From Candidatus Altiarchaeota archaeon (lineage in GTDB: Archaea > Altiarchaeota > Altiarchaeia > IMC4 > SCGC-AAA252-I15), in assembly GCA_043800255.1 (NCBI GenBank), contig JAZDNF010000009.1, forward strand, positions 256,001 through 320,000: a DNA stretch of 64,000 nt, in the 5' to 3' direction. The position numbers were made by a program, and so were the translations under genes. Shown here one piece after another: positions 1 through 64,000 of the stretch. The stretch's first letter is position 1, and the number at the start of each line of letters is the position of its first letter. Under the pieces are notes generated by a model. That model was not told where the DNA came from and made no database searches. It saw only the letters and a list, made by a program, of their open reading frames with translations.

Positions 1-2
1 CA

Positions 3-227
3 CAGCAGACCAGCGGAACAAGCACGACAGCTAGGATAGTCTACGCGGCAATCGCCTTACTGCTGATTTGGACAATCTACAGGCGATACAAGCGTGAGAA
101 GATTATACCCGGATCTGTCAGAAAGCGCATCCCTAAGCAGACGATGGAAAAGGTTGACATATTAGGGGAAAAAATAAACCATGCGCTCGGCAGATTGAGT
201 AAAAAATTCAGCAGAATAAAGGGATAA
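3..227 (+). CDS. 3' end of a membrane-anchored protein (partial, runs off window), probably partner of the downstream ABC exporter
   Basis: Frame 3 is open: QQTSGTSTTARIVYAAIALLLIWTIYRRYKREK...RIKG*, a TM helix plus basic tail; TAA ends 1 nt before the next ATG. Confidence 0.6.
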   Translation, partial: QQTSGTSTTARIVYAAIALLLIWTIYRRYKREKIIPGSVRKRIPKQTMEKVDILGEKINHALGRLSKKFSRIKG

Positions 228-228
228 G

Positions 229-1416
229 ATGCTGGACATAGCTTTTAAGAACGTCTTCCGCCAGAAGGCGAGGAGTCTTCTCACCGTCTTAGGCATCGCC
301 ATGGGCATCGGATTGATACTCATGCTCGGAGCCATAGGCGAGGGACTTAACAGGCAGATCAAACAGTCTTTCGGAGACATAGCCGCAGTGGTTGACGTGA
401 GGGCGTTCGACAGCGAGGATGGCATAACGGACGACATGATAGAGGATGTCAGGGACATCGAGGGAGTCACCGACGTCATACCCATTGGAGAGTATCGGAT
501 TACGAGGGGGGGAAACAGGGGCTTCGGAGGGATGATGTTCATGAGGGCGGGAGGCGGGTCGTCCTCGAACATAGCATTCACAGCCCTAAATCCTGAGGAC
601 CAGGATTACCTGATTGGCGAAAAAATACTTGAAGAGGAAGGCCGCAAGCTAGACACCTCAGACGACGGCCAATATGTCGTCCTATTAGGGCATACCACTG
701 CCGAAAACCAGTTTCTGAATGTCGGCGACGAGATAGAGTACCAGCGCAGAGTAGACAACGGCGATGAAGAGGATGAGACTGAAAGCTTCTACTTCGAGGT
801 TATCGGAATACTGGAGGAGACTGGAGACTCGAACATAGACGAAGCGGCCTATGTGCCACTCTCAACGATGCAGGATCTGGAGGACGATGACACGATAACG
901 CAGCTCAAGGTTAAGATAGACGACATCAACAACGTGGAGACGATAACGCAGAGCATAGACGACCTCTCGGATGAACTGAGGGCTATGTCGCCGCTGGAGA
1001 TGGTGCGCCAGCTGGAGTCAACACTGGGGACGATAACGATGGCAGTCTACGGCATCGGCGCAGTATCCATCATAGTCGGCGGCATCGGAATAATGAACAC
1101 GATGATAATGAGCGTCATGGAGAGAAGGAGGGAGATTGGCGTGATGAAGGCCATCGGCGCGACAACGAGTAACATACTAACCCAGGTTCTGGAAGAATCC
1201 GCGCTGCTGAGCCTGGTAGGGGGCTTCGCCGGGCTGGCATTAGGTTACACGTCAATAATGCTCGTAAAGACTTACACGAGTTTCACGCCGGTATTGACGC
1301 TCAAATTAATCGTGTTGGGTTTCTTGTTCTCGCTGATATTGGGTATGGGCGCCGGCCTCTATCCTGCATGGTCTGCCTCTAAACTGGACCCGATCGAGGT
1401 GCTAAGGTATGAGTGA
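229..1416 (+). CDS. ABC transporter permease, MacB/FtsX family
   Basis: N-terminal RSLLTVLGIAMGI TM; C-terminal GGIGIMNTMIMSVMERRREIGVMKAIGA and YPAWSASKLDPIEVLRYE. Confidence 0.92.
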   Translation: MLDIAFKNVFRQKARSLLTVLGIAMGIGLILMLGAIGEGLNRQIKQSFGDIAAVVDVRAFDSEDGITDDMIEDVRDIEGVTDVIPIGEYRITRGGNRGFGGMMFMRAGGGSSSNIAFTALNPEDQDYLIGEKILEEEGRKLDTSDDGQYVVLLGHTTAENQFLNVGDEIEYQRRVDNGDEEDETESFYFEVIGILEETGDSNIDEAAYVPLSTMQDLEDDDTITQLKVKIDDINNVETITQSIDDLSDELRAMSPLEMVRQLESTLGTITMAVYGIGAVSIIVGGIGIMNTMIMSVMERRREIGVMKAIGATTSNILTQVLEESALLSLVGGFAGLALGYTSIMLVKTYTSFTPVLTLKLIVLGFLFSLILGMGAGLYPAWSASKLDPIEVLRYE

Positions 1417-2086
1417 CGGCCAGATACTCTGCAAGGACCTGATGAAAGTCTACAATCCGGGGCAGCCTAACGAGTGCCGGGCAGTGAATGGTATCAATCT
1501 TTCAATCGAACTGGGAGAATATGCCAGCATCATCGGCCCGTCAGGCTCTGGCAAATCCACCGTCCTCAACCTTATCAGCTGTCTTGACACTCCGACTGAG
1601 GGGGAAGTCTACATCGAGGGTGTTGGTATAAGTTCCCTTAACGGGTTCGAGAAGGCAAAACTCAGGAGGGAGAAGCTCGGCTTCGTGTTCCAGCAGTTCA
1701 ACCTGATCAGGAACATGACAGCGTTCGAGAATGTCGAACTGGCCATGCGCTTTAAGGGCACTCCCGCGAAGGAGCGCAAGGAGAGGGTGACAGGGTTATT
1801 ATCCATCGTGGGCTTAGAGCACAAAGGAGATAACAAGCCTGCCGAGCTCAGCGGCGGCGAGCAGCAGCGAGTAGCTATTGCAAGGTCTTTGGCTAATGAC
1901 CCGAAAATTATACTGGCAGACGAGCCTACAGGCAACCTGGACACGAAAACCGGGGAAAAGATTATGGCGCTGCTGACCCGACTCAACAGGGAGGAGAACA
2001 AAACCCTTATTATCGTCACCCACGACCAGAGAATCGCCAAACAAGCAAACCGCACCATAAGAATCGTGGACGGAAAGATAGCCTAA
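1409..2086 (+). CDS. ABC transporter ATP-binding protein, LolD/MacB family
   Basis: Walker A GPSGSGKST, LSGGEQQRVAIAR, ILADEPTGNLD, VTHD. Confidence 0.95.
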   Translation: MSDGQILCKDLMKVYNPGQPNECRAVNGINLSIELGEYASIIGPSGSGKSTVLNLISCLDTPTEGEVYIEGVGISSLNGFEKAKLRREKLGFVFQQFNLIRNMTAFENVELAMRFKGTPAKERKERVTGLLSIVGLEHKGDNKPAELSGGEQQRVAIARSLANDPKIILADEPTGNLDTKTGEKIMALLTRLNREENKTLIIVTHDQRIAKQANRTIRIVDGKIA

Positions 2087-2108
2087 AAGTTAGTACAATT
2101 AAACGGGT

Positions 2109-2441
2109 TTAGTCTTTCGGCCTCCATTGGTATACTTCATCATGGTGCAACGAACACCATTGTGTTCGTGCATGCGAATTCCAGAGGAATTCGCCATGGT
2201 CGTAGTAGTGGACGTCGACTATTTTGTTTTCGTGGTCGATTTTGAAGATTAGGACGAAGTGGGTGTCGATGTGCACTCGATTGAATGTTTGCAGCGGTTT
2301 CCGCAGATACTTGTATTTGTGGAACGGGTTCCGCCTGATCTCCGCAATCTTCTTGTCGATTATTCTGAGCTGTCCTGTGTTCTTCTTCGCCAGTTTCCTG
2401 AATATTCTGTCAGCCTCAGGTTTAACGCTCAAGGAGTACAT
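2109..2441 (-). CDS. RelE/YafQ-like type II toxin, copy 1, with a 17-aa in-frame insertion
   Basis: Basic RelE-like protein (RVHIDTHFVLIF); near-identical to 37859..38140 apart from the inserted segment HGEFLWNSHARTQWCSL. Confidence 0.8.
   Translation of the reverse strand: MYSLSVKPEADRIFRKLAKKNTGQLRIIDKKIAEIRRNPFHKYKYLRKPLQTFNRVHIDTHFVLIFKIDHENKIVDVHYYDHGEFLWNSHARTQWCSLHHDEVYQWRPKD
2141..2198. repeat. Palindromic mini-element inserted in the toxin gene
   Basis: CATGG..ACGAACAC-CATT-GTGTTCGT..GCGAATTCC-AGA-GGAATTCGC..CCATG; 51 bp absent from the paralogue. Confidence 0.8.
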
Positions 2442-2443
2442 CC

Positions 2444-2677
2444 TCAGCTTAGACCGTATCTCTTGGCAAAGTCGTCGACGCGGATGCTTTTCTGCCTGCT
2501 TATCGACCTAATCTTTTCGACAAATTCGGGTTTAAGTTCAGGTTCGCTCTCGTACTCTATAAATTCATTCACTATATGCTCTATAGCTTCACCTTTGTTT
2601 TTCAGACCGTACCTAGCCTTAACAATATTCAACACCCTGTTCGTATTCTCGCCTATCTGAACCAGCGCATTAACCAT
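2444..2677 (-). CDS. Antitoxin (DUF2683-like), copy 1
   Basis: 77 aa directly upstream of the toxin; NRVLNIVKARYGLKNKGEAI and EPELKPEF motifs. Confidence 0.75.
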   Translation of the reverse strand: MVNALVQIGENTNRVLNIVKARYGLKNKGEAIEHIVNEFIEYESEPELKPEFVEKIRSISRQKSIRVDDFAKRYGLS

Positions 2678-2687
2678 CTTATAACAC

Positions 2688-2719
2688 CTAAGTAATACTT
2701 AGTATAACTAATATATAAA
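2688..2719 (-). promoter_or_regulatory. TA promoter: palindromic operator plus TATA box
   Basis: CTAAGTA-A-TACTTAG at 2688-2702 and minus-strand TTTATATA at 2712-2719; both retained in copy 2. Confidence 0.6.
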
Positions 2720-2771
2720 TGAACTAGAGGATTAACCAACCTGCCGGCTCCGAGACCGTTAGCAGACTATG

Positions 2772-3389
2772 TCAGAGGCCAAATCTTTGGTTGACCTTCC
2801 GCACTGCTTCAGAGATGTCTTCTTGTGAGAGTATGGCTGATATCATTGCCACGGAGTCTGCGCCGGCATCGATGACTTCCTGCAAATTTTCCATTATGAT
2901 ACCGCCGATGGCGACACAGGGCACCGCGACAACTTTCTTCACTTCCCTTATGAGCTCGACTCCCGCGGGTTCTCCTGCGTCAGATTTTGTCGATGTCGAA
3001 AAGACAGGGCTCATGCCCAGGTAGTCGGCTCCCCTGCGCTCGGCGTCCCGGGCTTCTCTGACATTATGAACTGTTACTCCGATAACGCTCTCTCGGCCTA
3101 ACAGCCGCCTTGCGATCTCGATTGGCATGTCATCCTGGCCCAGGTGGACGCCGTCCGCTCCAACTGCTAGTGCAATGTCAACCCTATCGTTTACCAGAAA
3201 TAGCACGCCAGCTTCCCGCGTAATATCCCTCAGATTTTCAGCCACCCGTAGCATCTCCCCTGCAGGAAGTTCCTTCTCACGGTACTGGACGACCTTTACG
3301 CCGCCTTTTACGGCGTCCTCGACAGTGGATTCGACAGACTTCTTCGACAGCTTCCGGTCTGTTATAAAGTAGAGGCCTCTCAGATTCAT
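2772..3389 (-). CDS. thiE: Thiamine-phosphate synthase
   Basis: VQYREK, NDRVDIA, GVHLGQDD, STSTK, AIGGI motifs. Confidence 0.95.
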   Translation of the reverse strand: MNLRGLYFITDRKLSKKSVESTVEDAVKGGVKVVQYREKELPAGEMLRVAENLRDITREAGVLFLVNDRVDIALAVGADGVHLGQDDMPIEIARRLLGRESVIGVTVHNVREARDAERRGADYLGMSPVFSTSTKSDAGEPAGVELIREVKKVVAVPCVAIGGIIMENLQEVIDAGADSVAMISAILSQEDISEAVRKVNQRFGL

Positions 3390-4192
3390 GCTAGTGTTAT
3401 CTTCTGCATTTTTCTCAGCTTGTCTCTGTCAAGATTATAAATCTCGTCGTAGAACATCTCCTTGTAGGAGCCAGGGCCTCTGGCTTTTTCTGAGGCTAAT
3501 TCCCCGGCTATGCCGAAGAACGAGAGCGCGGCAGCGGAAGCTAATGTGTAATCCTTTTCAACGGCTGCGAATGCTCCTATCACTGAGGCGACCATGCAGC
3601 CTGTCCCCACTATGGAGCCCATCATGTCGTGGCCGTTGTCTATCAAGTAGGTTTTCCTGCCGTCGGAGACCGCATCCTGCTTGCCGGTTATGACGACAAC
3701 ATTCTCGATTTTTTTTGCAAGCGTCTTCGCAATCTCCTTCGAGCTCTTGCCTGCTGAGATGGCTTCCACGCCCCTGGTCTCGGCCTTAATTCCGGCCAAT
3801 GTCGCTATCTCAGAGCTGTTACCCTTGAGTATGTCAACCTGCAATTCGTCCAGCAGCCTCTTGGCGCTGTCGGTCCTCAGGTCTGTCGCCCCGACACCCA
3901 CGGCATCCAATACTATGGGATGCCCCAGTTCGTTAGACTTCTTCCCTGCGAGTATCATGCTTTCAATAAGTTTTGGAGTGAGAGTCCCGATGTTCAGGAC
4001 AAGCGCTCCCGCAATGGAGGTCATCTGCTCGACTTCCTCCTTAGCGTGAGCCATAACCGGGAGAGCGCCGACCGCCCTCACGATGTTCGCGCAATCGTAG
4101 ATTGTAACCCAGTTGGTGATGTGGTGGACGAGCGGCTTCTGCTTTCTTATCCTCTCGTGCAATCCTCCGATGTCGATCTTCTCAGCCACCAT
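3386..4192 (-). CDS. thiM: Hydroxyethylthiazole kinase
   Basis: PLVHHITNWV, GALPVMA, LNIGT, VGTGC motifs; adjacent to thiE. Confidence 0.95.
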   Translation of the reverse strand: MVAEKIDIGGLHERIRKQKPLVHHITNWVTIYDCANIVRAVGALPVMAHAKEEVEQMTSIAGALVLNIGTLTPKLIESMILAGKKSNELGHPIVLDAVGVGATDLRTDSAKRLLDELQVDILKGNSSEIATLAGIKAETRGVEAISAGKSSKEIAKTLAKKIENVVVITGKQDAVSDGRKTYLIDNGHDMMGSIVGTGCMVASVIGAFAAVEKDYTLASAAALSFFGIAGELASEKARGPGSYKEMFYDEIYNLDRDKLRKMQKITLA

Positions 4193-4358
4193 ATATCACC
4201 TGGATTACCTCAAGCCGGTCTTTTCCAGTGACCTTCTCGCTCTCCGGCGCGAGTGTCCCGTTCTTCGCCACAACAACAGTCTCCCTGTTGATGCCGAGCT
4301 TCTGCAGCACGTCTGCTATAGTCCTACAACCTTTATAGTCTTTGCAGTCGACTCTCAT
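4182..4358 (-). CDS. ThiS/MoaD/SAMP-family ubiquitin-like sulfur carrier, 58 aa (absent from ORF track)
   Basis: Manual translation MRVDCKDYKGCRTIADVLQKLGINRETVVVAKNGTLAPESEKVTGKDRLEVIQVIYGG*; C-terminal GG; ATGA overlap with the ftr stop. Confidence 0.88.
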   Translation of the reverse strand: MRVDCKDYKGCRTIADVLQKLGINRETVVVAKNGTLAPESEKVTGKDRLEVIQVIYGG

Positions 4359-5260
4359 GGCTTATAATCTAGCAGTTCTCTTAAAAATATCCTGTGTTTC
4401 CCGAGTTTTCCGCCGAAGTTGCCTGCTGAGATCGCGATTAGGCCGGCAACTTTTGTTGATGCTTCTGCCGCAGCCTTCATAGCCTCCTTGACGGAGTCCA
4501 AACTAATGCCGTTTATCACAATCTCAGGGATGGACTCCACATCCCCCGGCACCTTCGAATCTTTTAGTCGCTCCCTGAGCGTCGGACAGTAGGGGTGGTT
4601 GGTCGTCGGGCCGATGTGCTCATATTTTCCCCCAGCCTTGGAGCCTGCGGAGCAGCCCTCCCTGAATGACAGGACAACACCTTCCACCTTTTTCACAGCC
4701 TCCTCAGCTTTGTCCAAAACCTTAAGAGCAGTTTTCTCGCTGTTGCAATAAAACCATAAGTTGCCGCCCATTATGCCCTCAGAGTACCCCAAATTTTTCT
4801 CAATCCTGAAGGAGCCCATCATCACCGGGATGTTTATCATCTCCCTCCCAAGGTAGCCTTCAACAGACTCATAGCCGTCGCCGCAGTGGCCGATAGCATG
4901 CAACGTGTCTAACTTTTTAGCAGAGTCCAACAGGTTGAACACTAAAGTTGTCGGAACCACCAGCACGCCCTGCCTTATCCTCTTAGAGACCTCATACTCC
5001 AGCCCCTTGACATCGCCTTCCCCTTTTGAGACCCAGTACTGGACTATGGCGCCAGGCCTGCCGTCCGGGGTCTCAGTCTTCCTTACGAACTTTTCAATCC
5101 CCCCCTCAGACTCCCCGAAAACGCAGCACGGCAGCGCGGTGGAATCATAAGCAGCCCTCTTCAGCCGCTTCTCATCCTCAGCAGTGATGAGAACCCTGCA
5201 GTACAGGCCGTCAAAAGCCTCGCAAAAAGTATCCTCAACCCGCACACCCTTGTAAATCAA
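4355..5260 (-). CDS. ftr: Formylmethanofuran-tetrahydromethanopterin N-formyltransferase (Ftr-like)
   Basis: EDTFCEAF, ETPDGRPG, GDGYE, GGNL, SAGSK, TNHPYCPTL, EIVING, SAGNFGGKLG. Confidence 0.88.
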   Translation of the reverse strand: MIYKGVRVEDTFCEAFDGLYCRVLITAEDEKRLKRAAYDSTALPCCVFGESEGGIEKFVRKTETPDGRPGAIVQYWVSKGEGDVKGLEYEVSKRIRQGVLVVPTTLVFNLLDSAKKLDTLHAIGHCGDGYESVEGYLGREMINIPVMMGSFRIEKNLGYSEGIMGGNLWFYCNSEKTALKVLDKAEEAVKKVEGVVLSFREGCSAGSKAGGKYEHIGPTTNHPYCPTLRERLKDSKVPGDVESIPEIVINGISLDSVKEAMKAAAEASTKVAGLIAISAGNFGGKLGKHRIFLRELLDYKP

Positions 5261-5283
5261 AACACACCACCTTAGGTTAGTCG

Positions 5284-7266
5284 TTATTTGAATCCGTATT
5301 TGTCTAGGATTTTGTCTACTACGTCCTTGGAGTCGGGCTCCATGACCGCCACATTATAATAACGGTCGAACGCATCCTTCTGACTTTGCTCAGGAAACCT
5401 CTGAAAATACCGTATGCAATTTATTGTAGCCCCCAAATCCATCGGCCGAGGCAAAACACCCTCCCGAAACGCGAACCTGAAATCATTAGCAGCATTAACA
5501 ACACGCTCCATGGTTTCCACGTCCACATCAGGCCCGAACTTTCTCAAAATCTTCAACTCAGACTCTCTCCCAGGATAATCCACATTAAACACCGCAAAAC
5601 GCCTCAAAAAAGCAATATTCATATCCTGCGTACCCTCATAATTATCAGGATTCATCGTCGCAAAAACCCCGAAACCCTCCTTCGCCTTAACAACCTCGCC
5701 AGAAGGCAACGTAACCCGCTTAGCAGCCAAAATATTATTCAACGACGCCAAAACACCAGGCTCCGGCATATTAGTCTCATCCAAAATAACCTTAAAACCA
5801 TGACGCATAGCAACAATCAACGGACTATCCTCATCAACAGTCTGCCCATTAAAACCACGCCTAACCAACAAATCCTTCTCACGCGTACCCTCCGACAAAC
5901 TCAAAACAGTACACGGCCAATTCAACAAACGACACAAATTCTGAACAATATCAGTCTTACCCGTGCCAGTATCACCCACCAACAAAACATTATTACCCAA
6001 CAACATCTCCTCCAACATATCCTCCTCCAAACCCACCTGCTCCACAACAGGCTCCAACACCACAACAGGAACAAACTTAGAACCAACCTCATCCACCACA
6101 CCACGACGAGCAGAAACACCACCAACAGTCACCATGTCACCAACAACCCTAACCACAGGCTCCGAAACAACAACAGACCCCTGCTCTCTAGACTTGACGG
6201 TAAGCGTAGCAGACGACTTAGCAGACTGGGCAGGTGGTCGACCTGAAGGTTGACGAGGCCGCCCTGACGGCGTAGCAGACGGCTTAGCGGGCCGGACAGG
6301 TTGCGACGGCTGCTGAACAGCGAGCGGATAGTCGGCAATATGGTCTTCCAACAGATTCGTGAAGTCTTTAAATTTCAAGCTTGAGAGGTTTTTCGCCCTC
6401 AACAGCTTCTCCATCAGGATAACATCAGCCCGCATAGGAGTTAACAGTTTGATCAACTTCGGGTCAGACGTCAGTTTGCTGATCTCATCCTCAGCGGTCT
6501 TCTCAGACTCCTCCGTCATTTTCAGAGGGATGAACCTCCTCCAGGGTTCCCGCATCCTAGGCACCCGCTTATATCCTGCCCCGTCATACAGCAACGCAGG
6601 CCCATATCCTAGAGCGTCGAATGCCGCAGTCAGGGTCCTGTGGCTGTGGATTAAATCTGAAAAGGGGAGCAAGTCTCCAACGACCTTATCTTCCATATCA
6701 TATTCCTTCTTGACTAATAATCTTTTAATGAAATCGAGTCTCGTATGCTCCGGTATTTTTGGCAGCTCGTCTATTGGTCTGACTGGCACATCCAACTTCA
6801 TAGCCTTGTCCATGTCGTCGGGTGAGACTTCACCCGTCCAAAGCTTCCCGACCCGGATCAGCTTACGCTTGCCGATTCCCAGATCCTCTTTCGACTCATA
6901 GTACACCTGCCGGGGAAAATAATACTCCCGTGAGTCAGGATCAGTCTCATGCGTATGGTCTTTTTTCAACAGATTCTTAACAGGCGATGCCACTACGAGA
7001 CCACTAGCCATAGTAACAACAGTCGCTCCAAAAAAAAGCATACCCTCAGCTGCATGAAGACCGCCCGAATGCTGAGCACTTTCCATAAACGGTGCAACTC
7101 CGACTAGAGAGACCGCACCAGCGATGGAAACCGGAATAGCAGCCAGCTTATGTCTCTGACTTCTTCGAGTGAGCAGCCCCTTTTTCAACTCTTCTACTTC
7201 AAAGGGGACTGGAAGCTCCTCATCGCCCTTGTGACCTCCGCCCTTGCCTGCGACTTTCACAGCCAT
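5284..7266 (-). CDS. Membrane-associated protein with C-terminal MoxR/CbbQ/NirQ-type AAA+ ATPase domain
   Basis: Two N-terminal hydrophobic segments, Pro/Ser linker, Walker A GDTGTGKT, Walker B ILDE, FATMNP..YEGT, AFLRRF, VDYP; start moved to MAVKVAG. Confidence 0.8.
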   Translation of the reverse strand: MAVKVAGKGGGHKGDEELPVPFEVEELKKGLLTRRSQRHKLAAIPVSIAGAVSLVGVAPFMESAQHSGGLHAAEGMLFFGATVVTMASGLVVASPVKNLLKKDHTHETDPDSREYYFPRQVYYESKEDLGIGKRKLIRVGKLWTGEVSPDDMDKAMKLDVPVRPIDELPKIPEHTRLDFIKRLLVKKEYDMEDKVVGDLLPFSDLIHSHRTLTAAFDALGYGPALLYDGAGYKRVPRMREPWRRFIPLKMTEESEKTAEDEISKLTSDPKLIKLLTPMRADVILMEKLLRAKNLSSLKFKDFTNLLEDHIADYPLAVQQPSQPVRPAKPSATPSGRPRQPSGRPPAQSAKSSATLTVKSREQGSVVVSEPVVRVVGDMVTVGGVSARRGVVDEVGSKFVPVVVLEPVVEQVGLEEDMLEEMLLGNNVLLVGDTGTGKTDIVQNLCRLLNWPCTVLSLSEGTREKDLLVRRGFNGQTVDEDSPLIVAMRHGFKVILDETNMPEPGVLASLNNILAAKRVTLPSGEVVKAKEGFGVFATMNPDNYEGTQDMNIAFLRRFAVFNVDYPGRESELKILRKFGPDVDVETMERVVNAANDFRFAFREGVLPRPMDLGATINCIRYFQRFPEQSQKDAFDRYYNVAVMEPDSKDVVDKILDKYGFK

Positions 7267-7267
7267 T

Positions 7268-7591
7268 TTAAATTTCCGATACCAATGTCTCAACCAGTAT
7301 ACGATTCAAGACGTCGATAGCCTTGGAAGCATCCTCCTCTGACAGCTTCAGCTCCTTCTCCCCTTTTGGAACATACTCCATGAAATTCAGATCGCCATCC
7401 TGAGCATACAAGCCAAGGCGCTTGGAAGGATTCTTGCCATAGATTTTTATCAAATCCCTGTCAGAATCAATCCTATCAACCAAAGCGCGTATAACATCAA
7501 AACCGATGCCCGTAAACCTATTACTCTCTGTTGCCTTGCCGTTCATCTTAGCTTTTTCCATGATATTGTCAGAGCCCTGACCATTGTTCAT
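7268..7591 (-). CDS. Hypothetical protein
   Basis: 107-aa ORF whose stop lies 1 nt before the AAA gene start. Confidence 0.55.
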   Translation of the reverse strand: MNNGQGSDNIMEKAKMNGKATESNRFTGIGFDVIRALVDRIDSDRDLIKIYGKNPSKRLGLYAQDGDLNFMEYVPKGEKELKLSEEDASKAIDVLNRILVETLVSEI

Positions 7592-7624
7592 ATATAGAGA
7601 GAGGATAGAATATATACCCTACAA

Positions 7625-8632
7625 ATGGACTCCCTAATCGATAAAAAGATCGTTGACAGCATGTACGCTGACGGTCTACTTTACGCGAAGTTTGGGGACT
7701 ATGAGAAGAGGCTTCACAATTTTGAAGTCTTTAAGGTGCCGTTGAATGCAGAATTCACGTGCCCGAATTGGGACGGCAGGCTGAGCAAGCAGGGATGCGT
7801 GTACTGCCCGGACTTCGCGAGGCAGTTCACCTACGAGAGCTTCAGGAGGGTCATAGGGAAGACCATGAACGAGCAGCTGAAGGACCAGATACTATATTAT
7901 AAGAAGAGGGGCGCCGGAGAGAAGGCCTTAGTTTATATTGCCTTCGGCACTAACACGTATGCTCCCATAAAGGAGCTGGAAAGGATATTCGAGACCGCGC
8001 TGAAACCGAAGGACGTCATCGGACTGTCAATCGGCACGAGGCCGGACTGCCTCCCGCCTGAAGTCCTTAACCTGTTAGGAGAGTACGTGAAAGACGGGAA
8101 GGAAATCTGGCTCGAACTCGGACAGCAATCAGTCCACTATCACACAGACGAGAGGATAAACAGGCAGCACGGATTCGGCGAATGCATAAAGGCAGTAAAC
8201 GAAGCGCACAAACGGGGGATATACTCGCTCATCTTCATCATCATGGGACTCCCATATGAGACGCCATCAGAGATGCGCGAGACCGCGAAAGTGGTCTCAG
8301 CACTGGGAGCTGACGCCGTGAAACTGTACCCCCTGCTGGTGATGAAGAAGACACGGCTGGCTGCAGAATACAAACAGGGAACCTACAGGCCCATAAGCAG
8401 ATTAGAGTATATCACAGCGGTTGCAGATTTCCTAGAGCATGCGAGCCCCTACGTACTCATACAGAGAGTCAGCAAAGACTGCGGCCTCGACGGGAAAGTA
8501 GTGCCAAGCTGGAACACCCACAGGTTCCTAGTAGGCCCAGAAGTGGAGAAGACGCTGATGATACGAGGAACGAAGCAGGGAGCAAAACACAAACTCGGGC
8601 TAACAGTAGAAGAGCTGACGCCGCTAGCCTAG
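7625..8632 (+). CDS. Radical SAM protein, TIGR01212/YhcC family
   Basis: FTCPNWDG..GCVYC, TNTYAP, IGTRPDC, WLELGQQS, INRQH. Confidence 0.88.
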   Translation: MDSLIDKKIVDSMYADGLLYAKFGDYEKRLHNFEVFKVPLNAEFTCPNWDGRLSKQGCVYCPDFARQFTYESFRRVIGKTMNEQLKDQILYYKKRGAGEKALVYIAFGTNTYAPIKELERIFETALKPKDVIGLSIGTRPDCLPPEVLNLLGEYVKDGKEIWLELGQQSVHYHTDERINRQHGFGECIKAVNEAHKRGIYSLIFIIMGLPYETPSEMRETAKVVSALGADAVKLYPLLVMKKTRLAAEYKQGTYRPISRLEYITAVADFLEHASPYVLIQRVSKDCGLDGKVVPSWNTHRFLVGPEVEKTLMIRGTKQGAKHKLGLTVEELTPLA

Positions 8633-9543
8633 AGAAAATAGTAACTTGAATCGCCTTTGATTTCGAGGAACTCCGCGGTCTTGACGATCCTCCGGGGCTT
8701 CATAAGAGCTGAGGTCTGAGTGTTGGATGTTGACGTCAGAATAACGTCTCCGAATTTTTTCGCGGAATTCTTCACTCTGACGACTTTTTCAGGGTCTCTG
8801 ATGAGCGCTAGGACGGAATTGCCGGAATAGGAGGTGGTAACCGCACCAGCCTCAAGCATCTTGGCGGTGACCTCCCTAGCAGTCTCGGAACCGTGCAATA
8901 ATGCGTTCATGTTCATTGCAGAATACAGGTTCCCCTTCAACGCCTCATCCCATGCCAGCTGGACCTCGTTCCTGAAGAGTGCTGACTTCCCTGCTTTTTT
9001 GAGAGTACAAGCCACAACAGAAAAACCCTCGTTCTCCCCCCTGCGGAGCACTTCCAGCTTCCTGTCATCTGTTATGAAGAACCCGCCGAAGAGGCTGCAA
9101 CAGACCCTGGAAAAGTCCAGTCCCTGTTTTGAGAGCTCTCTGGCAAGTTCAATCCGGTCAACCACCGTACCATCAATCACGTAGAACTGCTCCTTCAAGT
9201 ACTTGTCAACCTTCAACTCCATCACAGACCCGCGCTCCCTTGCCAAGGCACCGGTGACGGCAACAGCAGAGGCGACAGCGATTGATTCCTCGAAACCTAG
9301 ACCAGCTTCTTTCGGAATCTCGGAACTGAAGGACAAGCGGGCGCCAGACTTCTTCCCACAGTAATCTAGAACGACCTTGGCAGCCTTTCTGACGGCAGCC
9401 GGAAGGCTCTTCGGCGTTATGGTCTTGGTTTTCGTCAGCTCGCAGCCGGCCTTAGACCCTAGAGTGATTGCAAAAGACGCTCCCCTGCCAATGGAAGAGG
9501 AGTCGACCAACAGCGCAGACCCGTTTGAAACAGCCTCTAACAT
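8629..9543 (-). CDS. GHMP-fold protein resembling archaeal shikimate kinase, degenerate ATP loop
   Basis: N-terminus resembles archaeal AroK; SEIPKEAGLG followed by FEES instead of SSA; FGGFFITD. Confidence 0.6.
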   Translation of the reverse strand: MLEAVSNGSALLVDSSSIGRGASFAITLGSKAGCELTKTKTITPKSLPAAVRKAAKVVLDYCGKKSGARLSFSSEIPKEAGLGFEESIAVASAVAVTGALARERGSVMELKVDKYLKEQFYVIDGTVVDRIELARELSKQGLDFSRVCCSLFGGFFITDDRKLEVLRRGENEGFSVVACTLKKAGKSALFRNEVQLAWDEALKGNLYSAMNMNALLHGSETAREVTAKMLEAGAVTTSYSGNSVLALIRDPEKVVRVKNSAKKFGDVILTSTSNTQTSALMKPRRIVKTAEFLEIKGDSSYYFL

Positions 9544-9760
9544 CCTAAGATTATGGAAGCATAAGGTTTATATAGGATGACTCCCCAAAGTTAAGTCTTG
9601 ATTTTTTGATAACGGAAATTGAAAGTCAACTACACGTTTTTCGTGGTGGGAGTACTTTTCCTCGTGGCAGCAACAGCCTTCGCAGTCAGCATCTGAGACT
9701 ATGAGGGCTGGACAGAGGCATAAGCAGATTATTTAAGTCACGACCTAATTTTATAATCTG

Positions 9761-10501
9761 ATGGAACCTGCAGAATTCTGCGAGCGGTTGAATGAGAGCG
9801 TCCAAGACGACTGCCTCATCACGTTAATCTGCAACTGCTCGATCGAGTACTGGGGCAGGAGCAGGTCGAAGGTCGGTGATGGTGAAAGGATCATTCTGAT
9901 AAAACCTGACAGCACGCTGATAGTGCACTCCCCCTCAGGCTTCAAACCATTGAACTGGATGTCGCCGCCAACCGACACCGTAGCCTCCCTCACAGGCGGA
10001 CAGGTTGAGATCTTCTCCCAGAGGACGAAGAAACCCTACGAGGAGATGAAAATCAGGATAAACCATGTTAAGGACTTCCAACTCTACGGCGGCCTCAGGG
10101 ATGGCGAGAAGCTGGAGCTAACGCACACGGAGGCTGACATGAGAGACTATCTGGAAGACCACCCCGAGAAAATCGACGCGAACTTCCAGTTGAAGAGCGT
10201 TGAATTCCAGACTCCGGTCGGATTCTTCGACCTCTATGGGAAACTGGAGGGGAAGTACACGATAGTAGAGCTGAAAGCCGAGCGCGCCGGACTCCCAGCA
10301 GTGTTCCAACTGAAAAGATACAGGGACTGGCTGCGCGAACACGTCGACAAAGAGGGAGAAGGCATACTCATCGCTCCGGGAATAACGCCCAACGCACTCC
10401 AACTCCTGAGGAGAGAGAAATTGATGTTCAAAAAGTTCTCAAGAAGCCAGGTAGAAAAGCGGAAAAAGCCGAACAAGACGTTAGACAGTTGGATGGATTA
10501 G
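9761..10501 (+). CDS. nucS: Mismatch endonuclease NucS/EndoMS
   Basis: CSIEYWGRSRS, IKPDSTLIVH, PLNW, EADMRD, VELK, QLKRY, GILIAP. Confidence 0.92.
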   Translation: MEPAEFCERLNESVQDDCLITLICNCSIEYWGRSRSKVGDGERIILIKPDSTLIVHSPSGFKPLNWMSPPTDTVASLTGGQVEIFSQRTKKPYEEMKIRINHVKDFQLYGGLRDGEKLELTHTEADMRDYLEDHPEKIDANFQLKSVEFQTPVGFFDLYGKLEGKYTIVELKAERAGLPAVFQLKRYRDWLREHVDKEGEGILIAPGITPNALQLLRREKLMFKKFSRSQVEKRKKPNKTLDSWMD

Positions 10502-11718
10502 ATGACGTATATGCTGCGCAGCATGTAAAGGCCGAGACCCACTAGCAGAAGGCCCAAAGCGAGACGCATCTTCTTCTTCTCGGACTGCCTCCAGGCTTCA
10601 AGCCGCTCAGCCCCGAAGCCGAAGTAGACCGCAATGAAGATTACAATTAGAGGCATCACGAACATCAGATTGTAGAGCAGAAGATAGGGTATACCAGCGC
10701 TCAAAGTCATGGAATCTGACATCATCGCAAGAATCGCAAGATAGACGCCGCCAGTGCACGGCAGCTCGAACATGGCAACCAAGAAGCCGAGGACGACAGC
10801 CGCCGGAGCAGTCATCTTAACAGCCCACCTCTCCAGAGTCCCCTTCTTCGATTCCGGGATGGCAAGCGATATGCCCTTACCATACCAGAAATAATCCTTC
10901 AGGTTCACCATGCCAGCAATTATCGCCACAGCAGCAGCAACCTTATAGAATAAAGACGTGAAACCCGTGAACTGCAAAGCCCCCAGCAATCCGACACCAG
11001 CAAGGAAGTAGACTACGTAGACTGTTACAATGTAAGTCGAACCGACCGTTAGCATCTTCTTTTTTGACCTGGCAATCGTCGTAAGATACGTTAGCAGGAA
11101 AATCAAGACAGCGAATGCGCAGGGGTTTATGCCATCCACAATGCCAGTCAATATTACAAGAGGCGTCGTGACTTTCACAGTCCTCTCAGGGTTCACCTGC
11201 CGTGGATCATATTTGTCGGCGTGGCAGCCCAGCCTGCTGTCGAACGGGCAGACGCTCTCGCCCGGCCTCTCGCTCATTATAGCAGCCTCAAGATTGTCAC
11301 TGATGCCCTGCAAGCCCATGTAATAGTCGTCTCCGATGATTACCAACGGAATCCCCCGCTTATCCTGGGGTATGCCAACCCGCTCAGTGTACTCCGTATA
11401 AAGGTCATAGTTGCTCTTATTGTGGTACAACTCAAGCCAGTGGACGTGTATCCTGTCAGAGTACTTGGACGCCATATCTTCGATGAACGGTTTTATTTGA
11501 GCGCACTTCGGGCACCCGTCACCGTAGAAGTAGACGACACATGTGGTATTGGCGGGATACAGGGATGAGTGCTCGCTGGCAAAGAAACTTGAGTTATCCT
11601 CTAGAAGGCAGGCCTCCTCTCCAACCGAACACACATCAGACTCTGCCGACGCAGTTACTATGAGTATAGAACATAAGGTTACGAAGAGCACTGCTTTAAC
11701 ATTCATTTTTTCTGACAT
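10498..11718 (-). CDS. Thioredoxin-like domain fused to CcdA/DsbD membrane domain
   Basis: Signal peptide, YFYGDGCPKC, DGINPCAF, ELPCTGGVY, multiple TMs. Confidence 0.85.
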   Translation of the reverse strand: MSEKMNVKAVLFVTLCSILIVTASAESDVCSVGEEACLLEDNSSFFASEHSSLYPANTTCVVYFYGDGCPKCAQIKPFIEDMASKYSDRIHVHWLELYHNKSNYDLYTEYTERVGIPQDKRGIPLVIIGDDYYMGLQGISDNLEAAIMSERPGESVCPFDSRLGCHADKYDPRQVNPERTVKVTTPLVILTGIVDGINPCAFAVLIFLLTYLTTIARSKKKMLTVGSTYIVTVYVVYFLAGVGLLGALQFTGFTSLFYKVAAAVAIIAGMVNLKDYFWYGKGISLAIPESKKGTLERWAVKMTAPAAVVLGFLVAMFELPCTGGVYLAILAMMSDSMTLSAGIPYLLLYNLMFVMPLIVIFIAVYFGFGAERLEAWRQSEKKKMRLALGLLLVGLGLYMLRSIYVI

Positions 11719-12326
11719 CAGCTTATGATAAAGTCCACAACGTAGAGTTTACCGCTTGCCAGGTCAGCCTTAGTCTGCTTCAGCCGCGTTCCCTCGACGT
11801 TGACGATAATGTCGTAGGTTCCGCCCGACTTTACGGTTGCCTTATAGTAGCCGTTCCTGTCAGTCTTGTCCCAGTTGACCGGCACGCTCATGTTGCTGAC
11901 ATCGAACACCTCAACAAGCGAACCGTAGTACCCTTTGCCTGTGTTCTTGTTCACAATCTGGCCGCTTATTATGGTAGACGTCTCATTGACCGTGACATTG
12001 ATAGTCTCTAAACAGAACTGCTTCCTGAAGTCGGCGTTTATGGCACCGCAGAGGCTGACGTTGCCTGTTGTTATCGCAATCCCGAGATAGCAGAGCTCCC
12101 TCTGAAGGGGGCTGAAAGACTCGCATTTGGCATATACTGGCGCGTCTAATGTCGTGGGAGTCTCATCCTCGTCATCCTCCGAGAGGGTTGTTGATGCTGC
12201 ATTTACCGTAGTCGGCTCCTCCAGAGTGCTCACAGTAGACGGTTGTGATATGTTCGAACCGCCATCCAGGCACCCTGACGCCAACACCAGACTAACAACC
12301 AATAAAAGAATGACCTGTTTATGCAT
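11718..12326 (-). CDS. Lipoprotein with Ser/Thr linker, Cys-pair motif and C-terminal beta-sandwich
   Basis: LASGC lipobox; RELCY..LCGAI..QFC; probable start MHKQV. Confidence 0.65.
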   Translation of the reverse strand: MHKQVILLLVVSLVLASGCLDGGSNISQPSTVSTLEEPTTVNAASTTLSEDDEDETPTTLDAPVYAKCESFSPLQRELCYLGIAITTGNVSLCGAINADFRKQFCLETINVTVNETSTIISGQIVNKNTGKGYYGSLVEVFDVSNMSVPVNWDKTDRNGYYKATVKSGGTYDIIVNVEGTRLKQTKADLASGKLYVVDFIIS

Positions 12327-12363
12327 CGTACTAGTAAGAATGGATTCCATAGAATAAAAACAT

Positions 12364-12792
12364 TCAGGTAACCGCAATGTTATCGCCTGCTCTGATGTTC
12401 CCGGAGGTTAACGCGACGGCGAATACGCCCCTGGAAGGCATGATGCAGTCGCCAGTCTTTTCCCTGATGCTGCAGCCGCTATGGCATTCCTTCCCAATCT
12501 GGGATACCTCAAGCTCGACAGCCCCGACCCTGAGCTTTGAGCCGACACGCAGGCTTCCCAGATCAACGCCTGCGGTGAGAATGTTCTCCGCGAAGTCTCC
12601 TGGCTTCACGCCAGCCTTGATGAATCTTTCACCAACATCCTCGGAAGCCAGAAGGGATATCTGCCTCCTCCCTGTTCCGGCATGGACATCGCCTTCGATG
12701 CCAAGGCCCTTGGTTACTCTGACACTCTTTAGAGGATTCTTAGCCTCGCTCTTATTCTTGCCAACGCAGACTGCGACAACCCTGCCGCTCAT
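12364..12792 (-). CDS. MOSC domain protein
   Basis: GIEGDVHAG, RQISLL, PGDFAENI, QIGKECH..C..CIMP.RGVF. Confidence 0.9.
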   Translation of the reverse strand: MSGRVVAVCVGKNKSEAKNPLKSVRVTKGLGIEGDVHAGTGRRQISLLASEDVGERFIKAGVKPGDFAENILTAGVDLGSLRVGSKLRVGAVELEVSQIGKECHSGCSIREKTGDCIMPSRGVFAVALTSGNIRAGDNIAVT

Positions 12793-14009
12793 AAGAGGTT
12801 CACCTCCACAGGAGAACCCTTTTTTATCTTCGAAACATCGGCTTCCATTACGATGTAGCCGTCAGCATCAGATAACGAGGTTATCGCGTTGGAGCCCTTG
12901 AACGTTGGAATAACATAGGAGGCTCCCCCCCTCGCCTCCAACCTGACAGGGAGGAAGTACTTCAGTCTTTTCTTGAAGATGAAATCCTTGGCCATTCTGG
13001 CGCACAGCCTCCGTCTGCTCCAGGAGGACTTCATTGATGCCATAATGTAGGGCAGCACAAGAGCGTTCAACACTATGAGAGCAGAGGTCGGGTTGCCTGG
13101 AAGCCCAATCACAGGTTTCCCATTTACCTTTCCGAAGAGGACTGGCTTGCCAGGCCGTATTGCAATGCCGTGGAATATCACCCTGCCAAGCTCTCTCACA
13201 ACGTCTGGCACAATATCCTCCTCCCCGACAGATGAGCCGCCGGAGACGATTACAAGGTCGGAAGTTTTCAGGGCTGAGGTGAGTTTCATCCTAAGAGGGT
13301 GTTGAACGTCACGGCATACCCCCAAGTCGACAGCATCACATCCGTGTCCTGTCAGGAGGGCTCCGATGGAGAGATTGTTGGTGCCGTAGATTTTTCCGGC
13401 AGATAGAGGCTTCCCAATGTCGACTATCTCATTGCCTGTCGCAATCAATGCGATTTTAGGCTTCCTGCAGACTCGGACAGATTCCAACCCGATTGAAGCG
13501 AGAAGGCCGACACCGTAGGCGTCTATGACGGAGCCTCTACTGATGACTGCTGTCCTCTTCCGAATGTCAGATCCTGCAGTTATGATGTGATACCCCTTAC
13601 CAGTTCCCTCGAAGACCGTAACTTTCTTGCCCTTCCTGAGCGTGTTCTCGACTATCACCACAGAGTCGGCTCCAGAGGGTATAGGAGCGCCGGTCGCTAT
13701 CTCAATGCACTCTCCCCTCTTCAGCCTCTTCCTGGAGACCTGCCCCGCGCGGACGACGTCAACGCAATCCAGTGCCTTGGGACTAGACTTGGATGCGCTC
13801 CTGACGTCAGAGTATCTGACAGCGTAACCGTCCATCGCAGACTTCCTGAACCCTGGGACGTTGATTCTTGACTTAACCGTTTCGGCAAGCACCCTCCCCA
13901 AAGAATCCTCCAATCTTACTCTTTCAGTGCCAACCAGCATCTGATGCCTTCCCATCCTCCTCTGCGCTTCCTCGAAGGATATGAGATTTTTGAACCCGCC
14001 TCTGCTCAC
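12789..14009 (-). CDS. moeA: Molybdopterin molybdotransferase
   Basis: SAMDGYAV, IATGAPIP, TGNEI, SGGSSVG, RPGKP, LPGNP; GTG start overlaps the moaB stop. Confidence 0.93.
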   Translation of the reverse strand: MSRGGFKNLISFEEAQRRMGRHQMLVGTERVRLEDSLGRVLAETVKSRINVPGFRKSAMDGYAVRYSDVRSASKSSPKALDCVDVVRAGQVSRKRLKRGECIEIATGAPIPSGADSVVIVENTLRKGKKVTVFEGTGKGYHIITAGSDIRKRTAVISRGSVIDAYGVGLLASIGLESVRVCRKPKIALIATGNEIVDIGKPLSAGKIYGTNNLSIGALLTGHGCDAVDLGVCRDVQHPLRMKLTSALKTSDLVIVSGGSSVGEEDIVPDVVRELGRVIFHGIAIRPGKPVLFGKVNGKPVIGLPGNPTSALIVLNALVLPYIMASMKSSWSRRRLCARMAKDFIFKKRLKYFLPVRLEARGGASYVIPTFKGSNAITSLSDADGYIVMEADVSKIKKGSPVEVNLL

Positions 14010-14491
14010 TTTCTGACCTCCCACAGGATGTGCCCCAGTTCGGGAAGGATGACCTTCTCAAGGCCTGTCCGGACGGCGTTCCTTGAACCTGGAAGGCAGA
14101 AGACAAGCTTGTCCCCTATGGAGCCTGCGAATGCCCTGGACAGCAGAGACTTGGTGCCGACTTCCTTGTAGCTCACATGCCTGAACAGCTCGCCGAAGCC
14201 GGGCAGCTGCTTCTCCAACAGGGGAATGACAGCCTCAGGCGTGTTATCTCTCCTTGATATTCCGGTGCCGCCAGTCGTTATTATCACATCTGTGTCCCCG
14301 CCAGCCAGCTCCATTACCGTTTTCCCGATTGTCTCAGCATCATCCCGTATGACCTCGTACGCTGAGATGGTATGACCTGCCTTCTCCAAAAGTTCTATGA
14401 TAATCTTGCCGGACTCGTCATCCTCCTTCGTCCTCGTGTCGCTGATGGTGATGACGCACGCCCGAATATTCTTGACCTTGTGGTCGTGCAT
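14006..14491 (-). CDS. moaB: Molybdopterin adenylyltransferase MoaB/MogA
   Basis: TISD, DESG, TTGGTG, DNTPEA, PGFGELFR, SRA, LPGS. Confidence 0.92.
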   Translation of the reverse strand: MHDHKVKNIRACVITISDTRTKEDDESGKIIIELLEKAGHTISAYEVIRDDAETIGKTVMELAGGDTDVIITTGGTGISRRDNTPEAVIPLLEKQLPGFGELFRHVSYKEVGTKSLLSRAFAGSIGDKLVFCLPGSRNAVRTGLEKVILPELGHILWEVRK

Positions 14492-14492
14492 C

Positions 14493-14918
14493 CTATCCCT
14501 TCCTCTTTTCAGTGACCCTGACATCGTATATCAAAGTGTCAGGGTACTGTCCTGTTGAGTCCTTCTCAAGGTATTTGACCATGTCCCAGACGGTGCACAA
14601 TGCTGCTGTAACCCCTACGAGAGCCTCCATCTCGACCCCGGTCTTTGCATGGGCTGAAACAGTGACCCTGGCAAGAGCATGATCTCCGCCAGTCTCTAAC
14701 TCCACCTTCGCATAATCCAATGGGATGTTATGGCAGTGGGGTATCGTCTCGGAAGTCCTCTTGAGAGCGGAGAGCGCCGCAACCTCTGCGACAGAGTAGA
14801 CGTCGCCCTTTTTGACGCTCTTGTTCCTGATGGACTCCAGGGTCTCCTTCTTCAGCCTGATCTTGCCCTCCGCAACCGCCTTCCGAGGGATAGCCTTCTT
14901 ACCGGATACGTCTATCAT
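14493..14918 (-). CDS. moaC: Cyclic pyranopterin monophosphate synthase
   Basis: MIDVSGK, KGDV, IPHCH, TGVEMEAL, WDMVK. Confidence 0.95.
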   Translation of the reverse strand: MIDVSGKKAIPRKAVAEGKIRLKKETLESIRNKSVKKGDVYSVAEVAALSALKRTSETIPHCHNIPLDYAKVELETGGDHALARVTVSAHAKTGVEMEALVGVTAALCTVWDMVKYLEKDSTGQYPDTLIYDVRVTEKRKG

Positions 14919-15781
14919 CTGCCATCACATCCGATGACCCTTGAGTCTAACGCTTTTTCCAGAGACCGGGTAAAGTCCCCTCCGACAGGGATGTGGCCGC
15001 CGAAAATCCGCAGGCACGGTTTTATCCTGCCGTCTGATGTGAGCCTAATCTTGTTGCAGTCGACGCAGAACTCCCTGCAGTTCGGCCTCACAACCTCCAC
15101 TATCAGATCGTCAAGGTAGTATTGCATTCGCGACTTGGACCGCCTCTCCACTATGAGGGTGGCACGGCTTTTCAGGCTCTCTTCCACGCCCTCAAGAGGG
15201 TAGTAGTGCCTAGTGTAGAAGTCTGCGTCGGTGTTTATCAGCTCTATCAGCTGGAGTATGACGCCCTGGCTTCTTGCGAATTCCATCATCTCTGGGATCT
15301 CATGCTCGTTTATGCCGCGCAGGACTACCATGTTCAGTTTTATCGGCTCAAGCCCTGCCAGCTTGGCTGCCTTCAGGCCTTCCCTGATGGTGCTAGCATT
15401 CTTCAGCAGGAGAGGCGATGACATAGAATCGCATCCTATGTTCACCCTCTTGAGGCCTGCCTCCCTGACAGCCCTTGCCTTGCCGGCCAGCAGCAGGCCG
15501 TTCGTAGTCATGGAAACTTCATCTATGCCTTCCAGTTCCGATATGCCGTTCACGATCCCAACGATGTCTTCCCTTAGGAGGGGCTCGCCGCCCGTTATTT
15601 TTACCCTCCTGACGCCAGCCTCTGCGAAGTGCCGTGCAAGGATTATGATTTCTTCGGTTGCCATCTGCCTGCCGGGGTTTACCTCGCCCTCCCGGTGGCA
15701 GTAGGCGCAGTCAAGGTTGCACTCCTGGGTCACCGAGATCCTGAGTTCCTCTATTTTTCTGCCGTAGCCGTCTATCATCAT
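14915..15781 (-). CDS. moaA: GTP 3',8-cyclase
   Basis: DGYGR..LRISVTQECNLDCAYC, TGGEPL, FCVDCNKIRLTSDG.IKPCL. Confidence 0.95.
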   Translation of the reverse strand: MMIDGYGRKIEELRISVTQECNLDCAYCHREGEVNPGRQMATEEIIILARHFAEAGVRRVKITGGEPLLREDIVGIVNGISELEGIDEVSMTTNGLLLAGKARAVREAGLKRVNIGCDSMSSPLLLKNASTIREGLKAAKLAGLEPIKLNMVVLRGINEHEIPEMMEFARSQGVILQLIELINTDADFYTRHYYPLEGVEESLKSRATLIVERRSKSRMQYYLDDLIVEVVRPNCREFCVDCNKIRLTSDGRIKPCLRIFGGHIPVGGDFTRSLEKALDSRVIGCDGR

Positions 15782-15782
15782 G

Positions 15783-15839
15783 CGTTGTATTTAATAGAAT
15801 ACAACGGTATATATACGTTATATCAGAAACAATATAACG
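15783..15839. promoter_or_regulatory. Two tandem ModE-box-like palindromic operators
   Basis: CGTTGTATT-N6-AATACAACG (15783-15806) and CGTTATAT-N8-ATATAACG (15816-15839) between moaA and the divergent modE-like unit. Confidence 0.75.
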
Positions 15840-15842
15840 AAG

Positions 15843-16025
15843 ATGACAAAGAAGCACATCAGGAAGGCAGTTGGGTACAGGGTATACTCGATTCTGATAA
15901 TGGCAATAGTCTCCTACGTACTAACAGGCTCTATAATAAAGATGACAGCGATGACCACCATAGTAGAGGCTGTCAAGGCCGTACAGTACTATTTCTTTGA
16001 GATCGTATGGCACAGGCTCGCGTAG
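15843..16025 (+). CDS. Small membrane protein, DUF2061-like
   Basis: KAVGYRV..LTG..YYFFEIVW pattern. Confidence 0.65.
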   Translation: MTKKHIRKAVGYRVYSILIMAIVSYVLTGSIIKMTAMTTIVEAVKAVQYYFFEIVWHRLA

Positions 16026-16030
16026 CTAGG

Positions 16031-16360
16031 ATGAAGGTCGGGTTCAAGCTTTGGCTGGAGAACAGCAGAGGAGAGCCGGTCTTCGGCAGAGGAAAGCTCA
16101 GGATCCTGGAGACCATAGAAAAGCACAAGTCGATGAACAAGGCCAGCCGGGAGCTGGGAATGTCCTACATGCACCTCATGGAAAAGGTAAAACACATGGA
16201 ATCCAGGCTGGGATTGAAGCTCGTAAGGGCGAATAGGGGAGGCAGAGGCGGCGGAGGGGCTGAGCTGACGCCGAAAGCCAAAGACCTGATAAAAAAGTAC
16301 GAAAAATTCTCTGGAAAAGCGACTAAGAGCATAGAATCAGGATTCAATAGGACATTCTGA
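16031..16360 (+). CDS. modE: ModE-family winged-helix regulator (DNA-binding domain only)
   Basis: KLWLE..VFGRG..ILETI..SMNKASRELGMSY..RGGRGGGGAELT. Confidence 0.85.
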   Translation: MKVGFKLWLENSRGEPVFGRGKLRILETIEKHKSMNKASRELGMSYMHLMEKVKHMESRLGLKLVRANRGGRGGGGAELTPKAKDLIKKYEKFSGKATKSIESGFNRTF

Positions 16361-16372
16361 ACACCCTAAGGC

Positions 16373-16390
16373 CTGCCGCATTACCGGCAG
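16373..16390. terminator. Hairpin between convergent genes
   Basis: CTGCCG-CATTAC-CGGCAG. Confidence 0.4.
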
Positions 16391-16753
16391 TTAGTGGCAG
16401 CTGGGCTTCGGGCCGGTTGACCATGCAGGAACTTGGTACATGCTTGTCGTCGGAAGTGTAGTGGTGATTATTGACGTTGTAGGACGCAAAGACGTCGTTA
16501 GTGTGGTCGGTGTTGTCGTCTGGCTTACGCCTGCATCCGGGGATGTCTCAACTAGTGCTGACAAGGACGTTGTCGGGGTTGTTGTAGGCTCTACAGGTTG
16601 TTCGGTCGCCGCAGATTGCTCGTTGGATATCAGGTAGACTGCCGAGACGCCCGCAATTAACAACGCGACCGTCAGAAGCAGCAGGATTGCCGCAAGAGCG
16701 GGCAAAACGTTCGACTGTCTTCCCCTGCATGCCCTGATTGCTCTTAGACCCAT
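16391..16753 (-). CDS. Small membrane-anchored Thr-rich protein
   Basis: TM LAAILLLLTVALLIAGV, Thr-rich stalk, C-terminal PSCH; probable start MGLRA. Confidence 0.5.
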   Translation of the reverse strand: MGLRAIRACRGRQSNVLPALAAILLLLTVALLIAGVSAVYLISNEQSAATEQPVEPTTTPTTSLSALVETSPDAGVSQTTTPTTLTTSLRPTTSIITTTLPTTSMYQVPAWSTGPKPSCH

Positions 16754-16769
16754 TGTATGTCCCGTAAAT

Positions 16770-17603
16770 TCAGTCCTCTGCCACTGGCATGTAATGCAAC
16801 ATGTCCAAGAACGTGTCTGTTGGCTCAAGCACTCCGACAACCACGGCGTCTGCGCCGAAGAAGCCGTTTAACCTGTCGCCCACGTTGGCGAACAGCTTCT
16901 CTTCCCGCATCATATCAGCCTCGGTTGCGCCAAGTATCAAAGGCAGATAGTTCCTGTTCTCTGTGACCTGGAGATTAAGGTGGCCGACGTTGAAAGTCGC
17001 AACAGTTTTGTTCATCGTCTGCGATTTAAATTCTTGAAGACCGCCTTCGGCGAAGGTTACGTTCGCAGGCCAGTTCGCATTTTCCGACTTTACATAGTAG
17101 AAGAACTTCGGCATCTTCTCGTCTGTCAGCCTGACGTCTATCTGTTCCCCATCGAACTGGTTGAACTTTTCGCTGGAGAGGATGTGCATCATATCAACCG
17201 CCGAATCTGTCTTCTTCAGCATCCCGCTGACCCGCATGTCCTGGCCCAGGAAGCCCTCCAAAACGTAACCCCACAGGATGTCGGATGTCGTTACGTTCTT
17301 ACCGTCTGTCATTGATTTCGCCTCCTCGAAGCCCAATACCATCGAATCATCCTCTGGGACAGGAGACCCCATCAGCGTCTGATACCCTGCCAGTCTGCTC
17401 GGAGGTATGTACGCTAGAAGCTCAGGGTCGCCATCGTCAAATGATAGTTTGAACCCTGCTTCGCTGAACAACCTCGGGCTGACGCCAACGTCCTGCGTGA
17501 AATAACCCTGCGTGTACAGCACCCCGCTCACAGAAGCTGCCAGGATTGCCGTGAATAGTATGCTAAACTTGTTCTCCGTTATAAATTTTTTTTCTGCCAT
17601 CAT
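16770..17603 (-). CDS. Uncharacterised exported protein with internal duplication
   Basis: N-terminal TM; two copies of LG..EA..M...GF.G....V.G.L..TD...DM.H; RBS GAGGTGA. Confidence 0.7.
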   Translation of the reverse strand: MMAEKKFITENKFSILFTAILAASVSGVLYTQGYFTQDVGVSPRLFSEAGFKLSFDDGDPELLAYIPPSRLAGYQTLMGSPVPEDDSMVLGFEEAKSMTDGKNVTTSDILWGYVLEGFLGQDMRVSGMLKKTDSAVDMMHILSSEKFNQFDGEQIDVRLTDEKMPKFFYYVKSENANWPANVTFAEGGLQEFKSQTMNKTVATFNVGHLNLQVTENRNYLPLILGATEADMMREEKLFANVGDRLNGFFGADAVVVGVLEPTDTFLDMLHYMPVAED

Positions 17604-17633
17604 ATCACCTCAACGAACATTCTGATAACCCTG

Positions 17634-19817
17634 TTAAAGCCTCCTGTATTTCAGCGTCAGGGAGTTGGTTACGACCGATACCGAGCTTAACGCCATGGCC
17701 CCGCCGGCGATTATCGGGTTCAGGAGCCATCCTGTGAAGGGGTAGAATACTCCGGCCGCAATCGGTATGCCTATTACGTTGTAAATCAACGCCCAGAACA
17801 TGTTCTGCTTTATCTTGCCCATCGTTGCCTTGCTCAGCCTGAAGGCTTTGACGACGTCAAGGGGGTTGTTTTTCATGAGCACTATGTTCCCAGATTCCAT
17901 CGCAACGTCTGTGCCTGACGCCATCACTATGCCGACGTCAGCCTGCGCCAATGCGGGGGCGTCGTTTATCCCGTCGCCGACCATCGCAACCTTTCTGCCC
18001 CTCGCCTGAAGGTCTCGCACATAGTTTACCTTGTCCTCAGGAAGAACTTCAGAGAAGACGGTCTTTATGCCGACCATTTTTCCGACAGCTTCCGCAGTCC
18101 TCTTGTTGTCGCCTGTTATCATGTACACGTCAATGCCGAGTTTGGTCAATTCCGCCACCGCACCCTTCGCCGTGTCTTTCAGCGTGTCAGCTATCGCGAT
18201 CAACGCCGCCGGGACGTCGTCCACTGCCAGTATCACGACAGTCTTCCCCTCGTCTTCAAGTTTAGTCAGACTGCCTTCAAAGGTTGAAAAGTTTATCCCT
18301 TTTGAGGATATGAGCTTCCTGTTCCCTAGGAGGACGTTCCTGCCCTCTACTTTTGCGGAGACGCCGTGGCCTGGCACAGCCTTGAAGTCCGAGATGTCAG
18401 CCAGCATGATGCCCTTCTCGTTCACATAGTCCAATACGGCTTCAGCCAGAGGATGCTCTGAACTGCGTTCGATGCTGCCTGCGAACTTCAGCGCATCATC
18501 TTCGTTAAGTTCATTCAGGATAACAACGTCTGTCACAGAGGGTGTTCCCTTGGTTATCGTTCCTGTTTTGTCGAACACCAGCGCGTTTATCTTGCGGGTT
18601 GTCTCAAGAGCCTCCCCGCTTTTTATCAGTATCCCTGCGCCGGCTCCCTTCCCTATGCCGACCATTATTGCGGTAGGAGTTGCAAGGCCTAACGCGCACG
18701 GGCAGGATATGACAAGCACTGAGACTGCTATGACAAGCGCGAAGGCGAATGTCTTGCCGATGATGAGATACCACACCCCAAACGAGAGCAATGCTATCAG
18801 TATCACGGCAGGGACGAAGTAGCTTGAGATTACGTCAGCGAAACGCTGTATTGGAGCCTTCGAGCCCTGCGCGTCCTCAACCAGCTTTATTATGTGCGCC
18901 AGAGTGGTGTCCGCCCCCACCTTTGTCGCCCTGAACTGGAAGCTCCCGTGCTTGTTGATTGTTGAGCCTATGACGCTGCTGCCGACCGTTTTTTCGACTG
19001 GTATGCTCTCGCCAGTTATCATGGACTCGTCTATGCTGCTCCCGCCGGAGATTATGACACCGTCCACGGGAATCTTCTCCCCCGGCTTAACAAGCAGTAT
19101 GTCGCCAACCTTCACCTGCTCGACAGGTATGACAACTTCCTTGCCGTCTCTGATTACTGTCGCAGTCTTCGGGCTTAAATCCATGAGCTTCCTTATTGCC
19201 TCGCTCGTCTTCCCCTTGGCTTTGGCTTCCAAGTATTTGCCCACAAGCACGAAGGTTATCAGAACAGCCGCAGTCTCAAAGTACTGGTCCATCATCGGGT
19301 TCACAAGCATGACCGCCACGCTGTAAAAATATGCAGCCGACGTTCCAACTGCTATCAGGGTGTCCATGTTGCTTGTCCTGTTCTTGAGCGCAGCCCAAGC
19401 CCCGCTGTAGAACCTGGCCCCTGATATGAACTGGACAGGAGTCGCAAGAAGGAATAGGAGGTATATGGCATAGGGCACGTCCTCCATGAAGACCATCCCA
19501 ATCAACGCTGCCGGTACGGATAGCATCAGGCTGAATGCGAGCAGCTGCTTCATGCGCGTCAGCTCTCCCTTCTTCTCCAGCTCATCAAAGGACTTGTCAG
19601 CCTCTGTCGAAACCCTTGCACTGTAGCCTCTGTTTTTCACAGCATTGATCAAAACCTGGACTGACGTCTTCGACTCGTCAAATTCTACGACAGCCTTCTC
19701 GGTGCTCAGATTGACGTTCGCGCTGACAACGCCGTCGGTCTTCATCAATGCCTTTTCCAGAACTGTGACACAGCTCGCGCAGTGCATCCCCGTAATGTTC
19801 AACGTGGTCTTTTTCAT
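17634..19817 (-). CDS. copA: Cu(I)-translocating P1B-type ATPase
   Basis: [46 protein letters not shown]. Confidence 0.95.
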
Positions 19818-20308
19818 CCTTGGAAGAACCTTTTTCCAGCCTCCAGGTCCGATTGTTCTATTAAGACATATTGCCCTGAAACTTTATGAGGTAAATCGCT
19901 TGGCCAGCAGCCTCCCCCACGGTTTTCAGTGCCCAGACTGTCTATGCTGAAGTGTCGTCCACACTTGTTGCATACCGCATCATCGCCTGACTGCCTGTAA
20001 CCTAAGCTTCCGCCGCATATTTCACAGGCGTCAAACGCTGTCCTGACCTTACCGTCGCTGCCTAACACGGCCATGTACCTTACTGCAGTCCCGCCTGAAT
20101 TGTAGGTGTACTTTTTTACAGTAGTTGATATTTCGGTTAGGGGAATTCTGACAACCGTGTCAGGAACATCGCCGCCAACGGCTGCAATGCTGCTGTTGAC
20201 TGCATCATCCTGTGTGACCGCCCCCCGGAACCCTATAGCGTAAACTGCTCCGACCAGCAGTACAACTGCCAGTATCAGATAGCCGTTATTCTTGTTCATT
20301 CTGTTCAC
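19814..20308 (-). CDS. DUF2318-like membrane-anchored Cys protein
   Basis: [13 protein letters not shown]...CNKC..GGCWP. Confidence 0.8.
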
Positions 20309-20942
20309 CTAGTTCTCCGTCTATGATGTCTGCAAACACGTCGTATGGCTGTGCGCCAACGATTTTCTTTCCTTTGATGAAGAATGTCGGCGTCCCGCTA
20401 ACGCCCAGTCTCTTGCCCTCCGCAAGGTTCTTTTTCACAACATCCTTCTTTGCGCCGGAATCAAGGCACCTGCTGAAATTGTCCGCATCAAGATTCAGCT
20501 CGCCTGCTATGCTCTTTAAAACGTCAGCTTCTCCTATGTCCCTGCCGTTCGCATAATCCTCAAACAGTCTGTCATGGTACTCCCAGAACAGTCCCTGGTC
20601 TCTGGCGCACTCTGACGCCTCAGCCGCCCTGTCGGATCCCGCATGGAACGTCAAGGGAAAATGCTTGAAGACTATCTCGATCCTGCCATCGTATTCGTCC
20701 CTGAGCTGCTCGACAGTCTCTGCCGCTTTCCCGCAGTAGGGGCACTTGAAGTCGCTGTATTCTATGACCTGCAGAATGTTAGACTCGCTGCCAAGCGATT
20801 CTGTCGGCAGAACTTCCGGAGCGGACTGCCCTGCAGTAAATTTGTAAGCCAGCACGACAGCAACCGCTAAAAGGGCAAACGCAAGCGCGTGTTTTCCTTT
20901 AAGCCTACTAGGACTGACGCTATTGTTTTTGTTTTTAGTCAT
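20286..20942 (-). CDS. DsbA-family thiol-disulfide oxidoreductase
   Basis: EYSDFKCPYC, HFPL, AAEASECA, GVSGTPTFF, GAQP. Confidence 0.9.
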   Translation of the reverse strand: MTKNKNNSVSPSRLKGKHALAFALLAVAVVLAYKFTAGQSAPEVLPTESLGSESNILQVIEYSDFKCPYCGKAAETVEQLRDEYDGRIEIVFKHFPLTFHAGSDRAAEASECARDQGLFWEYHDRLFEDYANGRDIGEADVLKSIAGELNLDADNFSRCLDSGAKKDVVKKNLAEGKRLGVSGTPTFFIKGKKIVGAQPYDVFADIIDGELGEQNEQE

Positions 20943-22405
20943 CTTCCGCCTCCGCAGCCGCAGCCTCCGCCGCATGAACCGCCCCGGGGAACCTGCACGC
21001 TGGCAAGCTCCGTCTGAACCTGCGCCGCATCCTGGATGTTGACATCATCTTTGACGATGAATACTCCAGGTATCATGCCCATCCAGCAGCTCCAGGGTAT
21101 TGTGCCCGCTTCTGTTGGAGTGAACTCTATGGTCTGCAGGCCGGGTTTTATGTCAAACCTTAAACCAAGTTTTGGAACCTGTATGGCCCTGTTGCAGTTG
21201 GTAATCTCTATGCCGTTTATAACCCATTTGACCGGAACGCCCTTCTTCAGTATGAACTTGTCCGGCACCCACCCATAGCTGGTGACGTTCATCTGAATCT
21301 CCTGGTAGCCGTCTTTTAGCGTTACCTGAGAACTTCCGCCAGCCGGGACCGATGCCGCGTCCTTCGCGGAGACTGACATGAAAAGCGTGTTCGCATCATA
21401 TCCTGAGCCTGTCAGCGCAAGACCGCGGTTTACCATTATAAGTCCCAGTATGACAACCACAACGCCTGACAACTTCAGTATCTTGTGAGTAAACTGGGAG
21501 CTTACCATCGAGGATACGATTCCGAAGCCCAGCAGAACCGGCAGCGTCCCAAGACCGAACGCCATCAGGTACAGGGCGCCCCAGTATGGTGACCCTGACG
21601 CTGCTGCGAATATGTAAACAGCCTGCAGCGGACCGCAAGCCAGCATGAGGCCGTTCAATAATCCTATGGCAAGCGGACTGCGCGATTTTTCTGATTTCCT
21701 CTCGATGAACTTTTCCAGGGGAGATGGCATCTTAAGCCTGAATCTCCTGAACCACCTGAACAGGTTGAGCATGTTCAGGCCGAACATGATAAGGAAAATC
21801 CCTGCAAGTATTCCTGCAGCTCCCCGCATCACCGGCGTGAACGTTATAAACGAGCCCAAAAGGCCGAAAAATCCTCCCAACAGGGTATATGATGCTGTTT
21901 TGCCGAAACCGTAGGAGAGATGCGCCCTGAGATCCGAGCCAACCCTCCCCTGCGATGCATTTTTTGCGGTATAGGATATCACAAATCCGCCGCACATTGC
22001 AATGCAGTGGAATCCTGTCAGCAACCCTACCAGGAATAGAAGCCCAAGTGATGCGTCTTGGCCTATTGTCGGAAAGGAAAAGTCGGATTTTTTTTCAAGC
22101 TCGGAGTATGCGAACAGCGCGATGAGAACCAGCCCAAGCGTTAACGATATGAACCGGTAATCAACAGTTCTCGGCTGCTTCTCCCTGCCTTTCAATCTGC
22201 AATTGTATCCTTTAGCCTCGATTTTTTTCAGGATTCTTCCCTTGTCAGTGATATTCGGATCATACGTTACCTCGCCCTTGCCTGTCGCATAATCAATCCT
22301 GGCTTCCTTAACCCCATATTCGGACAATGCAGCCTTTGCTATGATCTTCTCGCAGCTCTGGCATTCCATGTCGTCTGTCTGAAAGTTGAATTTTGATTCT
22401 GCCAT
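20939..22405 (-). CDS. HMA + DsbD_2/TauE-like membrane + cupredoxin fusion protein
   Basis: MECQSC, GFHCIAMCGG, LACGPLQ, WSCWMGM, C-terminal GSCGGGCGCGG. Confidence 0.85.
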   Translation of the reverse strand: MAESKFNFQTDDMECQSCEKIIAKAALSEYGVKEARIDYATGKGEVTYDPNITDKGRILKKIEAKGYNCRLKGREKQPRTVDYRFISLTLGLVLIALFAYSELEKKSDFSFPTIGQDASLGLLFLVGLLTGFHCIAMCGGFVISYTAKNASQGRVGSDLRAHLSYGFGKTASYTLLGGFFGLLGSFITFTPVMRGAAGILAGIFLIMFGLNMLNLFRWFRRFRLKMPSPLEKFIERKSEKSRSPLAIGLLNGLMLACGPLQAVYIFAAASGSPYWGALYLMAFGLGTLPVLLGFGIVSSMVSSQFTHKILKLSGVVVVILGLIMVNRGLALTGSGYDANTLFMSVSAKDAASVPAGGSSQVTLKDGYQEIQMNVTSYGWVPDKFILKKGVPVKWVINGIEITNCNRAIQVPKLGLRFDIKPGLQTIEFTPTEAGTIPWSCWMGMIPGVFIVKDDVNIQDAAQVQTELASVQVPRGGSCGGGCGCGGGR

Positions 22406-22410
22406 TTTTC

Positions 22411-22614
22411 TTATCCTACTGTGTACCCCAGCTCCCGCACAGCTTCCTTCAGCTTTTCAGCAGGAACCGAATCCGCGCATTCGATGTGCACCGCCCCGCT
22501 GGTGTGGTCTGCCGTTACCTTGGTAACTCCCGGCATTTCCAACAGAGTGTCAGCTATAAGTATGCCGCAGCTCTTGCAGTGCATGCCTTTGACATTGAGG
22601 TCAATCTTGACCAT
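22411..22614 (-). CDS. copZ: Copper chaperone (HMA domain)
   Basis: 67 aa with GMHCKSC and C-terminal GY. Confidence 0.88.
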   Translation of the reverse strand: MVKIDLNVKGMHCKSCGILIADTLLEMPGVTKVTADHTSGAVHIECADSVPAEKLKEAVRELGYTVG

Positions 22615-22652
22615 GGAATCTTATTGTATGAAACCGACTATTAGCAGATGGG

Positions 22653-22666
22653 TGAAACCAGTTTCA
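22653..22666. promoter_or_regulatory. Palindromic candidate operator upstream of copZ
   Basis: TGAAAC-CA-GTTTCA, with an extra TGAAACC half-site at 22629. Confidence 0.45.
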
Positions 22667-22667
22667 G

Positions 22668-23150
22668 TCACTTGAGAACGACTATGTTGGTAGGGCCTCT
22701 TCGCTTTCTCTCGATAAGCTGCAGGGATTCCAGCTTGTCCAATGTCCGGGTTGCCTTGACTTTTGACATTCCGAGCTTTTCCACGATCTCGCTCTGGAAC
22801 ATGGCGCCGTCAGAGTCCATCAAAAGTCTGTAGATGTCGCGTTCAGTCCCCCTTAATTTGCCCAGTTTTTCGGACCATGCCTCCTTCCCTGAAGGTTTCT
22901 CAAACGGCCCACCGCCTTTGAAGAAGAGGATGAGACCTATCAGCATCGTGATTACTACGGCAAAGATCCCCACGTAGACCGTCGGAGGTATCTTGAACTC
23001 CTGCATCGTGCAGACGTCACCGCATGTGCAGGATGATGCCGCCTGCGAACTAAGTGAGTCGATGAACATGAAGATCATCAGGGCAAACACCAGAGCCATC
23101 AGTGTGAGAACCGCCCCAACCGCCTTGAATGTGAGTTTTACTGGCTTCAT
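22668..23150 (-). CDS. Membrane-anchored winged-helix regulator with Cys-containing loop
   Basis: TM-CTCGDVC-TM followed by FQSEIVEKLGMSKVKATRTLDKLE..RRG.TN wHTH. Confidence 0.75.
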   Translation of the reverse strand: MKPVKLTFKAVGAVLTLMALVFALMIFMFIDSLSSQAASSCTCGDVCTMQEFKIPPTVYVGIFAVVITMLIGLILFFKGGGPFEKPSGKEAWSEKLGKLRGTERDIYRLLMDSDGAMFQSEIVEKLGMSKVKATRTLDKLESLQLIERKRRGPTNIVVLK

Positions 23151-23216
23151 TTCCGGATTATTATAAGTTAACCATCGTTAATAAACTGATAGTATCCAAC
23201 GGCACAGTAACCCCCA

Positions 23217-24071
23217 TCATATCACCTTGTGAATCCTGTCGATGTTCCTGTAGGCTAATGCCACAAACAGCAGGTAAAGCGCATAGGAGGCGGCCTCCAG
23301 GAGAGACGGGTTCCCGTTGTATCCTAATAGGTCCTTAGCCAGTCCGCCGATTAGGCCGTTCTCGTGCAATAGAGGATAGCTTCCATCAGGGTTCTGCGGG
23401 GGATTCACATCCCACAAATGCTCGATATATGTTGGCAGGACGCCTGCCTCCTGAAGCTCGTGGACGCCGTGCGCGACAAGGCCTGCCGCGAAAAGCACCA
23501 AGACGATGCTCGTGGCCTGGAAGAACTTCCTGACGTCCAGCTTCCTGGCCTGGACGAAGATGATGAACCCCAACGCCAATGCGAGGATTATTCCAAGGAA
23601 TCCGCCCACAATCCTGTCGTATGCGGTCGCCTCCCCTGCAAGCGAGCTGGCTCCCAGGAAGATTACGGTCTCCACGCCCTCCCTGAGGACGGAGACGAAC
23701 ACTAAGGCAAAGAGTCCGAGCCTGTGGCCCTCTGATATTTCATGGCCGACCTTCTGCTCTATCTCCTCCCTTATGTGAGTCTGCCTCATCATCCACAATA
23801 TCATGGTGGTCAGAAGCAGCGCAGCGAACAGCATCACGACGCCCTCGAATATTTCCTCGCTCCGACCTGAGAAACCGCCTGCCAGAGTATTGAAGCCATA
23901 CGCAGCGATTATGCTGCCAACGACTGCCGACACAATCGCAAGGTAGATCACAGAATTGTATTTTGATTGTTTCGTGCGCTCAAGGTAAGCTAGCACTATC
24001 CCTATGACCAGCGCCGCCTCAAGCGTCTCCCTGAAGGTTATGATCAACTCCGATAGCATGTCAGATATCAA
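23217..24071 (-). CDS. FTR1-family iron permease
   Basis: Two RExxE motifs (FRETLEA, LREGVET), multiple TMs. Confidence 0.92.
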   Translation of the reverse strand: MISDMLSELIITFRETLEAALVIGIVLAYLERTKQSKYNSVIYLAIVSAVVGSIIAAYGFNTLAGGFSGRSEEIFEGVVMLFAALLLTTMILWMMRQTHIREEIEQKVGHEISEGHRLGLFALVFVSVLREGVETVIFLGASSLAGEATAYDRIVGGFLGIILALALGFIIFVQARKLDVRKFFQATSIVLVLFAAGLVAHGVHELQEAGVLPTYIEHLWDVNPPQNPDGSYPLLHENGLIGGLAKDLLGYNGNPSLLEAASYALYLLFVALAYRNIDRIHKVI

Positions 24072-24118
24072 TACATGCTAAAGCATATAAATGGTAGTAG
24101 GTAACCAGGCCGTAACCA

Positions 24119-24781
24119 TCAGTATGCCAGGTACAGCCTGAGGAAATAGGCGCCTGCCAGCATCAGGAAAAAGGATGATAATGTCTCCACTTTTCTGATA
24201 TTGTTCCTGAGCCAGCCTATCCTGTCGAGAGAGTAGGCCGATGATATGCCCAACGCAAGTATTGGAAGCCCCAAGCTTATCGAGAACAATGCCATGAGAG
24301 CCAATCCCTGGAGGTAAGTGACCTTGGACGCGAGGACAGGCATTATCCCAGTGACAAGGAACGGGGCGCTGCAAGGCGTTATCATGGTGCCGAAACCCAG
24401 CCCTGAGATGAATGCCCCCCCTCTGCCGGAGTAGTTGAACGTGTTGAAGATTACGGCAGTCCTCTTCAGCGTTCTCAGGCGGAACAGCGTGTCCAGCGCG
24501 AAATAGAATGACAGCACTGCCGCAACCAGGAAGAGGATGGTTTTCTTCTCGTCGATGCTCTCAGCCAGGCTCCAGCCGTATGCCATTATTAGTATGGCAA
24601 GAAGAGAGTAGAACAGCATATAAGCCAGGATGAGGCCCCCGGCGAAGAGCAATACTGACGCCCGTCTCCTATCGGAGTTCCTGGAGAGTATGTTGAACAG
24701 TATCGGATAGGTCGGGAGGAGGCAGGATGTCGTACCGGCGAGAAGGCCTGAGGTGACGGCGATGACCGCGAGGTCTATCAT
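24119..24781 (-). CDS. CcdA-like disulfide transporter
   Basis: SCLLPTYP and TPCSAP Cys pair, about 6 TMs. Confidence 0.8.
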   Translation of the reverse strand: MIDLAVIAVTSGLLAGTTSCLLPTYPILFNILSRNSDRRRASVLLFAGGLILAYMLFYSLLAILIMAYGWSLAESIDEKKTILFLVAAVLSFYFALDTLFRLRTLKRTAVIFNTFNYSGRGGAFISGLGFGTMITPCSAPFLVTGIMPVLASKVTYLQGLALMALFSISLGLPILALGISSAYSLDRIGWLRNNIRKVETLSSFFLMLAGAYFLRLYLAY

Positions 24782-25470
24782 AACGGTTCACCGAACTTCG
24801 GCTTGAACTTGTCGATCGGGCAGGCCAGTATCGTGGACTCGTTGAAGCATCTCATCTGAAGGCTTTCGTCAGACACCTTTTTGCAGCTTGCTGATGCGAG
24901 AGGGTTCTTCTGGACGTACTCGAAATAGCAGGCATCCCTCAAGGAGGGGGTTACGACCTTCGAACACAGTTCCACGGTGTACGTCTCGACCGCGAGCTTC
25001 ATCATGCACCAGTCCCTGCCCTCCTGGTTCTCTATGCCGCTGCATGAGTCAGGGTTGCCTATCGTCTTGGCAAGGCATCTTGTCCTGGAAGCGTTCGATT
25101 GCACGCTGTCGCACAGGGTAGAGTTGCGGGTGTCAATCGAGACTGAATAGATGCAACCGTCCCTGTAATCTGGGTCGTCTATCTGGGAGCAGAACATGAT
25201 GTCACTGTTGTCGAGAGCGAACTTGGTAAGGCATTCCGACCTCCCAAGGGCGTTTGGCGACAGCATGCACAGTCCGCTGACATTATTGTCCACAGCAGCC
25301 TGCCTGAAGCAGTTGCCTTTCAAGTAAGGGTCATCATAGCCTTTGCATTCCACTATCTGGGGATATTCGAGGGATAAAGACCGAAGCTCCTTACTTTCTC
25401 GGGGGTAGTACAAGACCGCCAGCAGCGCCGCTGCGAGAATCGCCATCAGTATGATGTGTTTTTTTCTCAT
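24778..25470 (-). CDS. Exported Cys-rich repeat protein
   Basis: N-terminal anchor; about 7 repeats of C..I.....RD.C. Confidence 0.75.
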   Translation of the reverse strand: MRKKHIILMAILAAALLAVLYYPRESKELRSLSLEYPQIVECKGYDDPYLKGNCFRQAAVDNNVSGLCMLSPNALGRSECLTKFALDNSDIMFCSQIDDPDYRDGCIYSVSIDTRNSTLCDSVQSNASRTRCLAKTIGNPDSCSGIENQEGRDWCMMKLAVETYTVELCSKVVTPSLRDACYFEYVQKNPLASASCKKVSDESLQMRCFNESTILACPIDKFKPKFGEPL

Positions 25471-25500
25471 GCTATCCTCTGGTTCACTTATTGTCTTATA

Positions 25501-26343
25501 TTAATTTATGTCGCACGATGGCGACGCTTTCTGTATCATGGTCTCAATCTGGGATGATGGCACAAAACCTGAAGTCTGGAAAAAGCCGCTTTGGCCCTGT
25601 ATTTCCATGACAGGCGTGGTAGTCTGGCCGAATTTGCCGGCGAGCTCCTCGTTGTACTTCCACAGGCTTATGACCTCGTAGAGGATGCAGTCCCTGTTCG
25701 GGCTGACTATGTCAGAGACCGTGGGGCGCATGACCCTGCATATCGAACATGACGGCAGGTCATAGAATCTCAGGTTCACGCGGCCCTTCCTGATGTTAAT
25801 ATCCCTCTCAGAGTCCTCGAGCTTCCTCCTCACGTATATCGAAAGGCCGTACTCTGAATCCCAAACGCTTAGATCCATCTCAGAATCCTCGAAGCCGATC
25901 TTCTTTGCCGTCAGAGTGTAGTCCCCGCCCTCCACAGGACCGAAGACTAGCTTTCCGGCAGAGTCGGTCCTCCCTTTAAGTTCCTCATCAACGTAGACTT
26001 CAACGCCTTCCACATCACGGCCGGATGCGTCTGACGCCGACAGGACAGCAGTGTCGCCGTCGTACAGCCTTAAAGTGTCAGAGTCGTCCGGGTTGTAGGC
26101 GGAGGGGATGATATTAAGTGACAGGCTCGCCTTTGGGACAGTCGTCGTTGGGATGGATGAGACCGTAGTCTCGAGCGTTGTCGACGAGACCGTCGTCGGA
26201 ACCGATAATGTTGTCGAAGTTGATGTGATAATGGCCTGGCCCTCGCTTCCGCCCCCCGCTATGAGAAACCCTATGCCTACGACGGCTACGGCGACAATCA
26301 GCAGCAGACCTGCAGACAGGACAAGCACCATGTTCTTATTCAT
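25501..26343 (-). CDS. Membrane-anchored protein: Thr linker, beta-sandwich, thioredoxin-like domain
   Basis: TM, TTST linker, FYDLPSCSIC, TTP. Confidence 0.7.
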   Translation of the reverse strand: MNKNMVLVLSAGLLLIVAVAVVGIGFLIAGGGSEGQAIITSTSTTLSVPTTVSSTTLETTVSSIPTTTVPKASLSLNIIPSAYNPDDSDTLRLYDGDTAVLSASDASGRDVEGVEVYVDEELKGRTDSAGKLVFGPVEGGDYTLTAKKIGFEDSEMDLSVWDSEYGLSIYVRRKLEDSERDINIRKGRVNLRFYDLPSCSICRVMRPTVSDIVSPNRDCILYEVISLWKYNEELAGKFGQTTTPVMEIQGQSGFFQTSGFVPSSQIETMIQKASPSCDIN

Positions 26344-26344
26344 T

Positions 26345-26692
26345 TTAGCAGCAGTACAGTTCTTTCGGCTTCTCGCCTTTCTTCAGATTCCCGAATGGGT
26401 TCCCGTACTTTCTGATGTTCTCTATCATCTTCCTGTTGGCTTTAGTCTCCTCTCCCCTCTTGTTGAGGCGGCTTCTGGCCTTGAGGATGTCGTCCGCGAA
26501 TCCCAGGCCCATAGGGCACCTCTCCTTGCACGCCCTGCAGAGGGTGCACATGTACGCCAGGGGAGTGTCTTTGCCTGCTTTCATCAGCTGCGCCTTGCCT
26601 CTGGGACCCTTCGACTCGTCCAAGGTTATCCTGTAGATTCTGCAATTTGCCTTGCACAGCCCGCAGAGTGAGCACTGGTCTAGGTCTGACAT
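26345..26692 (-). CDS. 4Fe-4S dicluster protein (GlcF N-terminal-like)
   Basis: CSLCGLCKANC, GPRG, CTLCRACKERCP, GNPFG. Confidence 0.85.
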   Translation of the reverse strand: MSDLDQCSLCGLCKANCRIYRITLDESKGPRGKAQLMKAGKDTPLAYMCTLCRACKERCPMGLGFADDILKARSRLNKRGEETKANRKMIENIRKYGNPFGNLKKGEKPKELYCC

Positions 26693-27861
26693 ATTTTCCC
26701 CCTGTTGAAGACTCCGTCCGGGTCGTATTTTTTCTTCAGCTTTTTTATCCTCTCGACCAGCTCCTTCGGCGCGTATTCCCTCTTGGTTATTCCAATGCCG
26801 TGCTCTCCTGAGACCACGCCGCCCATTTTTTCTACCAGCAGGAACATCTCCCTTATCTTATCCTCCTGCCCTTTCCTGAATCTCGGGTGAATTATTCCAA
26901 CGCTTATGTGGCCGAAAGAGGGGACACCATGGTTATCAAGCCACATCAGGAACTCTTGTATCCTCTCCAATGGAATCTTCGGATCCTCTTTGACATCATA
27001 CCCTTTTGAGCTGAGTATCGCTCCGACGCCCTCGCGTTCTTCCCATATCCTGTCGACCTCACTGCCGTCATTGATCTTGCCGGCATCTGATGAGAACTCT
27101 GCGTAGAGTGTGTAATTTTTTCCTACGCCTGTAAGGTCTGCGGCAATCTTGGATACGTATTCTACTGCAAGCACATCCTCCCTCTTCCGGTACTTGCTGG
27201 CTTCTGCGGTCAACGAGCTGATATCATCGCATTCGAATACTGATATGCTCCTCTTAGGGATAGCGTCAGCCAGTCTGAGTTTGGCCTTGGTGATCACTGC
27301 AACGCATCCTTCTGTCCCAACAATCTCCTTGACGGCTTTAGCGTCCAGCGTCCGGATTTCCCCGCGACCGTCGACAACCTCGAGCGATAGAATCCATTCT
27401 CCTGTCCTGCCGTACCTTAGCGCACGCTCTCCCACGGCGTCTGTGGATATCATGCCGCCTATGGTGCAGACCCTCCTGGAGGCCGGGATAACAGGGAAGA
27501 ACAGCCTCTTCTCCTTCAGTCTCAGGTTCAGGTCGTCGAGGATGACTCCAGGTTCCACTAGGGCGTACTTCCCGCCATCGCTGACTTCCAGTACCCTGTC
27601 CATCCTGGACATGTCGAGGACTATCGAATTCCCGGGTATCACTCCGCCTACGAGGCTCGTTCCCCCGCCCCTCGCCACTATGTCAGTCCCGAGTTTGAGC
27701 GCCAGTTTCACGATGTCGCTCACCTGCGCCGCGCTCCGAGGCCAGACCACAATCCGAGCCTCTCCCTGGAGCTGGGACGCGTCCTGAGAGTACACCAGCC
27801 TCTCGACCTCGCCTTCAGACACATTCTCCTTCCCGACTATCTTCTCCAGCTCTGCCTTCAC
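26680..27861 (-). CDS. FAD-linked oxidoreductase, GlcD/D-lactate dehydrogenase family
   Basis: RGGGTSLVGG, VEPGV, TIGGM, GTEG, FGH..G..H, SGEHGIG, DP.GVFNRGK; GTG start overlaps upstream stop. Confidence 0.9.
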   Translation of the reverse strand: MKAELEKIVGKENVSEGEVERLVYSQDASQLQGEARIVVWPRSAAQVSDIVKLALKLGTDIVARGGGTSLVGGVIPGNSIVLDMSRMDRVLEVSDGGKYALVEPGVILDDLNLRLKEKRLFFPVIPASRRVCTIGGMISTDAVGERALRYGRTGEWILSLEVVDGRGEIRTLDAKAVKEIVGTEGCVAVITKAKLRLADAIPKRSISVFECDDISSLTAEASKYRKREDVLAVEYVSKIAADLTGVGKNYTLYAEFSSDAGKINDGSEVDRIWEEREGVGAILSSKGYDVKEDPKIPLERIQEFLMWLDNHGVPSFGHISVGIIHPRFRKGQEDKIREMFLLVEKMGGVVSGEHGIGITKREYAPKELVERIKKLKKKYDPDGVFNRGKICQT

Positions 27862-28541
27862 ATTAGCACCTCGCTGAATTCCAGAACCTCTATGTTGGTT
27901 GAGTTGTCTTTCAGGTGCTTGTAGCACAGGGGGCATGGCGTTACCAGCCTCTCAGTCTTAACCCTGCTCAACAGGTCTTTCGCTATCCTGTCTGACATCT
28001 CAGGATAGTTCGTCTTGACGCCGGCGCCTCCGCCGCAGCATAATCCGTTCTCGCGGCAGTTGTCCAGCTCCACGACCCCGAACCCCACTTTTTTCAGTAT
28101 GTTCCTGGGCTCGTTGTAGATTCCCGAATGGCGGCCGAGGTGGCAGGGGTCGTGATAGGTTATCTTGCCGGATTTTTTCGCCTTCAGCCTGTCAATCCTC
28201 CTGTTCAGCGTCTGAGTTACATGCTCGACCTTCAATCCCATGTCAGACAGCACCCTGTAGCAGGCGGGACAGTTGGTTATTATCCTGGAGACGCTGTACT
28301 TTTTGAGGATGCTGAGAGTCTTGTCGCATAGTATGTTGAAGTCCTCCTCGTAGCCTGCGTTCTTGACTGGGCTGCCGCAGCAGTTGAACTCAGGCAGCAC
28401 TATGAAGTCCACGCCGACCTGCCTCAGCAGAGTCTCATAGTTCTTCTCAATCTCCGGCAGGACGTAATGCGTGAGGCAGCCTGGATAGTAGAGGGTGTTC
28501 CCGAAGTCCAGCCTCTCGAACAAACCCTTAAACATACGCAT
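27858..28541 (-). CDS. CCG-domain Fe-S protein (GlcF/HdrB-like)
   Basis: YYPGC, CCG, CPAC, YHDPCHLGR, CCGGG, CPLC. Confidence 0.9.
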   Translation of the reverse strand: MRMFKGLFERLDFGNTLYYPGCLTHYVLPEIEKNYETLLRQVGVDFIVLPEFNCCGSPVKNAGYEEDFNILCDKTLSILKKYSVSRIITNCPACYRVLSDMGLKVEHVTQTLNRRIDRLKAKKSGKITYHDPCHLGRHSGIYNEPRNILKKVGFGVVELDNCRENGLCCGGGAGVKTNYPEMSDRIAKDLLSRVKTERLVTPCPLCYKHLKDNSTNIEVLEFSEVLM

Positions 28542-28638
28542 AATATAACAACATTGGTATAAAAAAGTGTGGTGATGCGTCCAACTAATCTGTCGGAGCG
28601 GTATTTATACTCAGGACTCTTGATATTGGATAGTACCA

Positions 28639-29382
28639 ATGGAACTTCAGAAGAAAGCGGTTAAGGGTGCTGCTGGCGGCAGCATGATAGGCGACAGCCA
28701 GCTGAAGAGGCTGGGGGAGTTTGGCTTGGAGGAACAGGCCAAGAGATTGCATTTGGATGCTGTAATCGCCAAAAAATTCAACTCAACCCTCGACAGTATT
28801 AAAAATCCGGATGATATGAGAAGGTTTTTTGACCGCGTTCTCCTGGCTTCGACGCTGCAGGAGGAGGGACGAACACTGGAGATAGACCATGAGGCCATGG
28901 AACTCGCTGAAAAGATAGTCAGCTCATCCAAGATGATGGTTGTCCCGCCTGCGGAGGCAGTGGTTGCGGCAGCGTCTGAGGTGGCTAGAACCAGAGGAGA
29001 TGAGTATTCTGCAGCTGACATACTAGGAGAGACTGTGAAAAACCCTAATGTAGTGTATCCTATTCCGCAAACGGTAAGCCAAGCGTTTGGCCTGAAGAAG
29101 GCGGATACTGTGGGTGAAACCAGTCTGGAGAAGATTGCGAATAAGATATACGCTGGACTACGCTATCTTGTAACAGGCAACTATAGCTCAGACAGGCTGG
29201 AGTATGACATCACCGGCGGAAATCTGGTCAAGTACGTGATTGACAATGCCCTCGCTCCAGACGCCGTGGACAAGGAACTCAGGAGGCACAGACATAATCA
29301 AGACATAACAAAACTTCTTGAGAGAATAGCTGAAGGTGAGAATCCTGTTGAGATGAAACTGAAGAGGGTTACGGTCACGTGA
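28639..29382 (+). CDS. Hypothetical protein
   Basis: 247-aa ORF with no recognised motif. Confidence 0.6.
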   Translation: MELQKKAVKGAAGGSMIGDSQLKRLGEFGLEEQAKRLHLDAVIAKKFNSTLDSIKNPDDMRRFFDRVLLASTLQEEGRTLEIDHEAMELAEKIVSSSKMMVVPPAEAVVAAASEVARTRGDEYSAADILGETVKNPNVVYPIPQTVSQAFGLKKADTVGETSLEKIANKIYAGLRYLVTGNYSSDRLEYDITGGNLVKYVIDNALAPDAVDKELRRHRHNQDITKLLERIAEGENPVEMKLKRVTVT

Positions 29383-29495
29383 AGAACGTCGTATGTAATC
29401 CGACCCTGTCATTTACAATACTGATTGGAAACGTATTTCTGCACATCCCCCCGCAGTATCTAGCGCCTATAATTATCTGAAAGACGTTATCTTTA

Positions 29496-31127
29496 GTGAT
29501 GACCGTCAAGACGAAGGGGATTGTCGTAGTGGGCAAAGAGCGCGTTGACGCCGCCCTCAAGGCCCAGGGAGACGAGCTTCCGGGAGTTATGAGCGACATC
29601 ATCAGAGGCAGGCGCAGGCGGAAGGATTCTGCAGCAGGCTCAATCACGACTGACATTCCAGCCCGCCTTTTTGAGATGACCGAATCAGGAGTCCTGAATG
29701 AGGTAACATGGGGGAGAAAAACAATCACAGGGCTTAATGTCGGGGAAAAGTTAGGCGAACCGTCGAAGAAAATTTATCCCATAGATTTGGGGGAGCGCAG
29801 GGGGGAGATAGAAGTCCAGACAACCGGACGCACCGGCACAGTAACGTTGTCAGGCCCTGAGGGAGAGGAGAAGTTCGAATTGGTAGAGGACATGCGTTCA
29901 ACGAGGGGCGACGAGCTCGAGGAGGATAACAAACGCCTTAGAGAAGACTTAAAGACTGCGGCCGAACTGAACGACCCGACTAAAAGCTTGGATGCGATGA
30001 ACAGGACCCTACTCGACGCAGTTAACAGACTTGTTGGATCTGAAGCATCGACTTTATTCCTTGTCGGAAGCGAGTTCCTCACGGCTGAGAAAAAAGAGTT
30101 GGAACGGTTCACGCTTGCTGACCGACAGATAAGGGCAGCGACCGTGGAGAGTGCCATCGTAAAATCGATCATAAGCGGGAGAACCGCCCGCGTTGACGAG
30201 GGTTCGATGACAGAGGAGGACAGAAAACTCCTTGGGAAAAAACCAAGCTCACTGTTTGTGATACCGATTGCCAAGGGAGCTGCGGACAAGAGGCAGGTTA
30301 TGGGAGCCCTGGTAGTCGAAGGGTCGAAAAAGGACCAGTTATCGTCGGCGGATATGTCATCCATAGAGTACCTCGCAAACCATGCCGCAAGCGAGGTGTT
30401 CTCCGAAAGACTCAACCAGGTGGACGCGATTACGAACCTCGTGCCAAGAGGGCTTTTCGACAGGATATATGAGTCTCTGATTGGAAGAGCCGTCACAGAG
30501 AGGGTTAACTTGACGGTGGGAGTCACTGACGTTGACCGTTTCAGCCAGGTCTCCAACAACATCGACCACGCCAGAGGTTCGGAGGTTATAAAGCAGATAG
30601 GCACAGTGATAAAATCTAACATTTCGAACGAGAGGCTGGCGGGAGCGTTCGGCGGAGACGAGATGAGGATACTTTTCAGGGAGTCGAAGGAGGAGAGCCT
30701 GAAACAAGCTGATAAGATTCGCAGTGCGATTGAAGCGCACAGCTTCTATTTCACGTTACATCCTGAGGAGAAAGACATTGTTTTGAAAAAAACATCAAGT
30801 CTAAAGTCCGATGAGGAGGTCATCAGGATGGAACATGAGGATGGGAAAGACGTGATAATAGTGCCTAAGGGGTCTGAAGTGTTGGAAAACGAGGATGGCA
30901 GTAGGATAATAAACCTCCCCCCGGGAACGTTTACGGTGAGTATTGGACTGGCAACATTGAGAGACGATGTTAATGAGCCCATCCAGGTCACACCGGGAAC
31001 CTTGACAGACACCAGGCGGAAACTGACAAACATCGCAGACAAACAACTGAAAGCCGCTAAGAAGGCCGGAAAAAACTGCGTAAAGGCGATAGGCAGCGGC
31101 GCGATTAGGGCGGGCGATAAAATCTGA
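29496..31127 (+). CDS. GAF + GGDEF (diguanylate cyclase-like) protein
   Basis: GAF-like (SLFVIPI..VMGALVV..YLANHAA); DAITNL, DVDRFSQVSNNIDHARGSEVI, FGGDEM, TVSIGLA, ADKQLKAAKKAGKN. Confidence 0.82.
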   Translation: MMTVKTKGIVVVGKERVDAALKAQGDELPGVMSDIIRGRRRRKDSAAGSITTDIPARLFEMTESGVLNEVTWGRKTITGLNVGEKLGEPSKKIYPIDLGERRGEIEVQTTGRTGTVTLSGPEGEEKFELVEDMRSTRGDELEEDNKRLREDLKTAAELNDPTKSLDAMNRTLLDAVNRLVGSEASTLFLVGSEFLTAEKKELERFTLADRQIRAATVESAIVKSIISGRTARVDEGSMTEEDRKLLGKKPSSLFVIPIAKGAADKRQVMGALVVEGSKKDQLSSADMSSIEYLANHAASEVFSERLNQVDAITNLVPRGLFDRIYESLIGRAVTERVNLTVGVTDVDRFSQVSNNIDHARGSEVIKQIGTVIKSNISNERLAGAFGGDEMRILFRESKEESLKQADKIRSAIEAHSFYFTLHPEEKDIVLKKTSSLKSDEEVIRMEHEDGKDVIIVPKGSEVLENEDGSRIINLPPGTFTVSIGLATLRDDVNEPIQVTPGTLTDTRRKLTNIADKQLKAAKKAGKNCVKAIGSGAIRAGDKI

Positions 31128-31132
31128 GGATG

Positions 31133-31687
31133 TTATTTGGTCTTGGGAAACGGTTTCGGCGGTTCGGGGCGGGCTGGCTTTTCCTGTCCGAGCTCGTCTA
31201 TGACCTTCAACAGTAAGTCTTGGTTGGACTCTTTCATTATGCTGTCAACTGATAGGACATACAGTTTCTTGAGCTCTGATATGTGGCCTCTCTCTGTTTG
31301 CAGCACGTGGAAGTAGTTATCCAACTCCTTGAGGCTTCTGAAGCCGTATACCACTATGTGGGTTACGTCGCCTTCAGATACTCTGTAGACGTTTGTCAGG
31401 TGGGGGCCCTTTATCCTGTCCCTGATGTCAGCCTCCTCCAGCCTGCTCCATTCTCCGGACTTGAACCTGAACTTCGCAACAGCGAAAACCTCTATCCCTA
31501 GCCTCTGGTAGTCTACGATTGTTGAGTATCCTTTTATCAGGCCTGTGCTCTCAAGCTTCTTCTGGATTTTTCCGACGGCCTGGGGCGTTATCCCGAGTTT
31601 TTTGGCTATTTCGCTGCAGGGCATCCTGCCGTCCTTTATGAAGTATTTGAGGGTTTTTTTCTCGTTTTCAGACAGTTTTGGTTTCAT
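31133..31687 (-). CDS. Lrp/AsnC-family regulator
   Basis: DGRMPCSEIAKKLGIT..KLESTGLIKGYS.IVDY..LG. Confidence 0.88.
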   Translation of the reverse strand: MKPKLSENEKKTLKYFIKDGRMPCSEIAKKLGITPQAVGKIQKKLESTGLIKGYSTIVDYQRLGIEVFAVAKFRFKSGEWSRLEEADIRDRIKGPHLTNVYRVSEGDVTHIVVYGFRSLKELDNYFHVLQTERGHISELKKLYVLSVDSIMKESNQDLLLKVIDELGQEKPARPEPPKPFPKTK

Positions 31688-31821
31688 ATTGTAACTTATT
31701 CTGCTTTTGAGTTTAAATATTTAAATGAGGATGTCTATAGATAAGGTATCCTAAACCGATAGGAATTTGAGGATATGACCAATAGTTGAGGATTCCTACA
31801 AAAAAAATAGAGGGTGATAAG

Positions 31822-33411
31822 ATGAACTTGAGAAGACCGAATTCGAACGAGGCATTGGGGACAGCCAACAGATCAAGGGACGTTGTCCCTATGTCAGGCA
31901 TATGCACGCGGTGCATGGACGACTGCAAAGGGAACTGCGACCTGTTCAAAGCATCATTCAGGGGCAGGGAACTGCTGTACCCAGGACCCTACGGATGCGT
32001 GACAGCAGGAGCAGACAAGGACTACCCTGTGGATTATTCGCACTTGAACATCCACGGATATGCTGTAGGCGCGGTTGGGCTGTCGAAGGGGCTGAAAGCA
32101 GACCCGGACGACGCAAGATTCCCGAACGTGAACACTGAGACTGAGTACGGCTGGGATAAGAAGGTTAAGCTGAAGGTGCCGGTGTTCACAGGCGCGCTGG
32201 GTTCGACAGACATCGCGAGAAAATACTGGGAGCACTTCGCAATCGGCGCCGCGATATCAGGGATAACGCTGGTATGCGGCGAGAACGTGTGCGGCGTAGA
32301 CCCGAAACTGAAGCTCGACGGCAACAAGAAGATAAAAGAGTCGCCTGAGATGGACAGGAGGATCACCACTTACAACAAGTTCCACGAAGGCTACGGCGAA
32401 ATCCTGGTGCAGATGAACGTCGAAGACACCAGATTGGGAGTCGCAGAGTACGTGTCAAGCAAGCATAACCTGGAAACGATAGAATTGAAGTGGGGCCAGG
32501 GCGCCAAATGCATAGGCGGGGAGATCAAAGTCAACGGTTTGGAGCGCGCTCTCGAGCTGAAAAAGAGGGGATACATCGTAACCCCCGACCCGGAGGATCC
32601 TGCCGTCAAAGCAGCGTTCAAGGACGGGGCGATCAAGGAGTTCGAGAGGCACTCGAGGCTGGGCTTCGTGTCCAAGGATGGCTTCATGGACGAGATTGAC
32701 AGGCTCAGGAGTCTGGGCTTCAAGAGGATAACGTTGAAGACAGGAGCTTACGGCCTGCCTGAACTTGCGATGGCCATGAGGTGGGGCAGCGAGGCTAAGA
32801 TAGACCTTCTCACGATAGACGGCGCGCCTGGAGGAACAGGCATGAGCCCCTGGGGCATGATGAGCGAGTGGGGCATCCCAAGCTTCTACCTGCATTCCGC
32901 GGCATACGAGTTCGCCGAGAAGCTGAGGAAGAAGAGGCTCAGAGTGCCGGACCTCGCCTTCGCAGGAGGTTTCTCCTCCGAGGACGGCATATTCAAGGCA
33001 CTCGCCTTGGGTTCGCCGTATGTGAAAGCTATCTGCATGGGCCGCGGCCTCATGATACCCGGATTCGTGGGCAAGAACATAACCCAGTGGATCAAGGAGG
33101 GCAAGCTCCCGAAGACGGTATCAGACTTCGGGCAGAAGCCTGAGGAGATATTCGTCCACTATGACGAGATCAAGGAAAGATATGGCAAAGACTTCAAGGA
33201 CATACCATTGGGAGCCATCGGAGTCTACTCTGTTGCACAGAAGCTGAAGGTCGGATTGCAGCAGCTTATGGCAGGCGCCAGAAAATTCAGCGTCCCAACC
33301 ATAGCAAGAGACGACCTAATGGCACTGACCAGAGAGTCTGCGGAAGTCTCAGGCATACCATACGTGATGGAAAGCTACAGAGACAAAGCAGAAGCCATAC
33401 TAGACGAGTAA
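31822..33411 (+). CDS. Glutamate synthase FMN-binding subunit (standalone GltB domain 2 family)
   Basis: IELKWGQGAKCIGG, LKTG, IDGAPGGTG, AGG, KALALG, MGR; start moved to the ATG after GAGGGTGA. Confidence 0.85.
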   Translation: MNLRRPNSNEALGTANRSRDVVPMSGICTRCMDDCKGNCDLFKASFRGRELLYPGPYGCVTAGADKDYPVDYSHLNIHGYAVGAVGLSKGLKADPDDARFPNVNTETEYGWDKKVKLKVPVFTGALGSTDIARKYWEHFAIGAAISGITLVCGENVCGVDPKLKLDGNKKIKESPEMDRRITTYNKFHEGYGEILVQMNVEDTRLGVAEYVSSKHNLETIELKWGQGAKCIGGEIKVNGLERALELKKRGYIVTPDPEDPAVKAAFKDGAIKEFERHSRLGFVSKDGFMDEIDRLRSLGFKRITLKTGAYGLPELAMAMRWGSEAKIDLLTIDGAPGGTGMSPWGMMSEWGIPSFYLHSAAYEFAEKLRKKRLRVPDLAFAGGFSSEDGIFKALALGSPYVKAICMGRGLMIPGFVGKNITQWIKEGKLPKTVSDFGQKPEEIFVHYDEIKERYGKDFKDIPLGAIGVYSVAQKLKVGLQQLMAGARKFSVPTIARDDLMALTRESAEVSGIPYVMESYRDKAEAILDE

Positions 33412-33418
33412 AACAAAA

Positions 33419-33445
33419 GGGTGAGCAACGCTCACCCACCTTTTT
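33419..33445. terminator. Hairpin plus T tract between convergent genes
   Basis: GGGTGAGC-AAC-GCTCACCC followed by TTTTT and preceded by AAAA. Confidence 0.6.
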
Positions 33446-33452
33446 CTATTTT

Positions 33453-34151
33453 TTATTCAACATTGAGAGCTTCCGTTATATTCTTTTTCAGCTCGATGAA
33501 ATCCTTAGTGAACCTCAGCTCCTTGCTTCTTGGCCGCTCATGGCCAATAGGATATTCTCCGCATATCTTTTTGTTTTTCATCAGGAGGATTCTGTCGGAT
33601 AAAAAGGCCGCCTCCTCAATGGAGTGAGTTACGAAGAGTATCGTCTTCCTCTCCCGCTCCCATACGCCCAGCAGCCACTGCTGCATTTTTTCCCGCGTGT
33701 AGACGTCTAACGCCCCATATGGCTCGTCCATGAGGATGAGGTCAGGGTCCGCGGCCATCGTCCTTGCAAGGGCAACCCTCTGAACCTGGCCGCCGGAGAG
33801 TTGGTGGGGGTAGTGGCTTGCCTTGTCCTCCAGCCCTATCGTCTTGAGATAGTGTTCCGCGGTTTTGCCGTCCTTCAGGCCGAATGCGATGTTGTCTTTT
33901 ACTGTTAACCATGGGAAGACAGCGTGGTTCTGGAAGACGACGCCTATTCTCTCCGGCCTTTTGACGGTTCCCCTGTAGCCTATGAACCCTGCGATGGCGT
34001 TCAACAGCGTGGTCTTACCGCATCCTGATTCCCCGATTATTGACACGAACTCACCCTCTTTGACCTTGAGGTTCAGGTCTTCCAGGACGGGAAGGCCAGC
34101 GTAGCTTACGTGCAGCCCCTCAACCTTGAGGTTCAGGTCTTTCCTATCCAT
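33453..34151 (-). CDS. NitT/TauT ABC transporter ATPase
   Basis: GESGCGKTT, FPWLTV, LSGGQ, MDEPYGALD, FVTHS. Confidence 0.92.
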   Translation of the reverse strand: MDRKDLNLKVEGLHVSYAGLPVLEDLNLKVKEGEFVSIIGESGCGKTTLLNAIAGFIGYRGTVKRPERIGVVFQNHAVFPWLTVKDNIAFGLKDGKTAEHYLKTIGLEDKASHYPHQLSGGQVQRVALARTMAADPDLILMDEPYGALDVYTREKMQQWLLGVWERERKTILFVTHSIEEAAFLSDRILLMKNKKICGEYPIGHERPRSKELRFTKDFIELKKNITEALNVE

Positions 34152-34894
34152 GGGAACGTCCTCTGCACGATGCTCACGAAAACGTAGTCTGTCAGGGCTC
34201 CGAAGAACCCTAACAGGATTAGGCCTGCAATCATCTTGTCGATCCTATAAGCGAGGTGGGATACTGAGATTAGATAGCCGAGGCCGCTTGACGAGCCAGC
34301 CAGCTCGGATACGAATACCATGATATACGCGATACCTATGCCCGTCCGGATGCCTGCGACGACAAACGGCAGGGAGGCGTGCAATATCACCTTGAGCCAT
34401 TTTTTTATCACAGAGTCGGTGAGCGTTGAAGTGGCATGCAGGTAGCGCTCTGGTATGTTCGACGCTCCGGCGTGCGTGTTGATCCAGACTGGGAAGAACA
34501 CCGCGAAGCTTATCGAGAACAGTTTTGCGGTCTCTCCTATGCCGAACCAGACGATCACGAGGGGGATTATCGCAACTGGTGGGAATGATCTGAGAACCTG
34601 GAGTATGGGATTCAGCGACTGGTCGATTGCCTTTATCCTTCCTGTCAGCAGGCCCAGGATTATTCCAGCCAGGCTTCCCAACGATAGGCCTGCCAGCACC
34701 CTCCACATGCTGGCTTTTATGTGCAGGGCGAGTCCGCCTGAGCTGGCAAGCTCTAGGAACGACTTCGCAACCTGTGTTGGAGGGGGGAATAGCGTTGCAT
34801 TCACCAGGCCGCTATTAGACGCTAGCTGCCAAAGCCCAACTGACACTAGGAGGGAGATGGCAGTATACGCCCAACCCATTTTTCTGGTAGACAT
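34133..34894 (-). CDS. NitT/TauT ABC transporter permease
   Basis: FPPP, PPVAIIPL..WFGIGE, SEL..GLGY. Confidence 0.92.
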   Translation of the reverse strand: MSTRKMGWAYTAISLLVSVGLWQLASNSGLVNATLFPPPTQVAKSFLELASSGGLALHIKASMWRVLAGLSLGSLAGIILGLLTGRIKAIDQSLNPILQVLRSFPPVAIIPLVIVWFGIGETAKLFSISFAVFFPVWINTHAGASNIPERYLHATSTLTDSVIKKWLKVILHASLPFVVAGIRTGIGIAYIMVFVSELAGSSSGLGYLISVSHLAYRIDKMIAGLILLGFFGALTDYVFVSIVQRTFPWIGKT

Positions 34895-34902
34895 GCTCCC
34901 TC

Positions 34903-35904
34903 TCAGATGGTCACATACTCCGGCTTAACCCGCTTCAACGAGTCCGTGTATATGTATTCTCTGAAATCGGGCACCACAGTGTCGGCGCTGACCTTGCCAG
35001 TCTCCTTCGCCCACTCCGCCTCAGCTTCCAGATACTCTGGCAGGAGGTCGTTTAGAACCGGCTTGAACACGAAGTTGCTCCAGATAACGTCTAGGGTGTC
35101 CCTGTCCAATTTTGAATACGGCATCACTATGTTCTTTGACTCTTCGGGATTTTGTTCTATGAATTGGGATGCTTTGAGCAGGCTTCGCAATATTTTTTCC
35201 GTTTCCTCAGGGTGTGCTCTGACCCAGTCTTTATGGGCAGTTAGGACGAACATTTCAGAATACAAATCACCGTCTTTGAAGACTACTGCATCACCATCGA
35301 GCTTTTGCTCGGCGAAATAGGCGAACGGATCGAATACTGCTACAGCGTCTACAGTTCCGCTGGCGAGCGCCGCAGGCATGTCCTCTGGCTTCTGGTTGAC
35401 GAGTTCGATATCCGTGATGTTATATTTTTCAAGGAATTCGTGAGTGTAGAATTCTGGGCCGCCTCCGAATGACGTGGCCAGCTTCCGTTTCTTCGCCTGG
35501 AAGTATGCTTGAGGCTCATTCAGATCACCGTCCTTTCGGGCTACAATCCTGACCTCATTCTTTGTTCTTTCCACAAGTTGCGTGATGACGTAGAAGTCGT
35601 TTCCACTGAGTGTTGAGTACATGACCGGGACTTCGCCGCTGACTGTCAGGTCTAGTGACCCCGCGAGAAACGCTTGTAGTGCGAATTTTCCGGCGGTGAA
35701 TTCGACAAATTCCACATTCAGGCCTTCTTCTTCAAAAAATCCCTTTTCCTTGGCCACGAAAAGCAGCGCCGGGAAAGGTGACGTGGCTATGCCGATTTTT
35801 AGGGGAGTTTCCTCTTGGATAACCTTATTGTCACTTGGATTGCTGATGCACCCGCTGATGATTACCGCGATTATTGCTAACAGGATAATGTGTGTTATTT
35901 TCAT
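34903..35904 (-). CDS. NitT/TauT ABC substrate-binding lipoprotein
   Basis: IISGC lipobox, VAKEKGFFEEEGL, GTVDA..FDP; start MKITH. Confidence 0.9.
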   Translation of the reverse strand: MKITHIILLAIIAVIISGCISNPSDNKVIQEETPLKIGIATSPFPALLFVAKEKGFFEEEGLNVEFVEFTAGKFALQAFLAGSLDLTVSGEVPVMYSTLSGNDFYVITQLVERTKNEVRIVARKDGDLNEPQAYFQAKKRKLATSFGGGPEFYTHEFLEKYNITDIELVNQKPEDMPAALASGTVDAVAVFDPFAYFAEQKLDGDAVVFKDGDLYSEMFVLTAHKDWVRAHPEETEKILRSLLKASQFIEQNPEESKNIVMPYSKLDRDTLDVIWSNFVFKPVLNDLLPEYLEAEAEWAKETGKVSADTVVPDFREYIYTDSLKRVKPEYVTI

Positions 35905-35950
35905 CGTAAACCACCTCAAACATAGTACTGAGGAGTAGACGTATTTAAGT

Positions 35951-35977
35951 CTGGTCGTCCAATAGTTGGACAACCAG
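35951..35977. promoter_or_regulatory. Imperfect 12-bp palindrome, candidate operator
   Basis: CTGGTCGTCCAA-TAG-TTGGACAACCAG flanked by TATA-like sequences. Confidence 0.55.
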
Positions 35978-36042
35978 GTATATAAATATGCACCGGCCGA
36001 AAACCGGCAGGAGTTCTGCTAAGCCATTGTTTCATTTAATTT

Positions 36043-36978
36043 TTGATAAGTAGCAATGTTAATGACATGATAAAGGGAGTAGATCACCCAAAGGAACCTA
36101 CCAGAAAGGTTGATGACAAAAATACGGCATCAGATCGCATACGTGATGATTTGACTCGATTAGATCAGCACGCCAGTATTTTCCAGGGGGATAAAGTTGA
36201 GTGCAGCAAAGTCGTTAGGGTAAAAACGACACCAGACATCCAATATGCATTAGAAAAATGGAGGAAGAATGACTCGGCTTTAGATATTATGGATGGGAAG
36301 CCGGTATTGAATGTGTGGGAGGACATAGGGGATACGCCAACTCAACGACTAGAATTGCCAAATAATGGCTTTTACCTTGAGTTAGCTAGGGATGTGAAGA
36401 AAGACAGTATTAGTGTAGACATAGATAGCTATGCGGATGGTAGGTTATTTCTAAAGATGCGAGGCAGCTCTGAATTATTTCGAGGACATAAAGCCTTGTG
36501 GGTTTTGCCGGATGGATTAGAACTCAGTTACGATAGTCCGTCAATATTAGAGAATTGTCTCTCCGATAAGTGGACAACTACCGGAAGAAGAGACTTGCTT
36601 GAGGGCAAAGTGATTGAAGATCAGGTAGGAGACCAAAAATTTGCTTCAAAAGGGGGAGCAACATATTCAGATCATAATATGTTTGATGAGGTTCAAATGT
36701 ATCAAAGACTTCATCGTTTAATAGCTGAGCTGAGTCTACAAGATCAGGTTAGAATTCCGAAATTATTCTTTGCAACAGAGGAGGGCATTTGTTTGGAGAG
36801 TTTATTTGACTACCAGAATATAGCAAATTCCAGAGACGCAGAAGTAATAAAAAGATTTCATGAACTGCCCCTTCACCGTCGTTATGACTTAACCGAATGG
36901 GAATGTTTTGTGACTGGCGAAAAAAAGAACCCTGTTTTTGTTATAGTTGATGCGCACAAATACCGGTTTCATGATTAA
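36043..36978 (+). CDS. Hypothetical protein, AT-richer than neighbours, possible C-terminal kinase-like fold
   Basis: 311-aa ORF; FASK, DEVQMY, RIPKL, ICLESL, YDL, FVIVD occur in kinase order. Confidence 0.55.
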   Translation: MISSNVNDMIKGVDHPKEPTRKVDDKNTASDRIRDDLTRLDQHASIFQGDKVECSKVVRVKTTPDIQYALEKWRKNDSALDIMDGKPVLNVWEDIGDTPTQRLELPNNGFYLELARDVKKDSISVDIDSYADGRLFLKMRGSSELFRGHKALWVLPDGLELSYDSPSILENCLSDKWTTTGRRDLLEGKVIEDQVGDQKFASKGGATYSDHNMFDEVQMYQRLHRLIAELSLQDQVRIPKLFFATEEGICLESLFDYQNIANSRDAEVIKRFHELPLHRRYDLTEWECFVTGEKKNPVFVIVDAHKYRFHD

Positions 36979-37017
36979 TCAATGCAACCCCGTCAAATCA
37001 GATAATCCTACTGGGAG

Positions 37018-37776
37018 ATGAACCTGGAGATACTTGAAAAAATAGGGCTGAGCAAGGCTGAAGTTAGGGTCTACGTCACACTGTTGGAGCTGGGTTCGAC
37101 GCCCTCCTCGAGGGTGGTTGACGAGACGGGCTTCAGGAAGTCCACAGTGTACGAGAGCATAAGACGGTTGCAGGAGAGGGGGCTGGTCTCCTATGTCATC
37201 AAGGACAAGAGGAGGTATTATGAGGCGCAGAACCCGGACAGGCTGGTAGACTTCCTCGATGACAGGAGGAAGGAACTTGAGGAATATGAGGTGGATGTCC
37301 GAAAAATAATACCGAAACTGAAGAAGGGTTTTGACCTTCTGAAACCCCACGCGGAAGCCCACGTCCTGGCGGGAATCGAAGGGTTCAAGACCATGAGAGA
37401 CGACGTTCTGAAAAATGCAGATAAGGGTCTTCTGCTTATTGGCGCGATTTCAAAGGAGGGCGATGTGATGCCTGGTTTCTTCAGGAATTGGAACGAAGCC
37501 AGGCAGATAAAGAAAATCCATATGCGAGTTTTGAACAAGGAGAGTTCCAGACAGAAGGCGATGGCAAAAAAAGAGTTCATGGGAGAGTATTTCAATATGC
37601 GGTTTCTCCCGGAAGAGCTTGAGAGCCCGGCAGTCATTAACATCTATGGAGACAGGGTTGTGAACGTCTTATGGAAGAAAAAACACCCGCTCTGCTTCAT
37701 GCTGATAAACTCTGACATAGCAGACTCCTACAGAAAATACTTCGAATACCTGTGGAAGAAAGCGGCAGAAAAATAA
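37018..37776 (+). CDS. TrmB-family transcriptional regulator
   Basis: LEKIGLSKAEVRVYVTLLELG..VYESIRRL..GLV..YEAQNP; C-terminal IYGDRV..FEYLW. Confidence 0.88.
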   Translation: MNLEILEKIGLSKAEVRVYVTLLELGSTPSSRVVDETGFRKSTVYESIRRLQERGLVSYVIKDKRRYYEAQNPDRLVDFLDDRRKELEEYEVDVRKIIPKLKKGFDLLKPHAEAHVLAGIEGFKTMRDDVLKNADKGLLLIGAISKEGDVMPGFFRNWNEARQIKKIHMRVLNKESSRQKAMAKKEFMGEYFNMRFLPEELESPAVINIYGDRVVNVLWKKKHPLCFMLINSDIADSYRKYFEYLWKKAAEK

Positions 37777-37858
37777 AAAATTAAGGTATAATCCCTGACT
37801 CCGAGGACTATCCCGCCAAAAAGGCAGGATGATAGTTGTTAAACTCAATCTGGTGCGT

Positions 37859-38140
37859 CTAGTTTTTGGGCCGCCATTGGTATACTTTATCGTGGTGGTC
37901 GTAGTAGTAGACGTCAACCACTTTGTTTTCGTGGTCGATTTTGAAGATTAGGACAAAGTGGGTGTCGATGTGCACTCTGTTAAACGTTTGCAGTGGTTTT
38001 CGCAGATACTTGTGTTTATGACAGGGGTTCTGCCTGATCTCCGTAATCTTCTTGTCGATTGTTCTGAGTTGTCTTGTGTTCTTCGTCGCTAGTTTCTTGA
38101 ATATTCTGTCTGCCTCAGGTTTAATGTCTAGAAGATACAT
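37859..38140 (-). CDS. RelE/YafQ-like type II toxin, copy 2
   Basis: 93-aa paralogue of 2109..2441 without the insertion. Confidence 0.82.
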   Translation of the reverse strand: MYLLDIKPEADRIFKKLATKNTRQLRTIDKKITEIRQNPCHKHKYLRKPLQTFNRVHIDTHFVLIFKIDHENKVVDVYYYDHHDKVYQWRPKN

Positions 38141-38142
38141 CC

Positions 38143-38376
38143 TCAGCTTAAACCGTATCTCTTGGCAAAGTCATCGACGCGGATGCTTTTCTGTTTACTT
38201 ATCGACTTGATTTTTTCAATAAATTCAGGTTTAAGTTCAGGCTCGCCCTCATACTCGATAAACTCATTCACCACAAGGTCTATAGCTTCACCTTTATTTT
38301 TCAGACTATACCTAGCCTTAACAATATTCAGCACCCTGTTTGTATTTTCACCTATTTGAACCAGCGCATTAACCAT
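38143..38376 (-). CDS. Antitoxin (DUF2683-like), copy 2
   Basis: 77-aa near-identical paralogue of 2444..2677. Confidence 0.78.
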   Translation of the reverse strand: MVNALVQIGENTNRVLNIVKARYSLKNKGEAIDLVVNEFIEYEGEPELKPEFIEKIKSISKQKSIRVDDFAKRYGLS

Positions 38377-38597
38377 CTTATAACACCTAAGTAATACTAA
38401 GTCAGATTAATATATAAATGTACGCTAGGCACCCTGAAATTCTCCTTGACTTCGCCGAACGTTGCACTAAACCTGTTTTTTTCAGAAAAAGAGCATAATC
38501 GCAATTAAGAGGGTCTTGTTACCTCGACAAAACGTCTTTCAATCGTTATGCATTATGCTCCACAGAGTCACAGTCCTAAGAATTAGCGGTGGATTTT

Positions 38598-39947
38598 TCA
38601 CCTCTTCTTGAGATATTCGTCTATGTTTTTTGCTGCTTTTTTGCCTTGACCCATGGCAGATATCACTGTCGCCGCGCCTGAGACGATGTCGCCGCCTGCG
38701 AATACGCCTGGAATGGAGGTCATAAGGTTGTCGTCTACAACTACTCTGCCCCTTGCGTCCACCTTCAAATCCCTTGCAGTCTGAGGCAGTAAGGGGTTGG
38801 GACTCTGGCCTATGGCGACGATGACCTCGTTAACGTTGAGGGTGAACTCCGAGCCTTTGACCGGGACAGGTCGCCTCCTGCCGCTCTCATCAGGCTCCCC
38901 CAATTCCATGCGAAGGCATTTCATGCCGGTAACTTTTCCCTCGCTGCCGAGTATCTCAATCGGGTTAGTCAGCAGCCTGAATTCGATGCCCTCCTCCTCA
39001 GCATGATGCACTTCCTCCGCTCTGGCAGGCATCTCCTCCCTGGAACGCCGGTACACTATGTAGACTTTCTCGGCTCCGAGGCGCAAAGCGCTCCGGGCGG
39101 AGTCCATCGCAACGTTGCCGGCGCCGACGACAGCGACCCTTTTGCCGACCTTCACAGGCGTGTCATGCTCCGGGAAATCGTGAGCTTTCATCAGGTTCAC
39201 CCTGATCAGGAACTCGTTCGCGCTGTAGACTCCCATCAGGTTCTCGCCCGGAACGTTCAAGAAGTTCGGAAGCCCCGCCCCGACTCCGACGAAGACAGCA
39301 TCATAATCCCCCAGAAACTGCTTCAAAGATAAAGTCCTGCCGACCAGGATGTTAGTCTTCACTTCAACGCCTATGTCCTTCAGGAAGTTGACCTCCTCTT
39401 TCACTATCTTCTTAGGGAGCCTGAACTCAGGTATGCCGTAGACGAGCACTCCCCCAGGCTCGTGCAAAGCCTCGAAGACTGTGACCTTGTAGCCTAACCT
39501 AGCCAGCTCGCCGGCGCACGCGAGGCCTGCAGGCCCTGAACCCACAACAGCGACCTTCCCCTTGGCTGCCCTGACACTTCCGCTTCTCCCCTTAGCATAC
39601 TCTGAGGCGAACCTCTCCAGCCTGCCGATTGCGACAGGCTCGTCCTTTATGCCCAGAACGCAGAGCTCCTCGCACTGGGTCTCCTGCGGGCACACCCTCC
39701 CGCAGACCGCGGGCAGGCAGTTATCCTCCTTTATCCTGCCGCAGGCTTCCTCGAACTTTTTCTCCTTGATGAATTTTATGAAGCCGGGAATGTCTATGCC
39801 AACGGGACAGCCTGGAACGCACTTCCCGCACTGTATGCACCTCTTAGCCTCGAGCACAGCCTCCTCAGGAGTGTACCCTAACGCGACCTCTTTGAAGTTC
39901 TTTGCCCTCTTCTCAGGCTCCTGCTCTCTCATCCAGGTCTTAGGCAT
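38598..39947 (-). CDS. nfnB: NfnB/SudA (GltD-like) large subunit of bifurcating transhydrogenase
   Basis: EAKRCIQC..CP, CGRVCPQETQCE, GSGPAG, YGIPEFRL, GAGNVAMD, AGGD; follows nfnA. Confidence 0.85.
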   Translation of the reverse strand: MPKTWMREQEPEKRAKNFKEVALGYTPEEAVLEAKRCIQCGKCVPGCPVGIDIPGFIKFIKEKKFEEACGRIKEDNCLPAVCGRVCPQETQCEELCVLGIKDEPVAIGRLERFASEYAKGRSGSVRAAKGKVAVVGSGPAGLACAGELARLGYKVTVFEALHEPGGVLVYGIPEFRLPKKIVKEEVNFLKDIGVEVKTNILVGRTLSLKQFLGDYDAVFVGVGAGLPNFLNVPGENLMGVYSANEFLIRVNLMKAHDFPEHDTPVKVGKRVAVVGAGNVAMDSARSALRLGAEKVYIVYRRSREEMPARAEEVHHAEEEGIEFRLLTNPIEILGSEGKVTGMKCLRMELGEPDESGRRRPVPVKGSEFTLNVNEVIVAIGQSPNPLLPQTARDLKVDARGRVVVDDNLMTSIPGVFAGGDIVSGAATVISAMGQGKKAAKNIDEYLKKR

Positions 39948-40761
39948 TTTTGAGTCCGATCCTGCATGTATGGGATTCCTGCTCCTCGTCAACGTAAGTG
40001 CGATTCCTCTCCATCAGCTCCCTGAAGTCCACCATGTGGGCGTCGAAGTCTGGGCCGTCAACGCATGTGAACTTCGTCTTCCCGTCCACTGTGACCCTGC
40101 AGCCGCCGCACATGCCGGTGCCGTCAACCATTATCGGGTTCAAGGAGACTATGGTCTTAACCTTATCCCTCGTGAGGTCTGCCACCGCCTTCATCATCGG
40201 CAGCGGGCCGACTGCGACAACAAAGTCCAAGCTGGAGAGCTTCTTCTCGAGGACGGTTGTGACGAAACCTTTCACTCCCTTGGAGCCGTCATCGGTTGCG
40301 ACCAACACTTCGTCGGAAACCTCCATCATCTCGTTCTCAAGTATGAGAAGGTCCTTTGACCTGGCTCCGATGATCGTAGTGACGTGATTGCCAGCCTCCT
40401 TCAGTGCCTTCGCTATCGTGTATATTGCAGGAGTCCCGACGCCGCCGCCGACACACGCAACATTGCCGTATTCTTTCACGTCGAACGGATGGCCGAGAGG
40501 CCCGAGGAAATCCCTGACAGATTCTCCGGCCCTGAGAGCTCCCAGCTTCTTTGTTGAGGTTCCAACCTCCAGGAAAACCATCGAGATGCTACCCTCCTTT
40601 CTGTCGAAGTCGTAGATGGTCAGAGGGAATCTCTCGCCCTTCTCGTCCACCCTCAGGATGACGAACTGGCCTGCCCTCGCCGACGTGGCGACCTCAGGAG
40701 CATATAATTTTATGAACTTTATGCTCGGAGCCAGCTCCCTGGCCTCAAGTATCTCATACAT
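39940..40761 (-). CDS. nfnA: NfnA/SudB small subunit
   Basis: GQFVILR..GERFPLT, GPLG, GGGVG, DGTGMCGGCRV, CVDGPDF. Confidence 0.88.
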   Translation of the reverse strand: MYEILEARELAPSIKFIKLYAPEVATSARAGQFVILRVDEKGERFPLTIYDFDRKEGSISMVFLEVGTSTKKLGALRAGESVRDFLGPLGHPFDVKEYGNVACVGGGVGTPAIYTIAKALKEAGNHVTTIIGARSKDLLILENEMMEVSDEVLVATDDGSKGVKGFVTTVLEKKLSSLDFVVAVGPLPMMKAVADLTRDKVKTIVSLNPIMVDGTGMCGGCRVTVDGKTKFTCVDGPDFDAHMVDFRELMERNRTYVDEEQESHTCRIGLKNA

Positions 40762-40823
40762 TTTCTGGAATGGAGTAAATGTTATAGGCAGCAGAGTTGA
40801 TAAACGTTCACAATAGGTCGGCC

Positions 40824-41012
40824 TTATTCAGGGTTATATGTCTTGTAGAATGCGCACTCCCAGCAGTGTTTGAACCCCCGTTCTCTGACGCAGTTTACGG
40901 GGGCGAAAGTCCAGCATACTTTTCCAGCGTCCAGAAGAGTCACGGCGCATTTCTCTTTCTTGTCTTGGGGGCAGTCCCAGAACTCCCAGCAGTTATCTTT
41001 TTTGCCGTCTAT
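40824..41012 (-). CDS. 62-aa Cys/Trp-rich (two-CW-type) protein with apparent ATA start, or pseudogene (absent from ORF track)
   Basis: IDGKKDNCWEFWDCPQDKKEKCAVTLLDAGKVCWTFAPVNCVRERGFKHCWECAFYKTYNPE*; AGGTG 7 nt upstream of the ATA. Confidence 0.7.
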   Translation of the reverse strand: MDGKKDNCWEFWDCPQDKKEKCAVTLLDAGKVCWTFAPVNCVRERGFKHCWECAFYKTYNPE

Positions 41013-41268
41013 TTTAACCCACCTTCCGTTCAGATAATGTAGATATTGTAGGCTAGATTATTATACTTTGTTCAATAAAAACATGCAATAGAACACACTA
41101 TCTGGAAAACAGGCAGAAAACAACAGACTAACCAGATGTCAAGAACCGCCAATCATAGACCGGCAGCATGAAATCAAAGGGGAGATATTCTTGACAGAAG
41201 ATTTCCACCCACTAGCAAATAGCCTGGTGGAAATCTTAGATTTATACCACAAACACCATAATCAACAC

Positions 41269-41550
41269 ATGGTAAAAGAGGTAACTGCAGCGCACATACT
41301 GGTCAAAGGACAGGGAAAGGCAACAGAGCTCCTTGAGAGGATAAAAAAAGGGGAGAGTTTCGAACAGCTGGCAAAAGATTGCTCAGAATGCCCCTCACGC
41401 AAGAGAGGCGGCAACCTAGGCTGGTTCGGGAGAGGCAGGATGGTCAGGGAGTTCGAGAAGGCAGCCTTCGAGGGAGAGAAAGGCTCTGTAGTCGGGCCTG
41501 TCAAGACCGACTTCGGCTGGCATCTGATAAAAATAATAGACAAGAGATAG
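41269..41550 (+). CDS. Parvulin-type peptidyl-prolyl isomerase
   Basis: AAHILV, FEQLAK, SECPS, GGNLG, MVREFE, GPVKTDFGWHLI; start MVKEV. Confidence 0.93.
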   Translation: MVKEVTAAHILVKGQGKATELLERIKKGESFEQLAKDCSECPSRKRGGNLGWFGRGRMVREFEKAAFEGEKGSVVGPVKTDFGWHLIKIIDKR

Positions 41551-41556
41551 GCTGGA

Positions 41557-42054
41557 ATGTTCGACAGGATAACGCTCGACAGGGAAACCCTGAAGGTTTT
41601 GGCTGCAGACACGAGAGTGGACATCCTGAAGATGCTCGGCGAGCGCAAGCAGACTCTGACAGACATCTCGGAAAAGCTGGAGATGTCTCCATCAACCATC
41701 AAGGAACACCTGGACAGGCTCCTGGAGGCAGGACTGATAGAGCAGATACCTGCGGAAACGAAGTGGAAGTACTACAACCTCACCAGGAAGGGGAAGAACA
41801 TCGTAAGCCCGTCCGAGACCAGCATCCTCATACTGCTAGTAACTTCAGTACTCGTTTTAGTGGGCTCGCTTGCAAGCCTGGCCAAGAGATTCCTGACATT
41901 TCCAGAGGAGCCGACAATGCTCATGGCCGTTGAATCAGCAAGGGATTTCGCTGAAAAGGCCCCGGCAGCAGGCTTGCCCTACCTGGAGATAGCCCTGATC
42001 GTGATATCATCTGTCACAGCAGGGTTCCTGATAGGAAAGACGCTGAAAAGGTAG
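41557..42054 (+). CDS. ArsR-like wHTH protein with two C-terminal TM helices
   Basis: LKVLAADTRVDILKML..STIKEHLDRL..KWKYY.LT. Confidence 0.8.
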   Translation: MFDRITLDRETLKVLAADTRVDILKMLGERKQTLTDISEKLEMSPSTIKEHLDRLLEAGLIEQIPAETKWKYYNLTRKGKNIVSPSETSILILLVTSVLVLVGSLASLAKRFLTFPEEPTMLMAVESARDFAEKAPAAGLPYLEIALIVISSVTAGFLIGKTLKR

Positions 42055-42106
42055 AGCATAAACCGGACTTATATAAGGACTCAGTAGAATACTCTAAAGA
42101 TAGAAG

Positions 42107-43003
42107 ATGAAGGTTGGGGTGCTTGAATACAAGGATGACGAGTTCACGAAAGACGTTATCAATGCTCTGAGCGACCTGCAGCCGGAACACATGAGGATAG
42201 GTGAGCAGAAACTGCTCGGCGGGTCAGAATACAAGGTCATAATCGACCGCATCAGCTTCCACCAGAAGTACCTGAGAGAATACCTGAAGCTGCTGTCACT
42301 GGGAGGGTGCTACATAATAAACAACCCATTCTCATCAGAGGTGAACAACAAGCTGGTCGAGATGAAAGTCTGCGAGCAGCTTAGGATACCATTTCCCAAC
42401 ACCGTCATGCTCCCAATGGTAACAGAAGGCGACGACATATCAGACAACATACTGAAGCCGAACTGGAGCGCGCTCAATGAAGCTTTCTCGTTCCCAGCCA
42501 TAATGAAACCCTACAACGGCTTCGGCTGGGAGAACGTCTACGAGGTCGAGTCCATAAAGGACGCGAAGAACGTCTACGAAGCACTGAAGGACAGGCACAT
42601 ACTCATGCTGCAGGAGAAGATATACTACAGAGAATACTACAGGGCATACTGCGTCGGGAAAAAGGACGTCCTGTTCGTGAAATACCAGCCTGCCCCAGAG
42701 GGTATGGGAAGATACGTGCACGACGACCTTAAGCCGATAGACGGCATCATAAGGCAGCTCGAAAAGTGGACCGTAGACTTTAACTCAATGATCGATTTTG
42801 ACTTTAACTCGGTCGAATGGAGCATAGACGCCAACGGCAACCCATCCGTAATAGACGCCTTCAACGAGGTCCCTGACATTGACAAGAGGATATTCCCCCA
42901 GGAGGAGTACAATTGGCTTGTAGACCGGTTTTCAGCCACAGTAAGGGACAGATTCAAAGGCCCGGAAACCAATAAAACGTTCATAGCAGACGTTTTAGGC
43001 TGA
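42107..43003 (+). CDS. ATP-grasp ligase (RimK/GshB-like)
   Basis: IIDRIS, INNPF, P.TVMLP, FPAIMKPYNGFGW, MLQEKI, FNSVE, ID.FN. Confidence 0.8.
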   Translation: MKVGVLEYKDDEFTKDVINALSDLQPEHMRIGEQKLLGGSEYKVIIDRISFHQKYLREYLKLLSLGGCYIINNPFSSEVNNKLVEMKVCEQLRIPFPNTVMLPMVTEGDDISDNILKPNWSALNEAFSFPAIMKPYNGFGWENVYEVESIKDAKNVYEALKDRHILMLQEKIYYREYYRAYCVGKKDVLFVKYQPAPEGMGRYVHDDLKPIDGIIRQLEKWTVDFNSMIDFDFNSVEWSIDANGNPSVIDAFNEVPDIDKRIFPQEEYNWLVDRFSATVRDRFKGPETNKTFIADVLG

Positions 43004-43014
43004 AACGCACCATT

Positions 43015-43088
43015 CCACCAGTCTCGCGGGGAACCGCACAGCGGTTCCTGCGCACAAGAAACCAAAGGTTCTTAGTGCTGACGGGTGG
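43015..43088. repeat. Y-shaped palindromic intergenic element
   Basis: Outer CCACCAGTC/GACGGGTGG enclosing GGAACCGC-ACA-GCGGTTCC and GCAC-AAGAAACC-AAA-GGTTCTT-A-GTGC. Confidence 0.65.
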
Positions 43089-43223
43089 TTCTTCACAAGC
43101 TACCGCTCCCATAAGGTTTAAATATTCGTCCTACAAACATAGTATACAGGAGGTTTCTACACAGACCAAAAGGGGTATTGGGTGTCTGACACCATTTTTT
43201 GGCGTTTTCTATGGGGTGACTCA

Positions 43224-43748
43224 ATGTACGATAACATTTTGCTTGACAGGAACATTTGCATAAGAGGAATTAACCTGGATGACATGCAGCAGATCAGAGA
43301 ATCAGTAACAGGATCTGCCGTATTCACAGAGTCCGAGATACATGACGTTCTGAACATGATAGAACATTATGTAAGGTTCCCTGAGAAGGACGAACTAGAA
43401 ACCTACGCGTACACGATAGGGGAGAAGATCGCCGGGTTCGTATCATTCGGCCTCGGCCTCGGCAACAGGACATACGAATTGTACTGGATATGCGTTTCGT
43501 CAGAGTATCAGGGCCATGGAATCGGTGCGAAACTTCTGAAGTTCGCCGAGAACCACATCATCGGCTGCGGCGGCAGAATCCTCTTCATAGAAACGTCGAC
43601 GTCAGACAAGTATGAGAAGGCGAGAGCATTCTACGAGAGGAGAGGATACACGGTATCGGCCATCGTCAGGGACTACTTCGACGAAGGCGATGACAAGCTC
43701 ATCTACTCGAAGAAGCTGCTGTCACCGAAGCCGTCCACATGCGCATGA
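43224..43748 (+). CDS. GNAT N-acetyltransferase
   Basis: YELYWICV..YQGHGIG, IETS, ARAFY..RGY, DYF..GDD. Confidence 0.88.
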   Translation: MYDNILLDRNICIRGINLDDMQQIRESVTGSAVFTESEIHDVLNMIEHYVRFPEKDELETYAYTIGEKIAGFVSFGLGLGNRTYELYWICVSSEYQGHGIGAKLLKFAENHIIGCGGRILFIETSTSDKYEKARAFYERRGYTVSAIVRDYFDEGDDKLIYSKKLLSPKPSTCA

Positions 43749-43831
43749 GAGGAGAACAGTGCATTTTTATTCTAAGAATAACCTAGTATTTATCCTAAAC
43801 GTTATGATGAGGGACATCTCAAAAATATAGG

Positions 43832-44386
43832 ATGAACTCGGTTGTTCCAAAGAGGGTCTTTTTCGTGAAGGGTGTGGGAATCCACAAGGACAGATTAGGC
43901 TCCTTCGAGCTCGCTCTCAGAGACGCCGGGATCGAGAAATGCAATCTGGTCTACGTGTCCAGCATATTCCCGCCGGGCTGCGAGATAATAACCTCAAAAA
44001 AAGGCCTGGAATTTCTAAGGCCGGGACAGATAGTCTACTGCGTTATGGCAAGGTCAGAGACCAACGAACCTAACAGGCTGGTGTCAGCCGCCATCGGGCT
44101 GGCTGTGCCAAACGACAAGGAACAGTACGGTTACCTGTCAGAACACCACTCCTTCGGAGATAAGGCCGAAATAGCGGGAGACTATGCAGAAGACCTGGCT
44201 GCCACGATGCTTGCCACAACATTGGGCGTACCCTTCGACCCTGACCAAGCGTGGGACGAGAGGAAGATGATGTACAAGGCCAGCGGCAACATCATCAGAA
44301 CCAGCCACACATGCCAGTCTGCGGAAGGCAACAAGAACGGACTCTGGACGACCGTAATAGCGGCGGCAGTCTTCATACTGGATTAG
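43832..44386 (+). CDS. pdaD: Pyruvoyl-dependent arginine decarboxylase
   Basis: [22 protein letters not shown] (SS cleavage site), GYLSEHH. Confidence 0.92.
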
Positions 44387-44405
44387 AGTCTGGTCTTACA
44401 GTAGA

Positions 44406-45410
44406 ATGAAAACGGTGAAAAATTCTGGGGAAGATTTTAAGGCTGTGAGAAAGTTCGTAAGCCACAATTTCAGGCACTTCAACGCCTACGTAGTCAGAGC
44501 AGCCTCAGAAGGATACGTGAAGCACATCAAAGAGGGCAACAAGATGCTCGTTGCCTTGGGAGGGTCGATGAGCACCGCCGAACTGGGCATCACCCTTGCC
44601 GAGATGATAAGAGAGGGTAAGGTGCACGCCATATCATCCACAGGTGCCAACCTGGAGGAGGACATTTTCAACCTCGTCGCACACGACTACTATGAGCACG
44701 TTCCACATTACAGGAACCTGTCCGTAGAGGAGGAAACGGACCTCCTTAACAGGGGCAGGAACAGGGTCACAGACACGTGCATACCTGAGGAGGAAGCCAT
44801 GAGGAAAATTGGCGGACACCTGCTCAGGATATGGCAGAACGCCGACAAAAACAAGGAGCGCTATTTCATCTATGAATATTTTTACCAGCTGCTGAGGAGC
44901 GGGGTACTGAAGAAAGAGTATCAGATAGACCCTAAGGACTCGTGGGTTGCCGCAGCCTGCGAGAAGAACATACCCCTATTCGTCCCAGGATGGGAGGACT
45001 CGACCCTCGGCAACTTCTTCGTCTCATACGTGAGGAGCGGGAAGATAAGCAGACCCGACATAATAAAATCAGGCTTGGAAACCATGAGCTTCCTGGTTGA
45101 CTGGTACAGGCAGAACTCGAAGGAGAAATCGATAGGGTTCTTCCAGATTGGAGGGGGCATATCAGGCGACTTCCCGATATGCGTCGTGCCGCTCATAAGG
45201 CAAGACCTGAAAGAGGACTGCAGGCTGTGGGGCTACTTCTGCCAGATATCAGACAGCACCACATCATATGGCTCTTACAGCGGCGCAGTCCCGAATGAGA
45301 AGATAACATGGGGGAAGCTGGCGGTAGAGACCCCAAAGTTCCTGATAGAAAGCGACGCCACAATCGTCGCGCCCCTGATGTTCGCGTACGTTCTCGCAGA
45401 TGATGACTGA
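44406..45410 (+). CDS. Deoxyhypusine synthase-like protein (bacterial-type variant)
   Basis: HFNA, TGANLEED, RVTD, DSTLG, IGGG, SYSGAVPNEKITWGK, ESDATI. Confidence 0.88.
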   Translation: MKTVKNSGEDFKAVRKFVSHNFRHFNAYVVRAASEGYVKHIKEGNKMLVALGGSMSTAELGITLAEMIREGKVHAISSTGANLEEDIFNLVAHDYYEHVPHYRNLSVEEETDLLNRGRNRVTDTCIPEEEAMRKIGGHLLRIWQNADKNKERYFIYEYFYQLLRSGVLKKEYQIDPKDSWVAAACEKNIPLFVPGWEDSTLGNFFVSYVRSGKISRPDIIKSGLETMSFLVDWYRQNSKEKSIGFFQIGGGISGDFPICVVPLIRQDLKEDCRLWGYFCQISDSTTSYGSYSGAVPNEKITWGKLAVETPKFLIESDATIVAPLMFAYVLADDD

Positions 45411-46260
45411 AGAATCGAGGCCGCAATTTGGAGGCCTCTACGGAGAATTCTCAGACTACGATAACTCCCGCATCGTTATCCTGCCGGTGCCGTTCGAGAA
45501 GACGAGCACCTGGATCAAGGGCTCTGCGATGGGGCCTGCGGCAATAATAGAGGCCTCAGAGAACATGGAACTCTACGACATCGAGACGGAGTCCGAAGTC
45601 TATAAGATGGGCATCCACACCGACAGCGAGATAACTGCTGACGATTCCGAATCCATGCTGGATGCAGTATCTGCCAGGGTCAGAAGCCTGATGGAGGACA
45701 AGAAGTTTGTCGTCACACTCGGAGGCGAGCACACGGTCTCCATCGGACCTATCAGAGCGTGCTCGGAATCGTATGATAACCTGTCCATACTGCAATTGGA
45801 TGCTCACTCCGACCTCAGGGACTCCTACGAGGACAGCGGATACAATCATGCGTGCACGATGAGGAGGGTGAGGGAGGTAGTCAACGACGTCGTATCGGTC
45901 GGCGTCAGGAGCATGGACTCGTCCGAGCTTGACATGGTCGACGAGGACAGGATGTTCTACGCGAAGGACATCCGAGGATCGGACGACTGGATGGACAGGG
46001 TCGTGGACAGGCTGTCAGCGAACGTCTACATTACCCTAGACTTGGACGTCTTCGACCCGGGCATAATGCCGTCAACAGGCACCCCCGAACCTGGAGGGCT
46101 CGGCTGGTATGATGTGACCAGCCTGCTGAAGAAAGTTGCTGCTGAGAGGAATCTTGTCGGATGCGATGTTGTGGAATTATGCCCCACAGAGAACAAGGCC
46201 CCGAACTTTTTGGCTGCGAAATTGATTTACACGCTCCTGAGCTACAGGTTCAATGTTTAG
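45400..46260 (+). CDS. speB: Agmatinase
   Basis: GP.AI, GGEH, DAHSD, DLDVFDP, TGTPEPGG, DVVEL. Confidence 0.93.
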   Translation: MMTEESRPQFGGLYGEFSDYDNSRIVILPVPFEKTSTWIKGSAMGPAAIIEASENMELYDIETESEVYKMGIHTDSEITADDSESMLDAVSARVRSLMEDKKFVVTLGGEHTVSIGPIRACSESYDNLSILQLDAHSDLRDSYEDSGYNHACTMRRVREVVNDVVSVGVRSMDSSELDMVDEDRMFYAKDIRGSDDWMDRVVDRLSANVYITLDLDVFDPGIMPSTGTPEPGGLGWYDVTSLLKKVAAERNLVGCDVVELCPTENKAPNFLAAKLIYTLLSYRFNV

Positions 46261-46510
46261 GCGCGTTTGAGTGATTGTTCCTGCATCTGAACTCCAGAAG
46301 CGCGCCCAGCGTGTAGGAGACCAGTATGAGCAGGATTACGATCTTTAGGTTATAGAACGTCTCGACCATCTGCAGCACAGCCTTCGACGTTGAACCCTCG
46401 GTTCCGAATGCTGCGAAGAAACCCAGCAGGAACATGAGGAGGTAGACTAGGAACGTGAATGCTACCCCGCAAAAGCCCCCCTTAAAGTTCCTGACGAGAA
46501 ACCCCACCAT
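46250..46510 (-). CDS. Small membrane protein
   Basis: Two hydrophobic helices. Confidence 0.5.
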   Translation of the reverse strand: MVGFLVRNFKGGFCGVAFTFLVYLLMFLLGFFAAFGTEGSTSKAVLQMVETFYNLKIVILLILVSYTLGALLEFRCRNNHSNAPKH

Positions 46511-46555
46511 ATATTGAACAATTTATAACAATGGTTTAAAAATCGCACGTATGGC

Positions 46556-47206
46556 TTAGGGACCCCTTTTAGCTTCTTTCTGGTAGCTGAAATAGGAGTA
46601 TGCCATAAGATAGAATGAGGATATTATTACCGGGCCGACCGCAAGAACGATTGCATAGTCCTGGAAAAAGGCCCCTAGGACAGCTACCAGCCCAGATGCC
46701 TTGAAAAGTTTAGCGCCTTTCTCATGGGTCTGCCGCCAAACGACGTCACTGCTCAGCGTCCACGGGGTTCTGATGCCAATGAACCAGTTGCGCTGCGCAT
46801 GCCCCATGACGATGCCGACACAGTAGTAGAGCAGGCCTAGCGCTGGAACGAGGGCTAGTGTCATGTTAAACCTGTGCCCGAAATTCCAGAAGACCGTCAG
46901 CAGGTAGATGTAAAGCAGGAATGCTGCCACTATAAGGATGAATCCCTGATAGTATCCCCTGAATTTATCGATGTTAGCCTTCAGAGGGTCGATGCGAGGA
47001 ATCAGCAGGAAGAGGGTGGACACCAATGCCATTATCACTGGCATGAGGAAGACGCCCCAGAATTTGGGCATGTAGCCGTCAACCTTGCCCTGTGCATTCC
47101 AGTGCGATGCGACCCTGTCAGGCATCTGCTGGTAGGCATACAAGCCGACAGCAAAAGACACCATCATTATCAGCGAAAGCGCCAGTATAGTGTTCCCGGA
47201 TTTCAT
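46556..47206 (-). CDS. SdpI/DUF1648-family membrane protein
   Basis: PDRVASHWN.G.VDGY, IDP, NWFIGIRTPWTLSSD.VW..TH. Confidence 0.88.
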   Translation of the reverse strand: MKSGNTILALSLIMMVSFAVGLYAYQQMPDRVASHWNAQGKVDGYMPKFWGVFLMPVIMALVSTLFLLIPRIDPLKANIDKFRGYYQGFILIVAAFLLYIYLLTVFWNFGHRFNMTLALVPALGLLYYCVGIVMGHAQRNWFIGIRTPWTLSSDVVWRQTHEKGAKLFKASGLVAVLGAFFQDYAIVLAVGPVIISSFYLMAYSYFSYQKEAKRGP

Positions 47207-47262
47207 CGCCAGCGTAGTATAATAGTCTTAAATGAGAATGTAATTTTAAATAGGCTTCCAGT

Positions 47263-47553
47263 ATGATGGCAAGCACTTACACGAGAAAGATTTCAAAAGA
47301 GGAGGCGACGTGCGGGTTTATTCTAGTGGAAAAATCAAGGAGGAAGATATTCCCAGAGTCTGGCAGGAGGTTTGACATCTACCATAATAGGAACAAGCTG
47401 GAAGTGGTCATCGACGAGATACCCTGCGAGTGCGTCGGCCCCCAGAAACCTCATGTCCACTACCACCTCCACCTCCCGGTAGAGCTTAAAGCAGGAGATA
47501 AAGCGGTTATAGAGAAGGTAGGGGATAAGTACCGGCTAGAATTCGAAAGATGA
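47263..47553 (+). CDS. Hypothetical small protein with Cys/His motif
   Basis: IPCECVGPQKPHVHYHL. Confidence 0.55.
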   Translation: MMASTYTRKISKEEATCGFILVEKSRRKIFPESGRRFDIYHNRNKLEVVIDEIPCECVGPQKPHVHYHLHLPVELKAGDKAVIEKVGDKYRLEFER

Positions 47554-47581
47554 TAGGAAAAACTTAGCTCCAGGTTCGTAT

Positions 47582-47890
47582 TCAGAGCGTCACTGGGAGA
47601 GAGATTAGATTCCATCCCAGGGTTAAGGGGATTATCACATCCTGAGTCGAACTTTCTAGGAGCGTCCTAGTGTCTGCGGTGTAATTGCCGCCTCCGCTGT
47701 TTGAGTCCCCGCCAGGTTGGGCGGTTAGTATGAAACGGGCGGTATAGTTCCCGCCTTGCACTGTTCCGCCCTGCAGCCCGCTGACTTGGTTGAACGTGAA
47801 ATTCTCGCCGGAAGCGATTGCCGCCCCAGTGATTAGGACTAACAGCACAGCCCAGAGGTATGAGATTACTGTAGGGCGCATTACGTGCAT
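47582..47890 (-). CDS. Small exported protein ending in GWNLISLP motif
   Basis: Signal peptide, GGNYTA twice, C-terminal LTLGWNLISLP; overlaps the adhesin stop. Confidence 0.6.
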   Translation of the reverse strand: MHVMRPTVISYLWAVLLVLITGAAIASGENFTFNQVSGLQGGTVQGGNYTARFILTAQPGGDSNSGGGNYTADTRTLLESSTQDVIIPLTLGWNLISLPVTL

Positions 47891-50595
47891 GCTCCACCAC
47901 CGTCAACTTGATTCCAACTCGAAGCATTGCAGAAGCATATCTCGTTCATTGATGTATCATGGTATATGCCACCTTGGGTAGTCCCATCGCATGTGGTCGG
48001 CGTGTCCGTAGATGTTAGCAGGACAGTAACAAATCTTACAACATTTGTAGTCTGCACATTCTGATCCATATCATACAGCTCATTAGCACCTTGACCAGTA
48101 TCAACAGTTGCCGCGCTCAGCGCAGAGGAGGACGCGATTGTAATGTCATTATCGACTTCGGCGTCTGCAATACAAGACGTCCCGCACTGCACATTCTCAA
48201 CACTGGCGACACCGCTAGACCATGCGACATCACCATGATCAGCATCAGCCATCTCAGCAGCAGCCACCACATCAGCATCCAAAGTACACGAACCAGCAGA
48301 ACAACTGAAATCAACAAAATCAGCAGTAGCCAACTCAGCAGCAGCAACACAACCAGTACATTGCAAATTCTGAACAGTCGCAGTACCAGTAGTCCAAGCG
48401 ACATCACCATGATCAGCATCAGCCATATGAGCCGCGGCAACAGAAGCACAACTCAACGTATCAGCAAGACCAGTAACAAACTGATTAGTACAAGCCGTCG
48501 GATAACTATTAATGTCTGTCCAAGTTGAAGTTCTCACATAATTCGATGCGGTTATTGTGTCAGACACATTAGCATCCCCCAGAACATCAGCATATGTGAG
48601 AACAACCTGCCCGTTCTTATAAATGCTAGTACTGTTCACGTCCCCAGAAGCAACTAGATTTGTCTTACTTATTGTTGCAGGCAACGCAGCATTATTCACG
48701 CTCCCGCTTGAACCAACTGTGATAGTGTCATCAACTTCTGCGTCCGAAATGCAAGAGCCACTGCATTGCACATTCTCGACTGATGCAACACCAGTAGTCC
48801 AAGCAACATCACCGTGGTCGGCATCAGCCATCTCAGCAGCAGCCACCACATCAGCATCCAAAGTACACGCCCCGTTCAAACAAGTGAAATCAGTATAATC
48901 CGTATCAGCCAACTCCGTGTTCGTAACACACTCAGAACACTGCAAATTCTGAACAGTCGCAACACCGGTAGTCCAAGCAACATCACCATGATCAGCATCA
49001 GCCATATGAGCCGCAGCAACAGAAGCACAACTCAACGTATCAGCAAGACCAGTAACAAACTGATTAGTACAAGCAGTCGGATAACTATCAATATCAGTCC
49101 ACGCGTCCCTGCTCACATACAGGGAATCCAAAGCGGTACCGCCCTGATAGAAGGCGGACGCATTGACGTTGTTGGACGAGACAACACCCGCAAAGGTGAC
49201 GGTATTCGTAGTCTGAACGTTCTGGTCCATGTCATACAGCTCATTGGCGCCTTGGCCGGTGTTGACTGTGGCGAATGTGACCGCGGAGCCTGTAGAGACT
49301 GCCTGGTCGATGCCGTCCAAGTTAGCCCACTCAGCAGTCGTGAGGGAGTTGGCGCCGATAACGAATTCCGTTGCAGTGACCTTAACAGTCGCCGTAATGT
49401 TATGGAATGTGACCTGGTTTGTGGTGGCGAGATTCTGATCGGTGAAGCTTACATTCGACAGGGGAATGCCACCGGAAGTTGTCCAATCGTTTGTAGAATC
49501 GGTGTCCAGATTCCCGGTGCTGGTTATGTTAGCCAGATTGTGCTGATGAGAATCATCATCCACTGTCGGGCTTGCGCCTGACCCCCCTAAATCGCCGCCC
49601 CATGATGTTCCGTCAGATATTACGCTCAACCACGACAGCCCGTCATATATCCTCAGAACGTTTAGCGTAGTGTCATAGTATATGAATCCCTCGCTCGGTG
49701 AGCTGGGCGCAGAACTTCGAGGTTCGATCATCATATAATCGCTCACATGTAACGGCGCCAACGGGGCTAGAGTGTCTATCCCCACCTTGCCGCCCATGAT
49801 TGCCATGGTGCTCGACTGGGTCAGGTTAGACCCCGTTTGATCGTTCAATGCTATTCCAACAGAATATGAGCCGCTAGCCTCTATGCCCTTGCCTGTGGCA
49901 ATGGAATACCAGCCAGACGAGGCCGTACTGTGACCTAAAGCGGTGGACCACTTGCCGGATGCAGTCGTATTATACCCGGTTGCCATCGCATATAATGCTG
50001 ATGAGGTCGTCCAACCTCCAAACGCTGTGGAATAGTCGGCTGATGCGTTTGTATTCCGCCCCATTGCAGTCGAATACCAGCCTGTTGAGGATGTTCCTTC
50101 ACCCAATGCCGTGGAGGAGACGCCTGATGAAACCGTGTTAACCCCGCAGACGCCATCTGAACCGACGATTTCAGAACAATTCAGCTGTGATTCGTTGACG
50201 ACGTTGCCGCCTAGGCTGTCATTCCTAACGTCCTCCCCTGAGACATCACCCAAAGAGCTATACCATATCAGCCTCTCCTCACCGTTGAAGTCCAGGTCAA
50301 CGCCGTTGATTTGATAATCCTTATAGTAGACTCTCCCATACTCGAGCGATAGGTTCAACAGGATATTCCAGCTTCCGTTAGATATTGCGTTGGCGAATGT
50401 CACATTGTAGAGGTTCGTTCCTCCTGAGAGATTGTCCCATAATTGGACCGTCAGGTTGCCGGACTGCAATAATACGCCTGATTCTCTGACGTCCGTGCCC
50501 TGATCAGAAACCGAAACATTAAGGCTGCCGCTAACCTGCGCCCCACTGAATACTGCGAAAAGTATTAGTGAGAATAGGACCCTTCTCACTTGCAT
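47881..50595 (-). CDS. Large exported fibre/adhesin-like protein with YadA-head-like and Cys/Asp-rich repeats
   Basis: Signal peptide; 14-aa STAxG repeats; GKVGI; EGFIYYDT; four MADADHGDVAW units. Confidence 0.8.
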   Translation of the reverse strand: MQVRRVLFSLILFAVFSGAQVSGSLNVSVSDQGTDVRESGVLLQSGNLTVQLWDNLSGGTNLYNVTFANAISNGSWNILLNLSLEYGRVYYKDYQINGVDLDFNGEERLIWYSSLGDVSGEDVRNDSLGGNVVNESQLNCSEIVGSDGVCGVNTVSSGVSSTALGEGTSSTGWYSTAMGRNTNASADYSTAFGGWTTSSALYAMATGYNTTASGKWSTALGHSTASSGWYSIATGKGIEASGSYSVGIALNDQTGSNLTQSSTMAIMGGKVGIDTLAPLAPLHVSDYMMIEPRSSAPSSPSEGFIYYDTTLNVLRIYDGLSWLSVISDGTSWGGDLGGSGASPTVDDDSHQHNLANITSTGNLDTDSTNDWTTSGGIPLSNVSFTDQNLATTNQVTFHNITATVKVTATEFVIGANSLTTAEWANLDGIDQAVSTGSAVTFATVNTGQGANELYDMDQNVQTTNTVTFAGVVSSNNVNASAFYQGGTALDSLYVSRDAWTDIDSYPTACTNQFVTGLADTLSCASVAAAHMADADHGDVAWTTGVATVQNLQCSECVTNTELADTDYTDFTCLNGACTLDADVVAAAEMADADHGDVAWTTGVASVENVQCSGSCISDAEVDDTITVGSSGSVNNAALPATISKTNLVASGDVNSTSIYKNGQVVLTYADVLGDANVSDTITASNYVRTSTWTDINSYPTACTNQFVTGLADTLSCASVAAAHMADADHGDVAWTTGTATVQNLQCTGCVAAAELATADFVDFSCSAGSCTLDADVVAAAEMADADHGDVAWSSGVASVENVQCGTSCIADAEVDNDITIASSSALSAATVDTGQGANELYDMDQNVQTTNVVRFVTVLLTSTDTPTTCDGTTQGGIYHDTSMNEICFCNASSWNQVDGGGACT
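48150..49100. repeat. Internal duplication in the adhesin (about 370 bp, offset 579 bp)
   Basis: WTDI.SYPTACTNQFVTGLADTLSCASVAAAHMADADHGDVAW...VENVQC occurs twice. Confidence 0.9.
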
Positions 50596-50914
50596 ACACC
50601 TCTGCTCAGTTAAGTATGGTTGTTGGCTTAAAAATACGATTATCTGATGATTTTATGCCATAAAACGGCAGTTAAGGTTTTCAGGAGAATATCAACTTTT
50701 CTCCCGCACACACCCCCCCCCCCACTCTGCCCTCTGCTGTCCTGAAGAGCGGGTGCGCGTCTATTTCGTCGACCTCAAGCAGGCGACAGTATGCAGCATG
50801 GTCTCTCGTTTTCAGCTTTCTCTTGATAATGTTGGAGGCGTTATGGATATCTGGTTCTTCATTTTTCCAGAACTCTCAGGTTATTATTTTGTTACACTAA
50901 TCTGATTTCAATCT

Positions 50915-52036
50915 GTGAACACACTCGAGAAACTCCGCATACTGGGCCCATCATCGGCATATGACAGGTGCGGCTGCGAGTGCACTCCAAGAGAGGCGAA
51001 AAAGCGCAAGCGCATACTGCCGTCAGATGGCATCTATCCTGCGTCAACCGGCGACGGAAGGCGCACGCTCCTGCTGAAGGTGTTGCAGTCCAACGAGTGC
51101 GCCAACGACTGCAATTATTGTGTGAACAGGTGCGGAAGAAGCGTTAAGAGAGCCAGCTTCGAGCCTGCGGAACTTGCCAGCCTCTTTCAGGAGTACCTTA
51201 GGAGAGGATATGTTGAGGGATTGTTCCTCAGCTCAGGCATCAACCATTCTGAAGACAGCATGGAGAGGGTGCTTGAGACTGTGAGCAGGATCCGGAAGGC
51301 TGGCTTCAGAGGATACGTGCACACGAAGATACTGCCAGGAGCAACGAGGGAGCAGGTAAGAGAGGCGGCCGAACTTTCCACGAGACTCTCGATAAACATC
51401 GAAGCCCCCAGCAGGGCCAGGCTGTCAGAGCTGTCCACCCAGAAGGACTACAAGGAGGATATCCTGAGGAGGATGAAGTGGATTCACGATGAATGGAAGA
51501 AGGGCAGAGTCCAGGCAGGCCAGACGACGCAGTTCATCGTCGGGGCTTCGGACGAAACCGACTATGAGATACTGGATACGACAAACTGGCTCATAGGGGA
51601 GATGCGCTTAAGCCGCACCTACTACAGTGCATTCAATCCGGTGCCGGACACGCCATTGGAAGGCTATGAGAAGACGCCAGCTATAAGAGAGCACAGGCTC
51701 TATCAGGCCGAATTCCTGATCAGAGAGTACGGATTCAAGTTCAAGAACATCATCTTTCAAGAGGAGGGGAACATGCCATACGCTATGGACCCTAAGATGG
51801 CCTACGCAGTCCATAACCTGGACCTATTTCCGATAGATGCGGAAGACGCCGCCTTCGAGGAGCTGCTCCTGGTGCCTGGGATAGGGCCCAAGACCGCGCG
51901 TAGGATATTAAACCTGAGAGGGGAAGGCTCTGGCATCTGGAAAATCCTGCCAAAGAAGGCGATACCATTCCTGGAGATGAAAGGGAAAAAGCAGGCGAGG
52001 CTCGGCGATTTTTTAGCGGAAAAACACATTAGTTGA
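50915..52036 (+). CDS. Putative DNA modification/repair radical SAM protein (TIGR03916-like)
   Basis: KLRIL..YD, LLKVL.SNECANDCNYC, EGLFLSSG, AGQTTQFIVG, REHRLYQAEFL, DPK, VPGIG. Confidence 0.88.
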   Translation: MNTLEKLRILGPSSAYDRCGCECTPREAKKRKRILPSDGIYPASTGDGRRTLLLKVLQSNECANDCNYCVNRCGRSVKRASFEPAELASLFQEYLRRGYVEGLFLSSGINHSEDSMERVLETVSRIRKAGFRGYVHTKILPGATREQVREAAELSTRLSINIEAPSRARLSELSTQKDYKEDILRRMKWIHDEWKKGRVQAGQTTQFIVGASDETDYEILDTTNWLIGEMRLSRTYYSAFNPVPDTPLEGYEKTPAIREHRLYQAEFLIREYGFKFKNIIFQEEGNMPYAMDPKMAYAVHNLDLFPIDAEDAAFEELLLVPGIGPKTARRILNLRGEGSGIWKILPKKAIPFLEMKGKKQARLGDFLAEKHIS

Positions 52037-52040
52037 GCGG

Positions 52041-52520
52041 GTGATGAATATGAAGACTCTTGTAGCATACTATTCTAGGACTGGGAACACAAGGAGAGTC
52101 GGGCAAGAGATTGCGAAAAAACTCGAAGCCGACATCGAGGAGATAAAGCCGGTGAGGAACCGCTCAACGATTTCCACATACATAGTGGGCAGCTTCAAGA
52201 GCTTTCTCAAGAAGCCAGAGGAGATAAAAGCGACTGCAAAGGACGCCAGAACCTATGATCTCGTGATTATCGGCTCGCCTATCTGGGGAGGCTATATGAC
52301 AGGCATGATGAGGTCATACATCCAGCAGAACAGTGAGAAATTCAAGAAGGTCGCATTCTACGTGACATGCGGTGGAGCGAGTTCCCAAAAGTCCCTCGAT
52401 GATATGGGAGAGGCTATCGGGGGAAAACCTGAGGCAACCCTTGCTGTGAGAGAGAAGGATTTAGCGAAAGGAGAGCACATCAAGCTGATAAAGGAGTTCA
52501 CAGACAAGCTGAAGGAATGA
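52041..52520 (+). CDS. Flavodoxin
   Basis: YYSRTGNT, GSPIW, TCGG. Confidence 0.9.
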   Translation: MMNMKTLVAYYSRTGNTRRVGQEIAKKLEADIEEIKPVRNRSTISTYIVGSFKSFLKKPEEIKATAKDARTYDLVIIGSPIWGGYMTGMMRSYIQQNSEKFKKVAFYVTCGGASSQKSLDDMGEAIGGKPEATLAVREKDLAKGEHIKLIKEFTDKLKE

Positions 52521-53221
52521 CTCGGATTAAGAAGGTTCTGAGAAAGCTGAAGTCGTTGGGGAACGAGCGGGACAGGAGTGGAATGGGCCGCTTCGGCATC
52601 GACGTCGAGAACGCCTACGGGGTGTCGATTTACAGGATAAGGCCGATAGCCAAAGAGTTGGGGAAGGACCACAAGCTTGCGCTTGAACTGTGGAAGTCCG
52701 GAGTCCACGAGGCTCGGATACTGGCAGGGATAGTAGACGACCCGGGGAAGGTCACTGACGCGCAGATGGAAAAATGGGTGAATGATTTCGACTCCTGGGA
52801 CGTAGTCGACCAGGTCTGCAGCAACCTCTTCGACAAGACAGAGTTCGCGTACAAGAAGGCGGTCGAGTGGAGTTCCAGGAACGAGGAGTTCGTCAAGAGA
52901 GCCGGTTTCACGCTGATGGCCTGCCTGTCAGTCCACGACAAAAACGCAGAAGATAAAAAATTCGAAAGATTTCTCCCGATCATTGTCAGAGAGGCTACAG
53001 ACGAGCGGAATTTCGTGAGAAAAGCCGTGAACTGGGCGCTGCGGCAGATAGGTAAGAGAGACAGGAAATTGAACAGGAAGGCGATTGCCACAGCGAGGAA
53101 GATTCAGAGAATCGACTCCAAGGCCGCCAGATGGATAGCTGCTGACGCCCTCAGGGAGCTGGAAGGCGAGAAAGTGCAAAAGCGCATTAGAGAGAGGCAT
53201 TATTTAAAACTCAAATTGTAA
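52517..53221 (+). CDS. AlkD-like DNA alkylation repair protein
   Basis: YGV, LW...HEAR, DSWDVVD, EFVKRAGF, DERNFVRKAVNWALRQIGK. Confidence 0.9.
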   Translation: MTRIKKVLRKLKSLGNERDRSGMGRFGIDVENAYGVSIYRIRPIAKELGKDHKLALELWKSGVHEARILAGIVDDPGKVTDAQMEKWVNDFDSWDVVDQVCSNLFDKTEFAYKKAVEWSSRNEEFVKRAGFTLMACLSVHDKNAEDKKFERFLPIIVREATDERNFVRKAVNWALRQIGKRDRKLNRKAIATARKIQRIDSKAARWIAADALRELEGEKVQKRIRERHYLKLKL

Positions 53222-53231
53222 GGGATACCGT

Positions 53232-53480
53232 ATGGAGATTAAAAGATTGCTGACTGAGGAGAATGTTGGAGGGTTTGACCTGGCGTTGAGGGCGCTGGTA
53301 GGCAGCCTAGCGGTTATTGCGCTGGCGATGGACCTCGTTCCGCAGAAGTGGGAGTGGTTTGCCGCTTTGGCTGCATTGGGCGGATTGTACACTGCCATGA
53401 CACGCCACTGCTCACCGTATGTGCCCTTCAATTTCAGCACCAGAAAGGATGGTTGCAGGACAGATAATAAAAAGCCCTGA
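53232..53480 (+). CDS. DUF2892/YgaP-like small membrane protein
   Basis: ENVGGFD..LR..VG, TAMTRHC.PY..F.FST. Confidence 0.75.
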   Translation: MEIKRLLTEENVGGFDLALRALVGSLAVIALAMDLVPQKWEWFAALAALGGLYTAMTRHCSPYVPFNFSTRKDGCRTDNKKP

Positions 53481-54048
53481 CACTCTGAGAGGGAATAGAA
53501 TCCCGCCAGGACAGAGGGTCACCGACCAGTGGCCTGTGCTGCACAGCGGGAGCGTCCAGAAGATTGACTCGGATAAGTGGGTCTTCCGCATAGAGGGGCT
53601 CGTGGACAAAGAGAGGGAACTGGATTACAAAGAGTTCATGGCATTGCCGAAAGTTAAAGTCCTTTCGGACATACACTGTGTCACAACCTGGTCGAAACTT
53701 GACAACCTGTGGGAGGGTGTGAGCTCGAGGACATTAAAAGACCTGGTAACGATAGAACCAGAGGCGGGATACGTAATCGCAAAAGCTGCGGGAGACTTCA
53801 CAACAAACCTGTCCATGGATGACTTCTTCCAGGAGGATGTCCTCTTCGCGACAAAATACGATGGAAAAGACCTGACGCCGGAGCACGGCGGCCCGGCGAG
53901 GCTGGTAGTGCCCAGGCTTTACTTCTGGAAGAGCGCCAAATGGGTTACCGGCGTCGAATTCACGGCAGAAGACAAGCCGGGCTTCTGGGAATCCAGAGGA
54001 TACCACAACAGAGGCGACCCATGGAAAGAGGAACGATACAGCGACTAA
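53449..54048 (+). CDS. Sulfite oxidase-family molybdopterin oxidoreductase (cytoplasmic)
   Basis: PPGQ, WPVL, DIHCVTTWS, EHGGPARLVVP..YFWKSAKW, GFWE..GYH. Confidence 0.9.
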   Translation: MVAGQIIKSPDTLRGNRIPPGQRVTDQWPVLHSGSVQKIDSDKWVFRIEGLVDKERELDYKEFMALPKVKVLSDIHCVTTWSKLDNLWEGVSSRTLKDLVTIEPEAGYVIAKAAGDFTTNLSMDDFFQEDVLFATKYDGKDLTPEHGGPARLVVPRLYFWKSAKWVTGVEFTAEDKPGFWESRGYHNRGDPWKEERYSD

Positions 54049-54051
54049 TAA

Positions 54052-54720
54052 ATGAGGGTAACTATTTGTAACCGTATGAAAAGTGCACTCGTCCTCATCA
54101 TCATCCTGTTGATTTCAGGCTGCGTGACACGGCAACAGCCTGTCCAGCTGCAGAGCGTTGAAGTCAGAGAATATCAAGGAGAGAAACTGTCTTCTGTGGA
54201 TGATCTCAGGGAGAACTCCATCAGGGGCCCGCAGTACGTTGACATGCGCAACTACGGTCTGAAGATTAACGGCCTCGTCGAGAATCCGTTGGAGCTGAAG
54301 TACGATGAAGTCTTAGAGGACTACCGGAGCTATAGTAAGGTCGTCAGACTGGACTGCGTTGAAGGATGGAGCGTTAACATACTCTGGGAGGGTGCGCTGG
54401 TAAGAGACCTCCTGGAAGATGCTAAGCCGCTGCCAGAGGCTAACACGGTAATATTCTACGCCTACGACGGCTATTCCACCTCATTCCCATTGGAGTACTT
54501 CCACGACAATGAAATAATAATGGCTTACAGGATGAACAACATCACGATCCCGCCTGAGAGGGGACACCCGTTCATGCTGGTCGCGGAGAGCAAGTGGGGC
54601 TATAAGTGGATAAAGTGGATAACCAGGATAGAGCTCTCAGACAACCCAGACTATGAGGGATATTGGGAGAGCAGAGGCTACTCCGACAGCGGAGACCGAG
54701 ATAAAAGCTTTTTAGACTGA
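54052..54720 (+). CDS. Sulfite oxidase-family molybdopterin oxidoreductase (lipoprotein)
   Basis: LISGC lipobox; LDCVEGWS, WEG, RGHP, WGYKWIKW, GYWESRGY. Confidence 0.88.
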   Translation: MRVTICNRMKSALVLIIILLISGCVTRQQPVQLQSVEVREYQGEKLSSVDDLRENSIRGPQYVDMRNYGLKINGLVENPLELKYDEVLEDYRSYSKVVRLDCVEGWSVNILWEGALVRDLLEDAKPLPEANTVIFYAYDGYSTSFPLEYFHDNEIIMAYRMNNITIPPERGHPFMLVAESKWGYKWIKWITRIELSDNPDYEGYWESRGYSDSGDRDKSFLD

Positions 54721-54726
54721 CGTAAA

Positions 54727-54963
54727 ATGAGCCTGAAAACGTTCAAAAAGACTGTGCACTGGTCGCTTGCAGCCTTAGTAGTAATTTACATCGTAACAGG
54801 TTTCGGGATAACGCAATACAGGACTGTGGAGAGGCTCACCGGGGGACTCTTGACAAAGAGCATATCATTCACACTGCACAATAACATCGAGATACCGTTC
54901 ATCATACTCTTAGTTTTGCACATTTATTTCACGGTATTCGAAAGAGGAAAGGATAGAGTATGA
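54727..54963 (+). CDS. Small His-containing membrane protein (cytochrome b-like half)
   Basis: VHW, TGFG, LH, LHI in two TM helices. Confidence 0.6.
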   Translation: MSLKTFKKTVHWSLAALVVIYIVTGFGITQYRTVERLTGGLLTKSISFTLHNNIEIPFIILLVLHIYFTVFERGKDRV

Positions 54964-54965
54964 GA

Positions 54966-55068
54966 ATGGACTGGAAACTGAAGCTGAGGTGCCTTTGATA
55001 ATGGCAGCGGCTACAGTGTACTATCTGCACTACCGGATTTTCCGCGACCTCACTCACATATTCATAGT
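54966..55068 (+). pseudogene. Frameshifted 5' remnant of a membrane-protein gene
   Basis: MDWKLKL then, after a frameshift, IMAAATVYYLHYRIFRDLTHIFI; ends at the next gene start. Confidence 0.4.
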
Positions 55069-55071
55069 GAA

Positions 55072-57945
55072 ATGAACACGACAAGACACCTCATTGTTAC
55101 CCTAATCCTGCTGACTGCGCTCACAGGAGGCTGCCTAGATCAGAAGGCATCCTGCGATGACGGGAAATGCGGACTTGGAGATTGCCAAAATTGCAATGAG
55201 ACAATAGACTTCGGAGTCGATATCGGAACCGCTACTGTGTACGAGTATTATGCGAAAACTGCAGGCAAACAGTTCATGCCGCGCATAAGGGACTTAGGCA
55301 TTAACGTTTCGAGGGTAGAAATCCTGTGGGGGAAAATCGAAAGGCTCCCACCCAAGAATGGCAGACACGACTATGATTGGACAATGATAGACGGATTGTT
55401 GGGCCAGATGCAAGAAGGCGACACGATGCTGCTGACAGTGGCAACCTCTTCTCCGTGGGCCACAGAGGAGTATGTTCAGGGTATAGGAGTGGGGAGTCCG
55501 ATAAAGGAGGACTCACGATGCGCGCAAGACATACGAGAAAAAGGTCTGCCGCCGATGGGAATGACATGCTACCAAGCGTACGAAGAGTTCATGAAAGAGC
55601 TTGTAACACACACAAATGGAAGGATAGAGCACTGGAATCGTGATACCGAACCAGGAACTGCAAGGCACTGGCCGGCTGACAAATTTGTCGAATATGTTGA
55701 AACTCAAAAGATATTCTACAGGTCGATTAAATCAATACAGCCGGATGCTGTTGTTATTGGCGGGGGTCACACCGGCGTTTTTAACGATGGCCAGCCGGCC
55801 CAGAAGGCTTTTTTCGATTATTTTTTGAAAAATGCAGAGGATTATTTTGACATGTTTGACGTGAGGCTTTACTGGGACAAGTATGCCCAAGACGCGTCCA
55901 TCAGCTATAGGATCAATTGGTTCAGAGACCGGATGCGAGATTTCGGTTATACAAAGCCGATTGCAAGCACGGAATACGGGGGGCCCACGCCCCAGGAATT
56001 CCCTCAAGAAGCCGATTTCGTGGAAAAATGGTGCGTCTCAAACAGGTATGTGACTGCAAGGGAAAGCTGGGATGAGCTGTACGAATGCACAGAAGCGATG
56101 AAATCGCTTGGAATCCTGCCGCCACAAATCGAAATGTTCCTTGACGATGCTCCAGCAGAGCTTGACGCAAAAAGGGACAGGATACAATGCAGGGACAACG
56201 TGCAGAGGACGGTTTTAATTGCCGCTGAAGGCGTCAGATACATGGGGCTTTGGAACCTCTTCGAACCCAACACAGTCCAAGGTGGACCAGTGAACCCGAT
56301 TTTCGGCAAAATGCGTTTAATGGACATGAGGAATGACTCTAAAAGGCAAGCGTACTATTGCTACCAGCGGATGGCAGAAAAGCTTGAGAGTATGACATCA
56401 GCTTATAGGCTGGATGCTGGAGACGAGAACATCCACTTCTACAGGATAGCCAAACAAGACGGTACAATTCTTTACGTAGTCTGGCATAGGAGGGATATGT
56501 TCAGGGGCGAGGACGAGCCAGCGGTCGCATTCAGGTATGACATCGGCTTTAACGGCGCAAAAATAACAGACGTTTTCGGAAATGAGAGGGAAAAATCAAA
56601 CGCAGACGGCATCATCAACTTGGACATAACGGATACGCCGATGTTCATCGAAGACCTTGGATTAGGCCAGGGGCAGCCTGCTGATTCGGGAATAATAAAC
56701 AGAACACAGATAATTGTTGAAGAGATGATTCCAAAGGACAGCAGGTTTGGGACTATCAATTTTGCCAGTAATTTCCCGCAGTTCAGCGGCAAAGTTGTTG
56801 AGTCATTCGACGAAATCGGAGTCAGCTTAATAAGGTGGAACGTCAGGTGGGAGGACCTGGAACCGGAGAGAGGAGTCTACGACTTCGACTCGTTTGATGA
56901 GGCGATAAAACCTTACCTTGACAGCGGGATTGAGATTCTGGTGATGATCACCACGAGGAATCCGGACAACTGCAATCCAATGTATTGTAAGGGAAAAATC
57001 AGCGACCAGAGTCTGCAGCATGCTGGATTCCCGCCAGCAGATTATGACGACTACTACGACTTCATATACAATTTCACAAGACATTTCTCAGGCAAAATCA
57101 GCATGATACAGGTTGACAACGAGGTGAACGACTATGGCGTGTACTGGCAGGCCCCATACTATGAGTACAAGAACGTCGTCAACACTGCCTACAGGGCTGT
57201 GAAAGACGCAGACCCTGACATGCCAGTCGTCCTCGCAGGATTCGCCTCCCCTGAGTGGATTATGCAAAAGAACGAAACAATTTTCAGGATGGCTGAGGAC
57301 GTGCTTGCCAATACATCATATGACGTGGTAGACATCCACTTCTATCACGACTACAGAACCATGCCTGAAAAGATTAAGTGGTTCAGAGACAGAGGCGTGA
57401 AAAATCTCATCTCGACGGAATGCAGCGGCCCAGACCCGAGCAGCAACACGCCCGAAGGCCGGGCTGAGCAGCCGAGTGAGATGGTCAAGAGATTCACCCT
57501 CGGCTTCAGCGAGGGCCTGCAGAGGATAAACTGGTTCAGCTTCGTTGACCTGTTAGGCGAGGCCCCGAAGTTCAAGTACATGGGATTGGTTCATGTGCCC
57601 TACGATGAACTGAAGAGGGGGAACCTGAGAATCGTGAAGAAACCCGCTTACTACACGTATAAGATGATGACCGAGAAACTGGCTGGCTTCGAATCCGTTG
57701 ATAGGCTGTATTTGGGCGAGGGAGTGTTCGGTTTCAGGTTCATAGTAGGAGATAAAACTGTGATGGTTGCATGGACTGACAGAGGGGAGAAAAATGTTGA
57801 CATTTCGTCGCATATGCCGACTTCGGAGATTAAAATTACTAGGATAATAACTGCAGAGGGGCAGACCGAGCCTGAGATCCATATCGCTCCTGCCGGCAAT
57901 GTAACTGTGAGCGAATCTCCCGTATTTCTGGAACAGTTAGGCTAG
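55072..57945 (+). CDS. Lipoprotein with two tandem clan GH-A (GH5/GH39-like) glycoside hydrolase domains
   Basis: TGGC lipobox; each half has W..IE/LE..Y.W/F..D, an acid/base (DTEP, DNEV), a nucleophile (STEY, STEC), K.AYY and a beta-sandwich. Confidence 0.75.
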   Translation: MNTTRHLIVTLILLTALTGGCLDQKASCDDGKCGLGDCQNCNETIDFGVDIGTATVYEYYAKTAGKQFMPRIRDLGINVSRVEILWGKIERLPPKNGRHDYDWTMIDGLLGQMQEGDTMLLTVATSSPWATEEYVQGIGVGSPIKEDSRCAQDIREKGLPPMGMTCYQAYEEFMKELVTHTNGRIEHWNRDTEPGTARHWPADKFVEYVETQKIFYRSIKSIQPDAVVIGGGHTGVFNDGQPAQKAFFDYFLKNAEDYFDMFDVRLYWDKYAQDASISYRINWFRDRMRDFGYTKPIASTEYGGPTPQEFPQEADFVEKWCVSNRYVTARESWDELYECTEAMKSLGILPPQIEMFLDDAPAELDAKRDRIQCRDNVQRTVLIAAEGVRYMGLWNLFEPNTVQGGPVNPIFGKMRLMDMRNDSKRQAYYCYQRMAEKLESMTSAYRLDAGDENIHFYRIAKQDGTILYVVWHRRDMFRGEDEPAVAFRYDIGFNGAKITDVFGNEREKSNADGIINLDITDTPMFIEDLGLGQGQPADSGIINRTQIIVEEMIPKDSRFGTINFASNFPQFSGKVVESFDEIGVSLIRWNVRWEDLEPERGVYDFDSFDEAIKPYLDSGIEILVMITTRNPDNCNPMYCKGKISDQSLQHAGFPPADYDDYYDFIYNFTRHFSGKISMIQVDNEVNDYGVYWQAPYYEYKNVVNTAYRAVKDADPDMPVVLAGFASPEWIMQKNETIFRMAEDVLANTSYDVVDIHFYHDYRTMPEKIKWFRDRGVKNLISTECSGPDPSSNTPEGRAEQPSEMVKRFTLGFSEGLQRINWFSFVDLLGEAPKFKYMGLVHVPYDELKRGNLRIVKKPAYYTYKMMTEKLAGFESVDRLYLGEGVFGFRFIVGDKTVMVAWTDRGEKNVDISSHMPTSEIKITRIITAEGQTEPEIHIAPAGNVTVSESPVFLEQLG

Positions 57946-57989
57946 GTTCTGGCGTTCTTTATTCCGGGATGCCATAATATTATTGTACA

Positions 57990-59411
57990 ATGTCTGAGAG
58001 GATTAAGCACTGGGTAGAGAAGGTAAGAAAGGGCGAAACAGAGAATCCCTTGCTGGATATCCTGCCGAAGACAATCCAAAAGATCAGAGAAAGAGCCAGA
58101 GAGATGGTCCCAGAAGTGCCGCCTGAAGTCAGGGAGATGCAGGCCAGGATAGCGCAAAAGTTCGACTATACCGCGGAGATGCCGCTGAACCTGGACGTGA
58201 AAAGCTTTGAAAAATTCGACCCAGAGCACAGGTTCCCGGCATATTATCAGAATAACAGGGTCGGAAGATTCTATCACATGACCTTCGACTCGCACGACGC
58301 TGAGGGGAATACATTAAAAGTCCCTGCGCTTCTCGTGATTCCGAAGAATATTCCAGAAGGCGTGAAAAACGAGAGAGGAGAAATTCCCGCTATCATCTAC
58401 TCCCACGGAATGAGAGACGACAAGGACGGCACCTACCAGCGCGAGATAGACAAGATGACAGCTGCGAAGACAGGAACGCCGGTGGAAGAGGGAATACACC
58501 AGAGGATCATCGAGGGAATAGTCGGCAGCGGATATGCTTTCATAGCCTGCGACCACCCCTACCACGGCGAACTCTCCAACAGGTGGAAACAGAGTTCCTT
58601 GGGGAACAGCATCGGCTCCATGAAAGCGTACATGGGGGCGCTGGGATATTATGAAGCCTGGAAGGCCAAGAAAGACGGTAGAGAATACCAGTACGAGAAC
58701 CTCTTCATAGGCAGACCCGAACTGGCTAACAACAAAAAAGAGGGGCTCATTGTAGGCATGGTCGACACAATCGTTGGGGTTACAAGGAAGATAAAGTCAC
58801 TTGGGGATAGGACCGTGTTAGCCAAGGATGGCATATACCGTGCAGTCACGAGCATAAGACGCGAGTTAGATCTCATAGATGTTGGCCTGGATAAGGCAAG
58901 CCGCGGCGGGCCTGACGTCAGGATAGACCTTAACAGGGTGGGACTGCTCGGCATCAGCTTCGGCGGCATTGTGGGAGCCATAGCCTCGGGAATCGATGAC
59001 AGGATAAAAGCAAGAGTCCTCATCAATACCGGAGGCGTACCAGATGACAGGTGCGACGAAATCGTTGAAGACATAGAAAAGGGAGTCAGAGAGGGAAAAC
59101 TCTCAAGAAATGACGCCAACAGGAGGATAGAGGTTCTGGAGATGATAAACCCGGCGAACCTCATCGGGCCGGTGGCGGAACACAACCCAATACCCACTCT
59201 CCTTCTGATATCAGGCAGGGACGAAGTATTCTCAAGGAGGAGGTCAATGCTACTTGCTGACTCAGCAAGAGGTGACGTCAGGACTAAAACGTATGGAAAC
59301 GCGGACCACAGGATCATGCCCATGGACGACGTCGTCAGAGACGTCAGAGGATTCTTCGAGGAGAAATTCAGGATCGAGAAGCCAAAACGGTGGAAAAGGT
59401 ATTTCAGGTGA
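57990..59411 (+). CDS. Alpha/beta hydrolase
   Basis: SHG, DHPYHG, nucleophile elbow GISFGG, GRDE, ADH. Confidence 0.82.
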   Translation: MSERIKHWVEKVRKGETENPLLDILPKTIQKIRERAREMVPEVPPEVREMQARIAQKFDYTAEMPLNLDVKSFEKFDPEHRFPAYYQNNRVGRFYHMTFDSHDAEGNTLKVPALLVIPKNIPEGVKNERGEIPAIIYSHGMRDDKDGTYQREIDKMTAAKTGTPVEEGIHQRIIEGIVGSGYAFIACDHPYHGELSNRWKQSSLGNSIGSMKAYMGALGYYEAWKAKKDGREYQYENLFIGRPELANNKKEGLIVGMVDTIVGVTRKIKSLGDRTVLAKDGIYRAVTSIRRELDLIDVGLDKASRGGPDVRIDLNRVGLLGISFGGIVGAIASGIDDRIKARVLINTGGVPDDRCDEIVEDIEKGVREGKLSRNDANRRIEVLEMINPANLIGPVAEHNPIPTLLLISGRDEVFSRRRSMLLADSARGDVRTKTYGNADHRIMPMDDVVRDVRGFFEEKFRIEKPKRWKRYFR

Positions 59412-59453
59412 ATGCGCTTTTTAAAGTTAATTCACATAATACTTGTCGTTAAG

Positions 59454-60098
59454 ATGTCACTGATGGGGATGGGCGGTGATAAGCCCTCAGAAAGCCACAA
59501 GATGTGGTTGATTCCGGCTGCGATAGCGGTTGTTATGCTCTTTGTTATCGGGACAATAGGCATCTTAGGAGTTTATTACATACTCTCCCGCGGATCAGAA
59601 CCTGATGCAGAGCTTACGACAAGCACGACAACAACAAGCACGACGTCAACATCCAGCATCCTGACAACCTCAAGCGCGCCGTCCACGACTTCGCTGGCAA
59701 GCACGAGCAGCGTCCCCACGACGACTGCCCCCACATGCGATGACGGGGTGATAAACCAGGATGAGGAGGACGTTGACTGCGGGGGACCGTGCGACCCGTG
59801 CATGAAGTCAGCCGAGAAGGTAGCCCTCTGCCTGTCCATGAAGGGCGTCACATTATACATGAGGAATGACGACGTCTGCCTCCAGTGCAAATCCATAAGA
59901 GAATACTTCGGCAACTCATTAAGCTTGATAAATGTGATAGACTGCGACGAAAGCGACAACGAGGACAGCTGCGACGACATGCTGGACACTGCAAAAGAGC
60001 AGGAAAAACGGCAGGGTTATCCCACATGGAACATCCTGGGCGAACTGTACCCAGGCGCTGGAGTGGAAAGGATTAAAGCTGTTACGAACTGCAAGTGA
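59454..60098 (+). CDS. Membrane-anchored Thr-linker protein with Cys-rich module and glutaredoxin-like domain
   Basis: TM, TTTTST, CDDG..NQDEEDVDCGGPC, CLQC, GYPTW. Confidence 0.7.
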   Translation: MSLMGMGGDKPSESHKMWLIPAAIAVVMLFVIGTIGILGVYYILSRGSEPDAELTTSTTTTSTTSTSSILTTSSAPSTTSLASTSSVPTTTAPTCDDGVINQDEEDVDCGGPCDPCMKSAEKVALCLSMKGVTLYMRNDDVCLQCKSIREYFGNSLSLINVIDCDESDNEDSCDDMLDTAKEQEKRQGYPTWNILGELYPGAGVERIKAVTNCK

Positions 60099-60115
60099 CT
60101 TCAGAAGCTATAACC

Positions 60116-60520
60116 TTATTCGACCTCGTATCCTGCAGATTTCCAGGCTCTCACACCGCCCTTCAGGTTGTAGACGTTAGTGTAGCCCAGTTCCACTAGA
60201 TCCTCCGAGGCCTTCGTGCTCATACTCCCGCTCCTGCAGTAGACTGCAATAGGTGTGCTCCTGTTCTTAGGGAGTAGATCAGCGTTTTCCTTGATGTCGG
60301 TGTAGGGTATGAACGCATCGGTCCCATTGATGTGACTCTGCTCTGGAATGTGAACGTCCAACACGAAGGTGTTCGAGTCGTCCACCAGAACCTTGAACTC
60401 CTGAGCAGATAGGTCAGAGTAGCCCTTAGTCCCTGAGGAGCCTCCCAGGCAACCGCTCAATGAGACAAAAACGCCCAGCAACATCAGAGAACACACCCTG
60501 TTGGGGATATTAGACCTCAT
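60116..60520 (-). CDS. Rhodanese-domain lipoprotein
   Basis: LSGC lipobox; LDV, HI.G, YCRSG, LKGG..AW. Confidence 0.85.
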   Translation of the reverse strand: MRSNIPNRVCSLMLLGVFVSLSGCLGGSSGTKGYSDLSAQEFKVLVDDSNTFVLDVHIPEQSHINGTDAFIPYTDIKENADLLPKNRSTPIAVYCRSGSMSTKASEDLVELGYTNVYNLKGGVRAWKSAGYEVE

Positions 60521-60569
60521 TTCTTGTGTTATTGGGAAGCAGACCATAATAAATTCAATCCTAGCGGGA

Positions 60570-61001
60570 CTATAGGCACGAGCCGCGGCTGCACGTGCCG
60601 ACCCTGTAGACATAATGCAGGGTCACGTTCTCCCTGCCAACGGCGTCCTCGCCGAAGCAGCAGCAGGTGTCATATTTCATGTCCGCACAGTAACGGCTGC
60701 CTGCCCTGCTCTTGACCTCACTGTTCAATCGGCACTCCATCAGGTTGCGCCTGCAGTAGCCTCCAACGAAGCCGTCAGACTGGCACACGCCCCCGCAGCT
60801 CTCCAAGTTTATCGTTGAAGTCGAAGTGGAAGACGATGTCGAAGTTGAAGACGTCGTCGAAGTTGAGGTGGTAGTAGTTAGCACGACAGTGGACGTGACA
60901 GTAGTCCCAGACAGGGTACTTGTGACCGGCGCCTGCCTCTCGCTGCCAATGCAGCCTGACAATAAGACGACAGCCATCACGACAACAGTGCATAGTCTCA
61001 T
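60570..61001 (-). CDS. Cys-rich lipoprotein with Thr/Ser linker
   Basis: LSGC lipobox; C...C..GYC..C..C..TCCC. Confidence 0.6.
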   Translation of the reverse strand: MRLCTVVVMAVVLLSGCIGSERQAPVTSTLSGTTVTSTVVLTTTTSTSTTSSTSTSSSTSTSTINLESCGGVCQSDGFVGGYCRRNLMECRLNSEVKSRAGSRYCADMKYDTCCCFGEDAVGRENVTLHYVYRVGTCSRGSCL

Positions 61002-61061
61002 AGGCTATACCCCTTTGGTAGGTAGCATAGAAAAAGCATGCAGTAACCAGAAGGAAAGCAG

Positions 61062-62000
61062 CTATACTGAAAGTTGGGAGTCTATCACCTGCTCGAACAC
61101 CTCATAAGGCTGCGCCCCTATTATCGCGATGCCGTTCACGAAGAATGTCGGGGTTGCGGAAACCATCCCAAGCTCATTGCCGTCGTTCACGTCCGCCATG
61201 ACCTCCTCGGCGTACTTGCCTGAGTCCAGGCACTCGTCAAATTTTTTGGAATCGAACCCGAGTTCGACTGCATGCCGCTTAAGGTCTGATATGTTCAGTT
61301 CGCTGGGACTGTCATAGAGCCTGTCATGGTACGCCCAGAACCTACCCTGCTCGTTCGCGCATTGTGCTGCCTCGGCAGCCTTTGGAGCGTAGTCGTGGAT
61401 CGTCAGAGGAAAGTCCCTGTAAACCAGTTTCACTTTGCCGGTGTGTATGTAATCCTTTTCCAGGAGAGGGAGCGTCTCCCTGTAGAATTTCGCGCAGAAC
61501 GGGCACTCGAAGTCAGAAAACTCGACTATCGTGACGGTTGCGTTCTCGCTGCCCTTCACAGGGTCGTCATCAGCGCCGGGCGGGTTCAGGAACTTTCCGC
61601 CTCCGAGGGACGCAGGATTTATTACGTAAGAGCCCCCCTTCTCCACGAGGGATTCATTCACTGCCTTGAAGTTCTCCTGCCGTTCCACGCTCTTGTCGAA
61701 GATGTAAGCCGGCAGGACTGTTATGCCAAGCTCGCCTATAAGTTCTCCCGCCTCCTTTGAGGAGCCGTCAATCTCCCTGACCTGAACGTTCGGGAAAACC
61801 TTGTTCCGCGTGTAGGCTATAATCTGGGAAGTATCGCATATTCCGCAGCCAGGAGCGGATATCACCGTCAGCTCCACAGCAGGCCCTGAGATTGATGTCG
61901 TAGGAGCAAATGGGGCGCTTATGGTCGATGTCTCATTCGATTGTCCGATGCAGCCGCTCACCAGAACAATCCCAACCATCAAAAGATAAGCAAACCTCAT
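61062..62000 (-). CDS. DsbA-family lipoprotein with extra N-terminal CxxC domain
   Basis: VSGC lipobox; CGIC; EFSDFECPFC, RDFPL, ATPTFF, GAQP. Confidence 0.88.
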   Translation of the reverse strand: MRFAYLLMVGIVLVSGCIGQSNETSTISAPFAPTTSISGPAVELTVISAPGCGICDTSQIIAYTRNKVFPNVQVREIDGSSKEAGELIGELGITVLPAYIFDKSVERQENFKAVNESLVEKGGSYVINPASLGGGKFLNPPGADDDPVKGSENATVTIVEFSDFECPFCAKFYRETLPLLEKDYIHTGKVKLVYRDFPLTIHDYAPKAAEAAQCANEQGRFWAYHDRLYDSPSELNISDLKRHAVELGFDSKKFDECLDSGKYAEEVMADVNDGNELGMVSATPTFFVNGIAIIGAQPYEVFEQVIDSQLSV

Positions 62001-62063
62001 AATCGTACCTTCAGCTATAGTATTCTGGCATATAAATAGGTGGACGAACAAACCGTGAAACTC

Positions 62064-63437
62064 TCAGAAGTACAGGTCCCGCTCACCCGCTTCTATCCGC
62101 TTAAGGCGTGCAAGAGTCTCTCCTCTTACGTTCTGGTCGGATATCTGCCCAATACACTTATTCAAGGCTGCTGCACCCAGCTCCCTAACGTCCTCTGAAG
62201 CGTAGTCCTCCAAGTACTCCTTGAACGTGAGGATGGCATTCGGCCTGCATAGCAGGTTTATGTTGCCTGGCTTCGCCAAGTCCATGAACGTCCTGCCGGT
62301 CCTAGCCTTCCTGTAGCAGGCGGTGCAGAAGCTCGGCAGCAGGTTCTGTCCTAGGACGCCCTTCAGGACCTCGTCAAGGGTGCGAGAATCTGAAAGAGAA
62401 AACTGAGTCAGCTCTCCATCGCCTCCATAGCCTCCAGGTGAGGTCCTAGACGCTGCCGAAGTCTGGGATATGCCTATCTCAAAAGCCTTCGCCCTCACCT
62501 CAGGCCGCTCCCTTGTGGAGATTATCATCCCAGTATAGGGCACGGCCAGCCTCAGTATGGCGATAACTTTGAGGAGTTCATCCTCTGACACTGGATAGGG
62601 GGGTTGCTCCCATCCCGTGGAGTCCGCAGGCTGCCATCTGGGAACAGAGAATGTGTGAGGACCCACCCCGAACACGTTATCCAGATACTGCGCATGCGAG
62701 ATTAATCCCATAACCTCAGACTTATAATCGTACAGTCCGAATAAAACGCCAAGCCCGACATCGTCGATTCCTGCCTTGAATGCCCTGTCGTGGGCGAAAA
62801 GCTGCCTCTCGTAGTCTGCCTTAGGACCATCGTGCAACTTCTCATAGGTTTTCTGGTGGTAGGTCTCCTGGAACAGCTGGTAGGTGCCGATGCCAGCCTC
62901 CTTCAACCGCTTGTAGTCTTCGACCGTTGAGGCTGCCACGTTAACGTTCACCCTCCTGATTTCGCCTCTCCCATGTTTTGTGCTGTAGATCGTGTTGATT
63001 ACGTCAACTGCGTAGTCTATTGTGTTAAGAGGGTGTTCGCCGAACTCCAGCAGGAGCCTCTTGTGGCCCATGCCCTCCAGGATTCTGACCTGTTCTTCGA
63101 CCTCTTTCAATGTGAGCCTTTTCCTGGGCGCGGGGTTGCTGCGGTGGAAGCCGCAGTATTCGCAGTCGTTAACGCAGTAGCTCGATACGTACAGTGGCGC
63201 GAAGAAGACCAGGCGTTCGCCATAGATTTCTCTCTTGATTCTTCCAGCAGCTTCGAATACTTCTGACAGCAGCTGGGGATCTTCCACGTTCAACAGACAG
63301 GCCACGTCCTTCAGAGATAATCCCTTCTTCTTGAGAGCCCTCTCCAGGATGAACCTGACGTCATCAGGGGAAGGTTTCGCTCCCTCTGAGAGCAGGCTGC
63401 TGATTTCTCCCCAGTCCACGATCTTTCCCACGTCCAT
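62064..63437 (-). CDS. hydG: [FeFe]-hydrogenase H-cluster radical SAM maturase HydG
   Basis: FAPLY.S.YCVNDCEYC, FQETY, GPHT.SVPR, STRE, C-terminal CX2CX22C (CTAC...CRPN). Confidence 0.88.
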   Translation of the reverse strand: MDVGKIVDWGEISSLLSEGAKPSPDDVRFILERALKKKGLSLKDVACLLNVEDPQLLSEVFEAAGRIKREIYGERLVFFAPLYVSSYCVNDCEYCGFHRSNPAPRKRLTLKEVEEQVRILEGMGHKRLLLEFGEHPLNTIDYAVDVINTIYSTKHGRGEIRRVNVNVAASTVEDYKRLKEAGIGTYQLFQETYHQKTYEKLHDGPKADYERQLFAHDRAFKAGIDDVGLGVLFGLYDYKSEVMGLISHAQYLDNVFGVGPHTFSVPRWQPADSTGWEQPPYPVSEDELLKVIAILRLAVPYTGMIISTRERPEVRAKAFEIGISQTSAASRTSPGGYGGDGELTQFSLSDSRTLDEVLKGVLGQNLLPSFCTACYRKARTGRTFMDLAKPGNINLLCRPNAILTFKEYLEDYASEDVRELGAAALNKCIGQISDQNVRGETLARLKRIEAGERDLYF

Positions 63438-63438
63438 C

Positions 63439-64000
63439 CTATATTCCCAAGTCTGTCGGAGCCCTTCCTAGAGAATAAAGAAGCTCCAGAGTCTCCGTTA
63501 TTCTGTCCTCGGTCGTCTTATTACTCTGGATTCCAGGATAAAGAGCATAATTCTTTCCGTATTCTCCCGGAGTCAACTTTATCATCAGGGAGTTCGCGCC
63601 GGCCAGCAATCCCATCCGGGCAGCATCAGGGTCGAGGGTCTCCAGAGCTGTGGTCACGAGTATTTTGGCATCTGGGCTCAGCAGCCTGCTGACTGCCAGG
63701 ACCTTGAGGACGGAGTCAACCTCACTAGGAACTGCTCCAGCCAGCGGAGTATCAGGGTTCGGGATGAACGGCCCGAAAGAGTGCATCTCAGCGCCCAACT
63801 CTTTTGTTAGGAGGATGTCGTTCATAAGGTCCTCCGTTGTCTGGCCTGGCAGACCTATCAATGAGCCGGTAGCTACCAGATACCCTAAATCTGCAGCGTG
63901 TCTTATCAGTTTCAGCCTGTCAGAGAGCTTCCCGCCAGGATGGAATCTCCCATAGAGCTCCCTGTTCGAAGTCTCAAACCTGAGGAGGACTCCCCTGGCA
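63439..64000 (-). CDS. hydE: HydE-like radical SAM protein (partial, 5' end outside window)
   Basis: Frame open to window edge: LLRFETSN..G.LIGLPGQT..GPFIP.PDTPL..TTAL..GAN..YALYPG; directly upstream of hydG. Confidence 0.72.
   Translation of the reverse strand, partial: ARGVLLRFETSNRELYGRFHPGGKLSDRLKLIRHAADLGYLVATGSLIGLPGQTTEDLMNDILLTKELGAEMHSFGPFIPNPDTPLAGAVPSEVDSVLKVLAVSRLLSPDAKILVTTALETLDPDAARMGLLAGANSLMIKLTPGEYGKNYALYPGIQSNKTTEDRITETLELLYSLGRAPTDLGI

Follow-up and report, generated by a model that had tools for sequence, protein, structure and literature searches.

In the IS200/IS605 family of transposons, internal guide words within the folded single-stranded element serve to recognize both the target and the element's own end (the IS608 guide rule). 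Fungal mitochondria harbor double-hairpin elements, and Magnusiomyces the 'byp' elements; in both, two adjacent hairpins make up a unit of tens of nucleotides that is intergenic and sometimes coding. Ribosomal bypassing is known from T4 gene 60 and from the mitochondrial 'byp' elements. The REP, BIME, and REPIN sequences are short, palindromic, and mostly intergenic; they form dimers and clusters, and some intragenic ones encode 20–30 residues (PMC3733652). The REP tags are GTAG and CGTC, and head-to-tail dimers are described as absent or rare (PMC3733652). Rickettsia palindromic elements, as cited in the same source (PMC3733652), are palindromic repeats that lie in frame in protein-coding genes, and these genes may stay functional. 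According to the main text of a 2024 survey, the highest MITE density among archaea is that of Candidatus Altiarchaeum hamiconexum, with 146 per Mb, so dense tiny repeats in Altiarchaeota are on record (PMC11602168).

Here we describe 51 bases inserted into a RelE-type toxin gene of an archaeon from this phylum. With reasonable confidence, we regard them as a double-hairpin element of ∼50–60 nt, a form of non-autonomous selfish DNA that, among the genomes searched, is confined to one order of Candidatus Altiarchaeota. Such an element would depend on an enzyme acting in trans, and the toxin that it entered is most likely weakened or dead.

A toxin gene with and without the insert

The window analyzed is a stretch of 64,000 nt from a Candidatus Altiarchaeota archaeon (GCA_043800255.1, JAZDNF010000009.1, positions 256,001–320,000, forward strand). 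The genomes compared with it are incomplete MAGs (93% for the genome of the window itself). Two paralogous two-gene cassettes are present, at 2109–2677 and 37859–38376, each on the minus strand and each composed of a DUF2683 gene and, behind it, a gene for a RelE-type toxin. In the first cassette, toxin copy 1 (2109–2441) is an open reading frame of 110 codons, including the insert; the gene upstream of it (2444–2677) encodes a 77-residue protein, the presumed antitoxin, which was assigned to DUF2683 by its match to Pfam PF10884 (E = 4.6e-7, 30.4 bits, cut-off 27). The second cassette consists of the paralogous DUF2683 partner (38143–38376), likewise identified as an open reading frame with a Pfam match, and toxin copy 2 (37859–38140, 93 codons). 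Pfam returned only weak HigB, ParE, and YhaV matches for toxin copy 1, all below the cut-off, and a ParE_toxin match of 22.9 bits for copy 2 (cut-off 23). A profile of the toxin family had no match among PDB sequences at E ≤ 0.01. When the core of the AF2 model of copy 1 was compared with PDB structures using Foldseek, it matched RelE, YoeB, YafQ, and ParE with TM scores of 0.74–0.83 (normalized by target). Its RelE-type fold and the small DUF2683 gene directly upstream place copy 1 in the RelE/ParE superfamily. Among 5.8 billion proteins searched, there were 289 homologues of 60–193 residues, some of them named YafQ or RelE by their source.

The two cassettes are ∼89% identical at the DNA level, and the sole gap in their pairwise alignment is a run of exactly 51 bases missing from copy 2, in which the empty site lies between 37897 and 37898. 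The preliminary description of this locus had noted these 17 additional, stop-free codons and had read them as an insertion, with an ambiguity of two bases (TG) at its edge; the data bear this out on all counts. The segment was missing from all 15 homologues that were aligned in full, one of which, P0001, is 98% identical to copy 1 when the insert is disregarded. In a toxin alignment of 108 sequences (drawing on 107 of the 289 homologues), the consensus (...YYDHHD.VY.W...) runs ungapped through the insertion site. An empty allele of the locus itself was found in a public groundwater sequencing run, X1. A contig of 2509 nt from this run, ∼96% identical to the window, matches positions 2043–2145 and 2197–2700 (with 3 and 19 differences, respectively) and skips 51 bases, two letters fitting on either side. 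On the plus strand, the empty allele reads ...ATC ATG GTG GTC..., and the gene strand accordingly encodes D-H-H-D. A second contig of this run, 4934 nt long, aligns with the window at 2143–2206 only, with 5 differences over 64 nt, and represents another copy of the element with the same immediate flanks. At ≥99%, the insert was covered by none of the public runs; X2 matched positions 2536–2700 only, and no RNA run was found to contain the locus. Support for the window's own assembly is indirect. Since the insert is absent from the homologues and a near-identical empty allele persists in X1, we regard it as derived and recent. An ancestral long form in orthologues, which the preliminary description had named as evidence against insertion, was looked for, and the homologues proved to be short. 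These alignments show that the short form of the toxin is ancestral and that an empty allele still exists.

The X1 empty allele has peculiarities of its own. Of the 19 differences in its 2197–2700 part, 17 fall within 2504–2615, in the partner (antitoxin) gene, and in the toxin that it encodes, a valine replaces the nearly invariant Asp59. Both the window and the X1 toxin alleles may be weakened.

The element family, its triplets, and its insertion sites

The element occupies positions 2148–2198 on the plus strand, antisense to the toxin gene, as defined by the alignment gap, the contig skip, and the covariance model described below; its boundaries can slide to the left by up to two bases. It contains the two back-to-back hairpins that had been noted from the start, both of them perfect. 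Hairpin A (2150–2169, plus strand) was identified by folding and has an 8-bp stem and a 4-nt loop; the same stem recurs in toxin-borne copies from two other genomes, G002 and G027. Hairpin B (2174–2194, plus strand), with a 9-bp stem and a 3-nt loop, was identified by folding and by comparison of copies. Folding of the stretch that holds the insert gave z = −4.06 as RNA and z = −5.52 as DNA, and in each case 0 of 200 shuffled sequences folded equally well. Three triplets on the same strand complete the structure. S1 (GTG, 2145–2147) is host DNA and, on the opposite strand, the first His codon of the HHD motif; it is retained in the empty allele and in the empty paralogue, and the element lies directly 3′ of it. 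The central triplet, S2 (2171–2173), is CAT here and CAC in most relatives; it is complementary to S3 and, with one G·T pair, to S1. The terminal triplet, S3 (2196–2198), is part of the insert and is missing from the empty allele; it is ATG here and GTG in most relatives. Relative to the family, the window copy is therefore a double change, in which S2 and S3 were altered together while S1 stayed GTG. The preliminary description had also proposed a stem of CATGG and CCATG that closes the two hairpins into a Y shape. Such a stem is present in the window copy; in G002, G027, and G022, the flanks of the copies are not complementary there. The closing stem depends on the flank of the window copy and is peculiar to it, and the three triplets are what the family conserves.

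A BLAST search with an 80-nt stretch as the query returned no second copy in the window's own genome, simple motif scans of this genome gave nothing convincing, and six element loci had no match in Rfam (evalue mode). The same BLAST approach yielded related copies in G002 (one), G027 (two), and G022 (two). A covariance model (R1) was built from eight copies, with only the two hairpins marked as paired and the triplets left unpaired. The window insert scores 72.5 bits against it (E = 5.6e-19). At E ≤ 0.01, matches to R1 were present in 27 of the 61 Altiarchaeota genomes, and 23 of the 61 still had them at E ≤ 1e-4. Every positive genome belongs to the order of the window (27 of 49); the two other families of the phylum gave none (0 of 12). 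Counted as unique sites with the strands merged, there are ∼20 elements in G022, 13 in G027, ∼11 in G032, and 7 in the genome of the window; G027 contributed 12 sites, on 11 fetched stretches, to the set of 63 sites used below. The six other copies in the window's genome are diverged relatives found by the covariance model only, and all lie outside long open reading frames. A tiny palindromic family without a gene of its own, as first proposed, is supported by BLAST and covariance model together, and the further copies then predicted do exist in relatives; in the genome itself they are limited to these six. A pattern scan of genome contigs gave 12 matches, of which 8 were real elements and 4 were bacterial chance matches, and the same scan of metagenome contigs gave 3, of which 1 was real. 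Including S1, the elements measure 49–61 nt for full-length matches of ≥40 bits and 42–67 nt over the whole list. Comparison of G022 with G027 gave no orthologous empty sites, and these genomes are too diverged for this purpose, because flanks align on one side only.

Among the element-overlapping open frames scanned with Pfam (90 of 146), the only Pfam-supported genes truly interrupted encode a ParE-type toxin and transposases. The element does not reach the domain in the genes for a glycosyltransferase, a radical-SAM protein, BofA, and ATP-synthase subunit c, where it is located upstream. Elements were found in or beside IS1595, rve, and DUF772 transposase genes. An open frame of 213 codons that runs across one element (L079) looks spurious, being of low complexity and without a Pfam match.

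Several observations concern the surroundings of the elements. All six of the other elements in the window's genome (C8:132965, C8:278868, C11:42345, C11:63623, C11:96815, and C13:14717) lie within ∼220 nt of a tRNA called by ARAGORN, one of them inside a predicted 113-nt intron of tRNA-Gly(GCC) (C8:278800–278991). With introns allowed, ARAGORN called 36 tRNA genes in this genome, many with long predicted introns (e.g., 733 and 1102 nt), and some of these may be over-calls. In the other genomes, the fetched flank contains a tRNA call at 9 of the 63 sites, and the element is mostly 12–111 nt downstream of the tRNA. At five loci of G022 and G027 (L054, L058, L059, L062, and L076), elements, sometimes paired, are nested in a larger inverted repeat with the ends GGTTTTCCAC...GTGGAAAACC, which looks like a composite repeat.

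On the strand preferred by the model (the plus strand in the window), the layout of the family is G-xy-C-A-A-CGAA, hairpin A, TTCG-T-G-y′x′-C-A-C-R-CGAA, hairpin B, and TTCG-Y-Y-G-xy, with inverted termini of ∼7 nt (CAACGAA and TTCGTTG). The stems vary widely among copies and their pairing is kept: across 59 distinct copies, the two best hairpins comprise 964 Watson-Crick pairs and 29 internal mismatches. G·T mismatches (10) and A·C mismatches (5) do not single out the strand that folds. The same stem "modules" occur in either hairpin position. In homologous insertions into IS1595 genes, one copy (L139, G047:C36) has a different stem-loop in place of the hairpin B found in the others (L028, L138, and L140), and this comparison of sequences suggests that hairpin modules are swapped in place. 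Pairing also extends to the triplets. In the 59 copies, S3 and S2 are paired in 172 of 174 cells and S1 and S2 in 148 of 171, a result that the model did not impose, since the triplets are unpaired in R1. When S2 was shuffled among copies, 0 of 2000 trials reached either count, although the copies are related and the significance is for that reason overstated. The triplets (S1/S2/S3) change as sets, as in GTG/CAC/GTG (16 copies), GTA/TAC/GTA (10), GTT/AAC/GTT (6), and GCG/CGC/GCG; two copies in the window's genome, outside the 59 counted, are of a GAG/CTC/GAG type.

Filled and empty alleles were used to assign the flanking triplets. In the window and the X1 allele, S1 is kept in the empty state and S3 is present only with the element. 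The second comparison comes from IS1595-family transposase genes, with four filled and two empty copies of a GTA-type element; the empty genes keep a single GTA where the filled ones have GTA-element-GTA. In both pairs, the insertion is 3′ of a short host word and the empty site is seamless, without an evident target duplication. S1 is variable at its first base (A, C, or T for G), whereas S3 almost always has G there, which fits with S1 belonging to the host and S3 to the element. Since both pairs show S1 to be host DNA, the element appears to land directly 3′ of a host triplet that is like its last one and complementary to its central one; this rule is drawn from two filled/empty pairs only, and the IS1595 pair would also fit a 2–3-bp duplication. 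S2 is complementary to the flanking word S1 and to the element's own end S3. What is observed is complementarity only, and the role of S2 as a guide is putative. By analogy with IS200/IS605, we infer a similar guide logic. While it moves, the element would be single-stranded and folded; an enzyme provided in trans would cut after S3 while S2 holds S3, and would then join the element behind a host triplet able to pair with S2 in the same manner. A target duplication of 2–3 bp at sites chosen otherwise fits the same data, and a site-specific crossover at a 2–3-nt core would give the same picture. In the window copy, S3 differs from S1 (ATG versus GTG).

The preliminary description had likened the element to REP sequences moved by RAYT nucleases and had suggested looking for a HUH/Y1 transposase with similar ends. 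The Y1 transposase domain (PF01797) was detected in 17 of the 49 genomes of the order. It was not found in the window's genome (G000), G002, G007, or G032, all of which carry elements, and G042, with 17 PF01797 matches, carries no element. At ten Y1 loci examined with filters off, there was no element within ∼1.5 kb, and the Y1 genes of G022 and G027 are not surrounded by short inverted repeats. This search, which gave no intact Y1 gene flanked by elements, lends no support to the RAYT analogy. At one locus (L103, G027:C230, 1330–1913), five elements are clustered: two in one orientation, then a fragment of ∼200 nt, then three in the opposite orientation. The fragment, the only hint of a Y1 link, weakly resembles the C-terminal part of Y1 (21.7 bits, below the cut-off); given the elements in or next to other transposase genes, it may mark no more than another landing in junk DNA.

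Insertions in toxin genes and their probable consequences

RelE-type matches numbered 58, in 27 of the 49 genomes, and four of these genes carry the element: toxin copy 1 of the window, one gene in G002, and two in G027. In all four, 51 nt have been added at the same codon boundary, directly before the host CAC that opens the HHD motif; 28 empty homologues read CAC (14) or CAT (14) at this site. The four toxin-borne copies have both hairpin stems in common, unlike other members of the family. A maximum-likelihood tree was calculated for 32 toxin genes (30 matches with fetched loci plus the two G027 genes, with the other 26 matches left out). The occupied genes fall into three clades, each of which includes empty close relatives. 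Occupancy requires three changes on this tree, the well-supported branches force all three, and 0% of the bootstrap trees allow a single change. We read this phylogenetic pattern as one sublineage that would have inserted repeatedly, at least three separate times, at one favored toxin site. Three hits on one and the same codon are more than a 3-nt target alone can account for. Before the cut, the host sequence (TCGTGGTG or TCATGGTG) is similar to the end of the element itself, TTCG-YY-GTG, and we would guess that mimicry of this end by TCGTGGTG/TCATGGTG is what makes the site favored; other family members have no such mimicry, and other copies share no longer target. Selection probably helps, in that only landings in dispensable genes survive.

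The position near the C terminus of RelE that was originally given for the insert is confirmed by the alignment, AF2, and Foldseek. The insert falls between the last β strand and a conserved C-terminal tail, H-H-D-x-V-Y-x-W. In the 108-sequence alignment, this tail is invariant at Y104 and W106 and nearly so at H99, H100, and D101; the corresponding tail of YoeB and YafQ holds catalytic residues. In the AF2 model, calculated from the 108-row alignment, residues 1–82 have pLDDT values of 80–88. The insert is unstructured, with segments below 50 and ten-residue blocks averaging 52 and 46. The window copy retains the tail in frame, behind a 17-residue loop that is predicted to be disordered. Because this loop splits off the conserved tail, the model and the conservation suggest that the window toxin is most likely weakened or dead. 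In G002 and in both G027 genes, an in-frame TAG in the loop of hairpin A cuts off the tail. The addition of peptide loops to proteins, which had been suggested as the purpose of the family, is at odds with this TAG in three sister copies and with the IS1595-borne copies, which add 52, 52, 48, and 55 nt. A length divisible by three, another point raised early on for intragenic copies, characterizes the toxin-borne lineage (51 nt) and is not a rule of the family. The insertion may persist because the toxin gene is dispensable. The second element-bearing toxin gene of G027 (L009/L073, G027:C21) has an additional in-frame TAA in its N-terminal half and, given this further stop, is probably a pseudogene.

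The main rival to repeated transposition is a single ancient insertion into a toxin gene, with later spread through conversion or recombination among paralogous genes and through horizontal cassette transfer. Toxin-antitoxin cassettes are commonly exchanged, and such a history would account for the hairpin stems that set the four toxin-borne copies apart from other members. It would also account for the G027 paralogues, which are ∼88% identical overall and share an identical run of 66 bases over the element. It sits poorly with the distance between the occupied clades, which have only 33–45% protein identity to copy 2 of the window, and with the empty close relatives of every occupied gene. 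Only ∼8 bases are common around the site, on one side, which is too little for ordinary homologous conversion to be likely. We consider spread from one insertion unlikely and prefer repeated insertion. Another objection would reverse the order of events, with an ancestral long form and deletions giving rise to the short ones, or would dismiss the insert as an artefact of assembly or a palindrome generated locally; it draws on the failure of BLAST to find a second copy in the genome. We give it almost no credence. It is already contradicted by the 15 complete homologues that lack the segment and by the consensus from 107 of the 289 that crosses the site without it. Copies of the same architecture are present in 26 other genomes, assembled by others, and the second X1 contig carries an almost identical element whose immediate flanks are the same (64 nt, 5 differences).

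A further question is whether the toxin might be intact after all, with the element removed or skipped during RNA processing or translation, either by archaeal endonuclease splicing or by ribosomal bypassing between matched His codons. His codons readable by a single tRNA (CAY before and CAC after) border the element in each of the four genes, and the downstream frame still encodes the HHD-x-x-Y tail, which the TAG in two of the three distinct copies would otherwise remove. The three downstream differences between the G027 paralogues are all silent or stop-to-stop, and members of the family occur in tRNA introns. Silent differences can predate a recent insertion, however, and the second, upstream stop of one G027 copy is what decay would be expected to produce. 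Inspection of the junctions by eye revealed no bulge-helix-bulge motif; in place of the two 3-nt bulges and 4-bp helix of such archaeal introns, there are single-nucleotide bulges only. Most members are intergenic or break the frames of transposase genes, so skipping is not needed to explain the family, and we think it very improbable that the toxin escapes damage by this route. Repeated insertion by a double-hairpin element, with probable loss or reduction of toxin function, is the reading that we retain. A more ambitious form of it can be offered as a tentative proposal, to which we give only a modest probability. A gene-less element of 50 nt would pick its site by pairing of its central 3-nt word with the host, and a change of that word would retarget it. 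One lineage would have homed to the catalytic-tail codons of RelE-type toxins, where it would disarm the toxin or make its synthesis depend on ribosomal bypassing via the matched His codons.

Relation to described elements

The preliminary description is supported in part. It was correct about the kind of sequence, a mini-element; support is lacking for the REP/RAYT mechanism and for a peptide-loop purpose. A literature search found no description of this double-hairpin family, and the term "double-hairpin elements" was met only in mitochondrial papers. What is new here is the triplet rule, together with the two empty sites and the finding that toxin genes were hit recurrently. Among archaeal mobile elements whose insertion and empty alleles, architecture, and target rule are all readable from sequence, this one would be the smallest. 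If the central triplet acts as a guide, it would provide a minimal and testable system for programmable insertion of single-stranded DNA in archaea. Repeated hits on the same codon in toxins would indicate that selfish elements can disarm other selfish genes. The family also calls for caution in annotation, since what looks like an unusual insertion, stop, or frameshift in a gene of Altiarchaeota may be a double-hairpin element.

The MITEs of A. hamiconexum are from the same phylum and are likewise tiny, dense repeats; the main text of the survey gives neither their sequences nor their architecture (PMC11602168). A classical MITE has terminal inverted repeats of ≥10 bp and a duplication of 2–10 bp; the inverted termini here are only ∼7 nt, and the apparent repeat is 2–3 nt. 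Mitochondrial double-hairpin and 'byp' elements share the two adjacent hairpins, the size, and the scatter between and sometimes inside genes. They belong to another domain of life and are unrelated in sequence, and bypassing is only hypothetical in the present case. Rickettsia palindromic elements are also palindromic and can sit in frame in coding genes. There is no sequence relation to them; in-frame insertion is the exception here (51 nt, in the toxin-borne lineage), and the host genes examined are themselves selfish (toxins and transposases). With REP and REPIN sequences, the family shares short palindromic repeats that are mostly between genes, form dimers or clusters, and are sometimes intragenic. 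It carries no GTAG or CGTC tag; the conserved words are instead G-xy-CAACGAA at the start and TTCG-YY-G-xy at the end. Its units are arranged head to tail, in direct orientation and with a common junction word, whereas those of REPINs are inverted. No RAYT gene flanked by the repeats was found in this archaeal host.

Close parallels exist with IS200/IS605 elements (IS608 and ISDra2) and their gene-less derivatives, the PATEs. The Altiarchaeota element differs in being only ∼50 nt long, in having two hairpins of different sequence, and in having a single shared central "guide" rather than one per end; its word is 3 nt, compared with 4–5 nt, and no Y1 transposase was found to be associated with it. 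In both groups, there is a hairpin near each end (here two in all, with stems that covary over 59 copies), the element goes in immediately 3′ of a short, fixed host word, leaves seamless empty sites, and creates no real duplication, and an internal word is complementary to both the host word and the end of the element.

What the first reader, a model, noticed from the sequence alone, without database searches (positions are those of the whole stretch)
5430..6185. Sharply bounded tract where almost every codon ends in G or T, flipping to A/C at the gene end
Seen: across the AAA+ domain the coding strand reads e.g. GTT GTT GTT TCG GAG CCT GTG GTT AGG GTT GTT GGT...TTG TTG GGT AAT AAT GTT TTG TTG, and the protein becomes extremely Val-rich, consistent with C>T and A>G changes. 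The N-terminal half has mixed codons. The last 17 or so codons switch to nearly all A/C endings (GTA GTA GAC AAA ATC CTA GAC AAA TAC GGA TTC AAA). Walker A/B and the Arg finger are intact. Inference: a localized strand-specific transition process (deamination-like) acting on a module under purifying selection, perhaps tied to repeated gene conversion between paralogous modules. I know of no named system for this.
Basis: partly seen in the sequence, partly recalled or inferred. Interest (0 to 1): 0.7.

Follow-up and report, generated by a model that had tools for sequence, protein, structure and literature searches.

The report
Keto-skewed recoded AAA module, GRINS-like
In an uncultured archaeon, nearly every freely variable DNA position of one protein module has become G or T on the coding strand while the protein stays intact, an archaeal case of the still unexplained "intense nucleotide skew" recoding first described in bacterial polyketide synthase genes.

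Summary
In the 669-codon gene at 5284-7293 (-), 202 of 206 codons (370-575) end in G/T. The next 77 codons are 76-84% G/T, and 16 of the last 17 sense codons end in A/C. Synonymous resampling never gave a run above 28, against 179 observed.

The tract is not unique. This genome has 25 such G/T or A/C runs, including in housekeeping genes, and the control base classes have none as long. All 21 genomes of the family (relatives labelled Altiarchaeota) matched a 40-codon pattern.

The skewed part equals the conserved AAA_5 module: the closest homologue aligns only from residue 370. The two-gene cassette is absent from a ~94-95% identical relative. No second DNA copy exists in the genome.

That paper never mentions archaea. 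This scan met the same pattern before in other archaea.

My preferred mechanism is inferred, not shown: homology-limited recombination with a strand-specific amino-to-keto bias, filtered by selection. The bias may come from NucS/EndoMS, which cuts G/T-type but not A/C-type mismatches.

The parts
5284..7293 (-). 669-codon ORF: N-terminal region with two predicted hydrophobic helices and no homologues, a P/S/R-rich linker, and a C-terminal AAA_5 (MoxR/GvpN-like) ATPase module
   Evidence: ORF. Pfam AAA_5 at residues 435-566, E 1.4e-25, 90.3 bits against a cut-off of 22. NCBIfam gives only sub-threshold GvpN/CobS-type hits. PADLOC gives none. In 40 relatives only residues >=396 match, at <=33% identity.
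5569..6186 (-). Core of the tract: codons 370-575, with 202 of 206 third positions G/T
   Evidence: Run score 179, the highest in the genome.
5338..5568 (-). Decaying tail of the tract: codons 576-652, 76-84% G/T third positions
   Evidence: The ramp is visible in the 90-nt profile.
5284..5337 (-). Sign flip at the gene end: 16 of 17 sense codons end in A/C, followed by TAA
6187..6318 (-). P/S/R/A-rich linker just upstream of the sharp edge (third positions 76% G/T). It is not alignable with the closest homologue.
   Evidence: the alignment with P0011 starts at residue 370.
6234..6268 (.). 35-nt exact copy, in inverted orientation, of a stretch of the genome's own P-type ATPase gene (C7:80777-80811). 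Looks like filler DNA at a recombination joint.
   Evidence: blastn; context.
5273..7624 (.). Two-gene cassette (the AAA gene plus a 107-aa ORF) that is absent from a ~94-95% identical relative in groundwater metagenome runs
   Evidence: one 2154-nt contig of run X2 lies on 4743-5272 and on 7625-9207 with 38 other letters between them (tables 5c and 8). Depth is 0 to 0.54 in the three bins covering 5337-7337.
7268..7591 (-). 107-aa ORF of the cassette, with no family match
   Evidence: No PADLOC or NCBIfam hit.
5386..6246 (+). 286-codon antisense ORF. It is a by-product of the A/C-rich + strand, which has few stop codons, and is not regarded as a gene.
   Evidence: Inference from composition.

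Best explanation
The tract is a real, single-copy region of intense, correlated GC and TA skew of the kind published as GRINS.

What is shown:
- The whole conserved AAA_5 module (codons 370-669) of an accessory, chimeric gene has had every free position pushed to G/T on the coding strand. This covers third positions, Leu first positions and weakly constrained residues. Selection has kept the protein intact.
- The last 18 codons carry the opposite sign.
- It is the strongest of about 25 such patches in this genome.
- The same kind of patch occurs, at different places and with either sign, in related Altiarchaeota-labelled genomes.

How it most likely works (inferred, not shown):
- The force acts during homologous or homeologous recombination (gene conversion), not on the region as such. 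That would explain why the skew stops where homology stops.
- In heteroduplex DNA, differences that give keto-keto mismatches (G/T, G/G, T/T) are handled differently from those that give amino-amino mismatches (A/C, A/A, C/C). One strand therefore steadily gains one base class.
- Because such a bias works on standing, mostly synonymous variation, it spares constrained sites.
- NucS/EndoMS is the obvious candidate filter. It is present here while MutS/MutL were not found, and it is known to cut only G/T-type mismatches and to block homeologous recombination.
For: Reality and extremity of the tract.

A genome-wide and family-wide phenomenon:
- G000 has 15 G/T runs and 10 A/C runs scoring >=30. 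There are none for purine, pyrimidine or A/T classes, and none >=40 for G/C.
- 21 of 21 family genomes matched a run of 40 consecutive keto third positions.
- 27 Altiarchaeota-type loci held 11 runs >=30 in 107,361 codons. 53 loci of other archaea held 1 in 230,499 codons.

The force acts at nucleotide level and is not a matter of tRNA choice:
- Leu first positions and the amino-acid composition follow the skew (V 13.6% vs 3.1%, T 3.7% vs 10.2% in G/T vs A/C patches).
- The module is shifted towards keto-rich codons against P0011 (80 vs 43).

Patches arise in place and are lineage-specific:
- In the class-I LysRS gene the patches lie at different residues in G000, G015 and G007. The other 13 full-length orthologues are near neutral.
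- The patch protein is no more diverged than the rest of the gene and has the same nearest neighbours.

Borders follow homology or gene borders:
- The sharp edge at codon 370 is where the alignment with the closest homologue begins; that homologue has an unrelated WD40-like N-terminus.
- The skew ends at the stop codon here, and at a stop or start codon in the HtpX, C5 and LysRS patches.
- In G007 and other genomes, sign flips often fall between genes. Spacers inside skewed gene runs are shifted by about 0.08, against about 0.27 at third positions.

Link to recombination and repeats:
- A 35-nt filler from the genome's own P-type ATPase gene lies 45 nt from the edge.
- The cassette is an indel relative to a close relative.
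- Two LonB paralogues are about 50% identical upstream but share an identical 141-nt patch that begins where the G/T run begins.
- 7 of 21 patch or skewed-end queries have a second copy, against 19 of 400 random 300-nt segments.
- 5 of 34 contig ends are strongly skewed, against 0.29% of all windows.

Candidate filter:
- NucS is present in G000 and in 18 of 21 family genomes. MutS_V was found in 0 (G000) and 1 of 21. The MutL domain was not found in G000.
- Mismatch specificity of EndoMS/NucS: PMC4838380 abstract and passages; PMC11109965 passages.
- NucS inhibits homeologous recombination: PMC5290159 passages.
- GRINS are tied to gene conversion and are commonest in Streptomyces (PMC8256042 sections 5, 10, 11). 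That Streptomyces relies on NucS comes from PMC11109965.
Against: - No recombination partner for this module exists in the genome, so the partner has to be assumed outside it.
- No substitution could be polarised.
- Presence of NucS is not discriminating, because most archaea have it. G007, the most heavily patched genome (5340 matching windows), is the one genome with a MutS_V hit.
- The model needs the same strand to invade repeatedly at one place. Nothing here shows that.
- The two arms of the module are very unequal (54 nt against about 850 nt), which the model does not explain.
- Some intergenic spacers inside skewed regions are themselves skewed (0.24 and 0.67), as a regional mutation pressure would predict.
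- Neighbouring-sign patterns at other patches were not uniform.
- The GRINS paper reports GRINS in several bacterial phyla. I did not check whether those carry NucS.
- In the LysRS patch, first and second positions show no directional excess (11 vs 11). This fits a bias acting on standing variation, but it is also just weak data.
Confidence: 0.4

Rival explanations
1. Local single-strand DNA damage. One strand of this stretch is repeatedly exposed, for example in an R-loop made by the gene's own transcript or after end resection. Hydrolytic deamination then turns C into U and A into hypoxanthine, giving C>T and A>G on the coding strand, and selection removes harmful changes.
For: - The base classes are exactly amino to keto.
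- The profile is a sawtooth: a sharp onset at the 5' side in gene sense, with decay downstream. R-loops with a fixed start and variable length would look like this.
- A and C are both depleted, A more than C (12 A vs 37 C among third positions of G/T patches).
- Among paralogue pairs, 73-79% of the net amino/keto differences are transitions.
- Some spacers inside skewed regions are skewed.
- The analogy with vertebrate mitochondrial DNA is recalled, not tested.
Against: - A/C runs in coding sense are nearly as common as G/T runs (10 vs 15 at score >=30). In G007 the sign follows the DNA strand across genes of both orientations. Sense transcription therefore cannot be the general cause.
- The skew stops at the stop codon and at the homology border, which damage to exposed DNA would not respect.
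- Most spacers inside skewed gene runs are near 0.5.
- Arg CGT enrichment, T>G at four-fold sites and net-biased transversions are not produced by deamination.
- There is no excess of directional replacement changes in the LysRS patch.
Confidence: 0.25
2. The module acquired its composition elsewhere. It evolved on a donor replicon with extreme strand asymmetry, such as a virus or plasmid that replicates through single-stranded intermediates. It was then joined to an unrelated N-terminal part and inserted here.
For: - The cassette is missing in a ~94-95% identical relative.
- The gene is a chimera, with filler DNA at the joint.
- The module has no orthologue in 40 relatives and only one 44%-identical full-module homologue among 1.84 billion representatives.
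- Codon usage in the tract is very unlike the genome: Arg CGT, Leu TTG, Gly GGT.
Against: - The same kind of patch sits inside native single-copy housekeeping genes, with unchanged phylogenetic neighbours. The process therefore operates in this lineage, and no special donor is needed.
- The 35-nt filler is 100% identical to a native gene, so the joint was made in this lineage or a very close one.
- No donor with uniform usage was seen. Even the most patched genome is a mosaic of both signs.
- This rival only moves the question of mechanism to another replicon.
Confidence: 0.2
3. Selection on synonymous codons or on the mRNA: two 'codon dialects', NNK and NNM, used to tune decoding speed or RNA structure of particular domains.
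For: - The pattern is largely confined to coding sequence.
- It often changes at gene or domain borders.
- The LysRS patch shows no directional amino-acid change.
Against: - Leu first positions follow the skew (TTG in place of CTG/CTT; CTA/CTC in place of TTA), and amino-acid composition shifts with it. The force therefore acts on bases, not on the wobble choice.
- Orthologues in sister genomes lack the patch or carry it elsewhere with the other sign.
- Codon selection is not known to reach 98% saturation (established knowledge).
Confidence: 0.07
4. Assembly or sequencing artefact.
For: Skewed stretches are enriched at contig ends (5 of 34).
Against: - An artefact would hit all codon positions. 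Here the protein is intact and matches Pfam AAA_5 over the full model.
- The identical module was assembled independently on a 1051-nt contig of another collection (P0006).
- Patches occur in MAGs from many different studies and assemblers (record titles).
Confidence: 0.02

Closest known systems
[quoted passage not shown]
   Same: - Intense GC and TA skews of the same sign, so that one strand is mostly G+T or C+A.
- Strongest at third codon positions.
- Abrupt sign changes within 1 kb.
- Functional proteins.
- Gly, Val, Cys and Trp enriched in positive skew; Pro, Thr, His and Gln enriched in negative skew.
- Association with modules and gene conversion.
- Mechanism unknown.
- The authors also mention skewed regions present in one copy only.
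   Different: - GRINS are defined as duplicated regions (>500 bp, >80% identity to another region). This tract has no second copy in the genome.
- The paper deals with bacteria and some eukaryotic PKSs. The word 'archaea' does not occur in it.
- Here the patches also lie in single-copy housekeeping genes, at lineage-specific places.
- The paper does not mention NucS, mismatches or heteroduplex.
GC-biased gene conversion in eukaryotes and some bacteria (recalled; two papers that mention it appear in the listing, which I did not read)
   Same: A repair bias in recombination heteroduplex acts like selection on standing variants. It saturates synonymous sites locally and spares constrained sites.
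   Different: gBGC favours G and C on both strands and creates no strand asymmetry. Here the favoured classes are keto against amino on one strand. That this pattern is a conversion bias at all is my inference.
Strand asymmetry of replication (leading strand rich in G and T) and of vertebrate mitochondrial DNA
   Same: Same base classes; in mitochondria a comparable strength at third positions (recalled).
   Different: Those asymmetries are chromosome-scale and flip at origins and termini. Here the units are 0.1-1 kb (several kb in G007), both signs lie side by side, and 20-kb bins of G000 show no replichore-scale trend.
MoxR/GvpN/CbbQ-type AAA_5 ATPases (for the protein itself)
   Same: Full-length Pfam AAA_5 match, with Walker A and B motifs.
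   Different: No specific subfamily reaches its cut-off. The N-terminal 370 residues have no relatives. The only homologue of similar length carries a different N-terminus.

Membership tests
GRINS (PMC8256042) | Means of absolute GC and TA skew above 0.15 (150-nt windows, step 30) | tested here: met
   Mean GC skew -0.51 to -0.55 and mean TA skew -0.31 to -0.35 over three delimitations of the tract.
GRINS (PMC8256042) | GC and TA skews correlated (same sign) | tested here: met
   r = 0.49-0.63 across 16-24 windows; both skews negative on the + strand.
GRINS (PMC8256042) | Length above 500 bp | tested here: met
   The core is 618 bp (5569-6186). With the tail it is about 850 bp.
GRINS (PMC8256042) | Duplicated: more than 80% DNA identity to another region of the same cluster or genome | tested here: not met
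   blastn of 261273-262300 against the 1.75-Mb genome (93% complete) found only a 35-nt match, which lies outside the tract. Other patches in this genome do have copies, e.g. 372 nt at 84% at window 48151-48522 / 48730-49101.
GRINS (PMC8256042) | Skew strongest at third codon positions of an intact coding sequence, with a Gly/Val-type shift in amino acids | tested here: met
   For codons 376-575 the keto fraction per 25-codon bin is 0.56-0.84 at position 1, 0.40-0.72 at position 2 and 0.92-1.00 at position 3. Keto-ward residue shift against homologues.
Replication-associated strand asymmetry | Chromosome-scale polarity that flips at origin and terminus | tested here: not met
   Orientation-corrected third-position skew in 20-kb bins of seven large contigs shows no sustained trend, only local excursions.
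Diversity-generating retroelement target | Template/variable repeat pair with adenine-specific differences | tested here: not met
   No second copy of the tract exists. C is depleted as well as A. A reverse transcriptase was not searched for.
AAA_5 ATPase (Pfam PF07728) | Match over the curated cut-off, with Walker A and B | tested here: met
   E 1.4e-25, 90.3 bits against a cut-off of 22, model positions 1-139 of 139. GDTGTGKT and VILDE can be read.

The most novel reading that the evidence does not exclude
The keto and amino patches are footprints of a so far undescribed evolutionary force: keto/amino-biased gene conversion. It would arise because the only mismatch nuclease of these organisms, NucS/EndoMS, attacks heteroduplex with G/T, G/G or T/T mismatches but is blind to A/C, A/A and C/C. 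Each recombination event could then pass on only one base class from the invading strand. This would explain GRINS in Streptomyces and the archaeal patches by one mechanism. It would also mean that the type of mismatch repair shapes local codon usage and even protein composition.
Probability: 0.2. Interest if true: 0.85.

Novelty: new variant of a known kind. Interest (0 to 1): 0.6.

Why it matters
Intense local recoding of functional genes has been in print since 2021 without a mechanism, and only for bacteria and a few eukaryotic PKS genes.

This finding adds three things. The same pattern pervades an archaeal family. It arises in place in single-copy essential genes at lineage-specific positions. 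Its borders follow homology and gene borders.

It also suggests a concrete, testable cause: asymmetric mismatch recognition by NucS/EndoMS in recombination heteroduplex.

There are practical consequences too. Such patches break metagenome assemblies. They create long spurious antisense ORFs. They distort tests based on codon usage, dN/dS or composition, such as calls of horizontal transfer.

Tried and rejected
Polarising the substitutions failed:
- No orthologue in 40 relatives.
- None among 5.8 billion clustered proteins.
- The close relative in runs X1/X2 lacks the whole cassette.
- Metagenome contigs held no LysRS closer than 61% (12 loci).

Expression: no RNA holder was listed for the stretch, so nothing can be said about it.

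The spread beyond the family therefore rests only on 80 LysRS-centred loci.

Run scan without ORF filtering: too noisy, because purine-rich first codon positions give many runs. It was replaced by the ORF-filtered scan.

Break-centred model (a G/T arm on the left, an A/C arm on the right): the sign order fits at this gene and at C8:1-270, but not at C5:64.6 kb. The evidence was not consistent enough.

Replichore-scale skew: none.

Donor import for the LysRS patches: rejected, because nearest neighbours are unchanged.

Defence-system reading of the cassette: no PADLOC hit.

Literature searches that found no description of such patches in archaea:
- (archaea / third codon position / keto / strand asymmetry / deamination)
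- (Altiarchae / skew / codon / hypermutation / deaminase, any two terms; none of the 20 papers listed held Altiarchae)
- (Altiarchae + skew; 18 papers, one checked)
- (strand-coordinated clusters + archaea)
- (synonymous sites / keto skew / intragenic)
- (nucleotide skews + NucS; 2 papers)
- (the 2026 paper on archaeal skews, which deals with cumulative genome-wide skews and mentions neither GRINS nor patches)

Supplements of the GRINS paper (codon-position and amino-acid figures, lists of phyla) could not be seen.
Full report
WHAT IS THERE. The window is G000:C7:256001-320000 of a 1.75-Mb, 17-contig genome (93% complete). Its nearest relatives carry record titles such as Candidatus Altiarchaeota/Altiarchaeales archaeon. 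Earlier notes of this scan call the genome Altiarchaeota.

The finding lies in a 669-codon ORF on the - strand (5284-7293). Its C-terminal part is a full-length Pfam AAA_5 domain (residues 435-566, E 1.4e-25).

Read codon by codon:
- Codons 370-575 end in G or T in 202 of 206 cases. The four exceptions all end in C.
- Codons 576-650 are 76-84% G/T.
- 16 of the last 17 sense codons end in A or C.
- The N-terminal 325 codons range from 40 to 80% per 25-codon bin.

Leu is TTG throughout the tract. The + strand has GC skew down to -0.67 and AT skew up to +0.49.

The probability of 202 of 206 by chance is 1.3e-56. Twenty resamplings of synonymous codons over 544,532 codons never gave a run score above 28, against 179 observed.

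IT IS NOT A SINGULARITY. I scanned third positions in non-overlapping ORFs of at least 150 codons for runs in each two-base class.
- G000 has 15 G/T runs and 10 A/C runs scoring 30 or more (9 and 5 at 40 or more).
- The purine, pyrimidine and A/T classes have none at 30 or more. The G/C class has none at 40 or more.

The other patches lie in ordinary genes:
- the first 100 codons of class-I lysyl-tRNA synthetase
- the last 76 codons of HtpX, all ending in A/C
- an MtrH-like gene
- a LonB pair
- repeat proteins, one of them in this window at 48151-49101

An exact pattern of 40 consecutive keto third positions matched in 21 of 21 genomes of the family, with 22 to 5340 overlapping windows per genome. 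Three cautions apply:
- Some matches are Ser/Thr repeats.
- I did not inspect all of them.
- The tool's control is void, because the pattern reads the same backwards.

Contigs of the most patched genome (G007) are mosaics of kb-sized stretches of either sign. There the sign follows the DNA strand across genes of both orientations.

In LysRS-centred loci from named records, 27 Altiarchaeota-type loci (107,361 codons) held 11 runs of 30 or more. 53 loci of Hadarchaeota, Undinarchaeota, Methanobacteria and others (230,499 codons) held one, a score-90 A/C run in a Hadarchaeota MAG.

A search of this scan's own notes showed the same pattern had been reported before in other archaea and in one Chloroflexi genome.

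WHAT KIND OF FORCE. It acts on bases, not on the choice of wobble codon.
- In G/T patches Leu is TTG in 56 of 66 cases (genome 14%). In A/C patches Leu is CTA/CTC in 26 of 27.
- Amino-acid composition follows the skew: Val 13.6% vs 3.1%, Gly 11.8% vs 4.4%, Thr 3.7% vs 10.2%, Lys 2.6% vs 9.5%.
- Residues of the AAA module that differ from its closest homologue are shifted to keto-rich codons (80 up, 43 down). The shift is similar against P0007, P0002 and P0031 and absent against P0008 and P0012.

It is not only a matter of transitions.
- Arg is CGT in 19 of 37 cases, against 5% genome-wide.
- T outnumbers G about 3:1 at four-fold sites.
- Between paralogous copies of unequal skew, the net amino/keto differences include transversions (10 vs 3 in one pair; weak evidence).

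Patches arise in place.
- Across 16 full-length LysRS orthologues (54-64% identical), only G000, G015 and G007 have patches. These lie at different residues and with different signs.
- The patch protein is no more diverged than the rest of the gene and keeps the same nearest neighbours.
- First and second positions show no directional excess (11 vs 11).

BORDERS. The sharp edge of the tract (codon 370) is exactly where the alignment begins with the only homologue of similar length among 1.84 billion representatives. That homologue is P0011: 688 aa, 44% identical over residues 370-668, with an unrelated WD40-like N-terminus. The skewed unit is therefore the portable AAA module, from its first residue to the stop codon.

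Forty-five bases upstream of the edge, the P/S/R-rich linker contains a 35-nt exact, inverted copy of a stretch of the genome's own P-type ATPase gene. I read this as filler at a recombination joint.

The gene and the 107-codon ORF next to it (5273-7624) are replaced by 38 other letters in a contig of a ~94-95% identical relative from groundwater runs.

Several other patches also end at a start or stop codon. In G007 and other genomes, sign flips often fall between genes. Spacers inside skewed gene runs are mostly near 0.5, although two of nine are clearly skewed.

Patches are also tied to repeats and to breaks in the assembly:
- Two LonB paralogues, about 50% identical upstream, share an identical 141-nt G/T patch that begins where the run begins.
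- 7 of 21 patch or skewed-end queries have a second copy, against 19 of 400 random segments. This comparison is rough, because the query lengths differ.
- 5 of 34 contig ends are strongly skewed, against 0.29% of all windows.

WHAT IS KNOWN. A note from an earlier agent named GRINS. I read the paper (PMC8256042, sections 5, 10 and 11). It describes intense, correlated GC and TA skews. They are strongest at third positions, flip abruptly, lie in functional PKS genes and shift composition toward Gly/Val/Cys/Trp or Pro/Thr/His/Gln. They are tied to gene conversion and are commonest in Streptomyces. The mechanism is unknown; the authors suggest tautomer-driven polymerase errors.

The tract meets the skew, correlation, length and codon-position criteria. 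It fails the defining 'repeat' criterion, since no second copy exists. The authors themselves mention single-copy skewed regions. The paper contains neither 'archaea' nor NucS, mismatch or heteroduplex.

My other searches found no description of such patches in archaea. Supplements were closed.

HOW IT MOST LIKELY WORKS (inference). A force that stops at homology borders, spares constrained sites, is tied to repeats and gene conversion, and sorts bases into keto and amino classes fits a bias in the processing of recombination heteroduplex better than damage to a region.

A candidate is at hand.
- EndoMS/NucS cleaves G/T, G/G and T/T mismatches and has little or no effect on A/C, A/A and C/C (PMC4838380, abstract and passages). 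The Streptomyces enzyme behaves the same way (PMC11109965, passages).
- NucS inhibits homeologous recombination (PMC5290159, passages).
- G000 has nucS (window 10130-10471). No MutS_V or MutL domain was found in it.
- In the family, NucS was found in 18 of 21 genomes and MutS_V in 1 of 21.

If heteroduplexes carrying keto-keto mismatches are cut and those carrying amino-amino mismatches pass, an invading strand can hand on only amino-class differences. Repeated events of one polarity would then saturate all tolerated sites. The expected order for a homology-limited segment is a G/T arm on the left and an A/C arm on the right on the + strand. That is the order seen here, although the arms are very unequal (54 nt against about 850 nt).

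None of this is shown. NucS is common in archaea. The most patched genome is the one with a MutS_V hit. No partner copy of this module is known.

RIVALS. Four alternatives remain:
- Single-strand deamination at a hot spot (0.25) fits the base classes and the sawtooth shape. It does not fit the equal use of both signs, the gene-border limits or the transversion signals.
- Import of an already skewed module (0.2) fits the cassette's history. It only moves the question elsewhere, and it is not needed, given the in-place patches.
- Codon-level selection (0.07) is unlikely.
- An artefact (0.02) is very unlikely.

VERDICT. The phenomenon is published for bacteria under the name GRINS, with no accepted mechanism. 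This case is an archaeal, single-copy variant in an accessory gene. It comes with family-wide context and a testable mechanistic lead.

Noticed in passing
window 47884-50652 (- strand gene); patches at 48229-48513 and 48970-49102: A 923-codon surface-type repeat protein carries two G/T-saturated stretches. They lie in tandem 372-nt modules that are 84% identical (48151-48522 and 48730-49101). This comes closer than the AAA tract to the published GRINS definition, but is shorter than 500 bp.
   Followed up: partly
window 10130-10471 (+): A NucS/EndoMS homologue (Pfam NucS_C, E 1.6e-21, 250-codon open frame) lies 4 kb from the finding. MutS_V and the MutL domain were not found anywhere in the genome.
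   Followed up: partly
window 6234-6268 and G000:C7:80777-80811: A 35-nt exact inverted copy of part of the conserved 'VVDLKVDEAALT' region of a P-type ATPase gene is embedded in the linker of the AAA gene. It looks like filler DNA at an illegitimate recombination joint.
   Followed up: partly
window 5273-7624: The AAA gene plus a 107-codon ORF form a cassette between two divergent genes (Ftr-like and radical-SAM-like). In a ~94-95% identical relative from groundwater runs, 38 other letters stand in its place.
   Followed up: yes
G000:C13:49975-50115 and G000:C14:1-141: Two LonB-type paralogues are about 50% identical in their N-terminal parts. Both run into the same 141-nt G/T patch at contig ends, which points to gene conversion or a shared insert. 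The assembly breaks there.
   Followed up: partly
L093:2767-4119 (-), a Hadarchaeota-labelled MAG: A glutamine-synthetase-like gene has an A/C run of score 90 over residues 11-177, and the same locus has four shorter runs. The pattern is therefore not confined to Altiarchaeota.
   Followed up: no
L035:3094-3822, L062:3660-4391, L067:11590-12321: The 242-243-codon gene just downstream of LysRS has A/C-skewed third positions (+ strand keto fraction 0.23-0.31) in three different genomes. This may be a conserved or recurrent patch, unlike the LysRS patches themselves.
   Followed up: no
window 5386-6246 (+): A 286-codon antisense ORF arises only because the A/C-rich strand lacks stop codons. Patches of this kind will generate spurious gene calls.
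   Followed up: no
G000 contig ends (C1 start, C2 end, C8 start, C11 end, C13 start): 5 of 34 contig ends have a keto fraction at least 0.19 away from 0.5 in the terminal 150 nt, against 0.29% of all windows. C12's end (0.31) and other ends fall just under that threshold. Skew patches seem to break de Bruijn assemblies, through repeats or through microdiversity.
   Followed up: partly
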